Positions 1-64,000 of a stretch of DNA of 64,000 bases are shown piece by piece (position 1 is the stretch's first letter; every line of letters begins with the position of its first letter). The notes under the pieces were generated by a model. The model was given only the letters and a program-made list of their open reading frames with translations, was not told where the DNA came from and did not search any database. The stretch is taken from NCBI GenBank assembly GCA_045127455.1, contig JBGVQK010000074.1:6431-70430 (forward strand), given 5' to 3'. This DNA comes from Eubacteriales bacterium (GTDB taxonomy: Bacteria; Bacillota; Clostridia; Oscillospirales; CAG-272). The position numbers were made by a program, and so were the translations under genes.

Positions 1-519
1 ATCGAAAGGCTCGCACAAATCGGTCTTATGCTTGGGGCTGACGTTCCGTTCTGCATTCGCGGTGGTGCAATGCTTGCCACGGGTGTTGGCGAGGTTTTAC
101 AGCGCGTTCCCAACATGCCGCCTTGCACGCTCGTTATAGCCATTGGCAACGATGGGGTCTCCACCCCCAAGGCCTATGCAGCGCTCGATGAAAAATACGA
201 CTTTTTCAAGCTTTCGCGCGAGGATAACACCGATGCGCAGGAGCTGATCGACCTTTGGCAAAACGACGCGCTTTCAGCATCCTGTACTTGCTTTTATAAC
301 ATTTTTGAGGATGTCGTTGCAAAAGAAAATCCCGACGTTGTGCTCGCCAAGCGCACAATGCGCGAAAACGGTGCAATGCGTGCTATGATGAGCGGTAGCG
401 GCCCTGCCGTTTTTGGCGTTTTTGAAGAGCAAAGCGAAGCCGAAAAGGCTTGCACCGCCCTGCAAGAGCTGGGATTCAAAGCCTTTGTTTGCCAACCACG
501 TGGGCAATATATTGATTAA
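1..519 (+). CDS. ispE: 4-diphosphocytidyl-2-C-methyl-D-erythritol kinase, 5'-truncated by window edge
   Basis: LGADVPF, STPKAY and MMSGSGP GHMP-kinase motifs; frame is open from base 1. Confidence 0.93.
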   Translation: MERLAQIGLMLGADVPFCIRGGAMLATGVGEVLQRVPNMPPCTLVIAIGNDGVSTPKAYAALDEKYDFFKLSREDNTDAQELIDLWQNDALSASCTCFYNIFEDVVAKENPDVVLAKRTMRENGAMRAMMSGSGPAVFGVFEEQSEAEKACTALQELGFKAFVCQPRGQYID

Positions 520-619
520 AATGCGAGATTTTCCCGTTTGTTCACACGTAGTTCACAACAAAGGTGTAACATATACGTGATTTTGCAGTTTGCGCGTACG
601 CGCAAGAAAGGAACCCAAA

Positions 620-1714
620 TTGAAAGAAAAAAATGAACTCTCGGCTTGCCGCCGTAAAACCTCAATCGGCGGTCAGGCTTTAATGGAAGGCATTATGATG
701 CGCGGCCCCAAAATGACCGCAATGGCTGTTCGCAATACCAAAGGCGAAATTGTTGTGGAGGAATTTGAAACCACCACAAAAAAGCGCCCCGCATTTTGCC
801 GTTGGCCCATCATCCGCGGCATTCTCGGCTACGTTGATACGATGGTGCTCGGCTACAAGTGCCTGATGCGCTCGGCAGAGCTTTCGGGTCTTGAGGACAT
901 TGTTGAGGAAAAGCCCAAAAAGAAAAAGAAGGGCAAAAAGGATGCTGAGATTGTAGAAGAGACTCCCGTAGCCGAAGCTCCCGAGGCTCAAATCGAAGAG
1001 CAATCCATCGAAAAAGAGGAGCCGAAAAAGGAAGAAGACAAAATGCCCGCGTGGATGATGACCCTTGTCTCGGTTATCAGCGTAGTGCTTGGCTTTGGGC
1101 TTGCCATTGGCTTGTTTATGCTGTTGCCCACCTTCCTTTACGGGCTTGTAGCTCCCTTTATTGAGGGAGAGAACCTTGTTCTTAATTCTATTTGGAAGTC
1201 TGCCATCGAGGGCGTGCTCAAGGTCGTTCTGCTTGTTGGATATATGGCAGCTATCTCGCTTATGAAGGATATTCGTCGCACCTATATGTTCCATGGTGCC
1301 GAGCACAAAACGATCTTCTGTTACGAGGCAGGACTCCCGCTCACGGTTGAAAACGTACGCAAGCAACGCCGCTTTCACCCCCGTTGCGGAACCTCGTTCC
1401 TGATCCTGCTGCTCCTGGTCAGCATCTTTATCTCCTTTTCCATCGACCCTATTTCGGCAGCCATCAGTGGAGCGGTGCTTCCGCTTGGCTTGCGTGCGCT
1501 TGTTAAGCTTGCACTGCTTCCCATTATTGTGGGCATTGGCTATGAGCTTATCAAATTTGCAGGCAGACACGACAATCTGCTCACACGCATCATTTCTATG
1601 CCCGGTGTATGGCTCCAGCACCTGACCGTTTTTGAGCCCGACGACGCTATGATCGAATGTGCTATCATCGCCGTTGAACGCGTTATTCCCGATGACGGTA
1701 GCGACAATTGGTAA
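620..1714 (+). CDS. DUF1385 (YqhQ-like) membrane protein
   Basis: IGGQALMEG, FHGAEHK and HPRCGTSF motifs; TTG start after AAGGA RBS. Confidence 0.85.
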   Translation: MKEKNELSACRRKTSIGGQALMEGIMMRGPKMTAMAVRNTKGEIVVEEFETTTKKRPAFCRWPIIRGILGYVDTMVLGYKCLMRSAELSGLEDIVEEKPKKKKKGKKDAEIVEETPVAEAPEAQIEEQSIEKEEPKKEEDKMPAWMMTLVSVISVVLGFGLAIGLFMLLPTFLYGLVAPFIEGENLVLNSIWKSAIEGVLKVVLLVGYMAAISLMKDIRRTYMFHGAEHKTIFCYEAGLPLTVENVRKQRRFHPRCGTSFLILLLLVSIFISFSIDPISAAISGAVLPLGLRALVKLALLPIIVGIGYELIKFAGRHDNLLTRIISMPGVWLQHLTVFEPDDAMIECAIIAVERVIPDDGSDNW

Positions 1715-1728
1715 TTTGAGAGGACTTT

Positions 1729-2271
1729 ATGAATACTGAACTGATCAAACAACAAGCAAAAAGCGCTGTTTCCGAATTGCTTTCGGTGGCAGGGCTGCAT
1801 AAAGGGGACATTCTCGTTGTAGGATGCTCTTCGTCCGAGATCGTTGGCGAGACCATCGGCCACGGCTCAAGCCTTGAGGCGGCAGAAGCCGTATTTGAGG
1901 CGATCTATCCCATTCTCAAGGAGCAGGGCATTTATCTTGCCGCACAATGCTGCGAGCACCTCAACCGCGCACTTATCATCGAGCGCGAATGCGCCAAAAA
2001 TTATGGACTTGAAGAGGTTTGCGTTGTTCCGCAGCCCAAGGCAGGCGGCTCCTTTGCCACCACTGCGTGGAAGAGTTTTGACGCTCCCGTAGCGGTTGAA
2101 GAGATCCGCGCGCAGGCGGGACTTGACATTGGCGGCACCCTTATCGGTATGCATCTGTGCCGCGTAGCCGTTCCCGTAAGACTTCAGCAAAACCGCATTG
2201 GCGATGCTATTCTTCTTGCGGCACGCACCCGCCCAAAATACATTGGCGGCAGCCGTGCAAAATACGAATAA
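1729..2271 (+). CDS. TIGR01440/DUF436 (YwlG-like) protein
   Basis: VVGCSSSE, QCCEHLNRAL, GLDIGGTLIGMH and RPKYIGG motifs. Confidence 0.88.
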   Translation: MNTELIKQQAKSAVSELLSVAGLHKGDILVVGCSSSEIVGETIGHGSSLEAAEAVFEAIYPILKEQGIYLAAQCCEHLNRALIIERECAKNYGLEEVCVVPQPKAGGSFATTAWKSFDAPVAVEEIRAQAGLDIGGTLIGMHLCRVAVPVRLQQNRIGDAILLAARTRPKYIGGSRAKYE

Positions 2272-2324
2272 AAGGGAAGAACTTGTGTTTTGCAAGAAAA
2301 AAGCAAAAAATATCCCGAATTCTC

Positions 2325-2354
2325 TTGACAATTCGAAGTACTTCGTGTTATAAT
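2325..2354 (+). promoter_or_regulatory. sigmaA promoter of the mgsA-like gene
   Basis: TTGACA-18-TATAAT; palindrome CGAAGTACTTCG in the spacer. Confidence 0.75.
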
Positions 2355-2392
2355 AAAGTGAATTTGGTTTTTTAATACCCAGCGAACCCCAC

Positions 2393-2406
2393 CGAACACT
2401 TGTTCG
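2393..2406. promoter_or_regulatory. Candidate LexA (SOS/Cheo) box
   Basis: CGAAC-ACTT-GTTCG matches the Gram-positive CGAAC-N4-GTTCG consensus; lies between promoter and RBS. Confidence 0.6.
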
Positions 2407-2432
2407 GAAAAAGAAAGGAGTGACCGTCTCTT

Positions 2433-2888
2433 ATGGAGATAGCAATCATTGCTCACGACCTGAAAAAAGAACTGATGACAGAGTTTTGCATTGCATATTG
2501 CGGCATTCTCTCAAAGCATAACCTCTGTGCTACCAGTATTACCGCAAAGTACATTGCAGACGCTACGGGACTTGAAATCGAGCGTTTGATGGCAGGTATT
2601 CACGGTGGAAAGCAGCAAATCGCATCCCGTATTTCTTGCAATGAGATCGACGTGCTTCTGTATTTCAAGGATACACGTCCCGACTCGCAAATTGAAGAGA
2701 TCGATGCAGAGTTGTTGCGCCTTTGCGACCTTTACAACGTGCCGGTAGCAACCAACATCGCCACTGCAGAGGTCATCGTTACCGCGCTTGACCGCGGCGA
2801 CCTTGATTGGCGCGAGATCTACAATCCTCGCTCTGCTTACAATCGCGCATCGCAAAAAAAGCCTGCGCAATTTCTCTTTGACGAATAA
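2433..2888 (+). CDS. mgsA: Methylglyoxal synthase-like protein with degenerate active site
   Basis: IAHDLKK, LLRLCDLYNVPVATN; has GGKQQ where active enzymes have GGDQQ. Confidence 0.8.
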   Translation: MEIAIIAHDLKKELMTEFCIAYCGILSKHNLCATSITAKYIADATGLEIERLMAGIHGGKQQIASRISCNEIDVLLYFKDTRPDSQIEEIDAELLRLCDLYNVPVATNIATAEVIVTALDRGDLDWREIYNPRSAYNRASQKKPAQFLFDE

Positions 2889-2897
2889 TTCGCCAAA

Positions 2898-3108
2898 CGG
2901 CAAAGACACGTCCCACACGACGCGCATCCACAGAGAATAGACCATTCCTTCGGGGATTGCTGAAAGGTCTTGTTGCAAACGTATGGGGTACCACTTAGCC
3001 GCAAATTCGCATACTAAATGAAGTGAAACGTCCGGGTGGAACCGTGCGGAAAATATCCACACCCCGAACAGATGTCTTTTTGGTATCTGTCGGGGTGTGG
3101 ATTTTTTT
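2898..3108 (+). ncRNA. T-box riboswitch (Thr) leader of thrS
   Basis: AGAGA and GCTGA stem-I motifs, probable ACC specifier at 2990-2992, GGGTGGAACCG T-box, terminator 3055-3108 with U-tract. Confidence 0.88.
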
Positions 3109-3164
3109 AGTGCAAAGTTAAATACGTTTTATATTTTTTCTAACATATAGAAAGGAAACTAACC

Positions 3165-5093
3165 ATGAAAATCAAAATTTTGGATCAAGTAAAAGAATAC
3201 GATGCTCCCGTAACCGTTTATGATGCGGCAAAGGATATGGAGCTGATTACGCGCGCCGTTATCGGTGCCGAAATTGACGGCAAGACCGTAGCTCTCACGC
3301 AAGAGCTGACGGCTGATACCGAGGTTAAGCTCCTCACCTTTGAGGATGCAGCAGGTAAGCATCTCTTCCGCCACACCGCTGCACACATTTTGGCGCAGGC
3401 AGTAAAGAGACTGTATCCCAATGCAAAGCTTACCATTGGTCCTGCTATCGACAATGGTTACTACTATGATATCGACTCCGAGGTTCCTTTTGGCGCAGAT
3501 GCGCTCAAGGCAATCGAGGGTGAAATGAAGAAGATCGTTAAGGAAAACCTCAAAATCGAGCGTTTTGAGCTTCCCAGAGAAGAGGCAATTGCTCTGATGC
3601 AGGAAAAAGACGAGCCCTATAAGGTACAACTCATTGAAGAGCTGCCTGAGGATGCTGTTATCAGCTTTTACCGTCAAGGCGAATTCACCGACCTTTGCGC
3701 AGGTCCTCACCTCTTTAGCACAGGTGCCGTTAAGGCGTTCAAGCTGACACAATGCACCGGTGCTTATTGGAAGGGCGACCAAAACAACAAGATGCTCCAA
3801 CGCATCTACGGTATCGCATATCCCTCCAAGGATGAAATGAACGCATACCTGCAACAGCAGGAAGAAGCCCTCAAGCGCGACCACAACAAGCTCGGCCGCG
3901 AGCTTGAGCTCTTTACCACGGTTGATAGCATCGGCCAGGGTCTTCCCGTAATGCTTCCCAAGGGTGCACGCGTTATCCAACTGCTGCAAAGATGGGTAGA
4001 GGACGAGGAGCAAAAGCGCGGCTATCTGCTCACCAAAACGCCCTTGATGGCAAAGAGAGATCTTTACAAAATCTCGGGTCACTGGGATCACTATCTTGAC
4101 GGTATGTTCGTTTTGGGCGATCCTTACGACGAGACCAAGGAATGCTTCGCGCTTCGCCCCATGACCTGTCCCTTCCAATATCAGGTATTCCTGAATAAAA
4201 AGCGCTCCTATCGCGATCTGCCTATGCGCTTGGGCGAAACCTCCACGCTCTTCCGCAACGAGGATTCGGGCGAGATGCACGGACTTATCCGCGTTCGTCA
4301 GTTCACCATTTCCGAGGGACACCTTATTCTGCGTCCCGAGCAGTTGGCAGAGGAATTCAAGGGCTGCCTTGACCTCGCAATGTATATGCTCGATACGCTC
4401 GGACTCAAAGAGGATTGCTCCTTCCGCTTCTCGCAATGGGATCCCGCGCGCACTGATAAGTACGAGGGCACGCCCGAGCAATGGAACGAGGCACAAGGCA
4501 TTATGAAGCAGCTCCTTGATGAAAACAACATCAATTATGCCGTTGGTATCGACGAGGCAGCATTCTACGGTCCCAAGCTCGATATCCAAATCAAGAACGT
4601 ATTTGGCAAGGAAGATACGCTCATTACCATTCAAATTGATATGCTGCTTGCAAAGAAATTTGGCATGGAATACGTTGACTCCAACAACCAAATGGTAACG
4701 CCTTATATCATTCACCGCACCTCGATGGGGTGCTATGAAAGAACCCTCGCGCTCCTGATCGAAAAATACGCAGGCGCATTCCCGCTGTGGCTTGCCCCCG
4801 AGCAGATCCGCATTCTGCCCATCGGTGACGAGCATATCGAGTATGCAAAGTCGGTATGCGATAAGCTCTCTGCTGCAGGTCTGCGTGCAGAGCTTGACGA
4901 TTCCTCCAATACCATCGGCTACAAGATTCGCAATACGCAGCTGCAAAAGGTTCCGTATATGCTTATCATTGGCGCCAAGGAAGTGGAGGAGGGAACCGTC
5001 TCCGTGCGTAACCGCGCAGGTGAAACGGTCTCCAAGCCCGTTGATGCCTTCTTGGCAGAGGCACTCGTTGAAGTTGCTACCAAAAAGAGATAA
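3165..5093 (+). CDS. thrS: Threonine--tRNA ligase
   Basis: RHTAAH, DLCAGPH, RDHNKLG, RPMTCP, AAFYGPK motifs. Confidence 0.98.
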   Translation: MKIKILDQVKEYDAPVTVYDAAKDMELITRAVIGAEIDGKTVALTQELTADTEVKLLTFEDAAGKHLFRHTAAHILAQAVKRLYPNAKLTIGPAIDNGYYYDIDSEVPFGADALKAIEGEMKKIVKENLKIERFELPREEAIALMQEKDEPYKVQLIEELPEDAVISFYRQGEFTDLCAGPHLFSTGAVKAFKLTQCTGAYWKGDQNNKMLQRIYGIAYPSKDEMNAYLQQQEEALKRDHNKLGRELELFTTVDSIGQGLPVMLPKGARVIQLLQRWVEDEEQKRGYLLTKTPLMAKRDLYKISGHWDHYLDGMFVLGDPYDETKECFALRPMTCPFQYQVFLNKKRSYRDLPMRLGETSTLFRNEDSGEMHGLIRVRQFTISEGHLILRPEQLAEEFKGCLDLAMYMLDTLGLKEDCSFRFSQWDPARTDKYEGTPEQWNEAQGIMKQLLDENNINYAVGIDEAAFYGPKLDIQIKNVFGKEDTLITIQIDMLLAKKFGMEYVDSNNQMVTPYIIHRTSMGCYERTLALLIEKYAGAFPLWLAPEQIRILPIGDEHIEYAKSVCDKLSAAGLRAELDDSSNTIGYKIRNTQLQKVPYMLIIGAKEVEEGTVSVRNRAGETVSKPVDAFLAEALVEVATKKR

Positions 5094-5102
5094 AAATAGT
5101 TT

Positions 5103-5131
5103 AGCGGAGAGGGAAACCTCTCCGCTTTTTT
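5103..5131 (+). terminator. Intrinsic terminator of thrS
   Basis: AGCGGAGAGG-GAAA-CCTCTCCGCT followed by T run. Confidence 0.88.
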
Positions 5132-5140
5132 AAATTTTCT

Positions 5141-5254
5141 GTTGACTTTTCCTCCAAAATATAGTATAATCTTTTTAAACAGACGATTTTTGTGCATTCG
5201 AGGCAAATTGCCCAAAAAATCGACTTGACCGAATATAAATAAATGTGTTATAAT
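5141..5254 (+). promoter_or_regulatory. Two tandem sigmaA-like promoters upstream of the lipid-kinase operon
   Basis: TTGACT-17-TATAAT and TTGACC..TG-TATAAT. Confidence 0.6.
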
Positions 5255-5317
5255 TTTCTTTGATGATGCGCTTTTTCTACAAAAAGCAACAAACTCACCA
5301 ATCAAAGGAGACATATT

Positions 5318-6208
5318 ATGTATTATATTCTTTATAACACCCTTTCCGGCAATAAGCAAGGATTGGAATATTCTCGCCTGCTTTTGGGTAATTCTGTACC
5401 TGAGGATGCAACGATGGTCGATATTATCTCCATCAAGAGCTATGCCGATTTTTGGTCGAGTATCGACCTTGAAAACGATACCGTTATCCTCTCCGGCGGA
5501 GACGGCACACTCAACCGCTTTATTAACGAAAATGTTGGTTTGACGCTCCCTAAAAATCTTTTCTATTTTGCTTCCGGTAGCGGCAACGACTTCAAAAAGG
5601 ACGTAGCGGTTGATGATAATCCGCTCATCCCTCTGCATAAATATATCAATGAACTTCCTACCGTTACCGTAAACGGCAAGACCTCTTACTTTATCAACGG
5701 CATTGGCTACGGCATTGATGGTTACTGCTGTGAAGAAGGGGATAGACTCAAGGCAAAATCCGAAAAGCCGGTTAACTACACGTCGATCGCTATTAAGGGG
5801 CTTTTGTTCCACTTTAAGCCCAGAAACGCGAGAGTAACTGTTGACGGCGTTACAAAGGAATATAAACGTGTTTGGATCGCCCCCACAATGAAGGGCAGAT
5901 ACTATGGCGGCGGAATGATGGTTGCCCCCCTGCAGGATCGTTTCGATCCCGAAGGGAAGGTATCGTTTGCTCCTCTTTATAACTCGGGCGCGCTTAAAAC
6001 CCTCATGGTTTTCCCGTCTATATTCAAGGGTGAACACGTCAAGCATACCAAATTGGTTGAAATTCTCAGAGGACACGAGATTACCGTTGAGTTCGACCGT
6101 CCCACCTCGCTTCAAATTGACGGTGAAACCGTTCTCGGTGTTACATCTTACACAGTAAAAACCGGCAAAACTGCAAACAAAAAGGAGTGTGCAGCTGCCG
6201 AGGTATAA
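5318..6208 (+). CDS. Diacylglycerol/lipid kinase family protein (YegS/BmrU-like)
   Basis: GGDGTL, GSGNDF and QIDGE motifs. Confidence 0.88.
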   Translation: MYYILYNTLSGNKQGLEYSRLLLGNSVPEDATMVDIISIKSYADFWSSIDLENDTVILSGGDGTLNRFINENVGLTLPKNLFYFASGSGNDFKKDVAVDDNPLIPLHKYINELPTVTVNGKTSYFINGIGYGIDGYCCEEGDRLKAKSEKPVNYTSIAIKGLLFHFKPRNARVTVDGVTKEYKRVWIAPTMKGRYYGGGMMVAPLQDRFDPEGKVSFAPLYNSGALKTLMVFPSIFKGEHVKHTKLVEILRGHEITVEFDRPTSLQIDGETVLGVTSYTVKTGKTANKKECAAAEV

Positions 6209-6222
6209 GAAAGGCAGTTTTT

Positions 6223-7017
6223 ATGCTCAGTTACATTTTTGCGGCGCTTTCTGCGCTGGGCAGTATTCTGCTCGTTTTTGGCACACAAATCCATTGGCTG
6301 TGGCTTTTGCCCATCGGTGTTGGAATGTATGTCGCACTGAATGCGCTCTTTTTTGGAGCCCTTTGGTTTTCTACCATCTTTCTGCCCAAAAAAGACCCGA
6401 TCGACAAACCGCGCAACTTTTATGGTATCATTCGTTTTGTTTGTGATTGGGCTATGACTGCTCTGCGTGTCAAAACCGTTTTTCGAGGAATGGAAAAGTT
6501 CCCGAATGAACCATTTGTGCTTGTTTCCAACCATATTTCCAACTTTGACCCCGTAGTGGTTTTGTCAAAGGTGAAGGGAAGAAAGATCGCTTTCATCTCC
6601 AAGCCTTCAAATTTTAAAATTCCCGTAGCAGGCCCTTACACGCACAATGCGGGATTTTTGGCTATCGACCGCCAGAATGCAATGAAAGCAATGCGTACCA
6701 TCAAGCGTGCCGCCGAGCTTGTTGTCAGTGAGCAAATGATCATGGGCATTTACCCCGAGGGTACAAGGAGCAAAACGGGCGAGCTGCTTGCATTCAAGGA
6801 GGGCGCGTTCCTGCTTGCAAAGCGCGCAAATGCTCCCGTTGTTGTTATGACCACAAAGGGGACAAACAACATTGCCAAGCGTATGGTCCTTCGTTCCACA
6901 AAGGTCGAGCTTGACGTTATCGAGGTTATTGATAAAGAAACCGTACAAAATACAAGGCTGAGCGATCTTAGCGCCCATGTGCACGAAAGCATTGCAAACG
7001 CTTTGCAACAAAAGTAA
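6223..7017 (+). CDS. plsC: 1-acyl-sn-glycerol-3-phosphate acyltransferase (PlsC family)
   Basis: NHISNFD (HX4D) and YPEGTRS motifs; N-terminal TM helices. Confidence 0.82.
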   Translation: MLSYIFAALSALGSILLVFGTQIHWLWLLPIGVGMYVALNALFFGALWFSTIFLPKKDPIDKPRNFYGIIRFVCDWAMTALRVKTVFRGMEKFPNEPFVLVSNHISNFDPVVVLSKVKGRKIAFISKPSNFKIPVAGPYTHNAGFLAIDRQNAMKAMRTIKRAAELVVSEQMIMGIYPEGTRSKTGELLAFKEGAFLLAKRANAPVVVMTTKGTNNIAKRMVLRSTKVELDVIEVIDKETVQNTRLSDLSAHVHESIANALQQK

Positions 7018-7040
7018 ACAAATTTAAAGAGGTGCTCCGA

Positions 7041-7871
7041 ATGAATCTGCAAATCCTTACCAAAAGCAATTTGCACACACACACAACCTTTGCCGACGGA
7101 AAGCATACGGCAGAGGAGGTCGTGCTGTCTGCAATCGATGCGGGAATGGACGTGTTGGGCTTTTCGGAGCATTCTTTTCATTCTCATCCAACCGTTTTCG
7201 GTATGAAATCGCCCGAGCGAGAGGAAGAATACCGCCAAGAAATAGAACGTCTTAAGGTTGTTTATGCTGACCGCATCAAAATTTTGTGCGGCATCGAGCA
7301 GGATTCACAAAGCGGTGTGCCAAATAGCGTTTACGATTACGTCATCGGCTCGGTGCACTATATTTCCTTGAATGGGGAGCTTTGCTCTGTCGACCACACA
7401 GCAGAAATAACATTAAATGCTATTCAAAAGCATTGCGGCGGTGATCCAATGCTTTATGCAAAAGCTTATTTTGAAGCGCTTGCAAGGGTAGAAGAGGACA
7501 CGCAATGCGATATTGTCGGGCACTTTGATCTGCTCACCAAATTTGACGAGCGTGCAGCGATCTTTGATACGAGCGATCCGCGCTACATCAAAGCAGGGCT
7601 CGAAGCACTCGATGCACTCCTTGAAAAAGACGTTATTTTTGAGGTCAACACGGGTGCTATGTCACGTGGATATCGCACAACGCCGTATCCCGCTCCCATC
7701 TTCCTGCGTCGCATTGCCGAGAAGAGGGGAAACATTGTCCTATCATCTGATGCGCATAACAAAAACCACTTGACCTACGGCTTTGATGCGGCTTTGCAGA
7801 TCATCAAAGCAAGCGGCATAGGTTCTGTATTGACTATGACGAAGGATGGCTGGAAAAATATCACCATTTAA
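7041..7871 (+). CDS. PHP-domain phosphatase, HisJ/HisK histidinol-phosphatase family
   Basis: NLHTH, FSEH, GSVH, GHFD and SSDAH motifs. Confidence 0.8.
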   Translation: MNLQILTKSNLHTHTTFADGKHTAEEVVLSAIDAGMDVLGFSEHSFHSHPTVFGMKSPEREEEYRQEIERLKVVYADRIKILCGIEQDSQSGVPNSVYDYVIGSVHYISLNGELCSVDHTAEITLNAIQKHCGGDPMLYAKAYFEALARVEEDTQCDIVGHFDLLTKFDERAAIFDTSDPRYIKAGLEALDALLEKDVIFEVNTGAMSRGYRTTPYPAPIFLRRIAEKRGNIVLSSDAHNKNHLTYGFDAALQIIKASGIGSVLTMTKDGWKNITI

Positions 7872-7890
7872 CGAAAAAAGATTGTAAAAT

Positions 7891-7932
7891 AACGGCAGTT
7901 GCACTTGACAAACTGCCGTTTTTTTGATATAC
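7891..7932 (+). promoter_or_regulatory. Terminator hairpin overlapping the glyA sigmaA promoter
   Basis: AACGGCAGTT..AACTGCCGTT plus T run; TTGACA(7904)-17-TATACT. Confidence 0.7.
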
Positions 7933-7966
7933 TAAAGCATATTTTATTCCAAGGAGGGAAAACACT

Positions 7967-9205
7967 ATGAACTTTTTTGATGAACTCGTCAATTACGACA
8001 AAGAGGTTTTTGATGCGTGTGAGCTGGAATTGAACCGTCAACGCCAAAATATCGAACTCATCGCATCCGAAAACATCGTTTCCAAGGCGGTCCTTTTGGC
8101 GGCGGGAACGGTACTCACCAACAAATATGCAGAGGGTTTTCCCGGCAAACGCTACTACGGCGGTTGCCAATACGTTGATATCGTAGAGGATATCGCACGC
8201 GAGAGAGCAAAAAAGCTCTTTGGTGCAGAGCACGCAAACGTACAACCTCACTGCGGCGCATCTGCTAACCTTGCCGTTTTCTTCGCTTTCCTTAATCCCG
8301 GTGATACTGTTATGGGGCTTAACTTGGCGCACGGCGGACATCTCTCCCATGGCTCTCCCGTTAATATTTCTGGTAAATACTTTAACATCGTTCCTTACAG
8401 CGTTGCGGATGATACCGAAATGCTCGATTACGAAGAAATGCGTCGCATTGCACTTGAGTGCAAGCCCAAGCTGATCGTTGCAGGCGCAAGTGCGTATTCC
8501 CGCACCATTGATTTTGCAAAGATCCGCGAGATTGCCGATGAGGTAGGCGCTATTTATATGGTCGATATGGCGCATATTGCAGGCTTGGTTGCCGCAGGAC
8601 TTCATCCCAGTCCCGTGCCTTATGCCGACGTTGTTACCACCACCACGCACAAAACACTGCGCGGTCCCCGTGGCGGTCTTATCCTTTGCCGCGAAAAGTG
8701 GGCAAAACAGATCGACAAAGCGATCTTTCCGGGTACACAGGGCGGTCCCTTGATGCACATCATTGCCGCTAAGGCGGTTGCTTTTGGCGAAGCCATGACC
8801 GAGGAATTCAAGGACTATCAAAAGCAGATCGTTAAGAACGCAAAGGTTCTTTGCAATGCCTTGAGTGAGGCAGGGTTCCGCATCGTTTCGGGTGACACCG
8901 ATAACCACCTAATGCTCATCGACCTTCGCCCCTTCGGCATTACGGGTAAGGAGATGGAAAAGCGTCTTGACGAGGTTCACATCACTGTCAACAAAAACGC
9001 CATTCCCAACGACCCCGAAACGCCCTTTGTTACCAGCGGCATTCGCGTAGGTACACCTGCCGTTACCTCTCGCGGTTTTGGGGAAGCGGAAATGCTCAAG
9101 ATCGCACAATGGCTCAAGGATATTGCCACCGACTTTGAGGGCAACCGCGAGCGTGTTACCGCCGAGGTTATGGCTCTGTGCGAAAAGTATCCCATTTACA
9201 ACTGA
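7967..9205 (+). CDS. glyA: Serine hydroxymethyltransferase
   Basis: [33 protein letters not shown]. Confidence 0.98.
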
Positions 9206-9271
9206 TTATTCTAAATAAAATAAGAAAAAAGCATTGACAAATCTTTTTTCTTATGCTATAATGACTTCAAA

Positions 9272-9432
9272 TGATAGAGGCGCACCACAAGATGAGTAAC
9301 CAACGTGCAAAAGCCTGCGCAGGCGTTGCGGTGGAGAAGGGCTTGGGTGCCGAAGGGCGGGAGAGCGCGTAACCGTTCCTGGCATTGCGGAAAATATCCG
9401 TCATGCTGTCGCAGCAATGCGGAGAGCTATCC
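9272..9432 (+). ncRNA. Lysine riboswitch
   Basis: GATAGAGGCGC..GAGTA..AAGGG..GCCGAA..CTGTC..GGAGAGCTATC; downstream of TTGACA-17-TATAAT and upstream of dapA-dapB-lysA. Confidence 0.9.
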
Positions 9433-9546
9433 ACATCCCGTCAACGTGCCGCCGATAGGTGGTTTTGTGGGCAGGGGTACGCTCTTTGGCGCACTCCTGC
9501 CTATCAATTTGAAAAGATTGAAAAACCGAAAGGACACAAATACACT

Positions 9547-10431
9547 ATGAACCAAACAGTTTTTACAGGTGCGGCAACCGCCATCGTAACTCCTTTTATC
9601 AACAATGAGATCGATTACGAGCAATTTGGCAGACTGATCGAGTGGCAGATTGCCCAAGGCATTGATGCCATTGTTGCTTGCGGAACTACGGGTGAGGGCT
9701 CAACGCTCACCGACGAGGAGCACCGCGCTGTTATTGAATACGCAGTTAAAAAGGTTAACGGCCGCGTTCCCGTAATTGCGGGCACGGGCTCCAACGATAC
9801 GGCATACGCAATCGACTTGACCAAGTTCGCCTGCGAGGCAGGCGCCGATGCTATGTTGCTTGTAACCCCTTACTATAACAAGGCAACGCAAAAGGGACTG
9901 ATCAAATCCTTTGAGGTGGTGGCAGACGTCAGCACCAAGCCTTGCATTCTTTATAACGTTCCTTCGCGCACAGGCTGCAATCTGCTCCCTGCAAGTGCGG
10001 CGGTTCTTGCCGATCACCCCAACATTGTTGCTATCAAAGAGGCAAGCGGAAACATCTCGCAAATTGCAAAGCTTGCATCCCTTGTTCGCGGCAAAATGGA
10101 TATCTACTCGGGCAATGACGACCAAATCGTCCCCGTGCTCTCCTTGGGTGGCAAGGGCGTTATCTCGGTGCTTTCAAACCTGATGCCCAAAGAGACTTCA
10201 CAGATGTGCCACAAGTTTTTTGCAGGCGACGTTGCAGGCAGTGCCAAGATGCAGCTTGATCTCCTTGAACTCGTCAACGCACTCTTCTGCGAGGTCAACC
10301 CCATTCCCGTAAAGGCGGCAATGGCAGCTATGGGCTTTGGCGAGAACAGCCTGCGCCTGCCTCTTACAACTATGGAACCCCAAAATGCCGAAAAGCTCTA
10401 CGCCCTGATGCGTCAGCACGGCTTGATTTGA
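9547..10431 (+). CDS. dapA: 4-hydroxy-tetrahydrodipicolinate synthase
   Basis: GTTGE, PYYNK, YNVPSRT, IKEASG. Confidence 0.97.
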   Translation: MNQTVFTGAATAIVTPFINNEIDYEQFGRLIEWQIAQGIDAIVACGTTGEGSTLTDEEHRAVIEYAVKKVNGRVPVIAGTGSNDTAYAIDLTKFACEAGADAMLLVTPYYNKATQKGLIKSFEVVADVSTKPCILYNVPSRTGCNLLPASAAVLADHPNIVAIKEASGNISQIAKLASLVRGKMDIYSGNDDQIVPVLSLGGKGVISVLSNLMPKETSQMCHKFFAGDVAGSAKMQLDLLELVNALFCEVNPIPVKAAMAAMGFGENSLRLPLTTMEPQNAEKLYALMRQHGLI

Positions 10432-10450
10432 GGAAAGGAATTGTAAACGA

Positions 10451-11200
10451 ATGAATATTCTGATATGCGGCGTTGGCGGACGTATGGGTAGAGAAGTAGC
10501 AAAGCTTGCGCTTGATGGCGTGCGCGGTGCAACCGTTGTAGCAGGCTTTGACGTGCTCCCCGTAGATACCCGCGAGTTTGTCACATACACCGATTGGAAT
10601 GCGATCACCGAACAGATCGATTGCATCATCGACTTCTCACACCATACGGCAACCGAGGCACTTTTGGGCTTTGCAAAGAAAAAGAATATCCCTGTTGTTA
10701 TTGCCACAACAGGACATACCGACGAGGAAAAAAACAGTATTTTGGAAGCGGCAAAAGAAATTCCCGTTTTCCACAGTGCCAATATGTCGCTTGGCATAGC
10801 CCTTTTGGTTGAGCTTGCAAAAACCACGGCAAAGGCTTTTCCTGATGCCGACATCGAGATCATCGAAAAGCATCACAACCGCAAGTTGGATGCTCCCAGT
10901 GGAACGGCTCTGCTTTTGGCAAACGCTATTCAAGAGGTTCGCAAGAGCGCAAGACTTATTTTCGGTCGCAGCGGACAAGCCAAGAGAGAAGCCGACGAGA
11001 TCGGTATTCACGCCATTCGTATGGGCAATATCATCGGTGAGCACGAGGTTATCGTTGGCACCGATACACAAACCATCACGCTGGGGCACGAGGCGCACAG
11101 CCGCGCACTCTTTGCCGAGGGTGCACTTGCCGCCGCAGATTACCTTTGCGGCAAAGAGGCAGGACTCTATGATATGGAGCGTATGATCTCCGAAAATTGA
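10451..11200 (+). CDS. dapB: 4-hydroxy-tetrahydrodipicolinate reductase
   Basis: GRMG, ATTG, EKHHNRKLDAPSGTA. Confidence 0.97.
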   Translation: MNILICGVGGRMGREVAKLALDGVRGATVVAGFDVLPVDTREFVTYTDWNAITEQIDCIIDFSHHTATEALLGFAKKKNIPVVIATTGHTDEEKNSILEAAKEIPVFHSANMSLGIALLVELAKTTAKAFPDADIEIIEKHHNRKLDAPSGTALLLANAIQEVRKSARLIFGRSGQAKREADEIGIHAIRMGNIIGEHEVIVGTDTQTITLGHEAHSRALFAEGALAAADYLCGKEAGLYDMERMISEN

Positions 11201-11231
11201 TCTTCATTTTAACAAAAACGAGGAAAAAACA

Positions 11232-12533
11232 ATGATTTGTAACAATCTAACCGTCAATGGGCAAGGGCATCTTTGCCTCGGCGGTCAGGATACTGTCAAA
11301 TTGGCAGAAAAATACGGCACACCCCTGTACCTTATGGACGAGGATCGCATTCGCGAGCGTTGCCGCACATATATGAGCGCTATGAAAGAGGCTTTTGGCG
11401 AGCTGTCTTTGCCGCTTTATGCCAGCAAGGCGGCGTCCTTCAAGCAGATCTATCGCATTATGAAGGAAGAGGGAATGGGCATCGACGTCGTTTCCGCAGG
11501 CGAGATCTGTACTGCCGTTTCTGTCGGTTTTCCAATGGAGCGCGCGTATTTTCATAGCAATAATAAGACCGATGCAGACATTGACTACGCGATGGAAAAC
11601 GGCATTGGCTACTTTGTGGTCGACAACCGCGAAGAGCTTGATGCAATTGAGCATTTTGCAACCAAGCGCGGTATTACGCAAAAGATTTTGTTGCGTTTAA
11701 CTCCCGGTATAGACCCCCATACCTATGCGGCAGTCAATACGGGCAAGGTCGATTCTAAATTCGGTTCTGCGATCGAAACAGGACAAGCTGACTCTATCAC
11801 TGCCTACGCGCTTGCACAAAATCACATCAAGCTTTCGGGCTATCATTGCCATATCGGCTCGCAGGTGTTCGATTCCGATACTTTCCTTCGTGCCGCGGCA
11901 ATTATGCTTGATTTTGCCAACCAAATGCGCCAAAAATACGATTTTATCATAGACGAACTTGACCTTGGCGGTGGATACGGCGTGCGCTACACCGAAAGCG
12001 ATCCCGAAATCGACATTTCCGCCAATATCAAAGAGGTTGCAAATGCAGTTAAAGCACAATGCAAGGCACTTGATTATCCCATACCTGCCATTCGCCTCGA
12101 GCCCGGCAGAAGCATCGTTGCCGATGCGGGAATGACCCTCTACACGGTAGGAACCGTCAAGCAAATTCCGGGCTACAAAAATTACGTATCTGTGGATGGC
12201 GGTATGACCGACAATCCGCGCTATGCGCTTTACGGTTCATCCTACACCGTTCTGCTTGCCAATCGCGCAAATGACGAAAGCACACCTTTTAAGTGTTCAG
12301 TTGTAGGGCGCTGCTGCGAGAGCGGTGACATTCTGCAAGAGAACGTCACACTTCCTGCCAACACCGCGCGCGGTGACGTTTTGGCGGTCTTGACAACGGG
12401 GGCTTATAACTACTCGATGTCATCCAATTATAACCGCATTCCAAAACCCCCTGTGATAATGCTTACGAACGGCGAAAGCTACGTTGCCGTTAAACGCGAA
12501 ACCTACGAGGACGTTTGCAGAAATGACGTATAA
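11232..12533 (+). CDS. lysA: Diaminopimelate decarboxylase
   Basis: YASKA, HCHIGSQ, DLGGG, EPGRS, CESGD. Confidence 0.97.
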   Translation: MICNNLTVNGQGHLCLGGQDTVKLAEKYGTPLYLMDEDRIRERCRTYMSAMKEAFGELSLPLYASKAASFKQIYRIMKEEGMGIDVVSAGEICTAVSVGFPMERAYFHSNNKTDADIDYAMENGIGYFVVDNREELDAIEHFATKRGITQKILLRLTPGIDPHTYAAVNTGKVDSKFGSAIETGQADSITAYALAQNHIKLSGYHCHIGSQVFDSDTFLRAAAIMLDFANQMRQKYDFIIDELDLGGGYGVRYTESDPEIDISANIKEVANAVKAQCKALDYPIPAIRLEPGRSIVADAGMTLYTVGTVKQIPGYKNYVSVDGGMTDNPRYALYGSSYTVLLANRANDESTPFKCSVVGRCCESGDILQENVTLPANTARGDVLAVLTTGAYNYSMSSNYNRIPKPPVIMLTNGESYVAVKRETYEDVCRNDV

Positions 12534-12535
12534 AC

Positions 12536-12572
12536 AAAAAAGACAGCTACACGTTGATGTAGCTGTCTTTTT
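12536..12572. terminator. Bidirectional intrinsic terminator
   Basis: AAAAAAGACAGCTAC..GTAGCTGTCTTTTT between convergent genes. Confidence 0.88.
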
Positions 12573-12579
12573 TAGATCA

Positions 12580-13269
12580 TTAAAATTTTTTGTCCATTTG
12601 CTCCTCAAACTTTTTGCGTTCTTCGGGAGTCATTTTGTTAAACTTTTTGATGGTGCGAAATACTTTTCTTTTGCTTGAAAGATATTTGATTCGTCCAACC
12701 TGAAAAGGATAGGATAAGAGCACGGCAAGTCCATATCCGAAAGTATCCAATAGCGCAAGCTTGCGCGCCGTTTTGATTACATCAATGCGGTTTGTCCCAA
12801 ACGCTTCGTTTAAGGTTGGAATTTTGCCATGGTGCTCCACCTCGTAAAAGGCAAAAGCCATGGGCAGCAGCTCGCAAAGATCCCACTTATCCCAAGCGCC
12901 GTATATGTATTCGCGCCCGATGATATCAACACAGTCACCATCCGCCAAATCGCTCAAATGATATTCGCAGGTTACGCGTAAGATCAACTGATCAATTAGC
13001 GAAAGCAAGGACTTTCCGCATTTATCGGCAAGTCGATTCCAAAAGCTGTTTTTTTCTGCCTCATCATCCCACTTAAAATCTGCCGATGGCATAATCGGTG
13101 CTATGGCAATATCACATTCATTGCCGTTAATTTCTACATCTAAAAAGGAGGGTGCACCATTGAATACGTCATCTTGCGAAACATGGTAGAAACGCGCGCC
13201 GTTGGCATCTGTTACGCGAATATTGCAGGAAAATATGCTGTTTTCCAAAACTGCTAAATGTAAAATCAT
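12580..13269 (-). CDS. Hypothetical protein
   Basis: ORF with AAGGGG RBS at the end of the ruvAB gene run; no recognised motif. Confidence 0.7.
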   Translation of the reverse strand: MILHLAVLENSIFSCNIRVTDANGARFYHVSQDDVFNGAPSFLDVEINGNECDIAIAPIMPSADFKWDDEAEKNSFWNRLADKCGKSLLSLIDQLILRVTCEYHLSDLADGDCVDIIGREYIYGAWDKWDLCELLPMAFAFYEVEHHGKIPTLNEAFGTNRIDVIKTARKLALLDTFGYGLAVLLSYPFQVGRIKYLSSKRKVFRTIKKFNKMTPEERKKFEEQMDKKF

Positions 13270-13280
13270 AACGTTACCCC

Positions 13281-13850
13281 TTATACTGTCGATGAGCATT
13301 CAAACGCAAATCTCTCCTTTATCATTCTCGCCACCACTTCGGGAGAGAGATTGGTGTTGTCGATTTTGATATAATTTTCATAAGGGATCTCGCCCTCGTA
13401 GCTTTCAAAGCGGTGATTTTCATCGTCGCGGATCAGGCGATTGTTCGAGGCTTCGATATCACGCTTAGATGCTTTATGGGCAAGACGGTTTTCGGTTACG
13501 TTTCGCGCAAGTCTTACCTCACGAGAGGCAACCAACTCCACGTAGTAGAACTCCGCCCCTCGCGCTTCAAAAATTTCGCGAATGTGTGCAAAATAGTCCC
13601 AATCCTCTTGCATATCAAACGCCCACATAAAGGTGAGAATAATGCCGTAATTGTCACTCTTGGCATATTCCTCGTAAATAACGTCACGTAAGCGCAGGAT
13701 CACATTTGTGTCAAATTTTCCGAATATTTCAAGCACAGGTTCAATTGTCATGTGGTTGTGGCAAAGGCGCAAATCGGTTATTTTCATCAGCTCTTGCCCA
13801 ACCGTCATTTTTCCTACGGCGGCGTTGCCGAACAAAAACAGTACCTTCAT
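13281..13850 (-). CDS. P-loop kinase / AAA family protein (shikimate/nucleotide kinase-like)
   Basis: GNAAVGKMT Walker A; IKIDNTNLSPE C-terminus. Confidence 0.8.
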   Translation of the reverse strand: MKVLFLFGNAAVGKMTVGQELMKITDLRLCHNHMTIEPVLEIFGKFDTNVILRLRDVIYEEYAKSDNYGIILTFMWAFDMQEDWDYFAHIREIFEARGAEFYYVELVASREVRLARNVTENRLAHKASKRDIEASNNRLIRDDENHRFESYEGEIPYENYIKIDNTNLSPEVVARMIKERFAFECSSTV

Positions 13851-13854
13851 ACCT

Positions 13855-14901
13855 TTATTCCTCGCCAAACATTTTGATCTGCTCGCTGGGCAACTGCATA
13901 CCAAGATGCGAGTACGCCAAATGCGTTACGCATCTGCCGCGAGGCGTGCGAGAAAGGAATCCTATCTGCATCAAGTAGGGTTCATACATATCCTCAAGCG
14001 TAATGGCTTCTTCGCCAACCGTTGCCGCAAGCGTTTCAAGACCTACGGGGCCGCCGTTGTAGAACTTGATGATCGTTTCAAGCATACGTCTGTCTACGTT
14101 ATCAAGACCGAGCTGGTCGATCTCAAGGCGCGTCAGGGCATAGTTTGCGATCTCCTTGTTAATGTGACCGTCACCCTTGATTTGTGCAAAGTCGCGCACG
14201 CGCTTGAGCAAACGGTTTGCAATACGGGGCGTTCCGCGGGAACGGCTTGCGATCTCAATTGCGCCGTCGTCGGAAATATCCATTTCCAAAATGCCCGCAT
14301 TGCGGCGCACGATGGTGGCGAGCTCTTCGGGCGTGTAAAGCTCCAATTTGAGAATGACACCAAAGCGATCGCGCAGAGGGGTGGTCATTTGACCCGCGCG
14401 GGTGGTCGCACCAATGAGGGTAAAGCGCGGCAGATCAATGCGAATGCTTCTTGCCGAAGGTCCCTTACCGATAATGATATCGAGCGCATAGTCTTCCATT
14501 GCAGGGTAAAGGATTTCCTCTACACTGCGGGAGAGACGGTGGATCTCGTCAATAAAGAGCACGTCGCCCTCATTGAGGTTGGTCAGTATTGCGGCAAGGT
14601 CGCCTTGCTTTTCAATGGCAGGACCCGAGGTGACGCGAATATTGACGCCCATTTCGGATGCAATGATATTGGAAAGCGTGGTCTTACCCAAGCCTGGAGG
14701 GCCGTAAAGGAGCACGTGGTCAAGGGGATCTCCGCGCTTTTTTGCCGCTTCGATATAAACCTTGAGATTTTCCTTTACCTTTTCTTGCCCCACGTATTCG
14801 GCAAGCGTTTTGGGGCGCAGGGAATACTCCACGTCGGAGTCGGCCGCAGAGTAAGCGGTATTCATAATTCGGTTTTCAAAATCGAATTCGTTGGTATCCA
14901 T
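13855..14901 (-). CDS. ruvB: Holliday junction branch-migration helicase RuvB
   Basis: [29 protein letters not shown]. Confidence 0.98.
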
Positions 14902-14920
14902 AGTCAATCCTTTCTATTGG

Positions 14921-15547
14921 TTACATCAAGCGTTTAAGAGACATACGAATGATCTCTTCAAGCTCCATATTGCCAATATCCATATCCTTCATAGCCGCCA
15001 TTGCTTCGGCGCGGGAGTAGCCGAGCACCATCAGCGCATCGGTAGCCTCGGCAAGCTTGCCGCCCTTTGCAGCAATAGCACCCGGAACGGGAGAAGCAAC
15101 AGCAGCAAATGCCTCGCTGCCGCCGGCTTCCTTCATCAGCTTGTCCTTCAGCTCCAAAATCACGCGAGCAGCCGTTTTGGGGCCAATGCCGTTGGCTTTG
15201 GAGATGGTCTTTTTATCGTCGGTGCAAACCGCAAGCGCAAATTTTTCGGGGGTGAGGTGAGAAAGAATAGACATTGCCGCCTTGGGGCCAACGCCCGAAA
15301 CGGTAATGAGCAGCTTAAAGGTTGCAAGCTCGGTCTCGGTTGCAAAGCCAAAGAGCTCGATGCCATCCTCGCGAACGGCAAGGTAGGTAAAGAGCTTTAC
15401 CGTGGGGGGCTCTTTAACAGAGCGGTTTGCGGGCATTGCTTCATAGGTCGTGCCGCTGATAGTCAGCTTATATCCTGCGCCGCCAACATCAATTACGGCA
15501 ACGTCATTTTTCAGGAGTGTGAGTTTTCCGCACAGATAATAGAACAT
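14921..15547 (-). CDS. ruvA: Holliday junction DNA-binding protein RuvA
   Basis: VREDG.ELFGF, VSGVGPK and GIGPKTA HhH motifs; precedes ruvB. Confidence 0.96.
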   Translation of the reverse strand: MFYYLCGKLTLLKNDVAVIDVGGAGYKLTISGTTYEAMPANRSVKEPPTVKLFTYLAVREDGIELFGFATETELATFKLLITVSGVGPKAAMSILSHLTPEKFALAVCTDDKKTISKANGIGPKTAARVILELKDKLMKEAGGSEAFAAVASPVPGAIAAKGGKLAEATDALMVLGYSRAEAMAAMKDMDIGNMELEEIIRMSLKRLM

Positions 15548-15582
15548 ACAGTCGGTTCCTTTCAATCAATTCGAGAGGGGAA

Positions 15583-18500
15583 TTACTTTTTCTTTTTTGC
15601 GTGTTGGGGAGGACGCTTTTCCTTTTTTGGGGGAATAAAGATCACCTTCAGCTTTTCAACAATGGCTTTTGCCTTGCTTGCAAAAGCACCTTGCGATGTG
15701 GGAGCATCGGTCATTGCTTCGGCAACTGCATCGTTGCCATCTGCTTCACATTCTGCCAATTCTTCATCGTCATACTCGATGTCATCGCGACGCTTGCAGC
15801 CAAAGTGGAAGCGACGGTCAAGAACGATCAGGGCGATAAAGATGCAAATGGAAATGATAGACACGATAAGACCAATGGTGATAGCTTGAGGGTTGTAAAC
15901 GATGCGAATGTCATGTGTTTCACCGGCTTCACCGCCAACGCGGAAGGCGATGAGAGCGCCAAGCGTTTTGGTGATCTCCACGCGCTCGCCGTCAACCCAA
16001 ACCTCCCAGCCGTTGTCATAGGCAATGGTGGTCATAACGAGTTCGTCTGCACGAGAAGCAGTGTAGGTGCCCTCAAAGGAGTGCTCGGTGTATTCTTCAA
16101 TTACAAATTGGTTTTTGGCAAGACGCGCCATTACGTCCTCAAAAGCATCCATATCAATATACCAGAAGCAGGTAGCACCGCCCTTGATATAGTAATCGGA
16201 GCCCTTCAGGGTCAGCTTGAGGGAGAGCTTGGAATCCTTTTCTTGCATTCCAAGAGAAATGATGCGTGTGGTATCATTGCCGTTAAAGGTGCCTTTCTTT
16301 ACGGGACTCTCATCGTTAACGGTAAGGGAAAGGTCTACCTCTCTGGGGTAATCCGTAGGAGCATAGAAGAAGATCTCTGCCGTTTCGGGAAGGGGCTCGA
16401 GCTTCATGGCAATGCCGGCGGTTTTGGAGCCTGTGGTAGAGGGCTTATAACCGGTCTCGTTTTGCGCATAAGTGCTCTTGTTAACGCCAAGCTGGGTAAT
16501 TTCCGAGGAAATGGGAATGAAAACGGGAACGGGCTCTTCCTCGCCAAGCATAGCACCAAGAATAGCATTGAGGCGATCAAAGGGATTTTCGTAGTCGTCA
16601 ACGTAAACGGTCGCATTGTTTTCCTCAATGTTCAGCCATTTGTTCAAAAGCGCCTTGAGCGAGTTGATCGCCTTTTTAACGCCTTGACCGTCTTTTTCTT
16701 CATCCTCGGGGTCAACGTCCTCGTCAAGATCCTCCACAAAGCCAAGCTCAAAGTCCAAAAGGTCATCCGACACGCCATACGCCAGGGAGAGGGCATAAGG
16801 GTTGAGATAAGCCGTATAGGTGCCTGCTTCGTCGGTTGCAAAGGTTTCGTAATAGGTTTCGTAAAGGGAATCGTCGGAGATTAAATATTTGATGCCGAGC
16901 AGGGAGTCGGTTACGGGATTGTTGCCAAGATACTTTGTCCAGTGTGCCTTTGAGGCGTAGCCCATAGAGTTCAGAAAGCGAACCGTCTCTTTGTTAAGCG
17001 TTGAGGTCGATCCCGAAAGACCGCGCATCATCAGCGCCATATTGTCGTTATTGGAGCGGTAAAAGGTCTTTTCCATACGGTAGAAGGAGTCGTCCTCCTT
17101 TTGCACCGTTTCCACAATGGGGCGCACCTTCTTTAAAAAGTTGTTGTAGCGACTGTAAGTTGAGGCGCCAACGTCGTCTATCAGTCCGTTAATTCCGAGC
17201 AGTCCGTTCAGGAAGAGCTCGAGAACCACGATGCAAGCCAAGCCAAAGCTTGCAACCTGCTTTTTCTTTTCGTTTCGCATAATGGCAAGCGCTGCAAGGT
17301 AAGCAAACACCATAATGAGCGAGAAATAGATGCAGGTAAGGCCGTCGGGCTTGAGGTAGGCATCGTCCGCGTGCTTTTGAATAACCGTGCAAAACAGTGC
17401 GATCAAACCGCCCGTGCCAAGAGTCACACGCAGGGAAATGTTCTCAAAGTCCGCCAAAGCCTTGCATGCCATAACGCAAAGGTAGAAGGAGAACATAAAG
17501 CTATAACGGTAATTGAGCCAGTTGGGTTTTTGGAAGCCGTGCCATGCAAGGTCGACAATGTTGAGCGAGAAGCTGATGAAGAGCACGAACAGCAAAACAC
17601 CCGAAAAGATCTTTTCGCGCATGGTGTATTTTTTGGAAAGGAAATACGAGGGGATGAGCAAAAGGGTCAAAATGCCGCAGTAAACAAAGGGAAGTCCCTG
17701 CGGGCGAACCGTGTCGTAGGAGCCGGGCAAAAGCTTGTAAAGAAAATCCATCAGGTCGAATTTGAGTCCAAAGGATTCCCACGAGGAGCTTGCAAAGGGA
17801 TCGGAGAAGGTCGTTTTACCAAAGTTGAGCGAATAGTATGCACCAAAAATGATGACTGCCGCAATGCCAAGCGCCAATGCGGAGTAGCCGACAATGCGAC
17901 CGAGCGAGCGGAGGAAGTGCCACTTTTCACGCATGGGATTGTTGCGGAATTCTTCTGCATTTGCAAAATAGTAAACAAAGAAATAGATCGCACAGTAGAA
18001 GCAGATCATATATCCAATGTAGTAGTTACTGAAAACGGCAATGGCAAGGGCAACTACGTACAGCTTGAATTTGCCGTGCTTAATAATGCTTTCAATGCCC
18101 AAGGTGATCAAGGGAAGCCACATTACGGCGTCGATCCACATAGTGTTGTGCTGCTGAATAATGGCATAGGAGCACAAAGCATAAGAGATCGAGAAGATCA
18201 CAATGGCAAGCTTGTTCGGCTTTTTTGCGTTTTTGTGCATATAAATACCAAAGGTCAAGCCGCAAAGACCGCCCTTGAGCATAAAGAGAGAGAGAAGTGC
18301 CTCAAGCATTCTTTCCTTCGGGAAGAGGGATACAAAGAAGGAAAGCGGGCTTGCCAGATAATATGCGTAAATGCCCAAAAACTCGCCGCCAAGTGCGCGG
18401 GAGAAGGAGTAGAGCAGGTCAGCGTCACCTCTTACAAAATTGCGCAGGGCTTCAAAGAACCAAACGTACTGACCGTTGAGGTCAAGCACCAGAACGCAAC

Positions 18501-18684
18501 CGTCGCCAAAGGGATGTACGCCGCGCGCAAGATAGATCAGATAGATCAGCACCGCGGGGATCAGCGTACAAAGGGCGAGGTAGCCATACTCCTGCCAAAA
18601 CGGGCGATAGGTCAGCTTGCCCCAAACCTTTTTTGCAATGCCCGCTGCGGTGATTTTTACTTTTTCGTTGTTCTTTACGTTCAT
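15583..18684 (-). CDS. YfhO-family multi-TM membrane protein (putative GT-C glycosyltransferase)
   Basis: DLNGQY, YYLASP, NYYIGYM, YRYSF and YDNGW motifs; many TM helices. Confidence 0.85.
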   Translation of the reverse strand: MNVKNNEKVKITAAGIAKKVWGKLTYRPFWQEYGYLALCTLIPAVLIYLIYLARGVHPFGDGCVLVLDLNGQYVWFFEALRNFVRGDADLLYSFSRALGGEFLGIYAYYLASPLSFFVSLFPKERMLEALLSLFMLKGGLCGLTFGIYMHKNAKKPNKLAIVIFSISYALCSYAIIQQHNTMWIDAVMWLPLITLGIESIIKHGKFKLYVVALAIAVFSNYYIGYMICFYCAIYFFVYYFANAEEFRNNPMREKWHFLRSLGRIVGYSALALGIAAVIIFGAYYSLNFGKTTFSDPFASSSWESFGLKFDLMDFLYKLLPGSYDTVRPQGLPFVYCGILTLLLIPSYFLSKKYTMREKIFSGVLLFVLFISFSLNIVDLAWHGFQKPNWLNYRYSFMFSFYLCVMACKALADFENISLRVTLGTGGLIALFCTVIQKHADDAYLKPDGLTCIYFSLIMVFAYLAALAIMRNEKKKQVASFGLACIVVLELFLNGLLGINGLIDDVGASTYSRYNNFLKKVRPIVETVQKEDDSFYRMEKTFYRSNNDNMALMMRGLSGSTSTLNKETVRFLNSMGYASKAHWTKYLGNNPVTDSLLGIKYLISDDSLYETYYETFATDEAGTYTAYLNPYALSLAYGVSDDLLDFELGFVEDLDEDVDPEDEEKDGQGVKKAINSLKALLNKWLNIEENNATVYVDDYENPFDRLNAILGAMLGEEEPVPVFIPISSEITQLGVNKSTYAQNETGYKPSTTGSKTAGIAMKLEPLPETAEIFFYAPTDYPREVDLSLTVNDESPVKKGTFNGNDTTRIISLGMQEKDSKLSLKLTLKGSDYYIKGGATCFWYIDMDAFEDVMARLAKNQFVIEEYTEHSFEGTYTASRADELVMTTIAYDNGWEVWVDGERVEITKTLGALIAFRVGGEAGETHDIRIVYNPQAITIGLIVSIISICIFIALIVLDRRFHFGCKRRDDIEYDDEELAECEADGNDAVAEAMTDAPTSQGAFASKAKAIVEKLKVIFIPPKKEKRPPQHAKKKK

Positions 18685-18698
18685 AATTTGCTATCTCC

Positions 18699-18905
18699 TT
18701 ACTGTTGGGAGTTGGTGGTGTCGGTCAAAATTTGTTTGATCGCTTTTTCAAGCTTCACTCTGTCCAAGGTCATGTCTCTTCCGCAGGTCTCGCATATCAC
18801 GCGGACCTCGCTGCCAACGCGCACAATGCGAAAGATCTTGCCGCCGCAGGGGTGTGCTTTTTTCATTTGTATGCGATCCTCGGGACGCAGTGGAAGAATA
18901 GGCAT
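18699..18905 (-). CDS. DUF951 family small protein
   Basis: MKKAHPCG..VRVGSEVRVICETCGR. Confidence 0.85.
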   Translation of the reverse strand: MPILPLRPEDRIQMKKAHPCGGKIFRIVRVGSEVRVICETCGRDMTLDRVKLEKAIKQILTDTTNSQQ

Positions 18906-19022
18906 AGCGATCTCCTTACTCATAAAGCATAATATAAATCTATTATATCATATAAAAAGCGTTCTGTAAACCGAATTTTTACAATTTTTACAGAGAATTT
19001 TCCAAAAAATACGCCAAATCGT

Positions 19023-19051
19023 TTGACTTTTGCAAAGAAAGGTGATATAAT
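19023..19051 (+). promoter_or_regulatory. sigmaA promoter of the ruvC operon
   Basis: TTGACT-17-TATAAT with extended TG. Confidence 0.7.
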
Positions 19052-19089
19052 TATCTTGGATATTTATGTAATTAGATGGGAGAACGATT

Positions 19090-19587
19090 TTGATTATTTT
19101 AGGCATCGACCCCGGACTTGCCATTGTGGGCTGGGGAGTTATTGAATATCAAGGCGCAAAGTTCCGCACAATTGCTTACGGCTCGATCAACACCCCCAAG
19201 GGAACACGCACCGAAGAGAGGCTTCGTCTCATCTTTGACGGTATGAACGAGTTGATCGAAAAATACCACCCCGATGCGGTGGCGGTCGAAGAGCTTTTCT
19301 TCACCAACAACATCACAACGGGTATTCGCGTAGCCGAGGCAAGGGGCATCATTTTGCTTTCTGCCGAGCGCGCCTGCATTCCCATTTTTGAGTATACACC
19401 GCCGCAAGTCAAGCAAGCAGTCGTGGGCTACGGCAGAGCCGAAAAAAAGCAGGTCATCTCTATGGTCACTATGCTTTTAGGGCTCCCCAAGCCCCCAAAG
19501 CCGGATGATACCGCCGACGCACTTGCCATTGCCATCTGTCACGCGCATAGCGGCGCATCGAGATTGGCACAGTACTATAACAAATAA
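19090..19587 (+). CDS. ruvC: Crossover junction endodeoxyribonuclease RuvC
   Basis: ILGIDPG, AVEELFF, PDDTADALAIAICH. Confidence 0.97.
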   Translation: MIILGIDPGLAIVGWGVIEYQGAKFRTIAYGSINTPKGTRTEERLRLIFDGMNELIEKYHPDAVAVEELFFTNNITTGIRVAEARGIILLSAERACIPIFEYTPPQVKQAVVGYGRAEKKQVISMVTMLLGLPKPPKPDDTADALAIAICHAHSGASRLAQYYNK

Positions 19588-19607
19588 GCAACGAAAAGGA
19601 TAAAGTT

Positions 19608-20471
19608 ATGTGGTTCTCGGAAAACTGGAAAGACTATGAACTCTTAGATACCTCGGACGGCGAGCGCCTGGAGCGTTGGGGCAACCTGATCCTCATTCGC
19701 CCCGATCCGCAAATTATTTGGAAGGGCGTTGCCCGCCATCCCGCATGGAAAAAGGCTGACGGCATCTACCGTCGCTCGCATTCGGGCGGTGGAGCATGGG
19801 TAAAGAACAATCTGCCCGAATCCTGGAAAATTCAATATGGCGATCTCGGCTTCGTTCTGCGCCCAATGGGCTTTAAGCACACGGGACTTTTCCCCGAGCA
19901 AGCCGCCAACTGGGATTGGTTTTCTGGGCTGATCCGTAAGGCTAACAGACCGATCAAGGTGCTCAATCTTTTTGCTTACACGGGCGGTGCCACCGTTGCT
20001 GCAGCAAAGGCAGGTGCTTCTGTTGTACACGTTGATGCTTCTAAAGGCATTGTGGCACAAGCCAAAGAGAACGCTGCGCTCTCGGGTCTTGCCGATGCTC
20101 CCATTCGCTATATCGTTGACGACTGCAAAAAGTTCGTTGAGCGTGAGATCCGCCGCGGTAATCACTATGACGGCATCATTATGGATCCGCCGTCCTACGG
20201 CAGAGGACCGGGGGGCGAGGTTTGGAAGCTTGAGGAAAGCATCAACGAGCTCATCACGCTCACCGCACAGCTTCTCTCCGATGAACCGCTCTTCTTCCTG
20301 GTCAACTCCTACACCACGGGGCTTTCACCTTTAACAATGAGTTATCTGCTGGAGCTTAAGGTTCGCGCACGCTACGGTGGCGTGATCGAATCGGGTGAGC
20401 TTGGACTCAAGGTGACCCAAACGGGCGCGTTTTTGCCCTGCGGTGCAAGCTCGCGTTGGTACATGCAATAA
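19608..20471 (+). CDS. Class I SAM-dependent methyltransferase (RlmI/RlmK-like)
   Basis: HTGLFPEQ, VLNLFAYTGG, MDPPSY. Confidence 0.88.
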   Translation: MWFSENWKDYELLDTSDGERLERWGNLILIRPDPQIIWKGVARHPAWKKADGIYRRSHSGGGAWVKNNLPESWKIQYGDLGFVLRPMGFKHTGLFPEQAANWDWFSGLIRKANRPIKVLNLFAYTGGATVAAAKAGASVVHVDASKGIVAQAKENAALSGLADAPIRYIVDDCKKFVEREIRRGNHYDGIIMDPPSYGRGPGGEVWKLEESINELITLTAQLLSDEPLFFLVNSYTTGLSPLTMSYLLELKVRARYGGVIESGELGLKVTQTGAFLPCGASSRWYMQ

Positions 20472-20502
20472 AACAAACTACCCTTGAAAGGATCAAACCG
20501 TT

Positions 20503-21378
20503 TTGTCTGAAATTTTCATTCACGCAAGGGATCTCTGCTTTTCTTATGCCGATGAGGAGGGAAGAGAGGATAATCCCGCCCTAAAAAACTTTTCGGTGGA
20601 TATTTGCCGCGGTGAATACGTAGCGGTGCTTGGCCACAACGGCTCGGGCAAATCCACCTTTGCAAAGCTGCTGAATTATATACTGGAACCTACCTCGGGA
20701 GAGCTGACCGTGAACGGTCTTGACCTCTCGTGCAAGGATCTTTCAGATGAGGAGATCCTCATCCTTAGAAAGAACGTGGGTATGGTTTTCCAAAATCCCG
20801 ATAACCAATTGGTTGCTACAATCGTGGAGCAGGACGTTGCATTCGGCCCCGAAAATCTCGGCGTTGAACGCGAGGAGCTCCGCCGCCGTGTAGACTCTGC
20901 ATTGGAAACGGTTGGTATGACCGCCTATGCCAAGCACGAGCCGCATAGGCTTTCGGGCGGACAAAAGCAGCGCGTTGCCATTGCGGGCATTCTTGCTATG
21001 ATGCCGCAATGCGTCGTTTTTGATGAATCTACCGCTATGCTCGACCCGGGTGGGCGTCGCGAGGTGCTCGATACCATTCGCAAGCTCAACCGCGAGTACG
21101 GTATGACGGTGCTCAACATTACACACTATATGAACGAGGCTGCCGAGGCAGATCGCATCATCGTTATCAACGATGGCGAGCTTTTGATGGATGGCACACC
21201 CGACGAGGTCTTTGCAAAGCGCGACACCCTTAATCGGGTAGGGCTTGAGGTTCCGCAATGTGCCGAGCTTATTCACGCTCTGCGTGCCGCAGGCATTCAC
21301 ATTGAAGGGGACACGATCTCCTCTCCCGAGGCTTGTGCCGACCTTTTGCAAAAAGCATTTACCACACGCGCAAAATAA
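20503..21378 (+). CDS. ecfA1: ECF transporter ATPase EcfA1
   Basis: GHNGSGKST, FQNPDNQ, LSGGQKQR. Confidence 0.92.
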   Translation: MSEIFIHARDLCFSYADEEGREDNPALKNFSVDICRGEYVAVLGHNGSGKSTFAKLLNYILEPTSGELTVNGLDLSCKDLSDEEILILRKNVGMVFQNPDNQLVATIVEQDVAFGPENLGVEREELRRRVDSALETVGMTAYAKHEPHRLSGGQKQRVAIAGILAMMPQCVVFDESTAMLDPGGRREVLDTIRKLNREYGMTVLNITHYMNEAAEADRIIVINDGELLMDGTPDEVFAKRDTLNRVGLEVPQCAELIHALRAAGIHIEGDTISSPEACADLLQKAFTTRAK

Positions 21379-21391
21379 AAAGAGGAATACA

Positions 21392-22348
21392 ATGAACAAG
21401 ATATATCTCGATCACGTGAGCTACGTTTACAGCGCAGGCACGCCTTATCGGCAGGTCGCGCTCGATGACGTTTCTGTTGGCATCCGAGAAGGGTGCATCA
21501 CAGGCATTATCGGTCATACTGGCTCCGGAAAATCCACCATGATGCAAATGCTCAACGGGCTCATCAAGCCCGATTCGGGCAGAGTGCTTTTGGATGGATA
21601 CGATATCAACAGTACCGTCTCCGACGTGTACGATGCGTGGAGCGAGAGAGAGGAATACGCATCTCTTTCTCCCCGCAAACGAAAAAAGAAAATGCAAGAC
21701 GAGATCCGCCAAAGAAAGTCAAAGCTTTGCTTCCGCGTCGGTCTTGTTATGCAATACCCCGAATATCAGCTCTTTGAGGAGACCGTGTATGCCGACATCG
21801 CTTTTGGCCCTCGCAATATGGGGCTTGAGGAGGCAGAGATCCGCACACGTGTGCTCGAGGCTGCCGCTTTTTGCGACATCGATGAGGCACTTTTGGATAA
21901 GTCTCCCTTTGATCTTTCGGGAGGACAAAAGCGCCGTGTTGCCCTGGCGGGTGTGATCGCCATGAGGCCCGAGGTGCTGGTTCTCGATGAGCCCGCCGCA
22001 GGTCTTGATCCCCTTGGCAGAACCTATATCTTTGAGGGGATCCGCGCATATCAAAGAAAGACGGGCTCCACCGTGCTCATCGTCAGCCACAGTATGGAGG
22101 ATATGGCACGCTATTCCGATGACGTTATTGTTCTTTCGGGTGCGCACATCCTGCGAACAGGCACGCGTGAGGAGGTCTTTGCGCACGTTGAAGAGCTTGC
22201 CCAAACAGGTCTTGACGTGCCGCAGATCACCCACATGATGCGCCTTTTGCGTGAGCGTGGCATTCCCGCTCCCAAAAACGTTTATACAGTCGAAGAGGCA
22301 ACTGCCTCTCTCAAAAAGCTGTTTTTGACGGGAGGTGAGGCACAGTGA
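21392..22348 (+). CDS. ecfA2: ECF transporter ATPase EcfA2
   Basis: GHTGSGKST, QYPEYQLFE, SPFDLSGGQKRR. Confidence 0.92.
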   Translation: MNKIYLDHVSYVYSAGTPYRQVALDDVSVGIREGCITGIIGHTGSGKSTMMQMLNGLIKPDSGRVLLDGYDINSTVSDVYDAWSEREEYASLSPRKRKKKMQDEIRQRKSKLCFRVGLVMQYPEYQLFEETVYADIAFGPRNMGLEEAEIRTRVLEAAAFCDIDEALLDKSPFDLSGGQKRRVALAGVIAMRPEVLVLDEPAAGLDPLGRTYIFEGIRAYQRKTGSTVLIVSHSMEDMARYSDDVIVLSGAHILRTGTREEVFAHVEELAQTGLDVPQITHMMRLLRERGIPAPKNVYTVEEATASLKKLFLTGGEAQ

Positions 22349-23166
22349 AGGGCGTTTCCTTTGGACAGTACTATCCTGCAAATTCCATCATTCACAAAAT
22401 GGATCCCCGCTTTAAGATCCTGCTTGCCATCACCTTTATCGTAGCAACCTTTTTGTGCAAGAGTGCCGTCTCCTTTGCGGCTCTGTTGTGCGTTGGCTTG
22501 GTACTCATTTTTGTAAGCAAGATCCCCCTGAGGATGATCGTGCGCTCGATCGCGCCTCTGCTTTTCATCATCGGCTTTACCGTTGTTATTAACATCTTTT
22601 TTGGAACAGGTGAAAATTTGCTTTTTGAAGTGTGGAAGATCCGTATTTATGCCGAGGGACTTTGGCGCGCGTTGTTTATGTTTTTGCGTATATTCGTTCT
22701 CATCACCTCAACAAGCATCTTTTTGACCTATACGACGACCCCGATGGATCTGACCGATGCACTGGAATCCTTGCTTTCCCCCCTCAAGCTTGTGCACGTT
22801 CCCGTACACGTGTTTGCTATGATGATGTCGATCACTCTGCGCTTTATTCCAACTCTTACCGAGGAGACCGAAAAGATCATGAACGCACAAAAGGCACGCG
22901 GAGCCGATTTTATGAACGGCTCGCTCATCAAGCGTGTCAAGGCGCTCATTCCCATTCTCATTCCGCTCTTCAGCTCCGCCATCAACCGCGCAACGCAGCT
23001 GGCTGATGCAATGGAGTGCCGTTGCTATCACGGCGGAGAGGGAAGAACGCGCCTAAACGTTATGAAATGGCACGCATCCGACGTTGCTTATATGCTTGTC
23101 GGCATTGCCGTTTGCGTCGGTCTTGCTCTCTTAAACCAAATTCAATTAGGATACGTTATGAATTGA
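22345..23166 (+). CDS. ecfT: ECF transporter transmembrane subunit EcfT
   Basis: GQYYP, DPRFK, AQKARG, AMECRCY. Confidence 0.92.
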   Translation: MKGVSFGQYYPANSIIHKMDPRFKILLAITFIVATFLCKSAVSFAALLCVGLVLIFVSKIPLRMIVRSIAPLLFIIGFTVVINIFFGTGENLLFEVWKIRIYAEGLWRALFMFLRIFVLITSTSIFLTYTTTPMDLTDALESLLSPLKLVHVPVHVFAMMMSITLRFIPTLTEETEKIMNAQKARGADFMNGSLIKRVKALIPILIPLFSSAINRATQLADAMECRCYHGGEGRTRLNVMKWHASDVAYMLVGIAVCVGLALLNQIQLGYVMN

Positions 23167-23167
23167 T

Positions 23168-23926
23168 ATGAAACTGTTTATCAAAGTCCAATATCTTGGA
23201 ACAAATTATTGCGGCTACCAGGTGCAGCCCAATGCACCGAGTATTCAGCAGGAATTGAATAAAGCTGCGCGTACCTTGTTTGGCTATGATTGCGATATTG
23301 TTGGTTGCAGTCGAACGGATAGCGGTGTGCACGCAAACGAATTTTGCGCAACGGTTGCACAAAAGGGAACGGATGACCTTATCACGTCTCTGCCGCCCGA
23401 GCGTGTGCCGCTGGCGTTTTCGGCACATCTGCCGCCCGATATCTGCGTTTTTGATGCAAAATGGGTCGCATCCGACTTCCACGCGCGTTATGACGTAGTC
23501 GAAAAGGAGTATATCTATCGCATTTACAATGCCACTGTCCGTTCTCCTTTTTGGGAGGGCAGAGCCTACCATCTGCCGCGCGTTTTGGATGAAGAAGCCG
23601 TGGTTCGTATGAACCGCGCCGCTGCGCACCTATTGGGCAAGCAGGATTTTTCCGCCTATATGGCGCAGGGCTCAAGTGTTACCTCAACCGTTCGCACCGT
23701 TAAGGCGGCATCGGTTGAAAAGGATGGCGAAATGCTTGTTTTTCGAATCAGTGCCGACGGTTTTCTTTATAATATGGTGCGCATTTTGGCAGGTACGCTT
23801 GTTGACGTAGGGCTTGGAAAGCTCGAGCCCGACGACATTCCCAACATCACCGCCTCGGGCGACCGCAGCCGCGCGGGAATGACGATGCCCGCCTGCGGAC
23901 TTTACCTCAATCGCGTTTTGTACTAA
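23168..23926 (+). CDS. truA: tRNA pseudouridine(38-40) synthase
   Basis: GCSRTDSGVHA, FHAR, GFLYNMVR. Confidence 0.96.
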   Translation: MKLFIKVQYLGTNYCGYQVQPNAPSIQQELNKAARTLFGYDCDIVGCSRTDSGVHANEFCATVAQKGTDDLITSLPPERVPLAFSAHLPPDICVFDAKWVASDFHARYDVVEKEYIYRIYNATVRSPFWEGRAYHLPRVLDEEAVVRMNRAAAHLLGKQDFSAYMAQGSSVTSTVRTVKAASVEKDGEMLVFRISADGFLYNMVRILAGTLVDVGLGKLEPDDIPNITASGDRSRAGMTMPACGLYLNRVLY

Positions 23927-23960
23927 ACAAGATCTTTACTGTGCAGAAAGGAGGAACGCC

Positions 23961-25190
23961 TTGAATTTTCCCAAAAGACAGCCCAAAGCGGCAAAAGGTG
24001 CAATGGCACCCGAGGCAAAGCTTGGCAAAATGAGAAATGAATACTACGAGAACATTTCGGCAGGATTGGGAATCGTGCAGGTCGTTCTGTATCTTTCGCT
24101 GCTCGCATTCGTAGTGCTCTCATTCTTAACGAATACAAATTTGATCACCTATCAAAACTTTTATCATTTCTTTCAAGATCTGAACGCCTCTGCCGAGCGC
24201 GTGGATATTTTCTCACACGATTCGGTTTCATATCCTACCAACGATGAGCAGAGCTTTACGCTTTACCGCAAAGGCTTGGCGGTAGTTGGGAACACTGGCG
24301 TTACCATTTTTTCGGCAACGGGACGCCAGCTTGTCAGCCACGGTATTCAGTATAACGATCCCGTAGCGGTTGGCTCGGGGAAATACCTTTTGGTTTATGA
24401 GCGCGGTGGCAAGCAATATTCGCTTTACAATGCCAACACACAAATGCACGTGGGAGAGACCGAATATCCCATTTTCGGTGGGGCAGTATCCGATTCGGGA
24501 ATGTACGCCATCATCTCCTCGGCAAGTGATGCCAACTCGGCGGTTTATCTTTACAATAACCGTTTTGCACTCATCAATATTTACAAAAAGGGCGGCAACG
24601 TTCTCGATGCCGCTATTTCGGCTGACGGCAAGAGAATTGCCCTTTTAACGGTGACGCCAAAGGATGGCGGAGCCGTTAGCTCGGTAATGATTGCCGAGCC
24701 CGGAAAGGGAAGCGCTATTGCCGAAAAGGAGATCGCATCCACTCTCGGCTTGCAGTGTCATTTTACCGAGGCGGGCAAGCTTGCCGTGCTTTGCACAACG
24801 GGAGTTGCCTATCTTTCAAACAACGGGGAATTGGAATTCTTTTACGATTTTGAAGGAAAAATTCCCGCCACAGCCGATGTTTCGGCAAACGGAGTTGCGG
24901 TTTGCTTGAAAAAAAGTGCAATTTCCGAAAAAAATATTATAATTATATTTGACAAAAGCGGAAAAATAGTGTATAATGATGTTGTTCCCCAAAGCGTTGA
25001 TCAGATCGCTTACCGATCGGGCGTGCTTTTCTTCGCCGATCATGGCGGAGTGAGTCGGCTCGATATTCAAAGCGGTCAGGTCGATTTTGAGGAATACGTA
25101 ACGGACGGTAAGGTGTTGCTTGCCATTAACGAGCGGGAAATTCTTCTTTGCTCACCGCAAAAAGCAGTTTACATTACCTTCCGCACATAA
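23961..25190 (+). CDS. Membrane-anchored beta-propeller-like protein (DUF5711-like)
   Basis: Single N-terminal TM then repeated beta-rich blades; located upstream of cvpA. Confidence 0.6.
   Translation: MNFPKRQPKAAKGAMAPEAKLGKMRNEYYENISAGLGIVQVVLYLSLLAFVVLSFLTNTNLITYQNFYHFFQDLNASAERVDIFSHDSVSYPTNDEQSFTLYRKGLAVVGNTGVTIFSATGRQLVSHGIQYNDPVAVGSGKYLLVYERGGKQYSLYNANTQMHVGETEYPIFGGAVSDSGMYAIISSASDANSAVYLYNNRFALINIYKKGGNVLDAAISADGKRIALLTVTPKDGGAVSSVMIAEPGKGSAIAEKEIASTLGLQCHFTEAGKLAVLCTTGVAYLSNNGELEFFYDFEGKIPATADVSANGVAVCLKKSAISEKNIIIIFDKSGKIVYNDVVPQSVDQIAYRSGVLFFADHGGVSRLDIQSGQVDFEEYVTDGKVLLAINEREILLCSPQKAVYITFRT
24949..24977 (+). promoter_or_regulatory. Consensus sigmaA promoter inside the coding sequence
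   Basis: TTGACA-17-TATAAT, about 240 bp upstream of the CvpA gene. Confidence 0.65.
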
Positions 25191-25216
25191 AAACTTTTAT
25201 AAAGGAGACTTTAACT

Positions 25217-25777
25217 ATGATTCTCGACGTTGTATTTATTCTTGTCGCCATCATCTTTATTGCCGTAGGCGCCAAGAGAGGCTTCATTAAGAGCTTGATT
25301 CAATCGGCTAAGTTCCTGCTTGCAGTTGCTATCACCTATTTTGTTGGTCCTATCACCAGCGGCTTTATCAAGGATCAATTCATCTTCCAACCCGTTTACG
25401 ATTGGCTCAATGACGTTGGTACCAGCGTAGTAGACACACTTCCCGCATTCCTGCGCCCCGAAGAAGGCGTTGTCGGCGAAGAGATCTATCCCATTGCCGA
25501 TTCCGTATCCGGTGCTATCTCCAACATCATCGGTTACATCGTAACCTTCATTCTGGCAATCGTTCTGCTCACCATTCTTGCATGGCTTTTGACCAAGCTC
25601 ACCGATAAGATCACTCTCTTCGGCACTGCAAACCGCATTCTTGGAGGCGTATTCGGTGCTTTGATGGGCGTTCTCGTTCTGTTTGTTGCTGCTGCTATCA
25701 TTAAGTACCTTGATGCAGAAGGCACCATTTATCCCCAAACCTACGTTGTTCAATTTCTGGGCAACTTCGCTCCCTAA
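25217..25777 (+). CDS. CvpA family membrane protein
   Basis: ILDVVF..GAKRGFIKSL; NRILGGVFG. Confidence 0.85.
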   Translation: MILDVVFILVAIIFIAVGAKRGFIKSLIQSAKFLLAVAITYFVGPITSGFIKDQFIFQPVYDWLNDVGTSVVDTLPAFLRPEEGVVGEEIYPIADSVSGAISNIIGYIVTFILAIVLLTILAWLLTKLTDKITLFGTANRILGGVFGALMGVLVLFVAAAIIKYLDAEGTIYPQTYVVQFLGNFAP

Positions 25778-25810
25778 TTGAGCACAATTTTCAATCGAAT
25801 CGTATCCCGA

Positions 25811-25841
25811 AAAAGCCTGCCGTTTCTTCGGTAGGCTTTTT
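25811..25841 (+). terminator. Intrinsic terminator after the CvpA gene
   Basis: AAAAGCCTGCCG..CGGTAGGCTTTT. Confidence 0.7.
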
Positions 25842-25876
25842 CAAAAATTCAAATAGAAAGGACTCATTAACAACCC

Positions 25877-28204
25877 ATGGTAATGTGTTCACAGTGCCAT
25901 AAGCGTATGGCAGTTATCTTTGTTACAAAAATGGAAAACGGCGAAAAGAGCACAAAGGGTCTTTGCCTCAAATGCGCCAAGGAGATGGGCGTGCCCGTTG
26001 ATAACCTTGTAGGCAACGTTATGGGGCAGTTTGGCATTTCTCCCGAGCAGCTTGAGGGGGCTGAGGACGATATCAATGCAATGCTTGCAGGCACCGAAAC
26101 TCCATCCGACGCTGACGACAACGAGGATGGCGGTGCACCGGCTATCGATCTGCCCAAGCTCTTCCGCGATGCGGGACTCTTTTCCCAAAAGCCCGATGAA
26201 AACGCACCCGACGTTCCAAAAACCAACCAAAGCGATAAAAAATCCGACAAGAAAAAGGCAAAAGAAGAGAAAAAGCTCAAGTTTTTGCCCACGTATAGCC
26301 GCAATCTCACGCAGTATGCGCGTGAAGGAAAGCTTGATCAAATTATCGGTCGCGATCGCGAGCTTTCTCGCGTGATCCAAATTCTTTGCCGCCGTCAAAA
26401 GAACAACCCCTGCCTCATTGGTGAGCCCGGTGTTGGTAAAACGGCAATTGCCGAGGCGCTTGCTATTCGCATTGCATCCGGCAACGTTCCTTACAAGCTG
26501 CAGGGCAAGGAGATCTACCTTTTGGATATGACCGCACTTGTTGCGGGAACGCAGTTCCGTGGACAGTTTGAATCGCGTATTCTCGGCTTGCTTGGCGAGG
26601 TCACCGCGGTTGGCAATGCAATTCTTGTTATCGACGAGGTTCACAACATCGTTGGTGCAGGAGATGCCGAGGGAAGCGTCAATGCCGCAAACATCCTCAA
26701 GCCCGCACTTTCGCGCGGTGAGGTGCAGATCATCGGTGCTACAACCTTAAATGAATATCGCAAATATATCGAAAAGGATTCCGCGCTTGAGCGTCGCTTC
26801 CAGCCCGTCACCGTCAACGAGCCCTCTGTTGAGGAAACGATGGAGATGCTGTGCGGTATCAAGCACTACTACGAGGAATTCCACGGTGTTATCGTGCCCG
26901 AAAACGTTTTGCGCCGTGCCGTTGTGCTTTCCGAGCGTTATATCACAGACCGCTATCTGCCCGACAAGGCGATCGACCTTTTGGACGAAGCCGCTTCGGC
27001 ACTGTCTCTTTCGTCTGCCGTAATCAACGAGTCTTACCGCATTCGCGACAGACTCCTTGACCTCAAGCAAAAGAGGGAAGCGCTTGAGGGCGAGATCGCA
27101 GGCAACGATGCCGTTGAGCAAAATCGCTATGAAGAGATCGCAAACGTGCGTGCAGAGGAGCTCAAGCTCTCTGAACGCTTGAATGAAATAGAGCCCGAGA
27201 CCAAAAAGGTCACCTTGACCGAGGAAGAGATCGCAAACGTGATCGAGCTTTGGACGGGTGTTCCCGCAACCAGCATAACCGAGAACGAATTTGCACAAAT
27301 TGATCGCCTTGAAAGTAAACTCAAGGAGCATATCATCGGTCAGGATACCGCCGTTTCGGCAGTCTCCAAGGCAATCAAGCGCCACCGCGCGGGCATTGCT
27401 TACAAGAGAAAGCCCGTTTCCTTCATTTTTGCAGGACCTACGGGCGTGGGTAAGACCGAGCTTGTCAAAACTCTGGCAAACGAGCTTTTCCATTCTCCCG
27501 AAACCCTGATCCGCCTCGATATGTCCGAGTTTATGGAAAAGCACAGCGTTTCCCGCATTATTGGAGCGCCTCCCGGATACGTTGGCTACGACGAGGCAGG
27601 GCAGCTGACCGAAAAGATCCGCCGCCGTCCCTATTCCATCGTCCTTTTTGATGAGATCGAAAAGGCACACCCCGACGTGCTTAACATTCTCTTGCAAATT
27701 TTGGATGACGGACGCATCACCGATGCAAGAGGAAAGACGGTCAACTTTGAAAACACGGTTATCGTTATGACCACCAATGCAGGCTCCGACCGTTCGGGTG
27801 CTGCCGCAGGCTTTGCGATCAGCGAGCAGACGGCCGCCGAGAGCAAAACGCAAAAGGCGCTTGAAGGCTTCTTACGCCCCGAGTTTATCAACCGTGTGGA
27901 TGAGATCATCACCTTCCGTCAGCTTGACGAGCGCGATTTTGTAGGCATTGCACGCATTATGCTCGAGGAGCTCAAGACCTCGCTTGCCGAAAAATCCATT
28001 GCGCTCTCTTATACTGACGAGGCTTTGGAGCACATTGCAAAGGCATCCTTCTCGCGCAAATTCGGTGCGCGTAATATGCGCCGCTATATTCAAAAAGAGG
28101 TTGAAGACCGCCTGGCAGAAAAGCTTATTGCCGACTATACACATTCGTATAGCGTGGCAAAGGTCGTTCTTGAGGGCGATAGCATCAACGTGCTTTGTAT
28201 GTAA
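25877..28204 (+). CDS. ATP-dependent Clp protease ATPase subunit (ClpE/ClpC-like) with N-terminal Zn finger
   Basis: CxxC..CxxC N-terminus; two AAA+ modules ([16 protein letters not shown]); AGF loop. Confidence 0.9.
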
Positions 28205-28221
28205 GTATTTAAGGAGATTTT

Positions 28222-30936
28222 ATGAACGAAAACGGTTCGAGATGGCATCAAGCGACGCCACAGTCGTTGTGCCAGCACTTGCATACCAATGCCGCCTGCG
28301 GGCTTTCCCGCAAGGCGGCTCGTTCTCGTCTTAAAAAGCAGGGGAGAAATCCCTTATTCGACGACACAATGCAAAAAAAGAAAAGTCCGATCAAAAGCTT
28401 GCTCTTTGACCCTGCAACGCTTTTGATGCTCTTTTCGGCATTGCTTGCCGTCGTTTTTTTGTCACCCTTGCAGGTGGTTTGCACGGTTGTCGTTCTGCTT
28501 TTGTTGGTAGCCGCGCTCTTGCGCATTTATTACAAAAGCGAGGAGCTTTTACGCGTTACGGCACAGTATCGCACCCCTACGGTAAGGGTTTTGCGCGATG
28601 GCAGAATCTTCACCGTTTCAGCCGCTCGCGTGGTTGTAGGAGACATTTTGCTTTTGCATACGGGCGATATCGTTCCCGGTGACTGCCGCCTTCTTAACGC
28701 GCAGCAGCTGCGTGTGCTGACCCTGCAACCGAACGAAAAGGGCAACCCCATCTACAAGGAATACGCCAAAAATGCCGATGTCACCTATCCCTACGGCACG
28801 CACGTGGATGCACCTCTTGCCGAAAATATGCTTTACGGCGGCTCAGAGATCCTTTGCGGAGAGGCAAAAGCTGTTTTGGTAGCCACGGGTGAGCATTCTT
28901 ACCTTGGCGCTATGCACTCCTTTACGCTGCCCGCAGAGATCAAAGAGAAAAACGGAGAGACACCGATGCAAAGGATCTTGCGTCCCTACTTGCGCCTTTG
29001 GGGCTTTTTCTCGCTTATCCTTTTAGGCGTTTTGATGGTGATCGGGCTCATTTCAAAGCCCACGGGCGGAGACTTGACCGAATACTTCTTTACTCTGTGC
29101 ATTTTCATTGCAGCAGCTTCGCCTGCGGTCCTTTCCTTGTATTTGCATTGGATAGCCGTAAGAGGTAGGCTTTTGTGCATTGAAAATGACCCGCCAAAGA
29201 ATAGAGCCGTTATTAAAACCGAGGCAGGCGTTGCCAAGCTTGCGGGAGTGACCGATCTGTTTGTGGTCGGCAAGCGCGGACTTTGCGATGGCATCACACA
29301 TTTTTGGTCTGCTTTCGTTAAAGAAAGAGAGCTTCTCAAAAGCTCCGATGAAAACAAAACAGATCTGCAGCCTTTATGCGAGGCAATGCTTTTGCGCCAC
29401 GAGGCAGAAATGCATTCACTCACCGCAGGCGGTCTTTCTTCCAATGAAGCAAAAGCTGCTTTTCTCACTGAATTAAGCGATCTTTGCGGTTTTGACGTTG
29501 GCGCACTCAAGGTGCGTTTGCAGAAGATCCAAAGAGATACATACCCAAAGCACTCTTCTTGGCAGTGCATCACTGCTCACCTGCAAGAGGGGGTAACACG
29601 TTATTTGTTTGACAACAGCGGAACGCTGATGCGCCATTGTATGCTTTATGCGGACGGAGCACGAATGCGTGCCATCACGCCCGAATATCGTTCAACGCTG
29701 CGCAAATATTGCGAATATGCAGAAGAAAACGGCTGCCGCACGCTTTGCGTTGCAAAGGAAAGCCGCGACGGCACGCTTGTGCTTGTCGGTATTCTTGCCT
29801 TGCGCGAGCAAGTAAGTGCCGTTTTGCCCTCGGTCGTCGAGGAGCTTTCGCAATCGGGCATCACAACACGCTTTTTCCTCTCCGATGATGATTATGCACG
29901 CGTTTGCCGCTTGCCCGAGCCTTATCTCTATTGCAACACCGCGCACCCAAATCTTACACCGGCACTTTTGCAATCCTACCGCACCTTTATTGGCTTTTCC
30001 AAGGAAGAACTTTCCGTGCTTCTTCCCACATATCAAAAGGGGGCGCACCGCATAGCCGTTCTTGGCGGCAAAGCAGATGACAATTGTTTTTTGCGCGCGG
30101 GCGTTCTCACGCTTGCGTGTGATACGGTCGCAGACTTGAAGCATTATGCAGAAAATCATATTGAAGAAGCCCTGGAAGATGACGGGGGAGAGGGAAGTCA
30201 CAATGCCTCTCAAGTGCTCCGTCGACACGCTGACGTCATTATTGAGCGTGCCGATCGCTCCTCGGGTGGCGTGTATGCCGCCCTGCAAGCAATTTCCCAT
30301 AGCCGTGCCGTGCAGGCGCGCACGCGGATCTTTTTGCAATTTTGGGTGCTTTCGCAAATCTCTCGCATCCTAATGATATTACTTTGCGTTTGCAGCGGCA
30401 TCGGACTCTTTTCTGCTTTGCAAATGTTCCTCTCAAGCCTTGCTGTCGAAGGGGTAGCGCTTTGCTTTATTGCGGAAGCTCCAATCTCTCAATTCGCATT
30501 GCGACAGTCCGGAACGCTTGACCAAAAGTTTATTCTCCAAACGCTGCTTTCCAAAAAATCGCTTTTGCCTGCCGTGATCTCTGCCGGCGTTACCGCACTT
30601 TTAACAATAGTGTTGACTTTGACGGGAGTCCTGACCCAAAGTGTCGCGCAAACCTATCTTTTCTTTGCACTTTTCCTTTTGCAAATCGGCATCTTTTGTC
30701 GCATTTGCTATAAAGCAGGGGTAAAATCGCAAAGCAAAAGAGTCGCTATCCTTGGCGGTATATTGCTTGCAGCGGTTGCACTTTTAACCCTTTTGTCCTC
30801 GCTGATCTCTTCCTTTGGAGCGGCTACCGGTATGGGAGCTTGGATGGCGCTGACGGCAATTTTGTTGCCCTTGGCACCCGCCGTTTATTTTCTTTTAACG
30901 CTTCTTTTGCCTTTTTTGCATAGGACAGCCAAATAA
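28222..30936 (+). CDS. P-type ATPase-like membrane protein lacking catalytic motifs
   Basis: VLRDG, VVGDILLL.TGDIVPGDCRL, VATGEHS.LG, ADVII; no DKTGT, TGES or GDGxND. Confidence 0.8.
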   Translation: MNENGSRWHQATPQSLCQHLHTNAACGLSRKAARSRLKKQGRNPLFDDTMQKKKSPIKSLLFDPATLLMLFSALLAVVFLSPLQVVCTVVVLLLLVAALLRIYYKSEELLRVTAQYRTPTVRVLRDGRIFTVSAARVVVGDILLLHTGDIVPGDCRLLNAQQLRVLTLQPNEKGNPIYKEYAKNADVTYPYGTHVDAPLAENMLYGGSEILCGEAKAVLVATGEHSYLGAMHSFTLPAEIKEKNGETPMQRILRPYLRLWGFFSLILLGVLMVIGLISKPTGGDLTEYFFTLCIFIAAASPAVLSLYLHWIAVRGRLLCIENDPPKNRAVIKTEAGVAKLAGVTDLFVVGKRGLCDGITHFWSAFVKERELLKSSDENKTDLQPLCEAMLLRHEAEMHSLTAGGLSSNEAKAAFLTELSDLCGFDVGALKVRLQKIQRDTYPKHSSWQCITAHLQEGVTRYLFDNSGTLMRHCMLYADGARMRAITPEYRSTLRKYCEYAEENGCRTLCVAKESRDGTLVLVGILALREQVSAVLPSVVEELSQSGITTRFFLSDDDYARVCRLPEPYLYCNTAHPNLTPALLQSYRTFIGFSKEELSVLLPTYQKGAHRIAVLGGKADDNCFLRAGVLTLACDTVADLKHYAENHIEEALEDDGGEGSHNASQVLRRHADVIIERADRSSGGVYAALQAISHSRAVQARTRIFLQFWVLSQISRILMILLCVCSGIGLFSALQMFLSSLAVEGVALCFIAEAPISQFALRQSGTLDQKFILQTLLSKKSLLPAVISAGVTALLTIVLTLTGVLTQSVAQTYLFFALFLLQIGIFCRICYKAGVKSQSKRVAILGGILLAAVALLTLLSSLISSFGAATGMGAWMALTAILLPLAPAVYFLLTLLLPFLHRTAK

Positions 30937-30992
30937 TCTCCTCGGTCTGCATACAATTGCAGTAGAAAACCGAACAAAGGAGAGATTTTGCA

Positions 30993-31286
30993 ATGAAACG
31001 ATGCAGTACCCGCGATTTGCGCAAATTAGAGATCATCAATTTGTGTGACGGGACCCGACTTGGGTGTGCAAGCGATTTTGAGTTTGATTGCGAGGATGCC
31101 AAAATTCTGGCTCTTGTGATCGCAGGAAGCGACGGACTTTTTGGAATGGGCAGGGAAGATGACATCATCATCCCCTGGCATAAGATCGAATGCTTTGGCG
31201 AGGATACCATTCTTGTGCGCCTTTCGCCCTCCGATCTTTCGTGCTGCCTTTGCCCAAGACCCAAAAGGAAAGGGATGCGCTATTAA
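30993..31286 (+). CDS. YlmC/YmxH family PRC-barrel sporulation protein
   Basis: EIINLCDGTRLG, IPWHKIECFGEDTILV; CATACAAT sigmaE-type -10 just upstream. Confidence 0.88.
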   Translation: MKRCSTRDLRKLEIINLCDGTRLGCASDFEFDCEDAKILALVIAGSDGLFGMGREDDIIIPWHKIECFGEDTILVRLSPSDLSCCLCPRPKRKGMRY

Positions 31287-31320
31287 ATTGTAAAAAAACT
31301 GTAAACAAACAATATTTTGC

Positions 31321-31349
31321 TTGCAAAGATATATATTATATGATATAAT
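31321..31349 (+). promoter_or_regulatory. sigmaA promoter of rpsB-tsf
   Basis: TTGCAA-17-TATAAT with TG extension. Confidence 0.75.
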
Positions 31350-31371
31350 ATTTTCGCTTGTGCAAAAAGCA

Positions 31372-31470
31372 CGGCTAAAATAATACACACATCGGACGAG
31401 CGTTGCATCGGTGCCGCAAAGCGGTTTTGGCAACTGCGTCGCGATGGTGGAAAAAACCGAAGGAGGACAT
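31372..31470 (+). ncRNA. rpsB (S2) autoregulatory leader
   Basis: ACACAC..CGGTGC..GATGGTGGA structured 5' UTR upstream of rpsB. Confidence 0.65.
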
Positions 31471-31474
31471 TAAA

Positions 31475-32212
31475 ATGTCTGTTATTTCTATTAAGCAACT
31501 GCTTGAAGCAGGTGTTCACTTTGGACACCACACCAGAAGATGGAACCCCAAAATGCAGGAGTACATCTTCACCGAGAGAAATGGTATTTATATCATTGAC
31601 CTCCAGAAGACCGTAAAGAAGTTTGAAGAGGCTTACAACTTTGTTCGTGAGCTCTCTGAGAACAACGGCACCTTGCTCTTCATTGGTACCAAGAAGCAAG
31701 CTGCTGAAGCTATTAAGGAAGAAGCTAACCGTTGCGGTATGTACTACGTAAACGTTCGTTGGCCCGGCGGTATGATGACCAACTTCAAGACCATTAAGAG
31801 ATCCATTCACCGTCTCAACGACCTCTACAAAATGCAAGAGGACGGCACCTTTGATCTGCTTCCCAAGAAGGAAGTTGCAAGCATGCAAAAAGAGATCTTT
31901 GACCTTGAAAAGAGCTACGGCGGTATCAAGACCATGGAAAGACTCCCCGATGCAGTATTCATCGTTGACCCCAAGAAGGAAAGAAACGCAGTTCTCGAAG
32001 CAAAGAAGCTTGGTATTCCCGTAATCGCTATCGTTGATACCAACTGCGATCCCGACGATGCTGACTACGTAATCCCCGGCAACGATGACGCTATCCGCGC
32101 TATCAAGCTCATCTCCTCCGCACTTGCAGATGCTATCATCGAAGGCAAGCAAGGCGAAGAGACCGCAACCGAAGAGGCTCCCGCAGCTGAGGCAGCTGCA
32201 GATGCAGAGTAA
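31475..32212 (+). CDS. rpsB: 30S ribosomal protein S2
   Basis: [16 protein letters not shown]; DTNCDPD; GNDDAIR. Confidence 0.99.
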
Positions 32213-32239
32213 TTTTACTACTTTTTGGAGGATAAAAAA

Positions 32240-33163
32240 ATGGCAAATATTACAGCAAAAGACGTAGCTGAGCTCCGTAAGAGAACAGGTATTGGTATGA
32301 TGGAGTGCAAAAAGGCACTCGTTGAAGCAGACGGCGATCTTGACGCTGCTATTAAGATCCTTCGTGAGAAGGGTGAGCTCAAGGCTGAGTCCAAAATGGC
32401 TACCAGAATTGCAGCTGACGGTGTTGTTGCTATCGCAAAGGACGGCGACGTTACCGCCATGATCGAGGTTAACTCCGAGACCGACTTCGTTGCAAAGAAC
32501 GAAACCTTCAAAGAGTTCGTAAACGAGCTCCTCGCTATTATCATCGCTCAAAAGCCCGCTGACATCGACGCTCTTATGGCTTGCCAATACGATGCAGAGA
32601 TGAACGTTGATGCTAAGATCAAGGAAATGATCTTCAAGATCGGTGAAAAGCTCACCATCCGTCGTTTCGTTATCGTTAACGGCATCACCAGCACTTACAT
32701 TCACGGCACCGGCTCCATCGGCGTTATCGCTAAGTTCGAGACCAACGTTGCTGACCACGCTGATTTCGCAGTATTCGCAAAGAATATCGCTCTCCAAATC
32801 GGCGCATATCCCACTCCTTATCTCTCTCGCGAGAGCGTTCCTGCTTCCGTTATCGAGGAAGAGAAGAACATTCTTCTGGCTCAAATCGCTAACGATCCCG
32901 CAAACGCAAAGAAGCCTGAGCAGATCAAGCTGAAGATGGTTGAAGGCCGTATCTCCAAGTTCTACGACAACAACTGCTTGCTCGATATGACCTACGTTAA
33001 GGACGACGAAATGAAGGTTAGCCAATATGTAGCAGCTGCTGCAAAGGAAATGGGCGGCGAAATTAAGGTTGTTGATTTCTATCGCTTCGAAAAGGGCGAA
33101 GGCATCCAAAAGAGAGAAGAAAACTTTGCTGACGAAATCGCAAAGATGACCGCAGGCAAATAA
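32240..33163 (+). CDS. tsf: Elongation factor Ts
   Basis: ELRKRTG.GMMECKKAL; EVNSETDFVAKN. Confidence 0.98.
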   Translation: MANITAKDVAELRKRTGIGMMECKKALVEADGDLDAAIKILREKGELKAESKMATRIAADGVVAIAKDGDVTAMIEVNSETDFVAKNETFKEFVNELLAIIIAQKPADIDALMACQYDAEMNVDAKIKEMIFKIGEKLTIRRFVIVNGITSTYIHGTGSIGVIAKFETNVADHADFAVFAKNIALQIGAYPTPYLSRESVPASVIEEEKNILLAQIANDPANAKKPEQIKLKMVEGRISKFYDNNCLLDMTYVKDDEMKVSQYVAAAAKEMGGEIKVVDFYRFEKGEGIQKREENFADEIAKMTAGK

Positions 33164-33176
33164 TTTTTCTAAATAA

Positions 33177-33210
33177 AAATCGGCAGAGATATTGTTTCTC
33201 TGCCGATTTT
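33177..33210 (+). terminator. Terminator of rpsB-tsf
   Basis: AAAATCGGCAGAGA..TCTCTGCCGATTTT. Confidence 0.85.
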
Positions 33211-33233
33211 GTGTTATAAGAGGATGCGTTTAA

Positions 33234-33358
33234 AAGCCTCCCTCCGAGAGGGAGGGGGACCGCGACAGCGGTGGTGGGAGCCTGCGCGACTAAAAGCTTT
33301 TACTACACGCGTGCTCCCTCAGTCGCCTTCGGCGCCAGCTCCCTCCCGGAGGGAGCCT
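33234..33358. repeat. GC-rich REP/REPIN-like element made of two inverted palindromic units
   Basis: Left GCCTCCCTCCGAGAGGGAGG-GGGACCGC..GCGGT-GGTGGGAG; right (reverse complement) GGCTCCCTCCGGGAGGGAGC-TGGCGCCGAAGGCGAC-TGAGGGAG. Confidence 0.75.
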
Positions 33359-33405
33359 CTTTAAGCGTAGCTTCTATCGCGCAAGTAGTTTTCTATCTCA
33401 TTTTA

Positions 33406-33837
33406 TTAGATGTTGCTATTATAATTATATATGTATGATTTAGAACCTACCTCTTGCTTTATATATCCACATTTACACATATCATCAATAAGTTTTTTAG
33501 CTTTACTATATCCAATATTACAATGTCTTTGTAATAATGCTGTATAAATGTGTCCTTCTTTTTGTGCAATTTCAATCGCTTGAATTACAAGAGCATCATT
33601 TGCTTCGGTGTGAAGTTTTTTCTTAACCAAACATTCGCCCAACAATAGTTCATCAATAGAAATTTCAAAAAGGGAAGCAAGCTCTGGTAAAAGCTCTATA
33701 TCGGGACAGCATTTACCGGCTTCCCATTTTGATACGGCTTGATTGGATACATTTAGTTTTTTTGCAAGTTCCTCTTGCGTTATTCCTGCTCGTTTTCTTA
33801 AAAGAGTGATATTTTCGCTTATTTTTATGATCTTCAT
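33406..33837 (-). CDS. XRE-family HTH regulator fused to an FtsK-gamma-like winged helix
   Basis: N-terminal TQEELA..VSNQAVSKWE..PDI; C-terminal D.L..QA..LLQR..NIGYSKAKKLID.M...G.I; AT-rich; own TTGCTT-17-TATAAT promoter. Confidence 0.8.
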   Translation of the reverse strand: MKIIKISENITLLRKRAGITQEELAKKLNVSNQAVSKWEAGKCCPDIELLPELASLFEISIDELLLGECLVKKKLHTEANDALVIQAIEIAQKEGHIYTALLQRHCNIGYSKAKKLIDDMCKCGYIKQEVGSKSYIYNYNSNI

Positions 33838-33962
33838 TAAATTAATCCCTCACTTTTATTGTAATCACACTTGAATTATAGCATTTTTAAAAACAAAAAG
33901 CAATGACGTATTGGTTTGATATGATATATATTTCTCCAACTTGTGGTTGGAAATATATTAGG

Positions 33963-33995
33963 TATGGCGCACCTAAGCTAAAATAGGTGCGCCAT
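33963..33995 (-). terminator. Terminator hairpin after the DUF624-like gene
   Basis: TATGGCGCACCTA..TAGGTGCGCCATA. Confidence 0.7.
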
Positions 33996-33999
33996 AAAA

Positions 34000-34998
34000 T
34001 TATTTATTTTCTTCTTCAACCGTTTCTTCGGTTATTTCTTCTTCCTCGGATGCTTCACTCGCAACGTAAGGTGCGATCATAAAGCGGTCGATAACGGGAT
34101 ATGCCGCGTATGCCGATGTAAAGGTAACAAGTGCCATATACCAAAGGAAGGGCAAAATGATCGGAATGCCGCTCAAGGGAGTTGTTATAAGGAGCGGAAT
34201 GAGGAAAACGTGTATACCTGTGATGAGGGCAATGCCAAGCACGCCCATAATATTGCGTTTAAAGCCTAAAATTGCAAAGATCAGCGAATTTTTGAGTATT
34301 TTGTAAATGGAAAGGTCAAAGGTAACCAGGAGCAAATAGATGTAAAAGCGCATCAGGAAGTAGAGAATGATCATTGCCAAAATGGCAAAAAAGCCAAAGT
34401 CGAGCACAAACGTGCCGGAGCGACCCCAGAAGTAAACGATGTCAAAGCCCAGGGTAAAGATTATAAAGGCATCAATCAGACCAAGGAAGAAGCCTTGCTT
34501 GAGGTTGCGCTTAATGGCATAAAAGTAGTCAGACCAAACAAACACAGGCTCACCGCGCACCATATTGCGCACAATGTAAGCCGCGCCTACGTTCTGCCAA
34601 CCAAAGGTAATCACCAAAAATGCAATGCAAATACCCATACCGATATAGGTCCACGTGGTGAATACGGGAATATTCTGTTGCGCGCCAAAAAGGTCAAACA
34701 AAAGTGTGGCAGTCGGTGTTGAACCAACAGCGCTCGCACCGAGGAGCTGCGGGAACAAAACCTCACCCGAAACAGGCGTTTGCCTCATTGAAACATAAAG
34801 GTAGAAGCAAACGAGCACGGGGACGATCAAGGGCAGCATCATCAAATTTAGGGTTACCAGCTTCCAAAAGCGTCTGCCAAGCAGCTTAAAATATCTTTTC
34901 AGGGTTGGTGTCGTATCTTCTTCAACCGCGTCGGGGCGATTGTCACGGTTGTAATCAAAAAAGCCAAACAGCTTTCCTTTCTTTTTTTCGTTAGCCAA
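34000..34998 (-). CDS. DUF624/YesL-like membrane protein
   Basis: RRFWKLVTLN; RGEPVFVWSDYF.AIKRNLKQ; ILKNSLIF; multiple TM helices. Confidence 0.75.
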   Translation of the reverse strand: MANEKKKGKLFGFFDYNRDNRPDAVEEDTTPTLKRYFKLLGRRFWKLVTLNLMMLPLIVPVLVCFYLYVSMRQTPVSGEVLFPQLLGASAVGSTPTATLLFDLFGAQQNIPVFTTWTYIGMGICIAFLVITFGWQNVGAAYIVRNMVRGEPVFVWSDYFYAIKRNLKQGFFLGLIDAFIIFTLGFDIVYFWGRSGTFVLDFGFFAILAMIILYFLMRFYIYLLLVTFDLSIYKILKNSLIFAILGFKRNIMGVLGIALITGIHVFLIPLLITTPLSGIPIILPFLWYMALVTFTSAYAAYPVIDRFMIAPYVASEASEEEEITEETVEEENK

Positions 34999-35040
34999 AG
35001 CCAATACTTCCTTTACTTGTTTTTTTGCAATGTTTATCAA

Positions 35041-35088
35041 ACCTTCTCATTGAGGAGAAGGTGGCGTCAAAAGGCGCCGGATGAGGTG
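35041..35088. repeat. Single REP-like unit related to the element at 33234-33358
   Basis: CCTTCTC-N6-GAGAAGG-TGGCG..CGCC-GGATGAGG: same hairpin-hairpin-GAGG layout. Confidence 0.55.
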
Positions 35089-35114
35089 ATAGGATGCGAA
35101 GCATCCGTTAGAGA

Positions 35115-35966
35115 TTATTGTATGTCGGGGGTGGTTTCTGCCATAAAGTCGTTCAAGAGATAGTCTTGCAGGGTCTTCAGGGTATGAGGTGCTTTTTGCC
35201 CAACGGGGGCGCCGTCAACCTCAACAATGCGCATGCAAAGAGCCGAAGCAGAGGTCAAAATAACCTCGTCAGCCGCTTTCAGGTCGTCAAGCGTGTATTC
35301 CTTCTCAACAACGGGAATTTCAAAATGACGGCAAGCATCCATCAGATGTGCGCGTCCCGTGCCTGCAAGGATATATTCATTGGCAGGGTGTGTGATCAGC
35401 GTTCCGTTTTTGAGAATGGAAACGTTGGAGTGCGCGCACTCGGTCACAATTCCGTCGCGGTGCAAGATGCACTCGTCTACGCCCGCATCAACGCAAGCCT
35501 GCGTGGCAAGCACGCTGGGCAGCAGATTGAGAGACTTGATATTGCAATGCAGAGCGCGCGTGTCGTCGCGTGTGATTACGCGCAATTGGCGGTATGTATC
35601 CTTGATCTTTGCGGGCTTGAGCATGATCCACAAATTGGGCGTTGCCGCCTCGGGGAATGCGTGATTGCGAAAATCGGTTCCGCGAGAAAATTGCAAATAG
35701 ACCCAAAGCTCATCCGAATCGAGTTTTTTAACAAGACCTTCAACCAACTCGCAAAGGGCATCGGGGGTGATCTCGGGGTGAATTTTGAGCAATTCGGCAC
35801 TGTGAAAAATGCGTTCTACGTGCTCGCGCAGTCGATAGATCTTATAGTTGCGGCAAAACGTGACGTCATAAACACCGTCGCCAAAATAGCAGGCGCGGTC
35901 AAGCATCGGGATGGTTATTTTGTCAAGCTCATCAATTTTGCCGTTGTAATAACCAAGTGTTTTCAT
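35115..35966 (-). CDS. Class IV PLP aminotransferase (D-amino-acid aminotransferase-like)
   Basis: DRACYFGDGVYD, IKSLNLL, TECAHSN, ILAGT. Confidence 0.88.
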   Translation of the reverse strand: MKTLGYYNGKIDELDKITIPMLDRACYFGDGVYDVTFCRNYKIYRLREHVERIFHSAELLKIHPEITPDALCELVEGLVKKLDSDELWVYLQFSRGTDFRNHAFPEAATPNLWIMLKPAKIKDTYRQLRVITRDDTRALHCNIKSLNLLPSVLATQACVDAGVDECILHRDGIVTECAHSNVSILKNGTLITHPANEYILAGTGRAHLMDACRHFEIPVVEKEYTLDDLKAADEVILTSASALCMRIVEVDGAPVGQKAPHTLKTLQDYLLNDFMAETTPDIQ

Positions 35967-35987
35967 AACAAAGAGGATTCCTTTCTC

Positions 35988-38201
35988 TCAAGCGGTTGCC
36001 GCCAAAACGATTTTTGCTAAATGCTCGGCAACGTTGCTATCGTATTGAACAGTCGTATCTGCAAGTGCGGCACTTGCAACCTCGGCGGCGCTTCTTTCAC
36101 AGTATATGCCGCAGGGGGCAGAAGCTTGCACACTGCCGTCGGAATAGGTGCAAACCGCCCAAAAGCGCATCGAAAACTGCGCATCGTGGGCATCTTCTTC
36201 AATTACTTTTGTGTCAGCCGAAAGGACGCGCCAGGTCGTTTCAAAAGAATTATCAAGCCCACGCAAGGTAACGGGAGAAGCTTCAGTAGTGCCATCTTCA
36301 TTTACAATGGTGGCAAAAAATGAGATAGAGGCGTTTGAGGCGGCAAGCATTTCAAGGGTCTCCGATTCAGCGGCAGCGTAAAAGCGAAGATGCACCTCAT
36401 CCTCGGGAAAAACCAATGCCGCACCGCGCATTGCCTCAAAGCGCATAAAAAGTGCGGTGTAGGTGATGTCCGCCTCGGGAGAAACGGTGCCGCCCGAGGG
36501 CAGAAGGGTATCGTCAGAGCCATACCAACCCACAAAGTTTTCTTCCTCGCAAACAGGGAGCGTAAATTCCGTGCCCGCGCGATGAAGCGTGGTAGTCGTG
36601 CTTTCTCTATTTTGAATAAAGATATTGATCTCGGGGCGTTCGACGACGTTTACGTAAAAGACCGCCGACAAAACCGACCAATTGGACTTTTTGGTGCTTT
36701 CAAGATGATCATACGCTGCAATTGTGCGGAGCGTGAGAATGTGCATGGAGCCCGTTTCAAAGGTTAAGGGAATGGTAACGTCGAATTTGTCGCCTTGGCA
36801 AAGCGGGAGCCATTCGCCGTCATCCCAACGGTATTCGATCGCCTTTACGCCGTAAGAGTGCGTCATAATGCCGCGCAGGTGCAGGGAATCATCGGAATAA
36901 ACGCGCAAGGTGTCATAAACTGCCGACGTGGAGGTTTGCAAAATGGGACTTGAGAAAAATGCCGCGCTATCGTATTTTTGAGTTGCCACGGCAAGATAGG
37001 AGCAAAGGCCACCGGCAGGATCCTTGCAAGCGGTCTTTGGCATACACGCGTAAACCGGGATGACAAAGCTGCAATGACCGTCAAGAACGCCGGATGAGGC
37101 AAAAGCACTAAAAAGTGTGCGAGATTCGGTTAGAGAACCCGCCACGTTTTGCATATACTGACCCCAAAAGTTGCGGTCAGCCGCGCGACTGTCTACGTTG
37201 AACTTTTGCAAATAGACGGTGTTTTGGTAACGGTCGATAAAGCTTGTTTTAATGGTGTAAGCACCACCCCAAAGGGATTTCCAAAGGGTGTTCCAGGCAG
37301 GGGAGCCCCAAGTCTGTGCCATTGCCTCGGTTCCGCTTTGTGCGCGCTTCATAGCACTGTGGTAAATAGCAAAAAGCCCGTTTCCGCTTGCTTTGATGTT
37401 AAAGAGATTGTAATAGCCGTCAAGGGCCAAAAGCTCTTCTGATGTATATCCCTCGGTGGGAGCCATGACCTTGTTGCCCTCGGGGGATGTTTGCGTACCA
37501 TTTTGATAATAGTCGGCAAGAAGGGAGCCGCATTCGCCGCTAAGTACGGGGGAAGCACCGGAGAATCCCTGTTCTTGACGTGCCTTAACGGCAAGATAAA
37601 CGGGATTGATGCTAAGCTCTTTTCCTACTTCAATAAAATACTCGGCATAGCTTTTGCCATTTTCGAGAGTTGCGTCCGCCATAAACGTGCCGTCAAGAAC
37701 CGCTTGTACCTCTTCAATTCCTACGCTGTGCGCAGCTGAAAGATCGTAGAACTGAAAAATATCTGTTTCGTTCAAAAAGTTGCGGGGGTCCATAAAGTAT
37801 TTTACCGCAGATTCGGAAGCCTGATAGTAACCCGAATCGTAGGTTTCAAAATTGAGAAGGTGGCGGTAAGCAAAATAATTCTCGTTACTCGATATCAAAT
37901 TGAGAGAGGGGTCTTGAGTTTCCTGCTGAATGATGTAATCCCAGCGGTAAAGGGGATTGCCCTCGGTAACGAGCAGGGGACTGAAATCCCATTCGGGATG
38001 GAGAAGATGTAATTCGGTCAAGGGGCGCGCATAATCTTCGGGAAATCCCTTGGTAAGAAGAGATTGATAGTATTCTTCAGCCGCGCCTTCAAAGTAGCGC
38101 GTGTTACCGCTGACAACAAAGACAACACCGCCAACAAGACAAGCAACGAGTGCCACACAAACAAGCGCCAACATAAGCTTTTTTGACTTTCTTTTCATCA
38201 C
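35988..38201 (-). CDS. Secreted/anchored peptidoglycan hydrolase (glucosaminidase, GH73-like)
   Basis: N-terminal signal/TM; YFMDPRNFL, YYNLFNI.ASG, QNTVYLQKFNV, QYMQNV. Confidence 0.75.
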   Translation of the reverse strand: MMKRKSKKLMLALVCVALVACLVGGVVFVVSGNTRYFEGAAEEYYQSLLTKGFPEDYARPLTELHLLHPEWDFSPLLVTEGNPLYRWDYIIQQETQDPSLNLISSNENYFAYRHLLNFETYDSGYYQASESAVKYFMDPRNFLNETDIFQFYDLSAAHSVGIEEVQAVLDGTFMADATLENGKSYAEYFIEVGKELSINPVYLAVKARQEQGFSGASPVLSGECGSLLADYYQNGTQTSPEGNKVMAPTEGYTSEELLALDGYYNLFNIKASGNGLFAIYHSAMKRAQSGTEAMAQTWGSPAWNTLWKSLWGGAYTIKTSFIDRYQNTVYLQKFNVDSRAADRNFWGQYMQNVAGSLTESRTLFSAFASSGVLDGHCSFVIPVYACMPKTACKDPAGGLCSYLAVATQKYDSAAFFSSPILQTSTSAVYDTLRVYSDDSLHLRGIMTHSYGVKAIEYRWDDGEWLPLCQGDKFDVTIPLTFETGSMHILTLRTIAAYDHLESTKKSNWSVLSAVFYVNVVERPEINIFIQNRESTTTTLHRAGTEFTLPVCEEENFVGWYGSDDTLLPSGGTVSPEADITYTALFMRFEAMRGAALVFPEDEVHLRFYAAAESETLEMLAASNASISFFATIVNEDGTTEASPVTLRGLDNSFETTWRVLSADTKVIEEDAHDAQFSMRFWAVCTYSDGSVQASAPCGIYCERSAAEVASAALADTTVQYDSNVAEHLAKIVLAATA

Positions 38202-38299
38202 GCACCTCCTAAATGGTATAATTAAATATATTATAACATATAATTACGCATTTGTGTGGACTTTTTGGAAAAAAATAAAAAGATTTGATGAATAAATCA

Positions 38300-38330
38300 A
38301 AAAGGATGCCGCCAAAGCGGCATCCCAAAA
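38300..38330 (-). terminator. Terminator of lipoprotein A, homologous to 44878-44906
   Basis: GGATGCCGC-TTTG-GCGGCATCC-TTTT on the minus strand. Confidence 0.8.
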
Positions 38331-38336
38331 GATTGG

Positions 38337-39347
38337 TTAATTTAAAACGCTCCCCACAAAATCTTTTACCGAAATCAATCCATAGTAATGAGTGTATCCT
38401 TTGCTTTCTTTACTGTATTTTTCACAATCTATTACGCCAAGAATTTCATCGTAATACTCGCCGCATTCTCTAATAAAAGATTGTTGAGTAAGAAACGCAA
38501 GAACATCAACGGTCTCATCAGATTTTGCTGTTTCCAAGTGAATAGGGATATAGTATTCTCCCTCAAGGCAAATACATTCTATTGTAATTGATGAATGATC
38601 GGCACTTGATTTAGAGTGATATACAGCATCTTTGCCGGAATCATTTAGGTAAATAAAAGCCTCATCAAAAAATATATGAGTATTGACGTTTAACCCATTC
38701 TCAAATATGGGGGTGTAGGAGAGGAAATGCTCAAACTCAAGAACATCTGTCTCTTTGGAGAGAATGTCGATAACCGTCAACGATTTATTGATTTGGAACG
38801 AGACGGCTATTTTACCGCCATTGTGATACTCGCAAATGGAATTCGCAGTATCATATTTTACCCAAACGTATTGTTTTGCAGTATAATGAGAAAGGTCGTC
38901 TGATTGTTCCTCAGATGCGTTTGGATAGTATCCGCAAACAAAATAGAATTCATTTGGATCGGCAGCAAAAAGGACCGGTTGCTTACCTTTTTTGATCTTG
39001 TTGATCGAATAGGTGATAGGAGCGGGTCCCGGATCAATGTCAACTCCGCTTTCCTTAATGTACGTAAGGATTGCAACGATCAAAGGATCGGTACTGTCTT
39101 GCACTTCGCCTGAATCGATAACGGGGGGCGGAGTGGTTTGATTATTGTCAATAGTTGAGCTTTCGTTGGGGAGCGGTTCTGTTGTTGTAGCTTCATCGGT
39201 TGTTGTTTTGTCAAGAACGTTATCTTGCGTAGTACCGTCGGTTATATCTTGCGGTGTCGTTTGCTCGGTTTTGTTATTTTGCAAACAGCTTGTTACTGTC
39301 AGCAACAAAAGCGAGCAGACTAAAATCAGCAAAATCGTTTTTCTCAT
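38337..39347 (-). CDS. Lipoprotein A of unknown function (paralog of 43859-44818)
   Basis: Lipobox VTSC, Thr-rich linker; shared YFVCGY, FQINK, EHF..Y.P.FENG, GEYY, YGLIS..DFV motifs. Confidence 0.85.
   Translation of the reverse strand: MRKTILLILVCSLLLLTVTSCLQNNKTEQTTPQDITDGTTQDNVLDKTTTDEATTTEPLPNESSTIDNNQTTPPPVIDSGEVQDSTDPLIVAILTYIKESGVDIDPGPAPITYSINKIKKGKQPVLFAADPNEFYFVCGYYPNASEEQSDDLSHYTAKQYVWVKYDTANSICEYHNGGKIAVSFQINKSLTVIDILSKETDVLEFEHFLSYTPIFENGLNVNTHIFFDEAFIYLNDSGKDAVYHSKSSADHSSITIECICLEGEYYIPIHLETAKSDETVDVLAFLTQQSFIRECGEYYDEILGVIDCEKYSKESKGYTHYYGLISVKDFVGSVLN
39249..39326. repeat. 78-bp inverted repeat, left copy (signal-peptide coding), pairs with 43880-43957
   Basis: Direct comparison: 1 mismatch in 78 bp. 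Confidence 0.92.
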
Positions 39348-39369
39348 AACAGCCTCCTTGTGTTGAATT

Positions 39370-39414
39370 TTTGCTACATTTACAGAATAACATATTTTTA
39401 CGTATTTGTCAATA
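39370..39414 (-). promoter_or_regulatory. Lipoprotein A promoter; 45-bp inverted repeat of 43641-43685
   Basis: TTGACA-17-TATTCT; 2 mismatches versus the other copy. Confidence 0.85.
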
Positions 39415-39438
39415 GTTTAAAAAAGTGAGAACGGCAGA

Positions 39439-39469
39439 AAAGGACAGAGCACAAAAAACTCTGTCCTTT
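39439..39469 (-). terminator. Terminator of clpC
   Basis: AAAGGACAGAG..CTCTGTCCTTT. Confidence 0.8.
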
Positions 39470-39472
39470 ACT

Positions 39473-41923
39473 TTATTTCTTTTCAAATACGATCTCTTCG
39501 CCAAGAACCGTTCCCAGAGCAGTGTCACCCGCCTTGAATTTGCCTTCCAAAAGGTCGCTCGAAAGTCTATCTTCCACAAGCCGCATAATGGTGCGGCGCA
39601 GGGGGCGTGCCCCCCAATTGGCATCAAAGCCCTTTTGGGCAAGCAGCTCTGCCACAGAGGGAGCAATGGAAAGAGAGATGCCAATGCTTTTGGAGCGTTC
39701 GATCACGTCGTTTAGCATCAAGCCCGCAATCTTTTCAATGTCGTCCTTGGAAAGACTGTTAAAAACGATGACCTCATCAATGCGGTTGAGAAATTCGGGC
39801 CGAAAGGTTGAACGCAAAGCGCGCATCATCTTTTCGCGGCGCTCATCCTCCTCGCTTGCGTGCGCATCGGATACAAACCCAAGCGTTTTTGAAGCCGATA
39901 GCTCTGCCGCTCCCACGTTTGAGGTGAGAATGATGATCGTGTTTTTAAAGTCGACCTGCCGCCCTTGCGAGTCGGTCAGGTGCCCATCCTCAAGCACCTG
40001 CAAAAGAATATTAAATACATCGGGATGTGCTTTTTCGATCTCATCAAAAAGAACGACAGAATAGGGCTTGCGACGGATCTTTTCTGTGAGTTGTCCGCCC
40101 TCGTCAAAGCCAACGTAGCCGGGCGGGGAGCCGATAAGCTTGGAAACACTGTGCTTTTCCATATATTCCGACATATCAAGGCGTATCATCGCATTCACGC
40201 TCCCAAACATGACCTCGGCAAGCGCACGCGCAAGCTCGGTCTTTCCAATACCCGTAGGCCCCATAAAAATAAAGGAACCGATCGGGCGGCGCGGGTCGCT
40301 CAAGCCGATTCGACCTCGCTGTATGGCTTTCGCAACGGCTGCTATGGCGTCGTTTTGCCCGATCACACGTGCCCGCAGGTGCTCCTCAAGGTGCAAGAGC
40401 CGCTCTTCTTCCTCGGTGAGCAGGTTGTGAACGGGGATCCCTGTCCAAAGCGTTACCACCTCGGCAATGTCACTCTTTTGCACCAAAAGCGTGTTTTCAT
40501 CCTGCGAGGTGCGCCAATGCGATTTTTCTTCCTCGATCTCTTTTTTTAGCGCTTGCTCCTTATCGCGCAGAGCCGCGGCATGCTCAAACTCCTGCGAAAG
40601 AATTGCTGATTCTTTTGCAAGGCACACCTGCTTGAGTTCTTCTTCCTTGGCCTTAATGCCGTCGGGAGAGGTATGCGCTCGAATACGCAGGCGAGATGCC
40701 GCCTCGTCAATAAGATCTATCGCCTTATCTGGCAGATAACGGTCGGCAATATAGCGAATGGAAAGCTCCACCGCTGCCTCGAGTGCCTCATCCGAAATTT
40801 TGAGCTTGTGATGCGCCTCGTATTTTTCGCGCAAGCCGCGCAGAATGTCCAGGGCATCCTCTGCCGACGGCTCACCCACGGTCACAGATTGAAAACGACG
40901 CTCAAGTGCCGCGTCCTTTTCGATATGACGGCGGTACTCCGAAATGGTGGTGGCACCGATCACCTGCAATTCACCGCGCGCCAGAGCGGGCTTGATGATG
41001 TTTGCGGCATCCACCGCTCCCTCTGCCGCACCGGCACCGATAATGGTGTGAATTTCGTCGATGAAGAGAATAATATTTGGGTTTTTGCGCACCTCTTCCA
41101 TTACGTTTTTAAAACGTTCCTCAAATTCACCGCGGTATTTTGCGCCTGCGATCATTGAGGCAATATCAAGCGTGACAACGGTTTTTTCCAAAAGATTTTC
41201 AGGGACGTCGCCTGCCACAATGCGGCTTGCAAGTCCTTCAACAACCGCGGTCTTGCCAACACCGGGCTCACCAATAAGGCAAGGATTGTTTTTTTGCCGC
41301 CGCGAGAGAATTTGGATCAGGCGCTCGGTCTCGCGCGCACGCCCAATAACGGGGTCGATCTTTCCGGCTGCAGCAAGCTCGCAAAGGTCACGCGCATAGC
41401 TCTTGAGCGTTTGGGTAGAGAGTAGGGCGCTGCTGCGCTGCCGTTCGGGGCTTTTTCCTTTGGCGGGAATGCTGCCATCAAGCGTTGGAGAAGCACCGAT
41501 ATAAGCGGAAAGGTCGTTTGAAAGCTCGCTGATGGAAATGTTAAAGCTCTCCAAAATACGCACGGCTACAGAATCCTGCTCGCGCAAGACGGAAAGCAGC
41601 AAATGCTCGGTTCCGATAAGCTCTTGACCGCACCTTTGGGCTTCCGTAAGGGATGCTTGAATAATGCTTTTTGTGCGCGGTGTCATATCGGTAGCGGAGA
41701 CCTCGCAGGGAACCCCCGCACCCGCCAAACGAATAATGGCGTTTTTTACCTTTTCGGCATCCACACCGCGGCTTTGCAAATAGTGTGCGGCAACACCGCT
41801 TTCCTCGCGGCAAAGACCGAGCAAAAGGTGCTCTGAGCCAATGTAGGTGTGACCCATTTGCGAGGCACTCGAAAGCGAAAAATTGAGCGCATTCTGTGCT
41901 TTTTGCGTAAATCTGTTTTTCAT
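39473..41923 (-). CDS. clpC: ATP-dependent Clp protease ATPase subunit ClpC
   Basis: Two Clp_N repeats ([16 protein letters not shown]), two AAA+ modules, UVR segment, LGF loop; follows mcsB. Confidence 0.96.
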
Positions 41924-41943
41924 TCCGTATCCTTTCTGTCCCT

Positions 41944-42963
41944 TTATCCGTTTGCGGCATCAAGCACCGCTTTGATGCGTGCGGCACGTAGCTTGTCACG
42001 CGCAGCCTCACCCTTGGGGGTGCTTTCCGACGAGAGCGTCAACGTGGCGGGCATTGCCTCAACCAAGAGCGTTCCAAGTTGCTCATATTTGACGTCCTCA
42101 ACAAGCCCCAACGAAATTCCGAGGCGCACGTCGCAAAAGAACTTGATAAATTCTTCGGTGCTGATCATATAAGCATATTTTAGTATTCCCACGCTTCGCG
42201 CGACTCTATCCGTAAGCGCCTCAAGTGCGTCCTCTTGAATGTTCTTTCGCGCTTGCATTTCGCTTTCGTGGATCTGCCGAACCGCCTCAGTCAACTTGCC
42301 GAGAATTTCACTCTCGCTTATGCCGAGCGTGATTTGATTGGAGATCTGATACATACATCCCGCGCTGCCGCTACCTTCACCAAAAATTCCGCGCATGGCA
42401 AGTCCCAATTTTGCAAGCTGTGCCGCAAGCGAGGGCATATAACCGCCACGCGAGAGAGCGGGCAGAAACATCATAACCGAGGCGCGCATACCCGTGCCGA
42501 GATTGGTGGGGCAGTGGGTAAGGTACCCGAGAGTGTCGCTGTAAGCAAAATCAAAATCGGCATCCAGCTTTTTTTCAATGGCAGAGGCATTTTTGTAGGC
42601 TTCCTCTAAAGAAAGTCCCGAAAGAATGGATTGAATACGTAAATGATCCTCTTCGCACAGCATGATCGCAGTTCCGTTTGCCTCTTGCAAAAGGAGCGTG
42701 TGCGGTGTTTCCATAGTTGCAAACTCGGGGCTGACGTAGTGGCGCTCGACGTAAGAGGTCGCCATCACAGGTGAAATATCCGAAAAATTGATGCGTCTGT
42801 GACCTGCACTCTCCAAAGGAGCCGAAATTTTTTCAATGATCTCATTTGCTCCGTTTGCGTCAAGTCGGGAGGGGAAGGGGTACCCCTTTATGTTCCTTGC
42901 AATGCGCACGCGCGAGCTGATCACCGTATCGCAAAGCGCACCCGTTGTGTTATACCAAGCCAT
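41944..42963 (-). CDS. mcsB: Protein-arginine kinase McsB
   Basis: SSRVRIARN, EEDHLRIQ, CPTNLGTGMRAS, YQISNQ. Confidence 0.95.
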   Translation of the reverse strand: MAWYNTTGALCDTVISSRVRIARNIKGYPFPSRLDANGANEIIEKISAPLESAGHRRINFSDISPVMATSYVERHYVSPEFATMETPHTLLLQEANGTAIMLCEEDHLRIQSILSGLSLEEAYKNASAIEKKLDADFDFAYSDTLGYLTHCPTNLGTGMRASVMMFLPALSRGGYMPSLAAQLAKLGLAMRGIFGEGSGSAGCMYQISNQITLGISESEILGKLTEAVRQIHESEMQARKNIQEDALEALTDRVARSVGILKYAYMISTEEFIKFFCDVRLGISLGLVEDVKYEQLGTLLVEAMPATLTLSSESTPKGEAARDKLRAARIKAVLDAANG

Positions 42964-43505
42964 TATGCTTCACACTCCTTTCCCTTATTTTCTTCCAAAT
43001 TTTTAATTTCGTCACGCAAAGAGGCAGCCAATTCAAAGTTTTCCTTGCCAATAGCCTCTTGCATCTGTCGGCGCAGCACCTTGAGGCGTTCTGCCTTGGC
43101 GCGTCTTGCGCGATGACGGGCAGGAACGGCACCCGTATGCGACGTCGCTCCGTGCACGGTATGGAGCGTGGGTGCCAGCTCATCCGCAAAGATGCGATAG
43201 CAGGATGGGCACCCGACACGTCCGCTTCCTCGAATGCGCGCGAACGTAGAGCCGCAGTCGGGGCATTTTTTACCGCTGACGGATGGGTGCGCACCCATTC
43301 CAAAAAATCCACCAAAGAGATTGTCGTGCAGATCGCAAAAGGGATCGGCAAAGCTGCCAAGCATTGACGTAATATCCCCAATGTCTCCTTTTTCGTGCAA
43401 TTTTGCGGCACATTCACCGCAAAGAGAATAAGATCGCACCTTTCCATTCAAGTTTTCGTTATAAAAGACGGTAGCCGTCCTTTTTTTGCATTTTTCGCAA
43501 AGCAA
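42963..43505 (-). CDS. mcsA: McsA (Zn-finger/UVR) protein
   Basis: Four CxxC motifs, HG...H.G..P, ENFELAASLRDEIK. Confidence 0.93.
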   Translation of the reverse strand: MLCEKCKKRTATVFYNENLNGKVRSYSLCGECAAKLHEKGDIGDITSMLGSFADPFCDLHDNLFGGFFGMGAHPSVSGKKCPDCGSTFARIRGSGRVGCPSCYRIFADELAPTLHTVHGATSHTGAVPARHRARRAKAERLKVLRRQMQEAIGKENFELAASLRDEIKNLEENKGKECEA

Positions 43506-43640
43506 TACTATCATTCCTTTCTTTTCGGGCAGTCCTCGCTATCCCTTTTTGTATTATTATAGAACTTTTCTTTCGAGAAATTTGTCAAAATTTGAGCGGA
43601 AAGTAAAAATATTTGACGTTTTAGCATAATTTAAAAAAGA

Positions 43641-43685
43641 TATTGACAAATACGCAAAAATATGCTATTCTGTAAATGTAGCAAA
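43641..43685 (+). promoter_or_regulatory. Lipoprotein B promoter; inverted copy of 39370-39414
   Basis: TTGACA-17-TATTCT. Confidence 0.85.
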
Positions 43686-43708
43686 TAACAAACGGAGGTG
43701 ACATACCA

Positions 43709-43795
43709 ATGAACCACAATGCACAAACGCAGTTCAGCCTTATGCCACTACCGAAAAGGACAACACAAAATCGTCATTTAAGAGCGCAAAGGTAG
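43709..43795 (+). CDS. Putative 28-aa leader peptide MNHNAQTQFSLMPLPKRTTQNRHLRAQR
   Basis: Strong GGAGGTGA RBS; stop codon lies inside the downstream terminator stem. Confidence 0.55.
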   Translation: MNHNAQTQFSLMPLPKRTTQNRHLRAQR

Positions 43796-43826
43796 AGCTG
43801 TAATAGCCTATTTGTGCGCTCTTTTT
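43780..43826 (+). terminator. Leader terminator upstream of lipoprotein B
   Basis: AAGAGCGCA..TGCGCTCTT followed by TTT. Confidence 0.78.
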
Positions 43827-43858
43827 GATTTTACAAAAATTCAACGTTAGGAGTTGCT

Positions 43859-44818
43859 ATGAAAAAACTGATTTTGCTTATTTTAGTCTGCTCGCTTTTG
43901 TTGCTGACAGTAACAAGCTGTTTGCAAAATAACAAAAACGAGCAAACGACACCGCAAAATACGACAGAGGAAACCACGCCCAATGAAACCTCCACGAATG
44001 CAATAGAGCTGAAACCTGCTCCAAACACACCAACTTTGACGGGCGTGTTAGATAAAAGCAGCGAACTCATTGTGACACTACGTACTTATTTGAAGAGATA
44101 CTCCCACAGCATAAGGAGTTTTGATGATATTGTAATAATTACAAACAACACCTTTGCCTCAAAAATCAACAGTATTAAAAACGGTACTCGCCCCATACAC
44201 GTTGCTTTTGACGTCGACAACGACTATTTTGTATGCGGATATTTTAATCCTGCGGACGGACATACCGAAACTCGAAATTGTTGCTGTGATGAGTATACTT
44301 GGATAGGGTATCAAAACGAAAATGAAATTCGGGAATACCTTAACGATATGAAGTGCATTGTAGCGTTTCAAATAAACAAAGCGCTAACCGTAACCGACCT
44401 GCTTGATGCAGATGCTGATGCTCCCAATATGGAGCATTTCCAAATCTACAAACCAACGTTTGAAAACGGAATCAATATAGGTGCACCCATTACTTTTGGT
44501 GAAACCTTTATTTATTTAGACGAACCAAGTAAGGATACAATATACTATTCCATTTCCTCGAGTGACCACAAAAACAAAACGATTTCTTGTATGCGTTATG
44601 AAGGAAAATATTATCTTTCGTTTCATTTGCACACGATATACGACAACGGCAACCGTGATGAAGGCATAAACGTTGCAGTTTCCTTTGGTGAATATTATAC
44701 TGCTATTGTAAGTGTAATGAAAGAGGTCGAATACGACCTAACAGGTTCTTCTAAAGGAACAAGCGTTTATGGGCTAATATCGTTTGAAGATTTTGTGAAT
44801 GAGATTGTTAAACGATGA
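43859..44818 (+). CDS. Lipoprotein B of unknown function (paralog of 38337-39347)
   Basis: Near-identical signal and lipobox VTSC, Thr-rich linker, shared motifs; AT-rich. Confidence 0.85.
   Translation: MKKLILLILVCSLLLLTVTSCLQNNKNEQTTPQNTTEETTPNETSTNAIELKPAPNTPTLTGVLDKSSELIVTLRTYLKRYSHSIRSFDDIVIITNNTFASKINSIKNGTRPIHVAFDVDNDYFVCGYFNPADGHTETRNCCCDEYTWIGYQNENEIREYLNDMKCIVAFQINKALTVTDLLDADADAPNMEHFQIYKPTFENGINIGAPITFGETFIYLDEPSKDTIYYSISSSDHKNKTISCMRYEGKYYLSFHLHTIYDNGNRDEGINVAVSFGEYYTAIVSVMKEVEYDLTGSSKGTSVYGLISFEDFVNEIVKR
43880..43957. repeat. 78-bp inverted repeat, right copy
   Basis: Reverse complement of 39249-39326 with 1 mismatch. Confidence 0.92.
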
Positions 44819-44877
44819 AAGGCTGCAATTCTATCACCCCGAGGACGTTCCCGTAACGCAATAACAATTTCTTTTCT

Positions 44878-44906
44878 TGGATGCCACCTCGGTGGCATCC
44901 TTTTTG
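44878..44906 (+). terminator. Terminator of lipoprotein B
   Basis: GGATGCCAC-CTCG-GTGGCATCC-TTTTT. Confidence 0.85.
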
Positions 44907-44996
44907 TTTCCAAAAACTTGACATTTCCTCATTTTCGTGGTATACTATACTGTAATGCTGTAAAAATTCGCCTGTGATGGCAGAAAGGAGACGCAA

Positions 44997-46739
44997 ATGG
45001 CAACAAAGAGCAAAAAAAGCGAGCTTTACGCGCATCTTGAGCGCATCAACTCGCCCACAGACCTCAAAAATATGCCCCGAGAGGAGATCCCTCTTCTTGC
45101 TGACGAGATCCGCTCATTCCTGATTGAACGAGTACAAGAAAACGGCGGACACCTTGCATCCAATCTTGGCGCGGTTGAAGCAACGCTTGCCATTCATCGC
45201 GTCTTTTCCTCTCCCAATGACCATATCATTTTCGACGTCGGTCACCAAAGCTATACACACAAGCTCATCACTGGTCGGCGCGAGGAATTCGGCACGCTCC
45301 GCAAGGGGGGCGGTGTCAGCGGCTTTCCAAAGCGCAGTGAAAGCCTGCACGATGCTTTTGGAACAGGGCATAGCTCCACGTCTCTTTCGGCTGCCCTCGG
45401 CTTTGCCGAAGCGGATCGCTTGAGTGCCTCTGATGCTTGGACCGTTTGTTTGTTTGGCGACGGTGCCTTTACGGGTGGAATGATCCACGAGGCACTTAAC
45501 AACGGCCGCAAGGATTTGCGCCTTGTTATAATCTTGAACGAAAACGATGCGTCCGCCTCTCAAAACGTCAAAGAGCTGGTGGATTCTTATCATATCTTTT
45601 CTTATTTCGGTCCCATTGACGGAAACGACGAATATGCCGTTGAGGAGCTTCTTGCAAAAGCCAAAGCAACAAAAAAAGCTTGCTTTGTCCATCTCAAAAC
45701 CCAAAAAGGCAAGGGTTATCTTCCTGCAGAGGAGCACCCCGACCGTTATCACGCTCTGCATCCCGCAGGAACCGAGCAACATGCCACCAACTGCTTTTCC
45801 GAGGAAATGGGCACGCACTTGACCGAGCTTGCAAATGCCGACAAGTGCATTTGTGCCATTACCGCGGCAATGACATCGGGCACGGGGCTTTCTGTTTTCC
45901 AATCGACCCATCCCGAACGCTTTTTTGACGTTGGCATTGCCGAATCTCACGCCACAACCTTTGCCGCAGGGCTTGCCGCAAACGGCTATCGCCCCGTGGT
46001 TGCTATTTATTCCAGCTTTTTGCAACGCGCCTATGACAATATCATTCACGACGTAGCTCTGCAAAATTTGCCCGTTGTTTTTTGCGTTGACCGCGCAGGT
46101 CTCAATGCTGCCGACGGACCCACGCACCACGGCATTTTTGACGTTGCATTTCTCTCTGAGATTCCAAATCTCAGCATCTATACGCCCATCACAAACGAAG
46201 CTCTGTGCTCGGTAATGGACGAGGCACTTGCCGCAGGCACGCCTGCCGCTATTCGTTACCCCAACGGATATGAAGAAAAAGCGGTGCAAGAGACCTTCTA
46301 TTCACCCTATGCAAGCGTTTCGGGGCGCGTGCGCGCCGATTACGGTGTAAATGATGCCGAAAGCTTAGATGCTGTCATCATTACGCACGGTCGCATCACA
46401 ACCGAAGCGATCAAGGCAAAAGTAGCTTTGAAGGAGCAGGGCAAGAAGGTTGGTATTCTTCTGCTTGAGCAGATCAAACCGTATGCAAAAATTGCAAATG
46501 ACGTTGCAAAGCTGCTCCCAAAAACGCCTTGTCGTATTCTTTTCCTTGAGGAAGAGATCCGCACGGGCGGCATGGGAATGAATCTTTCTGCCGCACTTTC
46601 GGGCTATGAGACAATGCAAAACAAGCGCGTTACCATCAAAGCTTTAAGCGATCATTTTGCAATTCAAACACAGGACGAGCCCATTTGGAAGAGCTTTGAC
46701 CTTGATTGTGATAGCATTGTGCGTGATATTTTGTGCTGA
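44997..46739 (+). CDS. dxs: 1-deoxy-D-xylulose-5-phosphate synthase (internally shortened)
   Basis: GHLASNLG, DVGHQ, GHSSTS, GDGA..EALN, DVGIAE, DGPTHHG; TTGACA-17-TATACT promoter at 44918. Confidence 0.93.
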   Translation: MATKSKKSELYAHLERINSPTDLKNMPREEIPLLADEIRSFLIERVQENGGHLASNLGAVEATLAIHRVFSSPNDHIIFDVGHQSYTHKLITGRREEFGTLRKGGGVSGFPKRSESLHDAFGTGHSSTSLSAALGFAEADRLSASDAWTVCLFGDGAFTGGMIHEALNNGRKDLRLVIILNENDASASQNVKELVDSYHIFSYFGPIDGNDEYAVEELLAKAKATKKACFVHLKTQKGKGYLPAEEHPDRYHALHPAGTEQHATNCFSEEMGTHLTELANADKCICAITAAMTSGTGLSVFQSTHPERFFDVGIAESHATTFAAGLAANGYRPVVAIYSSFLQRAYDNIIHDVALQNLPVVFCVDRAGLNAADGPTHHGIFDVAFLSEIPNLSIYTPITNEALCSVMDEALAAGTPAAIRYPNGYEEKAVQETFYSPYASVSGRVRADYGVNDAESLDAVIITHGRITTEAIKAKVALKEQGKKVGILLLEQIKPYAKIANDVAKLLPKTPCRILFLEEEIRTGGMGMNLSAALSGYETMQNKRVTIKALSDHFAIQTQDEPIWKSFDLDCDSIVRDILC

Positions 46740-46858
46740 CAGTATAACAGAGAAAAAATATTCACAAAAAAATCAAAATTTTATAATTGACAATCCCGTG
46801 ATTATGTGATATAATTTGTATAGAGAAAATTATACTGATATAAATATGGAGGAAAATT

Positions 46859-47437
46859 ATGAAACTGCATTTTTTGGATGAATATATTCCCGGCACAAAG
46901 CTAAAAAAAGCAGAAATGGAGAACTTGACAGGTCTTGCATTTCTCAAAAAGGTATTTTTTGTTAGCGAGGGCGTAATGCTGACGCAAATTCGCGATATTT
47001 CCGGCATTGATAGCTCCACTCTGCAAAACTGGACCAAGCGCGGCTGGGTTGCAAACGCAAGACTCAAAAAGTACAATATGGACCAAGTTGCGCACATTCT
47101 TATCATCAATATGCTGCGTTCTTGCATGCAGCTCGAGCACATCGCATTCCTTATTCACTACATCAACGGTAGCGTAGAGGATAGAAGCGACGATATCATT
47201 ACCGATTCTCAGCTTTACGACTATATCTGCCGTATTCTCGAGCATATCATCAATACCGGTGATTGCTCGCTCGAAGAAATTGCAGATTGCGTTGCAAATA
47301 TCACCGAGGATTACGTTGAGCCCGTAGACGGCGCACGCGAACGTCTCAACCGCGCTCTTGAAATCATTGTGGTTACTTACTATTCCACACTCCTCAAGCG
47401 TCGCGCAACCACGCTCCTTGAAAATCTCGGAGCATAA
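46859..47437 (+). CDS. DUF1836-like protein (MerR-type HTH)
   Basis: STLQNWTKRGWV..KKY...QVAHILII..L; TTGACA-17-TATAAT at 46786. Confidence 0.72.
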   Translation: MKLHFLDEYIPGTKLKKAEMENLTGLAFLKKVFFVSEGVMLTQIRDISGIDSSTLQNWTKRGWVANARLKKYNMDQVAHILIINMLRSCMQLEHIAFLIHYINGSVEDRSDDIITDSQLYDYICRILEHIINTGDCSLEEIADCVANITEDYVEPVDGARERLNRALEIIVVTYYSTLLKRRATTLLENLGA

Positions 47438-47438
47438 T

Positions 47439-47475
47439 AAAAAAGAGACCTTTCCGATGGGAAAGGTCTCTTTTT
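47439..47475. terminator. Bidirectional terminator
   Basis: AAAAAAGAGACCTTTCC..GGAAAGGTCTCTTTTT. Confidence 0.9.
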
Positions 47476-47481
47476 GCCGTT

Positions 47482-48393
47482 TTATTCAATTACAAACATC
47501 TTAATCGCTTTCACGGCAACGCCTTCGCGGAATTCGCCAACCTCGCCAAGCGCGAAGAAAGCACCATTTGCATTGCAAAGAGCCACACGCGTGCCAAGAG
47601 GCAAAGAAATGCCCAATTTCTTTAAATAGATCTCGCAACCGCTGCGCGAGAGCTTTTCAAAGAAAGCCGAGAGGCGGATCTCGGGTAGATTTGAAAAAAG
47701 CTTTTCGGTAGGAATGAGCAATTCCAAACGCTCGTCGGGGGTCATTGCATCAAGCTCTTCTGTGGTGTGTGCTTGTGAGAGGTCAAAGCCGCATGCTTCA
47801 CCGCGCTCAAGTGATGCCATCGCACCGCCGCAGCCAAGAGCCGCACCAATATCGGCACAAAGTGTGCGAATATACGTACCACCCGAGCAATGTACGTCAA
47901 GAACGTACTCACATGTATTGTCGGTAGGCGTTGCTTCAAGCGAAAAGATCTCAATTTCGCGTGCCGCGCGCTCAACCACTTCACCGCGACGTGCGAGGTC
48001 AACCAACTTTTGACCGTCCACCTTCAGCGCACTGTACATAGGTGGTGTTTGCAGGATCTTGCCGCGAAAGCGGGGAAGGACCGCTTGCAATTCTTCATTC
48101 GTTGGAATATTCTCTGAGGTCGAAAGCACCGTACCCGTGGTATCCTCGGTGTCTGTTGTAAGACCAAGTCGCAGAATTGCGCGATAATGCTTGGCATCAT
48201 GCGAGAGATACTCCGAAGCCTTTGCTGCGCGACCGATAAGCACCACGAGCACACCCGTAGCCATTGGGTCAAGCGTGCCTGAGTGTCCCACACGACGCGT
48301 ATTGTAAAGACGGCGCACAACTCCCACAATGTGATGGGAGGTCACGCCTGCGTGCTTGTTTACAATGAGCACGCCGTTGGGTTCTTGTGTCAT
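47482..48393 (-). CDS. truB: tRNA pseudouridine(55) synthase
   Basis: VGHSGTLDPMATGVL, PPMYSALK, GTYIRTL. Confidence 0.97.
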   Translation of the reverse strand: MTQEPNGVLIVNKHAGVTSHHIVGVVRRLYNTRRVGHSGTLDPMATGVLVVLIGRAAKASEYLSHDAKHYRAILRLGLTTDTEDTTGTVLSTSENIPTNEELQAVLPRFRGKILQTPPMYSALKVDGQKLVDLARRGEVVERAAREIEIFSLEATPTDNTCEYVLDVHCSGGTYIRTLCADIGAALGCGGAMASLERGEACGFDLSQAHTTEELDAMTPDERLELLIPTEKLFSNLPEIRLSAFFEKLSRSGCEIYLKKLGISLPLGTRVALCNANGAFFALGEVGEFREGVAVKAIKMFVIE

Positions 48394-48409
48394 AGCCAAT
48401 TCCTTTCCT

Positions 48410-48988
48410 TTATTTTTGAATCAAAATGTTTTCAAGCTTGCGCTTTTGCACGTAATGAATGCCGCCCTCGCGATAGTAGGTCACACTTCCGTCATCGGCT
48501 TCATCAACAAGCTCCACGCGCTCATAGGGCTTGCCGAGAGCCAAAACGAGCTTGGGAACAAGATTTTCGTCAAGCTCCAAAATTTCCTTTACTTCGTCGG
48601 GAGAAAACGAACCGATCATACAACCGCCAAAGCCGGCTTCAGAGGCGGCGAGCATAATGGTCTGGGCGCAAATACCAACGTCCTTATCAAAGCCTTCCGC
48701 CGTGGAAATAACGCTCTTATCAGCGCAAATAACGATATAAGCCACAGGTGCGTGTCCATCGGGCGGCAATTTCATATCCTTGATCTTTCCCGCCCAACGC
48801 GTACCGCCAAGCAGACGTGCACAAAGGGAAGAGTCGGTTACGACACAGAACTTGAGCATTTGCAAATTGATGGAGGAGGGCGCATAGCGCGTGCAGTCCA
48901 CCCAATCGGCAAGCCGTTCGGGAGAGATCTTTACACTCTCGTCAAAGCTGCGATAGCTACGAGAGGATTTGAGTAAATTTTTCAGCAT
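48410..48988 (-). CDS. Nitroreductase family protein
   Basis: RSYRSF, APSSINLQ, DVGICAQ, LGKP. Confidence 0.88.
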   Translation of the reverse strand: MLKNLLKSSRSYRSFDESVKISPERLADWVDCTRYAPSSINLQMLKFCVVTDSSLCARLLGGTRWAGKIKDMKLPPDGHAPVAYIVICADKSVISTAEGFDKDVGICAQTIMLAASEAGFGGCMIGSFSPDEVKEILELDENLVPKLVLALGKPYERVELVDEADDGSVTYYREGGIHYVQKRKLENILIQK

Positions 48989-48997
48989 TGTATCACC

Positions 48998-49645
48998 TCA
49001 AAAACGGACACGTGCCGAATAAATGACTTGTCCAAGCTCCGAGAAATGGCGTTCGTACTCGGTCATCACATTCTCGGCAGCCGCCTCGGATGCGTGCAGA
49101 TCGCGTGTTTGCCACTCGATGGTCAGTCCCATTGCTTCAAACTCTTCCAAGCTGAAATCAAACAAGCCTTCGTTGTCGGTTTTCAAAATCAAAAGACCGT
49201 GCTCACAGAGCAGTGAACGGTAAAGCTCAAGGAAGCCGCGGTGTGTTAAGCGACGCTTTGCATATCCCTTTTTGGGCCAAGGATCGCTGAAATTGAGATA
49301 GATGCGATCAAAGGAGTGGGGCAGGAAATATTCGGTAAGATTGCGCGCGTCTCCAATGAGGAAACGCAGATTGTCGGGGCGAGAGTCTTTTGCCGCCATT
49401 GCCTTTTCAAGTGCAAGACAAGCCACGTCGGGAACGCGTTCCATTGCGATAAAGTTGAGGTTTTGATGCTTTGCCGACATTCCAACGGCAAAGTCGCCCT
49501 TGCCGCAACCGATCTCAAGGCACACAGGGCGCTCGTCAGCAAAAAACGATTGCGGATGTGCCGCAGGTTCAATCGGTGCGGGGATTAAAATTTCGGAGCA
49601 CGCGGCGATTCTTTCAGCACCGTGCTTTTTTCTTCTCATTCTCAT
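48998..49645 (-). CDS. trmB: tRNA (guanine-N7)-methyltransferase
   Basis: LEIGCGKG, NFSDPWPK, KTDN, TEYE. Confidence 0.96.
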   Translation of the reverse strand: MRMRRKKHGAERIAACSEILIPAPIEPAAHPQSFFADERPVCLEIGCGKGDFAVGMSAKHQNLNFIAMERVPDVACLALEKAMAAKDSRPDNLRFLIGDARNLTEYFLPHSFDRIYLNFSDPWPKKGYAKRRLTHRGFLELYRSLLCEHGLLILKTDNEGLFDFSLEEFEAMGLTIEWQTRDLHASEAAAENVMTEYERHFSELGQVIYSARVRF

Positions 49646-49682
49646 AGTTATGTTTCCTTATGTTTCGAAAATATCGTTTGTA

Positions 49683-50156
49683 TCAAAGGTCGTTGAATTT
49701 ACGACCGTACATATAACCGCCAAAAATAGCGGCAGAATAAAAAATTGCAAATAGTAGTGCATAGGGGAAGGGCTGGAAAAAAGTATATTCAACTATGCTT
49801 TCGACACCTGTCACGCCATTGCAAAAAGATGCGGTGGTTGTCAATACAAGAAAGGGATTGGGGAAAAGAGAGCCGATCAATGCCCACAGAATAGTCGGAG
49901 AAACGGAGTACAAGATGATTTTTTTGGGGGGCGCTACGCGAAACTCTCTTTTTCTTCCTTCCCATTTGAAAAAGAAGAAAAGCGTGATCATCGTTCCAAC
50001 GCCGCCAATGATCCCAAAAAGTATGTTTTCGGTATTTCTTGGAACGCTATTAGCACGAATGATATACAATGGGATGGATCCGATCAAAAAGCCAACCCAA
50101 GCAGCGCCCCAAACCTTGAGCAAATTTAAGCTGATGGCGGTTAAATGTTTTTTCAT
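49683..50156 (-). CDS. Hypothetical membrane protein (about 4 TM)
   Basis: Hydrophobic ORF with GAGGA RBS. Confidence 0.7.
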   Translation of the reverse strand: MKKHLTAISLNLLKVWGAAWVGFLIGSIPLYIIRANSVPRNTENILFGIIGGVGTMITLFFFFKWEGRKREFRVAPPKKIILYSVSPTILWALIGSLFPNPFLVLTTTASFCNGVTGVESIVEYTFFQPFPYALLFAIFYSAAIFGGYMYGRKFNDL

Positions 50157-50351
50157 GAAAATTCCTCTTTGCAATGAATTACCTTTATTATATCAAACAA
50201 AATCCAAAAATGCAACCAAAAACCAAATTTTTTACCATATTTTCTCGCATATATTGACATTTTTCGTCTTTGGTGTATAATGAAGGGGACGTGCAAAACA
50301 ATATAAAAGCGACCTCGGTCTGCCGGGTCGCAATTATATTCAAATATTCAA

Positions 50352-50585
50352 TTATTGTTTGGTTGCGTTTTCTTCCAAGAACTTTACAACGTCGCCAACG
50401 TTTACGAATTTGAAGATGTCCTCGTCTTTGATTTCAACGCCGAACTTATCTTCGCAGATCATAATCATATCAGCAAGCTCGATAGAATTGACGCCAAGGT
50501 CGTTTGCAAGATCAGACTCGAGAGTGATCTCATCAGGGTTGAGTTGCAGCTCTTCTACGAGCAGGTTCTTCAGTGTTTCAAACAT
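50352..50585 (-). CDS. acpP: Acyl carrier protein
   Basis: Small and acidic; DLGVNSIE Ppant serine; EDKFGVEI; own TTGACA-17-TATAAT promoter and hairpin at 50309-50331. Confidence 0.85.
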   Translation of the reverse strand: MFETLKNLLVEELQLNPDEITLESDLANDLGVNSIELADMIMICEDKFGVEIKDEDIFKFVNVGDVVKFLEENATKQ

Positions 50586-50760
50586 AATCTTATGTCCTCC
50601 AACAAATTTTGTTTTTTGGGGTGAAATAGGCGCTTTTGCGCCACCTCGTATATTATACATTAAAAAGTTCATTTTGTCAAGAATTATTTTCCGTTTTTCG
50701 GCAAAAGTATGCCTTTTTCGAGCAATTTTTCTTAATTTTAGATAAAAAGGGGGTGTTTTT

Positions 50761-53019
50761 GTGCATATTTTTGGTAATAGACCGCTTGCAATTGCCTGTT
50801 GTGCCTTTGCCGCTGCGGCGGTTTTGGCGCGTTCTATGTCTGTTCTTGTTCAAAACATAATCATCAAAGCATCCGCTTTAGCACTCCTTGTCCTTATTTT
50901 TCTCTATATCAAAAAGAAAAAACGCAGCTTTTTTCTTCTGGTCTTGGTATTGCTCGCCATAACTCTCTCGCTTATCTCTTCCCATTTGTTTTTTAACGTT
51001 CGCTATCAAAATTGGCAAGATCGCATCGGTGAGGAATGTGTGGTTGAGGGCGTTGTGCTCGAGCGCAAATCGGGCAAGCCCTACCAGAGCGTGCTTGTTG
51101 CAGAGCTTTACAGCATCAACGGCAAGGCTTGCCGCGCGGATGTATATTTGCAATTTCCTTACGCGACCTCGTTGCAGGTAGGGGACTCCTTCCGTCTCTC
51201 GGGCGTGGGCGCACCCTTTGAGAACAAATACGTGGAGAACGAAGAGATCAACGCCATAAAAGACGGCGTTCTGCTTTGCATTACAAGCGAGGATATGCAA
51301 AACTGCGAGCTGATAGAGAATGCCTCATTTTCGCTTCGCGCAACGCTTTCAAAATGGAACTTTGCAGCCTCTTATTATTTAGAGCAAGCGATTGGTGGGG
51401 AAGCAGGCAAGGTTGCCGCGGCTTTGCTTTTGGGAACGCGCGATCATCTTTCGGGAGACACCACCCTTCATTTTCGGCGTGCGGGCGTTTCACACCTTTT
51501 GGCGCTCAGTGGACTACACGTTTCCATTCTTATAGCCGCTCTTGAATTGCTTTTGCGCACGCTTTCGTGTCCCAAGCGCATTCGCATGATTAGCGTTTTT
51601 GTTATTTCCTTTGGCTATCTCTTCTTTACGGGCGCATCACCTTCTATTGCGCGTGCCGTTTTGATGCTTGGCGTGCTGACACTTGGCTATTATTGGAAGA
51701 CCGATTACGATTCCTTTACCTCAGTTAGTGTCGTTCTTGCGCTTTTGCTCCTTATCTCGCCCAACGCAGTGCTTGATATGGGTATGTGGCTCTCGTTTGT
51801 AGCAGCTGTCTCTATCATCATCTTTTTGCCCGCGTTTGATAGCGTGCAGGAATTTTTATACGCAAAATTGACCCTTTCGCCAAAAATCATCAAAGCCATA
51901 TCGGGTGCCATTACCGCCGTTATTGTAGGCTTTGCGGCAAATTTGGCGCTCCTTTATTTGCAGGCGAGATTTTTTGGAGAGGTTTCACTTGCATCTATCC
52001 TCGCAACTCTGGCACTTTCTGTTCCTACAACACTTTTGCTGGTCCTCTCGGTTATCACGCTCCTAATTCCGCCCATCGGCTTTGTTACGGCATTTATTGG
52101 TGATGCGATGCTTGTCATAACCGAATGGTTTTCAAATATTGAGGGCATTCTAATGCCACTAAACGACGTTTTTTCACAGATCTGCGCGCTTGCCGTGCTG
52201 CTCTCACTTATCTTTATAGCAGTAGCAAAGCTAAAGAAGGTGCAAAAGTGGTTGCTCTTACCCCTTGCTTTGTCTTTTGTAACCATTCTGACCTCTCTTT
52301 GCGTCACGTATTTGCCAAATCGCGGAACATCCTTTTCGCTTGTTCATAAAAGCGGTGGTGAGCAGATCCTCTTTACCCACAAGGGCAAAAGCGTGATGAT
52401 CGATTTTGGTGACGGAACGGCATCGGGCGGTGTCTTGATGCTTGGTATTGCAAAGGATTTGCGTTGCACCGAGCTTGATGACCTGATACTGACGCATTAT
52501 CACAATCGCGATACTTATTTTATCGCATCAATGGCGAAACGTATACGCGTTAAAACCTTACATTTGCCGCATCCCATCAACGATGCCGAAGCTGCCATTG
52601 CAAAACAGCTTCAAAAAGAGGCGGAGAGTCACGGGATCCGCGTTGTGTTCGGCACAGACGAGGTTGCGATAGACGAGCTCGAGATCCTCGCCTTTGAACA
52701 TTGCCAAATGCCAAACGACCGCCACAACGCAGTCCTTTTTAGTGTAGAAGTCAATGGAGAAATCTTTACCTACATCAACGCATCCACTCCGCAGTCGTCC
52801 ATTGCCGAAAAGATGCACAAAATGATGAACGCATCCGACTATATTGTCATTGGTGATACGGGCTTTTCAAATCCCGATAGCACCGCGGTCCCGCACCTGT
52901 GGCAGGAGCGCAAAAAGGTCTTTTTGACCGATGAAAAATTGCTTCGGTTCATTCCAAATGCCAATAATTTTTCCAATATCGTAAAGGTCGTTGACCCCAT
53001 CACCTTTTTTGTGAAATAA
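50761..53019 (+). CDS. comEC: ComEC/Rec2 competence protein
   Basis: GVSHLLALSGLHV, SPSIARA, LSFVA; C-terminal beta-lactamase-like domain. Confidence 0.88.
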   Translation: MHIFGNRPLAIACCAFAAAAVLARSMSVLVQNIIIKASALALLVLIFLYIKKKKRSFFLLVLVLLAITLSLISSHLFFNVRYQNWQDRIGEECVVEGVVLERKSGKPYQSVLVAELYSINGKACRADVYLQFPYATSLQVGDSFRLSGVGAPFENKYVENEEINAIKDGVLLCITSEDMQNCELIENASFSLRATLSKWNFAASYYLEQAIGGEAGKVAAALLLGTRDHLSGDTTLHFRRAGVSHLLALSGLHVSILIAALELLLRTLSCPKRIRMISVFVISFGYLFFTGASPSIARAVLMLGVLTLGYYWKTDYDSFTSVSVVLALLLLISPNAVLDMGMWLSFVAAVSIIIFLPAFDSVQEFLYAKLTLSPKIIKAISGAITAVIVGFAANLALLYLQARFFGEVSLASILATLALSVPTTLLLVLSVITLLIPPIGFVTAFIGDAMLVITEWFSNIEGILMPLNDVFSQICALAVLLSLIFIAVAKLKKVQKWLLLPLALSFVTILTSLCVTYLPNRGTSFSLVHKSGGEQILFTHKGKSVMIDFGDGTASGGVLMLGIAKDLRCTELDDLILTHYHNRDTYFIASMAKRIRVKTLHLPHPINDAEAAIAKQLQKEAESHGIRVVFGTDEVAIDELEILAFEHCQMPNDRHNAVLFSVEVNGEIFTYINASTPQSSIAEKMHKMMNASDYIVIGDTGFSNPDSTAVPHLWQERKKVFLTDEKLLRFIPNANNFSNIVKVVDPITFFVK

Positions 53020-53092
53020 GCCTTGTTTCTGTGTCGAAACGAGGCTTTTTTCATATACTGTCAATGTATCGAAAAAGAGATTGGAGAGCGCA

Positions 53093-53971
53093 ATGAGGAC
53101 CTTGGAGATAGCCGTTTTGGGTGGAGATAAGCGAATGGATTTTGCCGCGCGCGAGCTTGTGCGTCTGGGATACAGTGTGCGGCAGTGGGGAAGAAACGAG
53201 GATGATAACGCCTCGGTTTTTTCAAAAAACGCACGCGAATGGCTCGCAAATGCAGATGTTTTAATGCTTCCGCTGCCATCCTCTCTTGATGGCACACACC
53301 TGTGGACGCCGCTATGCAAAGCGGACGAGGGCTTGCGCATGGATACTCTGTTTTGCGCAGCTCCCGAAAAGGTGTGGCTGGTCGGGCGTTTTGGCGAGAC
53401 CTTCTGCCACCGCGCACGCGAAAAGGGAATTCGCTGCATCGACTATTTTGAAAGCGAGATCTTACAGCTAAAAAACGCACTTCCAACGGCAGAGGGGGCG
53501 ATCGAGATCGCTATGCGCGAGCTTCCCGTGGTGCTTGACGGAACAAGTGTTGCCGTTATTGGATACGGGCGTATAGGAGAGGTGCTTTCCCTTAAACTGA
53601 AAGCATTGGGAGCAAACGTTACCGTTTATGCCCGTCGCCCAGAGGTCTGCACGCATGCCGAGCTTTTAGGCTGCTTGTCAAGGCGGATCTGTGGGGAAGC
53701 TTCACTTTCTTTCGATACAAACACGCGCGTTATTTTTAACACCGTGCCAAGCCGACTCTTCAGTCGCGAAATTCTGCAAACGCTTCCGCGTGAATGCCTT
53801 ATTGTTGATCTTGCATCTCTGCCGGGCGGTGTGGATATGAGAGCGGCAGAAGAGCTTGGTATCCGTGCCGTTTGGGCAACCGCACTCCCCGGAAAATGCG
53901 CACCCGAAAGCGCGGGTATCATTCTTGGGCAAACGGTGCACTCCATTTTACATGACACCACCGTGTTTTGA
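53093..53971 (+). CDS. spoVFA: Dipicolinate synthase subunit A
   Basis: GGDKR, NALPTAEGAI, GYGRIG, DLAS.PGG, ALPGK.AP; CATATACT sporulation-type -10 upstream. Confidence 0.92.
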   Translation: MRTLEIAVLGGDKRMDFAARELVRLGYSVRQWGRNEDDNASVFSKNAREWLANADVLMLPLPSSLDGTHLWTPLCKADEGLRMDTLFCAAPEKVWLVGRFGETFCHRAREKGIRCIDYFESEILQLKNALPTAEGAIEIAMRELPVVLDGTSVAVIGYGRIGEVLSLKLKALGANVTVYARRPEVCTHAELLGCLSRRICGEASLSFDTNTRVIFNTVPSRLFSREILQTLPRECLIVDLASLPGGVDMRAAEELGIRAVWATALPGKCAPESAGIILGQTVHSILHDTTVF

Positions 53972-53999
53972 TTTTTGAGAGAGGAAACGGGTAAAACGT

Positions 54000-54560
54000 A
54001 TGCTTGGATATGCCTTGTGCGGCTCGTTTTGCACGCACGCACAATCTATAAAAGAAGTAAAAAATCTCATTGCGGCAGGTTACGAAGTGCAACCCATCGT
54101 CAGCGAAACCGTTTATACGACCGATACACGCTTTGGAACGGCAGAAAATTTGAAAAAAGAGCTCGAAGCGCTCTGCGGCCGTCCCATTATTCACACCATT
54201 CCCGATGCCGAGCCGTTGGGACCAAAAATCTCGCTTGATGCACTTATTATTGCACCTTGCACGGGAAATACGCTTGCCAAAATGGCAAACGGCATTACCG
54301 ATACAGCGGTTTGTATGGCGGCAAAGGCACATTTGCGTTGCGACAGACCAATGATCTTAGCCTTGGCATCAAATGATGCACTTTCGGCAAACCTGAAGAA
54401 CATTGCCACAATGCTCTCACGCAAGTGTGTGTATTTTGTGCCAATGCATCAGGATGATCCCGAAAAAAAGCCACACTCCCTCGTGGCAGATTTTTCGCTT
54501 CTTGTGCCAACCCTTGAGGCGGCATTTTGTGGTAAGCAATGCCGAAAACTGTTTTTATAA
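54000..54560 (+). CDS. spoVFB: Dipicolinate synthase subunit B
   Basis: GSFCT, TDTRFG, APCTGNTLAK, QDDP.KKP.SL. Confidence 0.95.
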   Translation: MLGYALCGSFCTHAQSIKEVKNLIAAGYEVQPIVSETVYTTDTRFGTAENLKKELEALCGRPIIHTIPDAEPLGPKISLDALIIAPCTGNTLAKMANGITDTAVCMAAKAHLRCDRPMILALASNDALSANLKNIATMLSRKCVYFVPMHQDDPEKKPHSLVADFSLLVPTLEAAFCGKQCRKLFL

Positions 54561-54598
54561 AATAAAAAGCACGGTGGCTTTGGGCTATCGTGCTTTTA

Positions 54599-54627
54599 GC
54601 ATATCTTTTTGTAAGATCTCATAGGTT
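54599..54627 (+). promoter_or_regulatory. Putative sigmaE promoter
   Basis: gcATA-16-CATAGGTT upstream of the spoIVFB-like gene. Confidence 0.55.
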
Positions 54628-54655
54628 GTAAAAAAATAGAAACGAGAAGAAACAA

Positions 54656-55252
54656 ATGAAACGTAAACGCTTTTTGGTGCAACCCCTCGCCATAATCTAT
54701 CTGCTTTTTATGCTAATCTGCGATAAAAGTGGTCTTGCCGCTATGAGCCTTTTGGCGGCTGCTTTGCATGAGGTGGGGCATCTTGTAGCGGCAAAAGCGA
54801 TGCACATTCCCATCGGGGCAATGCGCTTTGACATGCTCGGCGCGCGCATCGACGTCAAGGGGCGCATCCTTTCCTATGGCGAAGAATGGCTCTTGTGCGT
54901 TGCAGGACCTCTTTCAAGCCTTGTCTTTTCGCTGATCGGCTCTTTCTTTTGGTCGCACACAAGGCTCGCCATTGCTTTTTCCTGCGCCTCACTTTTGTTG
55001 GGGACACTCAACCTTTTGCCCATTCAAACCTTTGATGGCGGAAGGATGCTTGAATGTGCGCTTTCCTCTTTTGTTTCGCTAAAACGAACGAGCGACATTT
55101 TGCGCGGCTGCACGTTTTTGTTTTTGTGGTTGCTTTGGGCATTTTCTGCATACTTAATGATTAAAATTGCCGATGGAGTCTCCCTCTTTTTCTTCACGCT
55201 AACTCTCCTTGCACGATTTTTTGAAGGCAGAGAGCCGAAAAAAGGGAAATAA
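54656..55252 (+). CDS. M50 intramembrane metalloprotease, SpoIVFB-like (no CBS domain)
   Basis: HEVGH, AGP, NLLP..FDGGR. Confidence 0.85.
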   Translation: MKRKRFLVQPLAIIYLLFMLICDKSGLAAMSLLAAALHEVGHLVAAKAMHIPIGAMRFDMLGARIDVKGRILSYGEEWLLCVAGPLSSLVFSLIGSFFWSHTRLAIAFSCASLLLGTLNLLPIQTFDGGRMLECALSSFVSLKRTSDILRGCTFLFLWLLWAFSAYLMIKIADGVSLFFFTLTLLARFFEGREPKKGK

Positions 55253-55312
55253 GCCTTGTTTTTTCTCCTCAAAAATGGTATAATATAAGAAAACTAAAAT
55301 AGGAGAAACAAA

Positions 55313-56353
55313 ATGTTTTTTGCAGTTCTTTTTTCGGTTGTTTTGATCTTGTGTATCGCGGCTGTTGTTGCCACGCATTCGATCATGCAGAAAAACTTTT
55401 ACCGCGGTGAATACCCGACCTATCCCGTGGCTGAGTATTTTTACGACCACTACAAGCATGCCTATCCACGCCGAAACGTCTCTTTCTTTTCGGGCAAAAA
55501 CCGCCTGCAAGGCTACATTTATGGCGAAGAGAATACCAAGGGACTTCTTGTATTCGCGCATGGCATTCACAGCGGTCACGAGAATTATATGCAGGAGATC
55601 ATTTGGATGGTCGATTGCGGCTGGCGCGTGTTTGCATACGATGCAACAGGCTCTTGCACAAGCGAGGGCAGAGGAACGATCGGGCTTGTGCAATCTGCGC
55701 TTGATCTGGATGCTGCGCTGACGTATATTGAAAGTGACGAGACCTTGAATAAGCTTCCCATCTGCCTAATGGGGCATAGCTGGGGCGGCTATGCGGTTGC
55801 CGCAGGACTGTATTTTGATCACGGCGTAAAAGCCTCTGCAAGCATTGCGGGATACTCCGACTCCATCCAAATGATGATGCGCTTTGCGGGAGCGACTATG
55901 GGCAAGGCTACCGCACTTTTGCGTCCGTTTGCCTACCTCGAAAACGTGTTCCTGTTTGGCAAATACGCAACCTTGACAGCGGTTGATGGCATCAACCGCG
56001 CAAATATTCCTGTTATGCTGGTTCACGGAACTGCCGATGAACTTGTTCGTTATGATATTACGGGCATTGTGGCACACAAGGATGAGATCACCAATCCAAA
56101 TGTTGTCATTTATCCAATGAGCGATGAGGGGCAGGACGGACATTCGACCATCTTCCACAACCAAAAAAGCGTCAATGAGATCGCACGTATCAACGCACGC
56201 CTTGAGGAATTGAGACAAAAATACGGCAAAGATATCCCCGATGAGGAGCGCCGCGCGCTGCTCGACGATGCCGACCTCGACCTTTACAATCTCCCCAACG
56301 ATAAACTGCTTGGGGAGATTAACGAGTTTTTTGATAAATCAATTCATAAATAA
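55313..56353 (+). CDS. Membrane-anchored alpha/beta hydrolase
   Basis: HG, GHSWGG nucleophile elbow, HGTAD, GH. Confidence 0.9.
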   Translation: MFFAVLFSVVLILCIAAVVATHSIMQKNFYRGEYPTYPVAEYFYDHYKHAYPRRNVSFFSGKNRLQGYIYGEENTKGLLVFAHGIHSGHENYMQEIIWMVDCGWRVFAYDATGSCTSEGRGTIGLVQSALDLDAALTYIESDETLNKLPICLMGHSWGGYAVAAGLYFDHGVKASASIAGYSDSIQMMMRFAGATMGKATALLRPFAYLENVFLFGKYATLTAVDGINRANIPVMLVHGTADELVRYDITGIVAHKDEITNPNVVIYPMSDEGQDGHSTIFHNQKSVNEIARINARLEELRQKYGKDIPDEERRALLDDADLDLYNLPNDKLLGEINEFFDKSIHK

Positions 56354-56357
56354 CAAA

Positions 56358-56395
56358 ATCGGGAAGATTGACGGTTATTGGTCAATCTTCCCGAT
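56358..56395. terminator. Terminator between convergent genes
   Basis: ATCGGGAAGATTGAC..GTCAATCTTCCCGAT. Confidence 0.8.
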
Positions 56396-56400
56396 GTGTA

Positions 56401-59400
56401 TTAAAATCTTCTTTTTCTTTTGAACAGAGTATAGGTTATAAAGCCAATTGCTCCAACTACAACAGCAGAACCGATCACGAGTGCGGCAATTGCGCCCGCA
56501 CCGAGGGGCGGGTTTGCGGTGTTTTGCGCGGGAGGGTCTGAAGGATCTGCGGGAACGGAAGGTTCGGAAGGAATAGCAGGCTCATCCACAGGAGGTGTGG
56601 TTGGCTCATTCTTTTCAATTGCAATGCTTTGTATATCGGAGGGAGTAGTTACAGATGTGCCGATATCCTTGATCAAAATTTCGGTTGCTTTAACTTCTTC
56701 AAGGCCGATCAACACACTCGTACCGCCTGCAAAGGTCCAGGTTTTACCGCCATCAAGCGAGTATTGCATCGTATTGCTCACACCTGTCAGCCAACCGCTC
56801 GTTTTGTCAAGAACTGCCGCAGGGGTCAAAGCCTTGGGTAGATCGGCAGTCGTTATCTTGCCCGACGTGGTGTAATAAAGCGTTGCAATATCAAACACGC
56901 GCACATGCGTTTCGTTTCCGTGCATCAAAAATACGCTTCTGCCATAAAAAGCCACGCTTGGCCAAGGAGTGGGATAATCACAGTCTACCAAACTGCGAAG
57001 ATTGTGGTAACTCAATCCGTCATCCGCGGTGAGAATTACCGTCAAGGGGCGTCTATCAACACCACTTACAGAAAAATCGTTATTCCAAAAGAGCGCAATA
57101 TCACCCGTTGCAGGCAAGCGCATAACGGTATTGGTCGCACTTGGAGACTGTATTTCGGTTTTGGTAGGTTGCGCCCAAGTCAAGCCGCCGTCGGTGGAAA
57201 TTGATTGGTAAATAACACGTTCCTCGCGCGTACGCAAAGAAAGCAAAATATTTCCGTTTTGGAGCTCTGCCACAGAGGGCTCAAGAGCTGCGTGTGGGAG
57301 AGTAAGAGCATCGAGTGAGCGGTTCCAAGTCTTTCCTTCATCATCTGAATACCAAACGTAACCGATAGCACGGTCAGAACCGTAAACGTCATTCAAGGTT
57401 GCAGAATACCCAACCGGCAACAAAATGCGACCGGTGGAAAGACGCAGGACGCGATGTCCGCTGGAGAGAATTGAGTACCCCTGAGGAGCATCGGTAATGC
57501 GTTGGGGTTCACCCCAAGTGATTCCGTTATCGGTAGAACGACGAATGTAAATGTTAGCAATCTCTTTTGCTTCTTTTTCAATGTAGATAAGACCCAATTC
57601 ACCGTCCGCAAGCCAAATGTAGGTCGGGTTGAGTACGTTAAGACTGTTTTCGTTTTTGATCAAAAAGCTTTTGCCGTCACTCCATGTGTAGCCGCCGTCT
57701 GTCGAGGTAAAAGCATCCAACGAGGAATCGGATGCGTCACCGCCGCCCGAGGTGCCAACCTTGGAGGCAAATCCGTTATAAGATGCTACAAGCGTGCCGT
57801 CCGGCATTACGTAAAAGTCACCGTCAGCGCCTCTATCGGTCGATTGCATCACGTGTCCTGTGCGTACCTCTTGAGAGGAGTACGCCGAAAGACCATCTGC
57901 AAGACTCGCAAGGGAAATATTAACGTTGCCCAACGCGTGCAGTTTAAGATAACCGCATTGAATGCTATCAAATGTTAGGCGCCAAGTTTTTTCTCCGCGG
58001 CTGAGGGTTACGTTCTCAATTTTTGCATAGGTAACGTTATCGTTGCTGTAGTAAAGTGCAAACGCATCTTTGTTAAGCTCGGTAAGACCGTTGCCCGAGA
58101 GCTCAATGGCCTCGACCTGTGAGTGAATGCCAAACCAAACGCCAATGCTATCTCCCTTTGCAATCGTCAGAGGTTTTTGTACAAACACCTGTGCCATTGG
58201 TGTGGTAACAGGGAAGGCATCATTCAAAGCCACCATCGGTGTGCTTGCCATCTTCCATTGACGAGCAATGCGGCGCTCTGCGCGAATGCAAGAGGTGAGA
58301 TCAGCGAGATGAATACTGCCGGTTTCCTCGTTTTGATTTGTGTTAACTTTGATATAACGGGCAGATATACCAGAGAATTCAAATAGCACTTGACATTTGC
58401 CATCCTCGCAGATGCGATTGAAGTGGAATCCTTTGATCTCTGCCCAGGTTTTATTGTCGTTGCTCTGCCAAAGCGTAAAGTGATTGGCGCGAGATGTGAC
58501 GTTATCGTCACTATCGTAGATGCGAATGGCATTGATGATTTGCGCTTCTCCAAGATCAACACCAATGCTATTGAGGTTTGCATCTGCGTAGGCATCCTCG
58601 GTGTAGGGTTCCATTACTCCGGTAGAAGGATCATTGTCAAGGGGGCGGTAAAGGGGAGTAGAAGCAATTACTTCGGGAACGTATACTACGGGTGCACTTT
58701 CCGTACGAGAAGGCATTTGTATGATGCCATCAGAAGCATCCGACCACACATTGCTGATGGAAACGTTGCCCGCCGTCTCAAATCGTATAGCAGTAAGCGT
58801 AGAGCAGGGATTTGTATAAATAGCCATACCAACATAGGTGTTGTTTACGTATACACGTGCATAATCAACGTTACGTGCATCCGGTAAATCTATAACGATT
58901 TGCAAGGCGTCATTTGGGCGAACTGCACCTCGGGCACTGAATGGAATCCATCTGTCATCACGCCCATAGCAAAGGGTGCCATCCTCTTTGGCAGCAATAT
59001 AAAAGCTGTATGTGTTGCCTGACATTAAAGCAAATTTGAAATCTGAAAGATTGGAGATTGTAGCGGTAAAACCAAATTTTCCACTGTTGCAAGCAACTAC
59101 GGGATAGTCTGTAACACTTGCAGGTCCAATAACCTTTACATTGTCGATTAAAAAAACGTCGTTGATGCTTGCCTTATTGTTGGTGTGGAAAACAACGCGA
59201 TCAACCTTTGCAATGTTCTTATCTGCCCAAACAGAGCAAAGTTTTGTGCCGTTCAAATAGAGATCAGCCGACTCAGAATTGGCATTGGTAACGATTTTGA
59301 AGGTGTACCAAGTCTCTTTTAAAATATCGGTTTTGGGAGTTGCGATCCATTTCTTTTGCGTTTTGTGATAGTATTTCAGCGTTGCTGTATCGCCATCACC

Positions 59401-59817
59401 GTTGGGGAAGATGCCAAGGTTGACACGCTTTTGATTGGTGGCTATACCATCCTTGGAAAGTGCAAAGGCATTCGCTCCCGCAACACTTTCTAAATAATAA
59501 TCAAAGCAGATCTCTATGTCAGCGGTTGCCGCAAAGGTTTTTTGAGCAATAGTGGGGTTTTGATATTCGCTTGAATTATCCTCAATACGCATAGCGTTAC
59601 CTCCTTGTGAGTTTTTAGGAGCAGGTACTACTTTGACGCCGGCATCGGTGCGGCCAATTGGTTCAACTTCCCAACCGTAGGGTTCTTGATCGTGCACCAT
59701 ATTGTCAAAATCTTCATCGATAGCAGCAGGAATACCGTCAGCAAATACTGTTGGAAATCCTCCGGAGATGATACAAAGCACCAATATTAGTGTCAAAGGT
59801 TTTATACATCGTTTCAT
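56401..59817 (-). CDS. Large surface BNR/Asp-box (sialidase-like) protein with lectin-like modules and C-terminal TM anchor
   Basis: Signal peptide; Asp boxes STDGGYTW, STDNGITW, SDDEGKTW, STDGGLTW; F5/8-like VDLGE..WQSNDNKTW; Pro-rich linker, TM, KRKRR. Confidence 0.82.
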   Translation of the reverse strand: MKRCIKPLTLILVLCIISGGFPTVFADGIPAAIDEDFDNMVHDQEPYGWEVEPIGRTDAGVKVVPAPKNSQGGNAMRIEDNSSEYQNPTIAQKTFAATADIEICFDYYLESVAGANAFALSKDGIATNQKRVNLGIFPNGDGDTATLKYYHKTQKKWIATPKTDILKETWYTFKIVTNANSESADLYLNGTKLCSVWADKNIAKVDRVVFHTNNKASINDVFLIDNVKVIGPASVTDYPVVACNSGKFGFTATISNLSDFKFALMSGNTYSFYIAAKEDGTLCYGRDDRWIPFSARGAVRPNDALQIVIDLPDARNVDYARVYVNNTYVGMAIYTNPCSTLTAIRFETAGNVSISNVWSDASDGIIQMPSRTESAPVVYVPEVIASTPLYRPLDNDPSTGVMEPYTEDAYADANLNSIGVDLGEAQIINAIRIYDSDDNVTSRANHFTLWQSNDNKTWAEIKGFHFNRICEDGKCQVLFEFSGISARYIKVNTNQNEETGSIHLADLTSCIRAERRIARQWKMASTPMVALNDAFPVTTPMAQVFVQKPLTIAKGDSIGVWFGIHSQVEAIELSGNGLTELNKDAFALYYSNDNVTYAKIENVTLSRGEKTWRLTFDSIQCGYLKLHALGNVNISLASLADGLSAYSSQEVRTGHVMQSTDRGADGDFYVMPDGTLVASYNGFASKVGTSGGGDASDSSLDAFTSTDGGYTWSDGKSFLIKNENSLNVLNPTYIWLADGELGLIYIEKEAKEIANIYIRRSTDNGITWGEPQRITDAPQGYSILSSGHRVLRLSTGRILLPVGYSATLNDVYGSDRAIGYVWYSDDEGKTWNRSLDALTLPHAALEPSVAELQNGNILLSLRTREERVIYQSISTDGGLTWAQPTKTEIQSPSATNTVMRLPATGDIALFWNNDFSVSGVDRRPLTVILTADDGLSYHNLRSLVDCDYPTPWPSVAFYGRSVFLMHGNETHVRVFDIATLYYTTSGKITTADLPKALTPAAVLDKTSGWLTGVSNTMQYSLDGGKTWTFAGGTSVLIGLEEVKATEILIKDIGTSVTTPSDIQSIAIEKNEPTTPPVDEPAIPSEPSVPADPSDPPAQNTANPPLGAGAIAALVIGSAVVVGAIGFITYTLFKRKRRF

Positions 59818-59912
59818 TGCGGTTCCTCCCAAAATAAAGTCAAAAATTGAAGCAAAAGATTAGTTGATTTTATTATAGCACATAAAAAGAGAAAAGTAAA
59901 TAGATTATGAGG

Positions 59913-59998
59913 AGAATCTGAACTCAAACGCGTAGAGTTCCATACCGGATTTCCACCATAAAGAAACAGCGGAGCGCATTGCGCTCCGCTTGTGTGTT
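59913..59998. repeat. 86-bp structured direct repeat, copy 1
   Basis: Matches 61540-61625 with 2 mismatches; GAACTC/GAGTTC stem, TCCACCA, hairpin AGCGGAGCGC-ATT-GCGCTCCGCT. Confidence 0.93.
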
Positions 59999-60011
59999 CT
60001 TTGTAATATAA

Positions 60012-61448
60012 TCAAGTTTTTTGGCTTTTAAATTTTTCAAGTTGTTTTTTAATGAATTCGTATGCCGTTTTGTCATCTTTAAACTTATGAAGTTTGTATT
60101 TAACCCAAGAAGTTTGAATAATTATCCGTTTATTATATTCTACTTGAATAATATTTTCATAATCCACATTAAAAGACGTGTTGTATCCGTTGTTTTTTAA
60201 TCTGTTTTCATAAATTTCCAAACATCTTGTTTGTTCATAACCGGATCGTTTGTTTTTGATAAAGCCAATCAAAGCAGCAATCAAAACAATCAATATTGTT
60301 ACTAAAGAAAGGCCGGGTCCCATAATAAAGTAAAAAGCCCATTTCATTTGCGGATTTGAGTACTGGAAGGTGAGCCATAGCCCATTATGAAGAATGAGCA
60401 TAAACATCATACCTTGAAAGAGGGTAATCCATGGATAAGCAGCACTGTATTTGTGAGAATAGAGCAGTTCGCCATAATCAAGCGAATCCTCTGAAAAATC
60501 TTCATCATCACTGAATGGAAATAGATCAAAGAGCAAGCCCTTTTGCTCACACGCTTTCTGAAATTCTTGAATTTTGTTTGTTGTTTTTTTTGAGAGTCTA
60601 AGATTGTTTTCAAATTTGAAAAAGCCGTAAACAATATCTCCGCTCGGCATTAGGCAACGATGAACATTATCCATATTTTCTAAGTATCCCAAGACGCTTC
60701 TTTGTTTAAGATCCAAAATGTTGTTTCCTGCAGGATCAATCTCAACCCATCCATTTTTGCTTTTGATAAGCAATTTATCATTGGAAAAACGATACTCAAA
60801 TTGATTGATATCTATTCTTTTTTCAAACAAGGGTTTAAATTTGATCTGCTTTGCTTTGAGGACTTTCTCATTTTCACAAAACATGGGATCAAAGGAAAAC
60901 TCGACGTATTCATCATCCTTGCGCATATCGCACCAAGAAAAGGTTTCGCCTATAATCAAACTGTTTTCGATAACGTCGTGGCATTTTAGGATGATCAAAG
61001 ATCCACAACTTGTGTCAAGCAGAATCTCGAGAATTCCGTCTTTCTCTTGCATCCCCAAAATATATCCGTCGTGGAATGCCCCTGAATTCATATCAAGAGC
61101 GTCAAGATCGAACGAGGACTTAATTTCCGTGTATTCTTGCGGTTTTGATTGATTCAAAATTGCTTTTGCATCTTGCAGCATTTCCAAACTATACTTTTGA
61201 TTTTTTACTGTTCTAAAAATATTTCTATCATTCCAATAAGACTTGAATTGAACATCATTGATAGCAAAATTTTTAGTATCATAATTCATAAAAAGAGCAG
61301 TATCGTGATTTCGTTTAAAAATATCCACCACGATCAATTTTTCAAACGAACTGTCAAAAACAACAACTTTGTTATTTGTACCTTTCATGGATACGGCAAA
61401 TACAGGCGAATAATAAACGCTGTTGTTATGCAGTATTTTGGCGAACAT
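60012..61448 (-). CDS. AT-rich hypothetical protein with two C-terminal TM helices
   Basis: 478-aa ORF, GAGGAGG RBS, TTGAAA-17-TATACT promoter; bounded by the 86-bp repeats. Confidence 0.8.
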   Translation of the reverse strand: MFAKILHNNSVYYSPVFAVSMKGTNNKVVVFDSSFEKLIVVDIFKRNHDTALFMNYDTKNFAINDVQFKSYWNDRNIFRTVKNQKYSLEMLQDAKAILNQSKPQEYTEIKSSFDLDALDMNSGAFHDGYILGMQEKDGILEILLDTSCGSLIILKCHDVIENSLIIGETFSWCDMRKDDEYVEFSFDPMFCENEKVLKAKQIKFKPLFEKRIDINQFEYRFSNDKLLIKSKNGWVEIDPAGNNILDLKQRSVLGYLENMDNVHRCLMPSGDIVYGFFKFENNLRLSKKTTNKIQEFQKACEQKGLLFDLFPFSDDEDFSEDSLDYGELLYSHKYSAAYPWITLFQGMMFMLILHNGLWLTFQYSNPQMKWAFYFIMGPGLSLVTILIVLIAALIGFIKNKRSGYEQTRCLEIYENRLKNNGYNTSFNVDYENIIQVEYNKRIIIQTSWVKYKLHKFKDDKTAYEFIKKQLEKFKSQKT

Positions 61449-61539
61449 ATATTTTCCACCTCCTCAAATGTTAATTTTAGTATATCATAGTATTGTGGAT
61501 ATTTCAATACTTTTGTTATAAAAAGGGGAGAAGAAGAGA

Positions 61540-61625
61540 AGAATTTGAACTCAAACGCGCAGAGTTCCATACCGGATTTCCACCATAAAGAAACAGCGGA
61601 GCGCATTGCGCTCCGCTTGTGTGTT
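61540..61625. repeat. 86-bp structured direct repeat, copy 2
   Basis: See copy 1; spacing 1627 bp. Confidence 0.93.
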
Positions 61626-61660
61626 TTTGTTATAAATTTTTAAAGATTGGTGGTTGCTGC

Positions 61661-62311
61661 TTATTTTAATTTTCCAAGCTTTGCGGTGTTTGCAATAACG
61701 ATCAGTGAGCTTTCCGCATCAAGCACCTGCTCGGGGTTGATGTTAACGTTAACCTTTTCGCCCTTTTTGATAGCAACGACGTTAAGACCGTACTTTTTAC
61801 GGAGATTTAATTCTATCAAATTCTTTCCGCACCATTCATCTCTCACGTCTATCTCGATCATAGATACACCCTTGGATAGAGATATCATATCAATGAAGCC
61901 GGAGCTAAGCAGATTTTTTGCAAGACGAATACCGGATTCAGTCTCGGGGAACACGACCTGATCTGCGCCTACACGGAGCAATATTTTTTGGTGCATCTCG
62001 TTAGCACATTTTGCTATAACAGTTTTAACACCTACTTCCTTGCAAAGCGTAACTGCCATCACACTCGCCTCAAGATTGCTCGCCATACAAACGATAACAG
62101 TGTCAATATTGCCAATTCCAAGACGCGAAATGACCTCTGCATCTGTCACGTCGGCACACTTGCAAACGGGCAGATATGCCGCTGCATCGTTTACGATTCT
62201 TTCTTCGGCATCAACAGCGATGACCTCCATGCCGTTCTCCACAAGCTCTTTTGCCACAGCTGTTCCGTATCTTCCAAGTCCAAAGACTGCATAAGTTTTC
62301 TTTTTTTTCAT
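61661..62311 (-). CDS. ktrA: TrkA/KtrA family potassium-uptake regulatory subunit
   Basis: GLGRYG Rossmann motif, GADQVVFPE, RCK_C GKNLIELNLRKKYGLNV. Confidence 0.85.
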   Translation of the reverse strand: MKKKKTYAVFGLGRYGTAVAKELVENGMEVIAVDAEERIVNDAAAYLPVCKCADVTDAEVISRLGIGNIDTVIVCMASNLEASVMAVTLCKEVGVKTVIAKCANEMHQKILLRVGADQVVFPETESGIRLAKNLLSSGFIDMISLSKGVSMIEIDVRDEWCGKNLIELNLRKKYGLNVVAIKKGEKVNVNINPEQVLDAESSLIVIANTAKLGKLK

Positions 62312-62322
62312 TGTTTTTCTCC

Positions 62323-63684
62323 TTATCCTATACTGATATCTTCCGTTGGCTCGGAAATGACGTTTTGACTTTCGTTTTTACTGCCGAGTGCCACCGCAAG
62401 CGAAATGGGACCGACTCTGCCAAGATACATAGTTACTATGATGATCAGTTTTCCAAACGTGTTCAGGGTTGCCGTCAGGTTTCTTGAAAGACCAACGGTT
62501 GCAGTTGCACTGACTGTTTCATAAACTGCATCAATGGCAGAGGCGTCGCTTGTTGCCATCAAAAGCAGGGTTGCAGCGGCGCATATAGCAAGAAACGTTG
62601 TTGTTACAGCAACCGCCTTTTTCAGTGATCCCTCCGAAATGCGGCGACCGAATATGGTTGCGTTTTTCTTATTGCGAATAGTAGCAAATGCCGAGCAGAT
62701 AATGACGGCAGCAGTTACGGTCTTCATACCTCCTGCCGTTCCTACGGGGGAACCACCGATCATCATTAAAAGAATTGATACGGCGGCAGAGGCATTTGTC
62801 AGGTTTTCCTGCGGAACGGAAGCAAAGCCCGCGGTTCTCGTTGTAACCGATTGAAAAAAGGACACCTGAATTTTATCAAAAAGGGACATCTCACCAATGG
62901 TCAAGGGGTTTGTGTATTCAAAAACAAATATGAGAATTGCACCAACGAGAATGAGCCCTGCCGTAACAGTTATTGCAATTTTTGAGTGCAAGGTTAGATG
63001 CTTGAAAATTTTGCGGTTCTTTTTTGAACGAGTTTTCATAACACGAAGCACATCCCACCACACAATATAACCGAGGCCACCGAGAATGATGAGTGCTGAT
63101 GTAACAATATTGATCAGGGGATTGGTGGCATAATTGCAAAGGCTGTTTTCTGCAATAATGTCGATGCCTGCGTTGCAAAAGGCGGAAACTGAATTGAATA
63201 CCGATATCCAAATGCCCTTAACACCAAATTCGGGAACGAAAACGAGCATATACAAAATAGCACCTATTGCTTCAATGATCAATGTACCAAACAGTACGTT
63301 TTTTACGAATTTTGCAAGTCCCGACATCGTATTCAAGTTAAAAGCATCCTGAATGAGCAATCGGTCACCAATGCCCATCTTTTTATTCAAAAGAAGCATT
63401 AGTCCTGACATGATGGTTATGATGCCAAGACCGCCGATTTGTATCAAGATCAGTATAACGATCTGCCCAAACGCACTCCACGTAGACACCGTAGGTAGGG
63501 TGACAAGGCCCGTTACACACGTGGATGTTGTCGCTGTAAAGAGCGCATCAAGATAAGGCACAGCCATTCCCGTAGCGGAGCTTATCGGTAATGCCAACAG
63601 CACACTTCCCACAAGAATGGTTACGAGAAAGCTGAGCAATATGATCTGCGTGGTCGTAAATTTCAATCTCTTTTTTCTAACCAT
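62323..63684 (-). CDS. ktrB: TrkH/KtrB family potassium-uptake membrane subunit
   Basis: TCVTGL, SAFCNAG, TTRTAGF, SATATVGLS. Confidence 0.87.
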   Translation of the reverse strand: MVRKKRLKFTTTQIILLSFLVTILVGSVLLALPISSATGMAVPYLDALFTATTSTCVTGLVTLPTVSTWSAFGQIVILILIQIGGLGIITIMSGLMLLLNKKMGIGDRLLIQDAFNLNTMSGLAKFVKNVLFGTLIIEAIGAILYMLVFVPEFGVKGIWISVFNSVSAFCNAGIDIIAENSLCNYATNPLINIVTSALIILGGLGYIVWWDVLRVMKTRSKKNRKIFKHLTLHSKIAITVTAGLILVGAILIFVFEYTNPLTIGEMSLFDKIQVSFFQSVTTRTAGFASVPQENLTNASAAVSILLMMIGGSPVGTAGGMKTVTAAVIICSAFATIRNKKNATIFGRRISEGSLKKAVAVTTTFLAICAAATLLLMATSDASAIDAVYETVSATATVGLSRNLTATLNTFGKLIIIVTMYLGRVGPISLAVALGSKNESQNVISEPTEDISIG

Positions 63685-63762
63685 AAGACTTTCCTCAAAT
63701 AAGCATAAAGGAACCAACGTTCTCTGCAGTCAGCTGGTTCCATAATAATTATCGTTTGTATA

Positions 63763-63791
63763 ATTATAACACATTCAGCCACTTATGTCAA
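63763..63791 (-). promoter_or_regulatory. sigmaA promoter of ktrBA
   Basis: TTGACA-17-TATAAT with TG extension. Confidence 0.8.
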
Positions 63792-63863
63792 TATGTTTTT
63801 TACGAGAAACATAATTTATAAGTCATATTTCCCCCTACGCAAAAAAGTGCAGAGTCCAATATC

Positions 63864-63969
63864 GAGGAGAATCAGAACTCAAACGCGCATCAAATGCAGC
63901 AAAAGATGAAACACACAGTGGCGCGTTATGCTCATTTTGCAAGCAAAATGAGCAGGAGTTGATACCGTA
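63864..63969. repeat. Longer variant (copy 3) of the repeat's left half
   Basis: GAGGAGAATCAGAACTCAAACGCGCA..(two internal hairpins)..GAGTTGATACCG versus copy 1 GAGGAGAATCTGAACTCAAACGCGTA-GAGTTCCATACCG. Confidence 0.7.
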
Positions 63970-64000
63970 ATTTTCAAGCGATAAAAGCCAAAGGGGTTGC

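What the first reader, a model, noticed from the sequence alone, without database searches (positions are those of the whole stretch)
59909..64000. Cassette-like array: self-contained accessory genes separated by a structured repeat with a tRNA-like 3' end
Seen: an 86-bp repeat occurs at 59913 and 61540 (2 mismatches), and a longer variant of its left half at 63864. Each interval holds one co-oriented minus-strand unit with its own promoter (478-aa AT-rich gene; ktrBA), and the sialidase-like gene's promoter abuts copy 1. The repeat combines a GAACTC..GAGTTC stem, a GTTC..TCCACCA tail resembling a tRNA-Ala/tmRNA 3' end, and a perfect 10-bp hairpin placed to terminate the incoming gene. Inference: recombination sites or scars of a system that accretes genes in tandem, functionally like integron attC arrays or tRNA-targeted islands. 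No integrase or tRNA is in this window.
Basis: partly seen in the sequence, partly recalled or inferred. Interest (0 to 1): 0.78.

Follow-up and report, generated by a model that had tools for sequence, protein, structure and literature searches.

The report
Gene islets stacked behind the tmRNA gene
The repeat is a worn copy of a small folded DNA element that, in this group of gut bacteria, sits just behind tRNA and tmRNA genes and ends in a copy of that gene's tail, and here three copies bracket two gene modules behind the tmRNA gene, much like known islands that integrate at tRNA genes.

Summary
The repeat is real: 93 of 100 bases at 59902-60001 and 61529-61628, with a 24-nt core again at 63864. 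Read in ssrA sense, each copy ends in the tmRNA T-arm (GAGTTC-W-GATTCTCCTC) with one extra base.

Copy 3 (63860-63973) is a full member of a roughly 115-nt three-helix element family. All 6 full copies in this genome lie 42-54 nt downstream of a tRNA or tmRNA gene. The family occurs in 27 of 36 congeners. Covariation is strong but strand-symmetric, which points to DNA-level structure. No Rfam family matches.

Copies 1 and 2 are truncated, species-specific derivatives fused to a terminator hairpin. They bracket an AT-rich orphan gene and a relocated ktrBA module. Three congeners have similar near-identical element pairs around 2-10 kb of accessory cargo.

Best reading (0.6): an integrase-less array accreted at ssrA, of the known ssrA-island / cis-mobilizable kind, built from a previously undescribed miniature element. 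Excision or strain polymorphism was not shown. The recombinase is unknown; large serine recombinases are candidates.

The parts
59902..60001 (-). Repeat copy 1, farthest from ssrA. In ssrA sense: terminator hairpin, inverted 12-nt tmRNA-tail copy, then the att-like core.
   Evidence: weak R1 match at C74:66335-66382 (17.4 bits, E 0.5)
59909..59925 (-). Core of copy 1: GAGTTC-A-GATTCTCCTC, which is the tmRNA T-loop and T-stem with one extra base
   Evidence: 0 mismatches to GAGTTCWGATTCTCCTC
59968..59990 (.). 10-bp G+C-rich hairpin, terminator-like on both strands; ends orf478
   Evidence: (I1)
59951..59962 (+). TTCCACCATAAA: inverted copy of the last 8 nt of tmRNA plus 4 nt of its flank (also at 61578-61589)
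   Evidence: Read. Analogous inverted tRNA-tail copies occur at C83 (tRNA-Glu) and C75 (tRNA-Gly).
60012..61448 (-). orf478: AT-rich orphan gene of unknown function, the cargo of the 1627-nt unit
   Evidence: no family; GC 30-38%; 1 of 77 congeners has a 54%-identical homologue
61529..61628 (-). Repeat copy 2; its core at 61536-61552 is degenerate (GAGTTCAAATTCTTCTC)
61661..63717 (-). ktrA (61661-62311) and ktrB (62323-63717). Potassium-uptake module with its own promoter and a conserved leader hairpin. Its native terminator is replaced by the copy-2 hairpin.
63860..63973 (-). Copy 3: full-length three-helix element of the R1 family; core at 63864-63880
   Evidence: 90.5 bits, E 5.6e-21; z -4.4 and -4.2 on the two strands
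63983..64000 (.). Left arm of the bidirectional terminator hairpin between ssrA and copy 3. It runs past the window end. ssrA itself lies at window-equivalent 64023-64414 on the minus strand.
   Evidence: tmRNA 152.7 bits; tag peptide DNNSVAMAA
56401..59832 (-). Sialidase-like gene (BNR and F5/8 type C domains) flanking the array; promoter-like site at 59900-59872 abuts copy 1

Best explanation
The three repeats are att-like ends of a lineage-specific family of miniature integrative elements that target the T-loop of tRNA and tmRNA genes. A full unit, read in the sense of the target gene, has four parts. First comes the target's 3' end from mid T-loop to CCA. Second comes the unit's own terminator hairpin. 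Third comes a roughly 115-nt three-helix body (P1, P3, P2). Last comes NNGTTC plus one extra base. This is followed by the displaced original 3' end of the target, so the junction lies just before the GA or AA of the T-loop.

Behind ssrA in this genome three such units lie head to tail: an empty full unit (copy 3), a ktrBA-carrying unit ending in copy 2, and an orf478-carrying unit ending in copy 1. This makes an integrase-less, accreted array like cis-mobilizable islets. Copies 1 and 2 are truncated recent duplicates that now mainly act as terminators.

Shown: the anatomy, the location rule, the local-tRNA match, the conserved DNA-level structure, variable presence among congeners, and cargo-bracketing pairs in relatives. 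Inferred: that a site-specific recombinase made the junctions (candidate: DUF4368-type large serine recombinases acting in trans), and the order of events.
For: ssrA ends 23 nt past the window, with all three cores in direct orientation behind it.

All 6 of 6 full copies in this genome lie 42-54 nt downstream of a tRNA/tmRNA 3' end, always antisense in model terms. Among 34 loci from 29 genomes, 23 have a tRNA or tmRNA in that place. In 8 of the other 11 the contig ends on that side.

The distal end copies the local gene's tail, up to the CCA in young copies (L047, L043, L038, L041, L032, L046). An extra W is present in 45 of the 46 copies; L034 lacks it.

Covariation: 95% of 1269 cells are paired, 23 of 30 pairs change on both sides, and 0 of 500 shuffles reach the observed values. 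G-U 29 against A-C 25 shows strand-symmetric pairing.

Distribution: present in 27 of 36 congeners, 0 of 24 other families of the order, and 3 of 150 other genomes of the family. In 4 of 4 R1-negative congeners for which a downstream sequence was obtained (a fifth locus, G023, printed none), tRNA-Lys is followed by a plain terminator.

Body sequences of copies at different tRNAs within one genome are each other's near relatives, while P1 follows the local tRNA.

Element pairs 97-100% identical bracket cargo in G022 (3.8 kb), G018 (9.6 kb, CAZyme cluster) and G008 (2.2 kb, DNA methylase).

Identity between copy 1 and copy 2 falls from 81 of 83 to 12 of 17 at the junction. orf478 is 30-38% GC against 42-50% in the flanks and is rare. 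The native ktrA terminator, shared by 4 of 5 relatives' loci, is replaced by the repeat hairpin.

Large serine recombinase genes abut element cores at own C52, G022:C95 and G033:C2.

Dehalococcoides ssrA islands show the same layout: tandem islands, a direct repeat starting mid T-loop, and a serine recombinase (passages of PMC3146451).
Against: No recombinase gene lies on contig C74, and none is shown to act on these sites.

Three loci with an adjacent serine recombinase, among about 37 examined, is only suggestive. I estimate about 0.6 expected by chance.

After the core, copies 3, 2 and 1 continue GATATTGG, TTCTTCTC and ATAATC, not the tmRNA acceptor ACTTCCACCA. Units 1 and 2 could therefore not have restored a working tmRNA if they had integrated directly into ssrA.

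The robust similarity of copies 1 and 2 to the full element is only about 25 nt.

The short variant exists only in this species: among the 77 congeners searched, only the 22-27-nt core region matches, in 11 of them.

No joint skipping 1627 or 2328 nt was seen in 4 runs.

In G018 the duplicated block runs through the junction into the next terminator. That fits homologous (Campbell-type) recombination as well as site-specific recombination.

Canonical integrase islands in this genome have 31-45-nt perfect repeats with no extra base. Other element types carry +2 (GT) or another offset. The extra base is therefore unexplained.
Confidence: 0.6

Rival explanations
1. Repeat-mediated homologous recombination only. 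The elements are dispersed repeats of whatever origin. Cargo modules were inserted or duplicated by Campbell-type or unequal homologous crossover between copies, without any site-specific enzyme acting at the T-loop junction in this locus.
For: Flanking copies are near-identical over their whole length: 93 of 100 here, about 97% in G022 and 100% in G018, including sequence beyond the junction. The sequence after the cores lacks the tmRNA acceptor end. Gene neighbourhoods of ktrBA and of ssrA differ in every congener checked, which shows frequent rearrangement.
Against: This does not explain why every unit ends in the local tRNA's tail, starting at the same T-loop position, at many different tRNA genes. 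It also does not explain why identity between copies 1 and 2 drops at that very position.
Confidence: 0.2
2. A cellular structured element tied to tRNA gene expression, for example a 3'-trailer RNA, terminator/insulator module or protein-binding DNA structure. It would be conserved by selection for host function, and the window's copies would be incidental duplicates.
For: Orthologous tRNA-Lys loci of 5 species keep the three helices through compensatory changes while the loops and flanks diverge. Position and orientation relative to the tRNA are fixed. Read-through from the tRNA promoter could transcribe it.
Against: G-U and A-C mismatches are equally rare (29 against 25 of 1269 cells), so there is no sign of one transcribed strand. 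No Rfam family matches. It is absent from 9 of 36 congeners, 4 of them at least 90% complete, and from nearly all other genera of the family. Tandem arrays, truncated copies and copy-number differences at one locus look like the dynamics of a selfish element. Each unit is preceded by a terminator.
Confidence: 0.12
3. Assembly artefact or chance similarity.
For: The genome is a 95-contig metagenome-assembled genome, and element copies often lie at contig ends.
Against: In 4 of 4 runs from 4 studies, contigs cover sialidase to copy 1, copy 1 through orf478 to copy 2, and copy 2 into ktrA, with consistent depth in three of them. The family is found in 27 congener assemblies.
Confidence: 0.02

Closest known systems
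[quoted passage not shown]
   Same: Tandem islands directly downstream of ssrA. [quoted passage not shown] A conserved non-ssrA motif lies just upstream of each repeat. Many islands lack an integration module and are read as cis-mobilizable. The recombinase is a large serine recombinase on the reverse strand next to attL, the layout seen at own C52 and G022:C95.
   Different: [quoted passage not shown] The repeat after the junction is only 10-11 nt in the window. One extra base precedes the junction. The same element family serves many tRNA genes, not only ssrA. The upstream arm is a conserved three-helix structure. No recombinase lies in this array.
tRNA/tmRNA-targeted genomic islands as defined by Islander (PMC4383910, abstract seen in the listing)
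   Same: The island sequence restores the split target gene, and a displaced fragment of the gene marks the far end.
   Different: Islander islands carry an integrase and are kilobases long. This genome's own integrase islands have 31-45-nt perfect repeats without an extra base.
Cis-mobilizable elements and accretion arrays of ICEs/IMEs (named in PMC3146451; the Streptococcus examples are recalled, not read)
   Same: Integrase-less segments bounded by att sites, stacked in tandem at one target, and possibly mobilised in trans.
   Different: Functional att sites are not demonstrated here. The window's copies 1 and 2 look decayed.
Integron attC sites and the folded single-strand attP of CTX phage (recalled, not read here)
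   Same: Structure rather than sequence is conserved. An imperfect long-range helix carries one extrahelical base. The site sits at the 3' end of each gene unit. The helix (P1) mimics the duplex of the target site.
   Different: There is no IntI, attI or Pc, no R-box consensus, and no Xer/dif-like site. The units carry their own promoters. Single-strand recombination is pure inference.
Bacterial MITEs and REP elements (reviews listed, titles and abstracts only)
   Same: Short, multi-copy, foldable, non-coding elements that often double as terminators.
   Different: Insertion is strictly behind tRNA/tmRNA genes, with a target-matched end. There are no terminal inverted repeats with a target-site duplication of transposase type. 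No Y1 transposase was found in the genome (0 hits).

Membership tests
tRNA/tmRNA-targeted genomic island array | Lies directly at the 3' end of a tRNA or tmRNA gene | tested here: met
   ssrA at C74:70453-70844 (minus strand), 49 nt from copy 3
tRNA/tmRNA-targeted genomic island array | Far end of each island marked by a direct repeat of the target gene's 3' part | tested here: inconclusive
   The 17-nt T-arm copy is present in all three, with 0, 0 and 3 mismatches, but carries one extra base and lacks the acceptor end. Full tails up to the CCA are seen in relatives' copies.
tRNA/tmRNA-targeted genomic island array | Integrase or recombinase gene inside the island | tested here: not met
   None of 8 PF00589 matches and none of 10 PF07508 matches in the genome lies on C74. 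The ORFs in the array are ktrA, ktrB and orf478.
tRNA/tmRNA-targeted genomic island array | Cargo variable among relatives or compositionally foreign | tested here: met
   orf478: 1 of 77 congeners has a homologue and GC is 30-38%. Genes behind ssrA differ in 5 of 5 relatives. ktrBA itself has native-like GC.
Integron cassette array | IntI integrase with attI and Pc next to the array | tested here: not met
   No tyrosine recombinase on the contig. IntI-specific features were not tested.
Integron cassette array | attC with R'' RYYYAAC and R' GTTRRRY boxes | tested here: not met
   By inspection the corresponding stretches read TCTGAAC and GTTCCAT. The consensus is recalled from memory.
Integron cassette array | Mostly promoterless cassettes | tested here: not met
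   Each unit has a promoter-like site, one of them a 12 of 12 match.
Known structured RNA family (Rfam 15) | Match to a covariance model at or near the gathering score | tested here: not met
   Only tmRNA and tRNAs pass. The best other hits are far below cut-off.
Structured RNA in general | Strand-specific pairing (G-U tolerated, A-C not) | tested here: not met
   G-U 29 against A-C 25 of 1269 cells. The alignment was fitted to the model.
IS200/IS605-type palindrome-associated elements | Y1 (HUH) transposase in the genome | tested here: not met
   0 PF01797 matches in a 95%-complete genome
Large-serine-recombinase elements of the TnpX/TndX type | Crossover at a GA dinucleotide with the recombinase gene next to the att site | tested here: inconclusive
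   The junction lies just before GA or AA of the T-loop. DUF4368-type recombinase genes abut cores at 3 loci. The GA preference is recalled from memory. No activity test was done.

The most novel reading that the evidence does not exclude
The element is a foldable single-strand attachment site. Its P1 helix pairs an anti-T-loop segment with the T-loop copy, so the folded strand rebuilds the duplex of the target tRNA gene's T-arm with one extrahelical base. P1 changes with the target while the P2/P3 body is shared. That would amount to a programmable, structure-read att site that lets one recombinase family load single genes or small operons behind any tRNA or tmRNA gene. It would be functionally an integron-like cassette system without an integron platform.
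Probability: 0.15. Interest if true: 0.85.

Novelty: new variant of a known kind. Interest (0 to 1): 0.6.

Why it matters
Islands at tRNA and tmRNA genes are textbook, but they are usually kilobases long and carry their own integrase. Here the same logic appears at miniature scale. A roughly 160-nt unit with conserved DNA-level structure occupies about a quarter of the tRNA/tmRNA loci of a 2.1-Mb gut genome (about 11 of 39). It forms tandem arrays. In at least four species it brackets accessory modules: potassium uptake, an orphan membrane protein, a CAZyme cluster and a DNA methylase. If the units are mobilised in trans, they are a cheap way of shuffling single genes in rumen Clostridia, and a source of compact, retargetable att sites. 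They also explain why assemblies of these genomes break behind tRNA genes.

Tried and rejected
Rfam on the window end and on three tRNA loci gave no family for the element. Weak hits (caiA RNA E 0.63, RefA9, CRISPR-DR6) are far below cut-off and treated as chance.

Metagenome contigs of 4 runs were laid on 58000-64000. No joint skipped 1627 or 2328 nt, but the contigs end inside the repeats, so neither presence nor absence of an excised or deleted form can be read. The single X11 joint (59929 to 63864, with 21 other letters between and 22 letters on the shorter side) matches the arrangement of two adjacent cores seen in G029, G003 and G076, and probably comes from a relative.

Synteny test of breakpoints: only species-level relatives are held, and gene order behind ssrA and around ktrBA differs in all of them, so exact empty sites could not be aligned. 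A search with the flank of a young copy hit another dispersed repeat instead.

The search for related loci with orf478 gave only two weak partial matches. Pfam, PADLOC and the protein atlas gave nothing for orf478.

In G086 the orf478 homologue lies 275 nt behind tRNA-Leu(gag), but no repeat of that tRNA's tail was found in 10 kb.

Partial R1 matches that lacked P1 were checked as possible autonomous elements. The G029 and G032 matches, and the G019 and G092 core matches fetched with them, are cut at or within about 150 nt of a contig end; the G003 match lies about 1 kb from the end and the G014 match lies mid-contig, and their surroundings were not examined.

An antisense small-RNA reading was rejected because in tandem arrays each element directly follows the next unit's terminator, leaving no room for a promoter.


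Full report
OBSERVATION

The window is G000:C74:6431-70430. Two 100-nt direct repeats lie at 59902-60001 and 61529-61628. They are 93 of 100 identical and 1627 nt apart. A 24-nt core recurs at 63864-63887. A 10-bp G+C-rich hairpin within each long copy is terminator-like on both strands. On the minus strand the intervals hold orf478 (60012-61448, no Pfam family), ktrA and ktrB. A sialidase-like gene lies beyond copy 1. Each has a promoter-like site, and the ktrBA site is a perfect TTGACA-17-TATAAT. The description stands.

Contig C74 continues for 1.7 kb past the window. The tmRNA gene (ssrA; Rfam 152.7 bits; tag peptide DNNSVAMAA) lies on the minus strand at C74:70453-70844. Its 3' end is 23 nt past the window's last base. 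In ssrA sense the order is:
- ssrA
- a bidirectional terminator hairpin
- copy 3
- ktrBA
- copy 2
- orf478
- copy 1
- the sialidase gene

In that sense every copy ends with GAGTTC-W-GATTCTCCTC. This is the tmRNA T-loop and 3' T-stem (GGAGTTCGATTCTCCTC) with one extra base.

It lies in the opposite orientation.

A FAMILY, NOT A LOCAL ODDITY

The 22-nt core occurs 7 times in the genome at up to 4 mismatches. The other copies lie next to tRNA-Glu(ttc) and tRNA-Lys(ttt), each carrying that tRNA's own T-stem variant.

The copies behind ssrA, tRNA-Glu and tRNA-Lys are about 115 nt long. They fold into a three-way junction on either strand (z about -4.3). I built a covariance model from the three (R1). 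It finds 6 full copies in this genome, all 42-54 nt downstream of a tRNA or tmRNA 3' end and all in the same relative orientation. The targets are tmRNA, Lys, Glu, Val(cac), Arg(acg) and His.

In relatives the distribution is narrow:
- 27 of 36 same-genus genomes have 1-13 copies.
- 0 of 24 genomes from other families of the order have any.
- 3 of 150 other genomes of the family, in two genera, have it.

In 34 fetched loci holding 46 copies, 23 have a tRNA or tmRNA at the expected place. In 8 of the other 11 the contig ends there. In one (L036) a large serine recombinase gene takes the tRNA's place. Two (L023, L045) have 235-545 nt without a tRNA before the contig end.

Tandem arrays of 2-3 units with 130-180-nt spacing are common.

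ANATOMY OF A UNIT

Young copies show the plan. One example is G036 tRNA-Ala(cgc), with two identical 159-nt units. In order:
1. The tRNA ends normally.
2. A terminator hairpin follows.
3. A short spacer follows.
4. A segment complementary to the T-loop region follows (P1 proximal strand).
5. Hairpin P3 follows.
6. Hairpin P2 with a large loop follows.
7. NNGTTC-W-GAxTC follows, running on as an exact copy of the tRNA's tail to the CCA.
8. The next unit's hairpin, or a different and presumably native terminator, follows.

The match to the local gene therefore begins at the same T-loop position at Lys, Glu, Arg, Val, His, Ala, Gly and tmRNA loci, and is preceded by one extra base in 45 of the 46 copies; L034 has no extra base.

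Other, unrelated bodies behind tRNA-Thr, Gly, Ser, Pro and Leu follow the same plan with +1, +2 (GT) or another offset. About 11 of the 39 tRNA/tmRNA loci of this genome carry such an insert.

Canonical islands with tyrosine integrases in the same genome have 31-45-nt perfect repeats and no extra base.

STRUCTURE: DNA RATHER THAN RNA

On the 46-copy alignment, 95.0% of 1269 cells pair. Of 30 pairs, 23 change on both sides. No shuffle of 500 and no slid register comes near these values. The alignment was fitted to the model, which favours the structure.

G-U (29) and A-C (25) mismatches are equally rare. A-C mismatches would be G-U on the other strand. There is thus no sign of one transcribed strand. 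In arrays each element abuts the next terminator, leaving no room for an antisense promoter. I read the helices as DNA-level hairpins or palindromes.

P1 follows the local tRNA, while the P2/P3 body of copies at different tRNAs of one genome are near relatives. For example, the body nearest to G000 tRNA-Val is that of G000 tRNA-Lys, at 0.74 identity.

Five orthologous tRNA-Lys loci keep all helices through compensatory changes. In 4 of 4 R1-negative congeners for which a downstream sequence was obtained, tRNA-Lys has a plain terminator and no insert; a fifth locus, G023, printed none.

THE WINDOW'S COPIES 1 AND 2

Only about 25 nt align robustly with the full element. These are the end of P2 plus the core (R1 scores 17.4 bits). 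The rest is a private hairpin and the inverted tmRNA-tail fragment. Outside the hairpin they fold no better than shuffles.

Among 77 congeners only the 22-27-nt core region matches, in 11 of them. None has the long variant.

Between the two copies, identity is 81 of 83 from the hairpin side up to GAGTTC-W and 12 of 17 beyond. It therefore drops at the family's junction.

Similar truncated cores follow full copies within 21-42 nt at ssrA in G029, G003 and G076, and at tRNA-Lys here.

THE CARGO

orf478:
- GC is 30-38% against 42-50% around it.
- It has no family in Pfam, PADLOC or the atlas.
- One 54%-identical homologue exists in 77 congeners. It also lies directly behind a tRNA gene (Leu-gag), though without a detectable repeat.

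ktrBA:
- The module from promoter to stop codon is conserved in congeners, with KtrB up to 90% identical.
- It is never on the ssrA contig in the 9 closest genomes.
- Its flanks differ in each.
- Its native terminator, shared by 4 of 5 relatives' loci, is replaced in G000 by the copy-2 hairpin within about 50 nt of the stop codon.

Genes behind ssrA differ in 5 of 5 relatives examined.

THE SAME PATTERN ELSEWHERE

Three congeners have pairs of near-identical units around cargo behind a tRNA:
- G022: tRNA-Glu, 3.8 kb holding five small genes, including a 23S-IVP-like protein and an HTH protein. A recombinase C-terminus (DUF4368) lies about 100 nt beyond the outer repeat.
- G018: tRNA-Ser, 9.6 kb holding ROK, GH2, SIS, GH28 and GDSL genes. 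The copies are 100% identical.
- G008: 2.2 kb holding an N6/N4 DNA methylase plus one ORF.

In G022 and G008 the outer unit is preceded by a decayed tRNA-tail remnant without the extra base. This is what successive integrations at one target would leave.

WHICH ENZYME

No recombinase gene is on C74, and no Y1 transposase is in the genome. The genome has 10 large serine recombinase matches. One lies 0.5 kb beyond the tRNA-Val element on the reverse strand. The G022 and G033 loci add two more adjacencies. This is three among about 37 loci, against roughly 0.6 expected by my own rough estimate.

The layout equals that of the Dehalococcoides ssrA islands. There a CcrB-like serine recombinase sits next to attL, and the repeat starts mid T-loop (PMC3146451, passages). 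From memory, TnpX/TndX-type enzymes cross over at GA, which is where the junction lies here. This link is inference.

TESTS OF MOBILITY THAT FAILED TO DECIDE

Twenty runs from 11 studies hold the stretch or a part of it; those labelled by animal are bovine or goat gut. In the 4 runs laid (4 studies), contigs cover all three segments but stop inside the repeats. No 1627- or 2328-nt joint appears.

VERDICT

The general idea, recombination scars of a tRNA-targeted system that stacks genes, is the best reading at 0.6. The integron analogy holds only topologically.

Points against a simple history are:
- the missing acceptor tails after the window's cores;
- the lack of any recombinase in the array;
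- duplicated blocks in G018 that run through the junction, which homologous recombination would also give.

The kind (ssrA/tRNA island arrays, cis-mobilizable islets) is known. The miniature, structured, target-matched unit appears undescribed. My searches and Rfam found nothing like it, but they are not exhaustive.

Noticed in passing
window 63710-63741 (minus-strand leader of ktrB): A 32-nt hairpin (GGAACCAGCTGACTGCAGAGAACGTTGGTTCC) between the ktrBA promoter and the start codon is conserved in 6 of 6 ktrBA loci of 5 species. No Rfam riboswitch was found. It may be a regulatory leader.
   Followed up: partly
L047:700-830; L088; L077; L094 (relatives): A second dispersed palindromic repeat (terminator followed by CTTCTTCACTCTTCAC... 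and its inverse) follows tRNA arrays and occurs at many places in 26 of 77 congeners.
   Followed up: partly
G000:C7:17223-17477: tRNA-Thr(cgt) is followed by two tandem units of an unrelated body. The first repeat of the tRNA tail has no extra base and the second has +1 (T).
   Followed up: partly
G000:C75:4667-4960 and G000:C83:11395-11600: These elements, like window copies 1 and 2, carry an inverted copy of the local tRNA's acceptor end right after the hairpin. This makes a long palindrome with the tRNA tail. The origin is unexplained.
   Followed up: partly
G000 genome-wide: There are ten large serine recombinase matches in 2.1 Mb, several beside tRNA genes or 45-nt tRNA-tail repeats (C35, C52, C85).
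   Followed up: partly
window 61446-61521: The 5' leader of orf478 gives a weak match to the caiA RNA family (24.7 bits against a cut-off of 55.5, E 0.63). This is probably chance.
   Followed up: no
G063:C132 and G063:C156: One congener has two ktrBA copies (90% and 89% identical to the window's KtrB). The second has an in-frame TAG.
   Followed up: no
L024 (G025:C7:9003-10632): This is the one locus where a tRNA-Lys abuts the core end of an element in the opposite arrangement, 8 nt from a contig end. It may reflect convergent tRNA genes or a misassembly.
   Followed up: no
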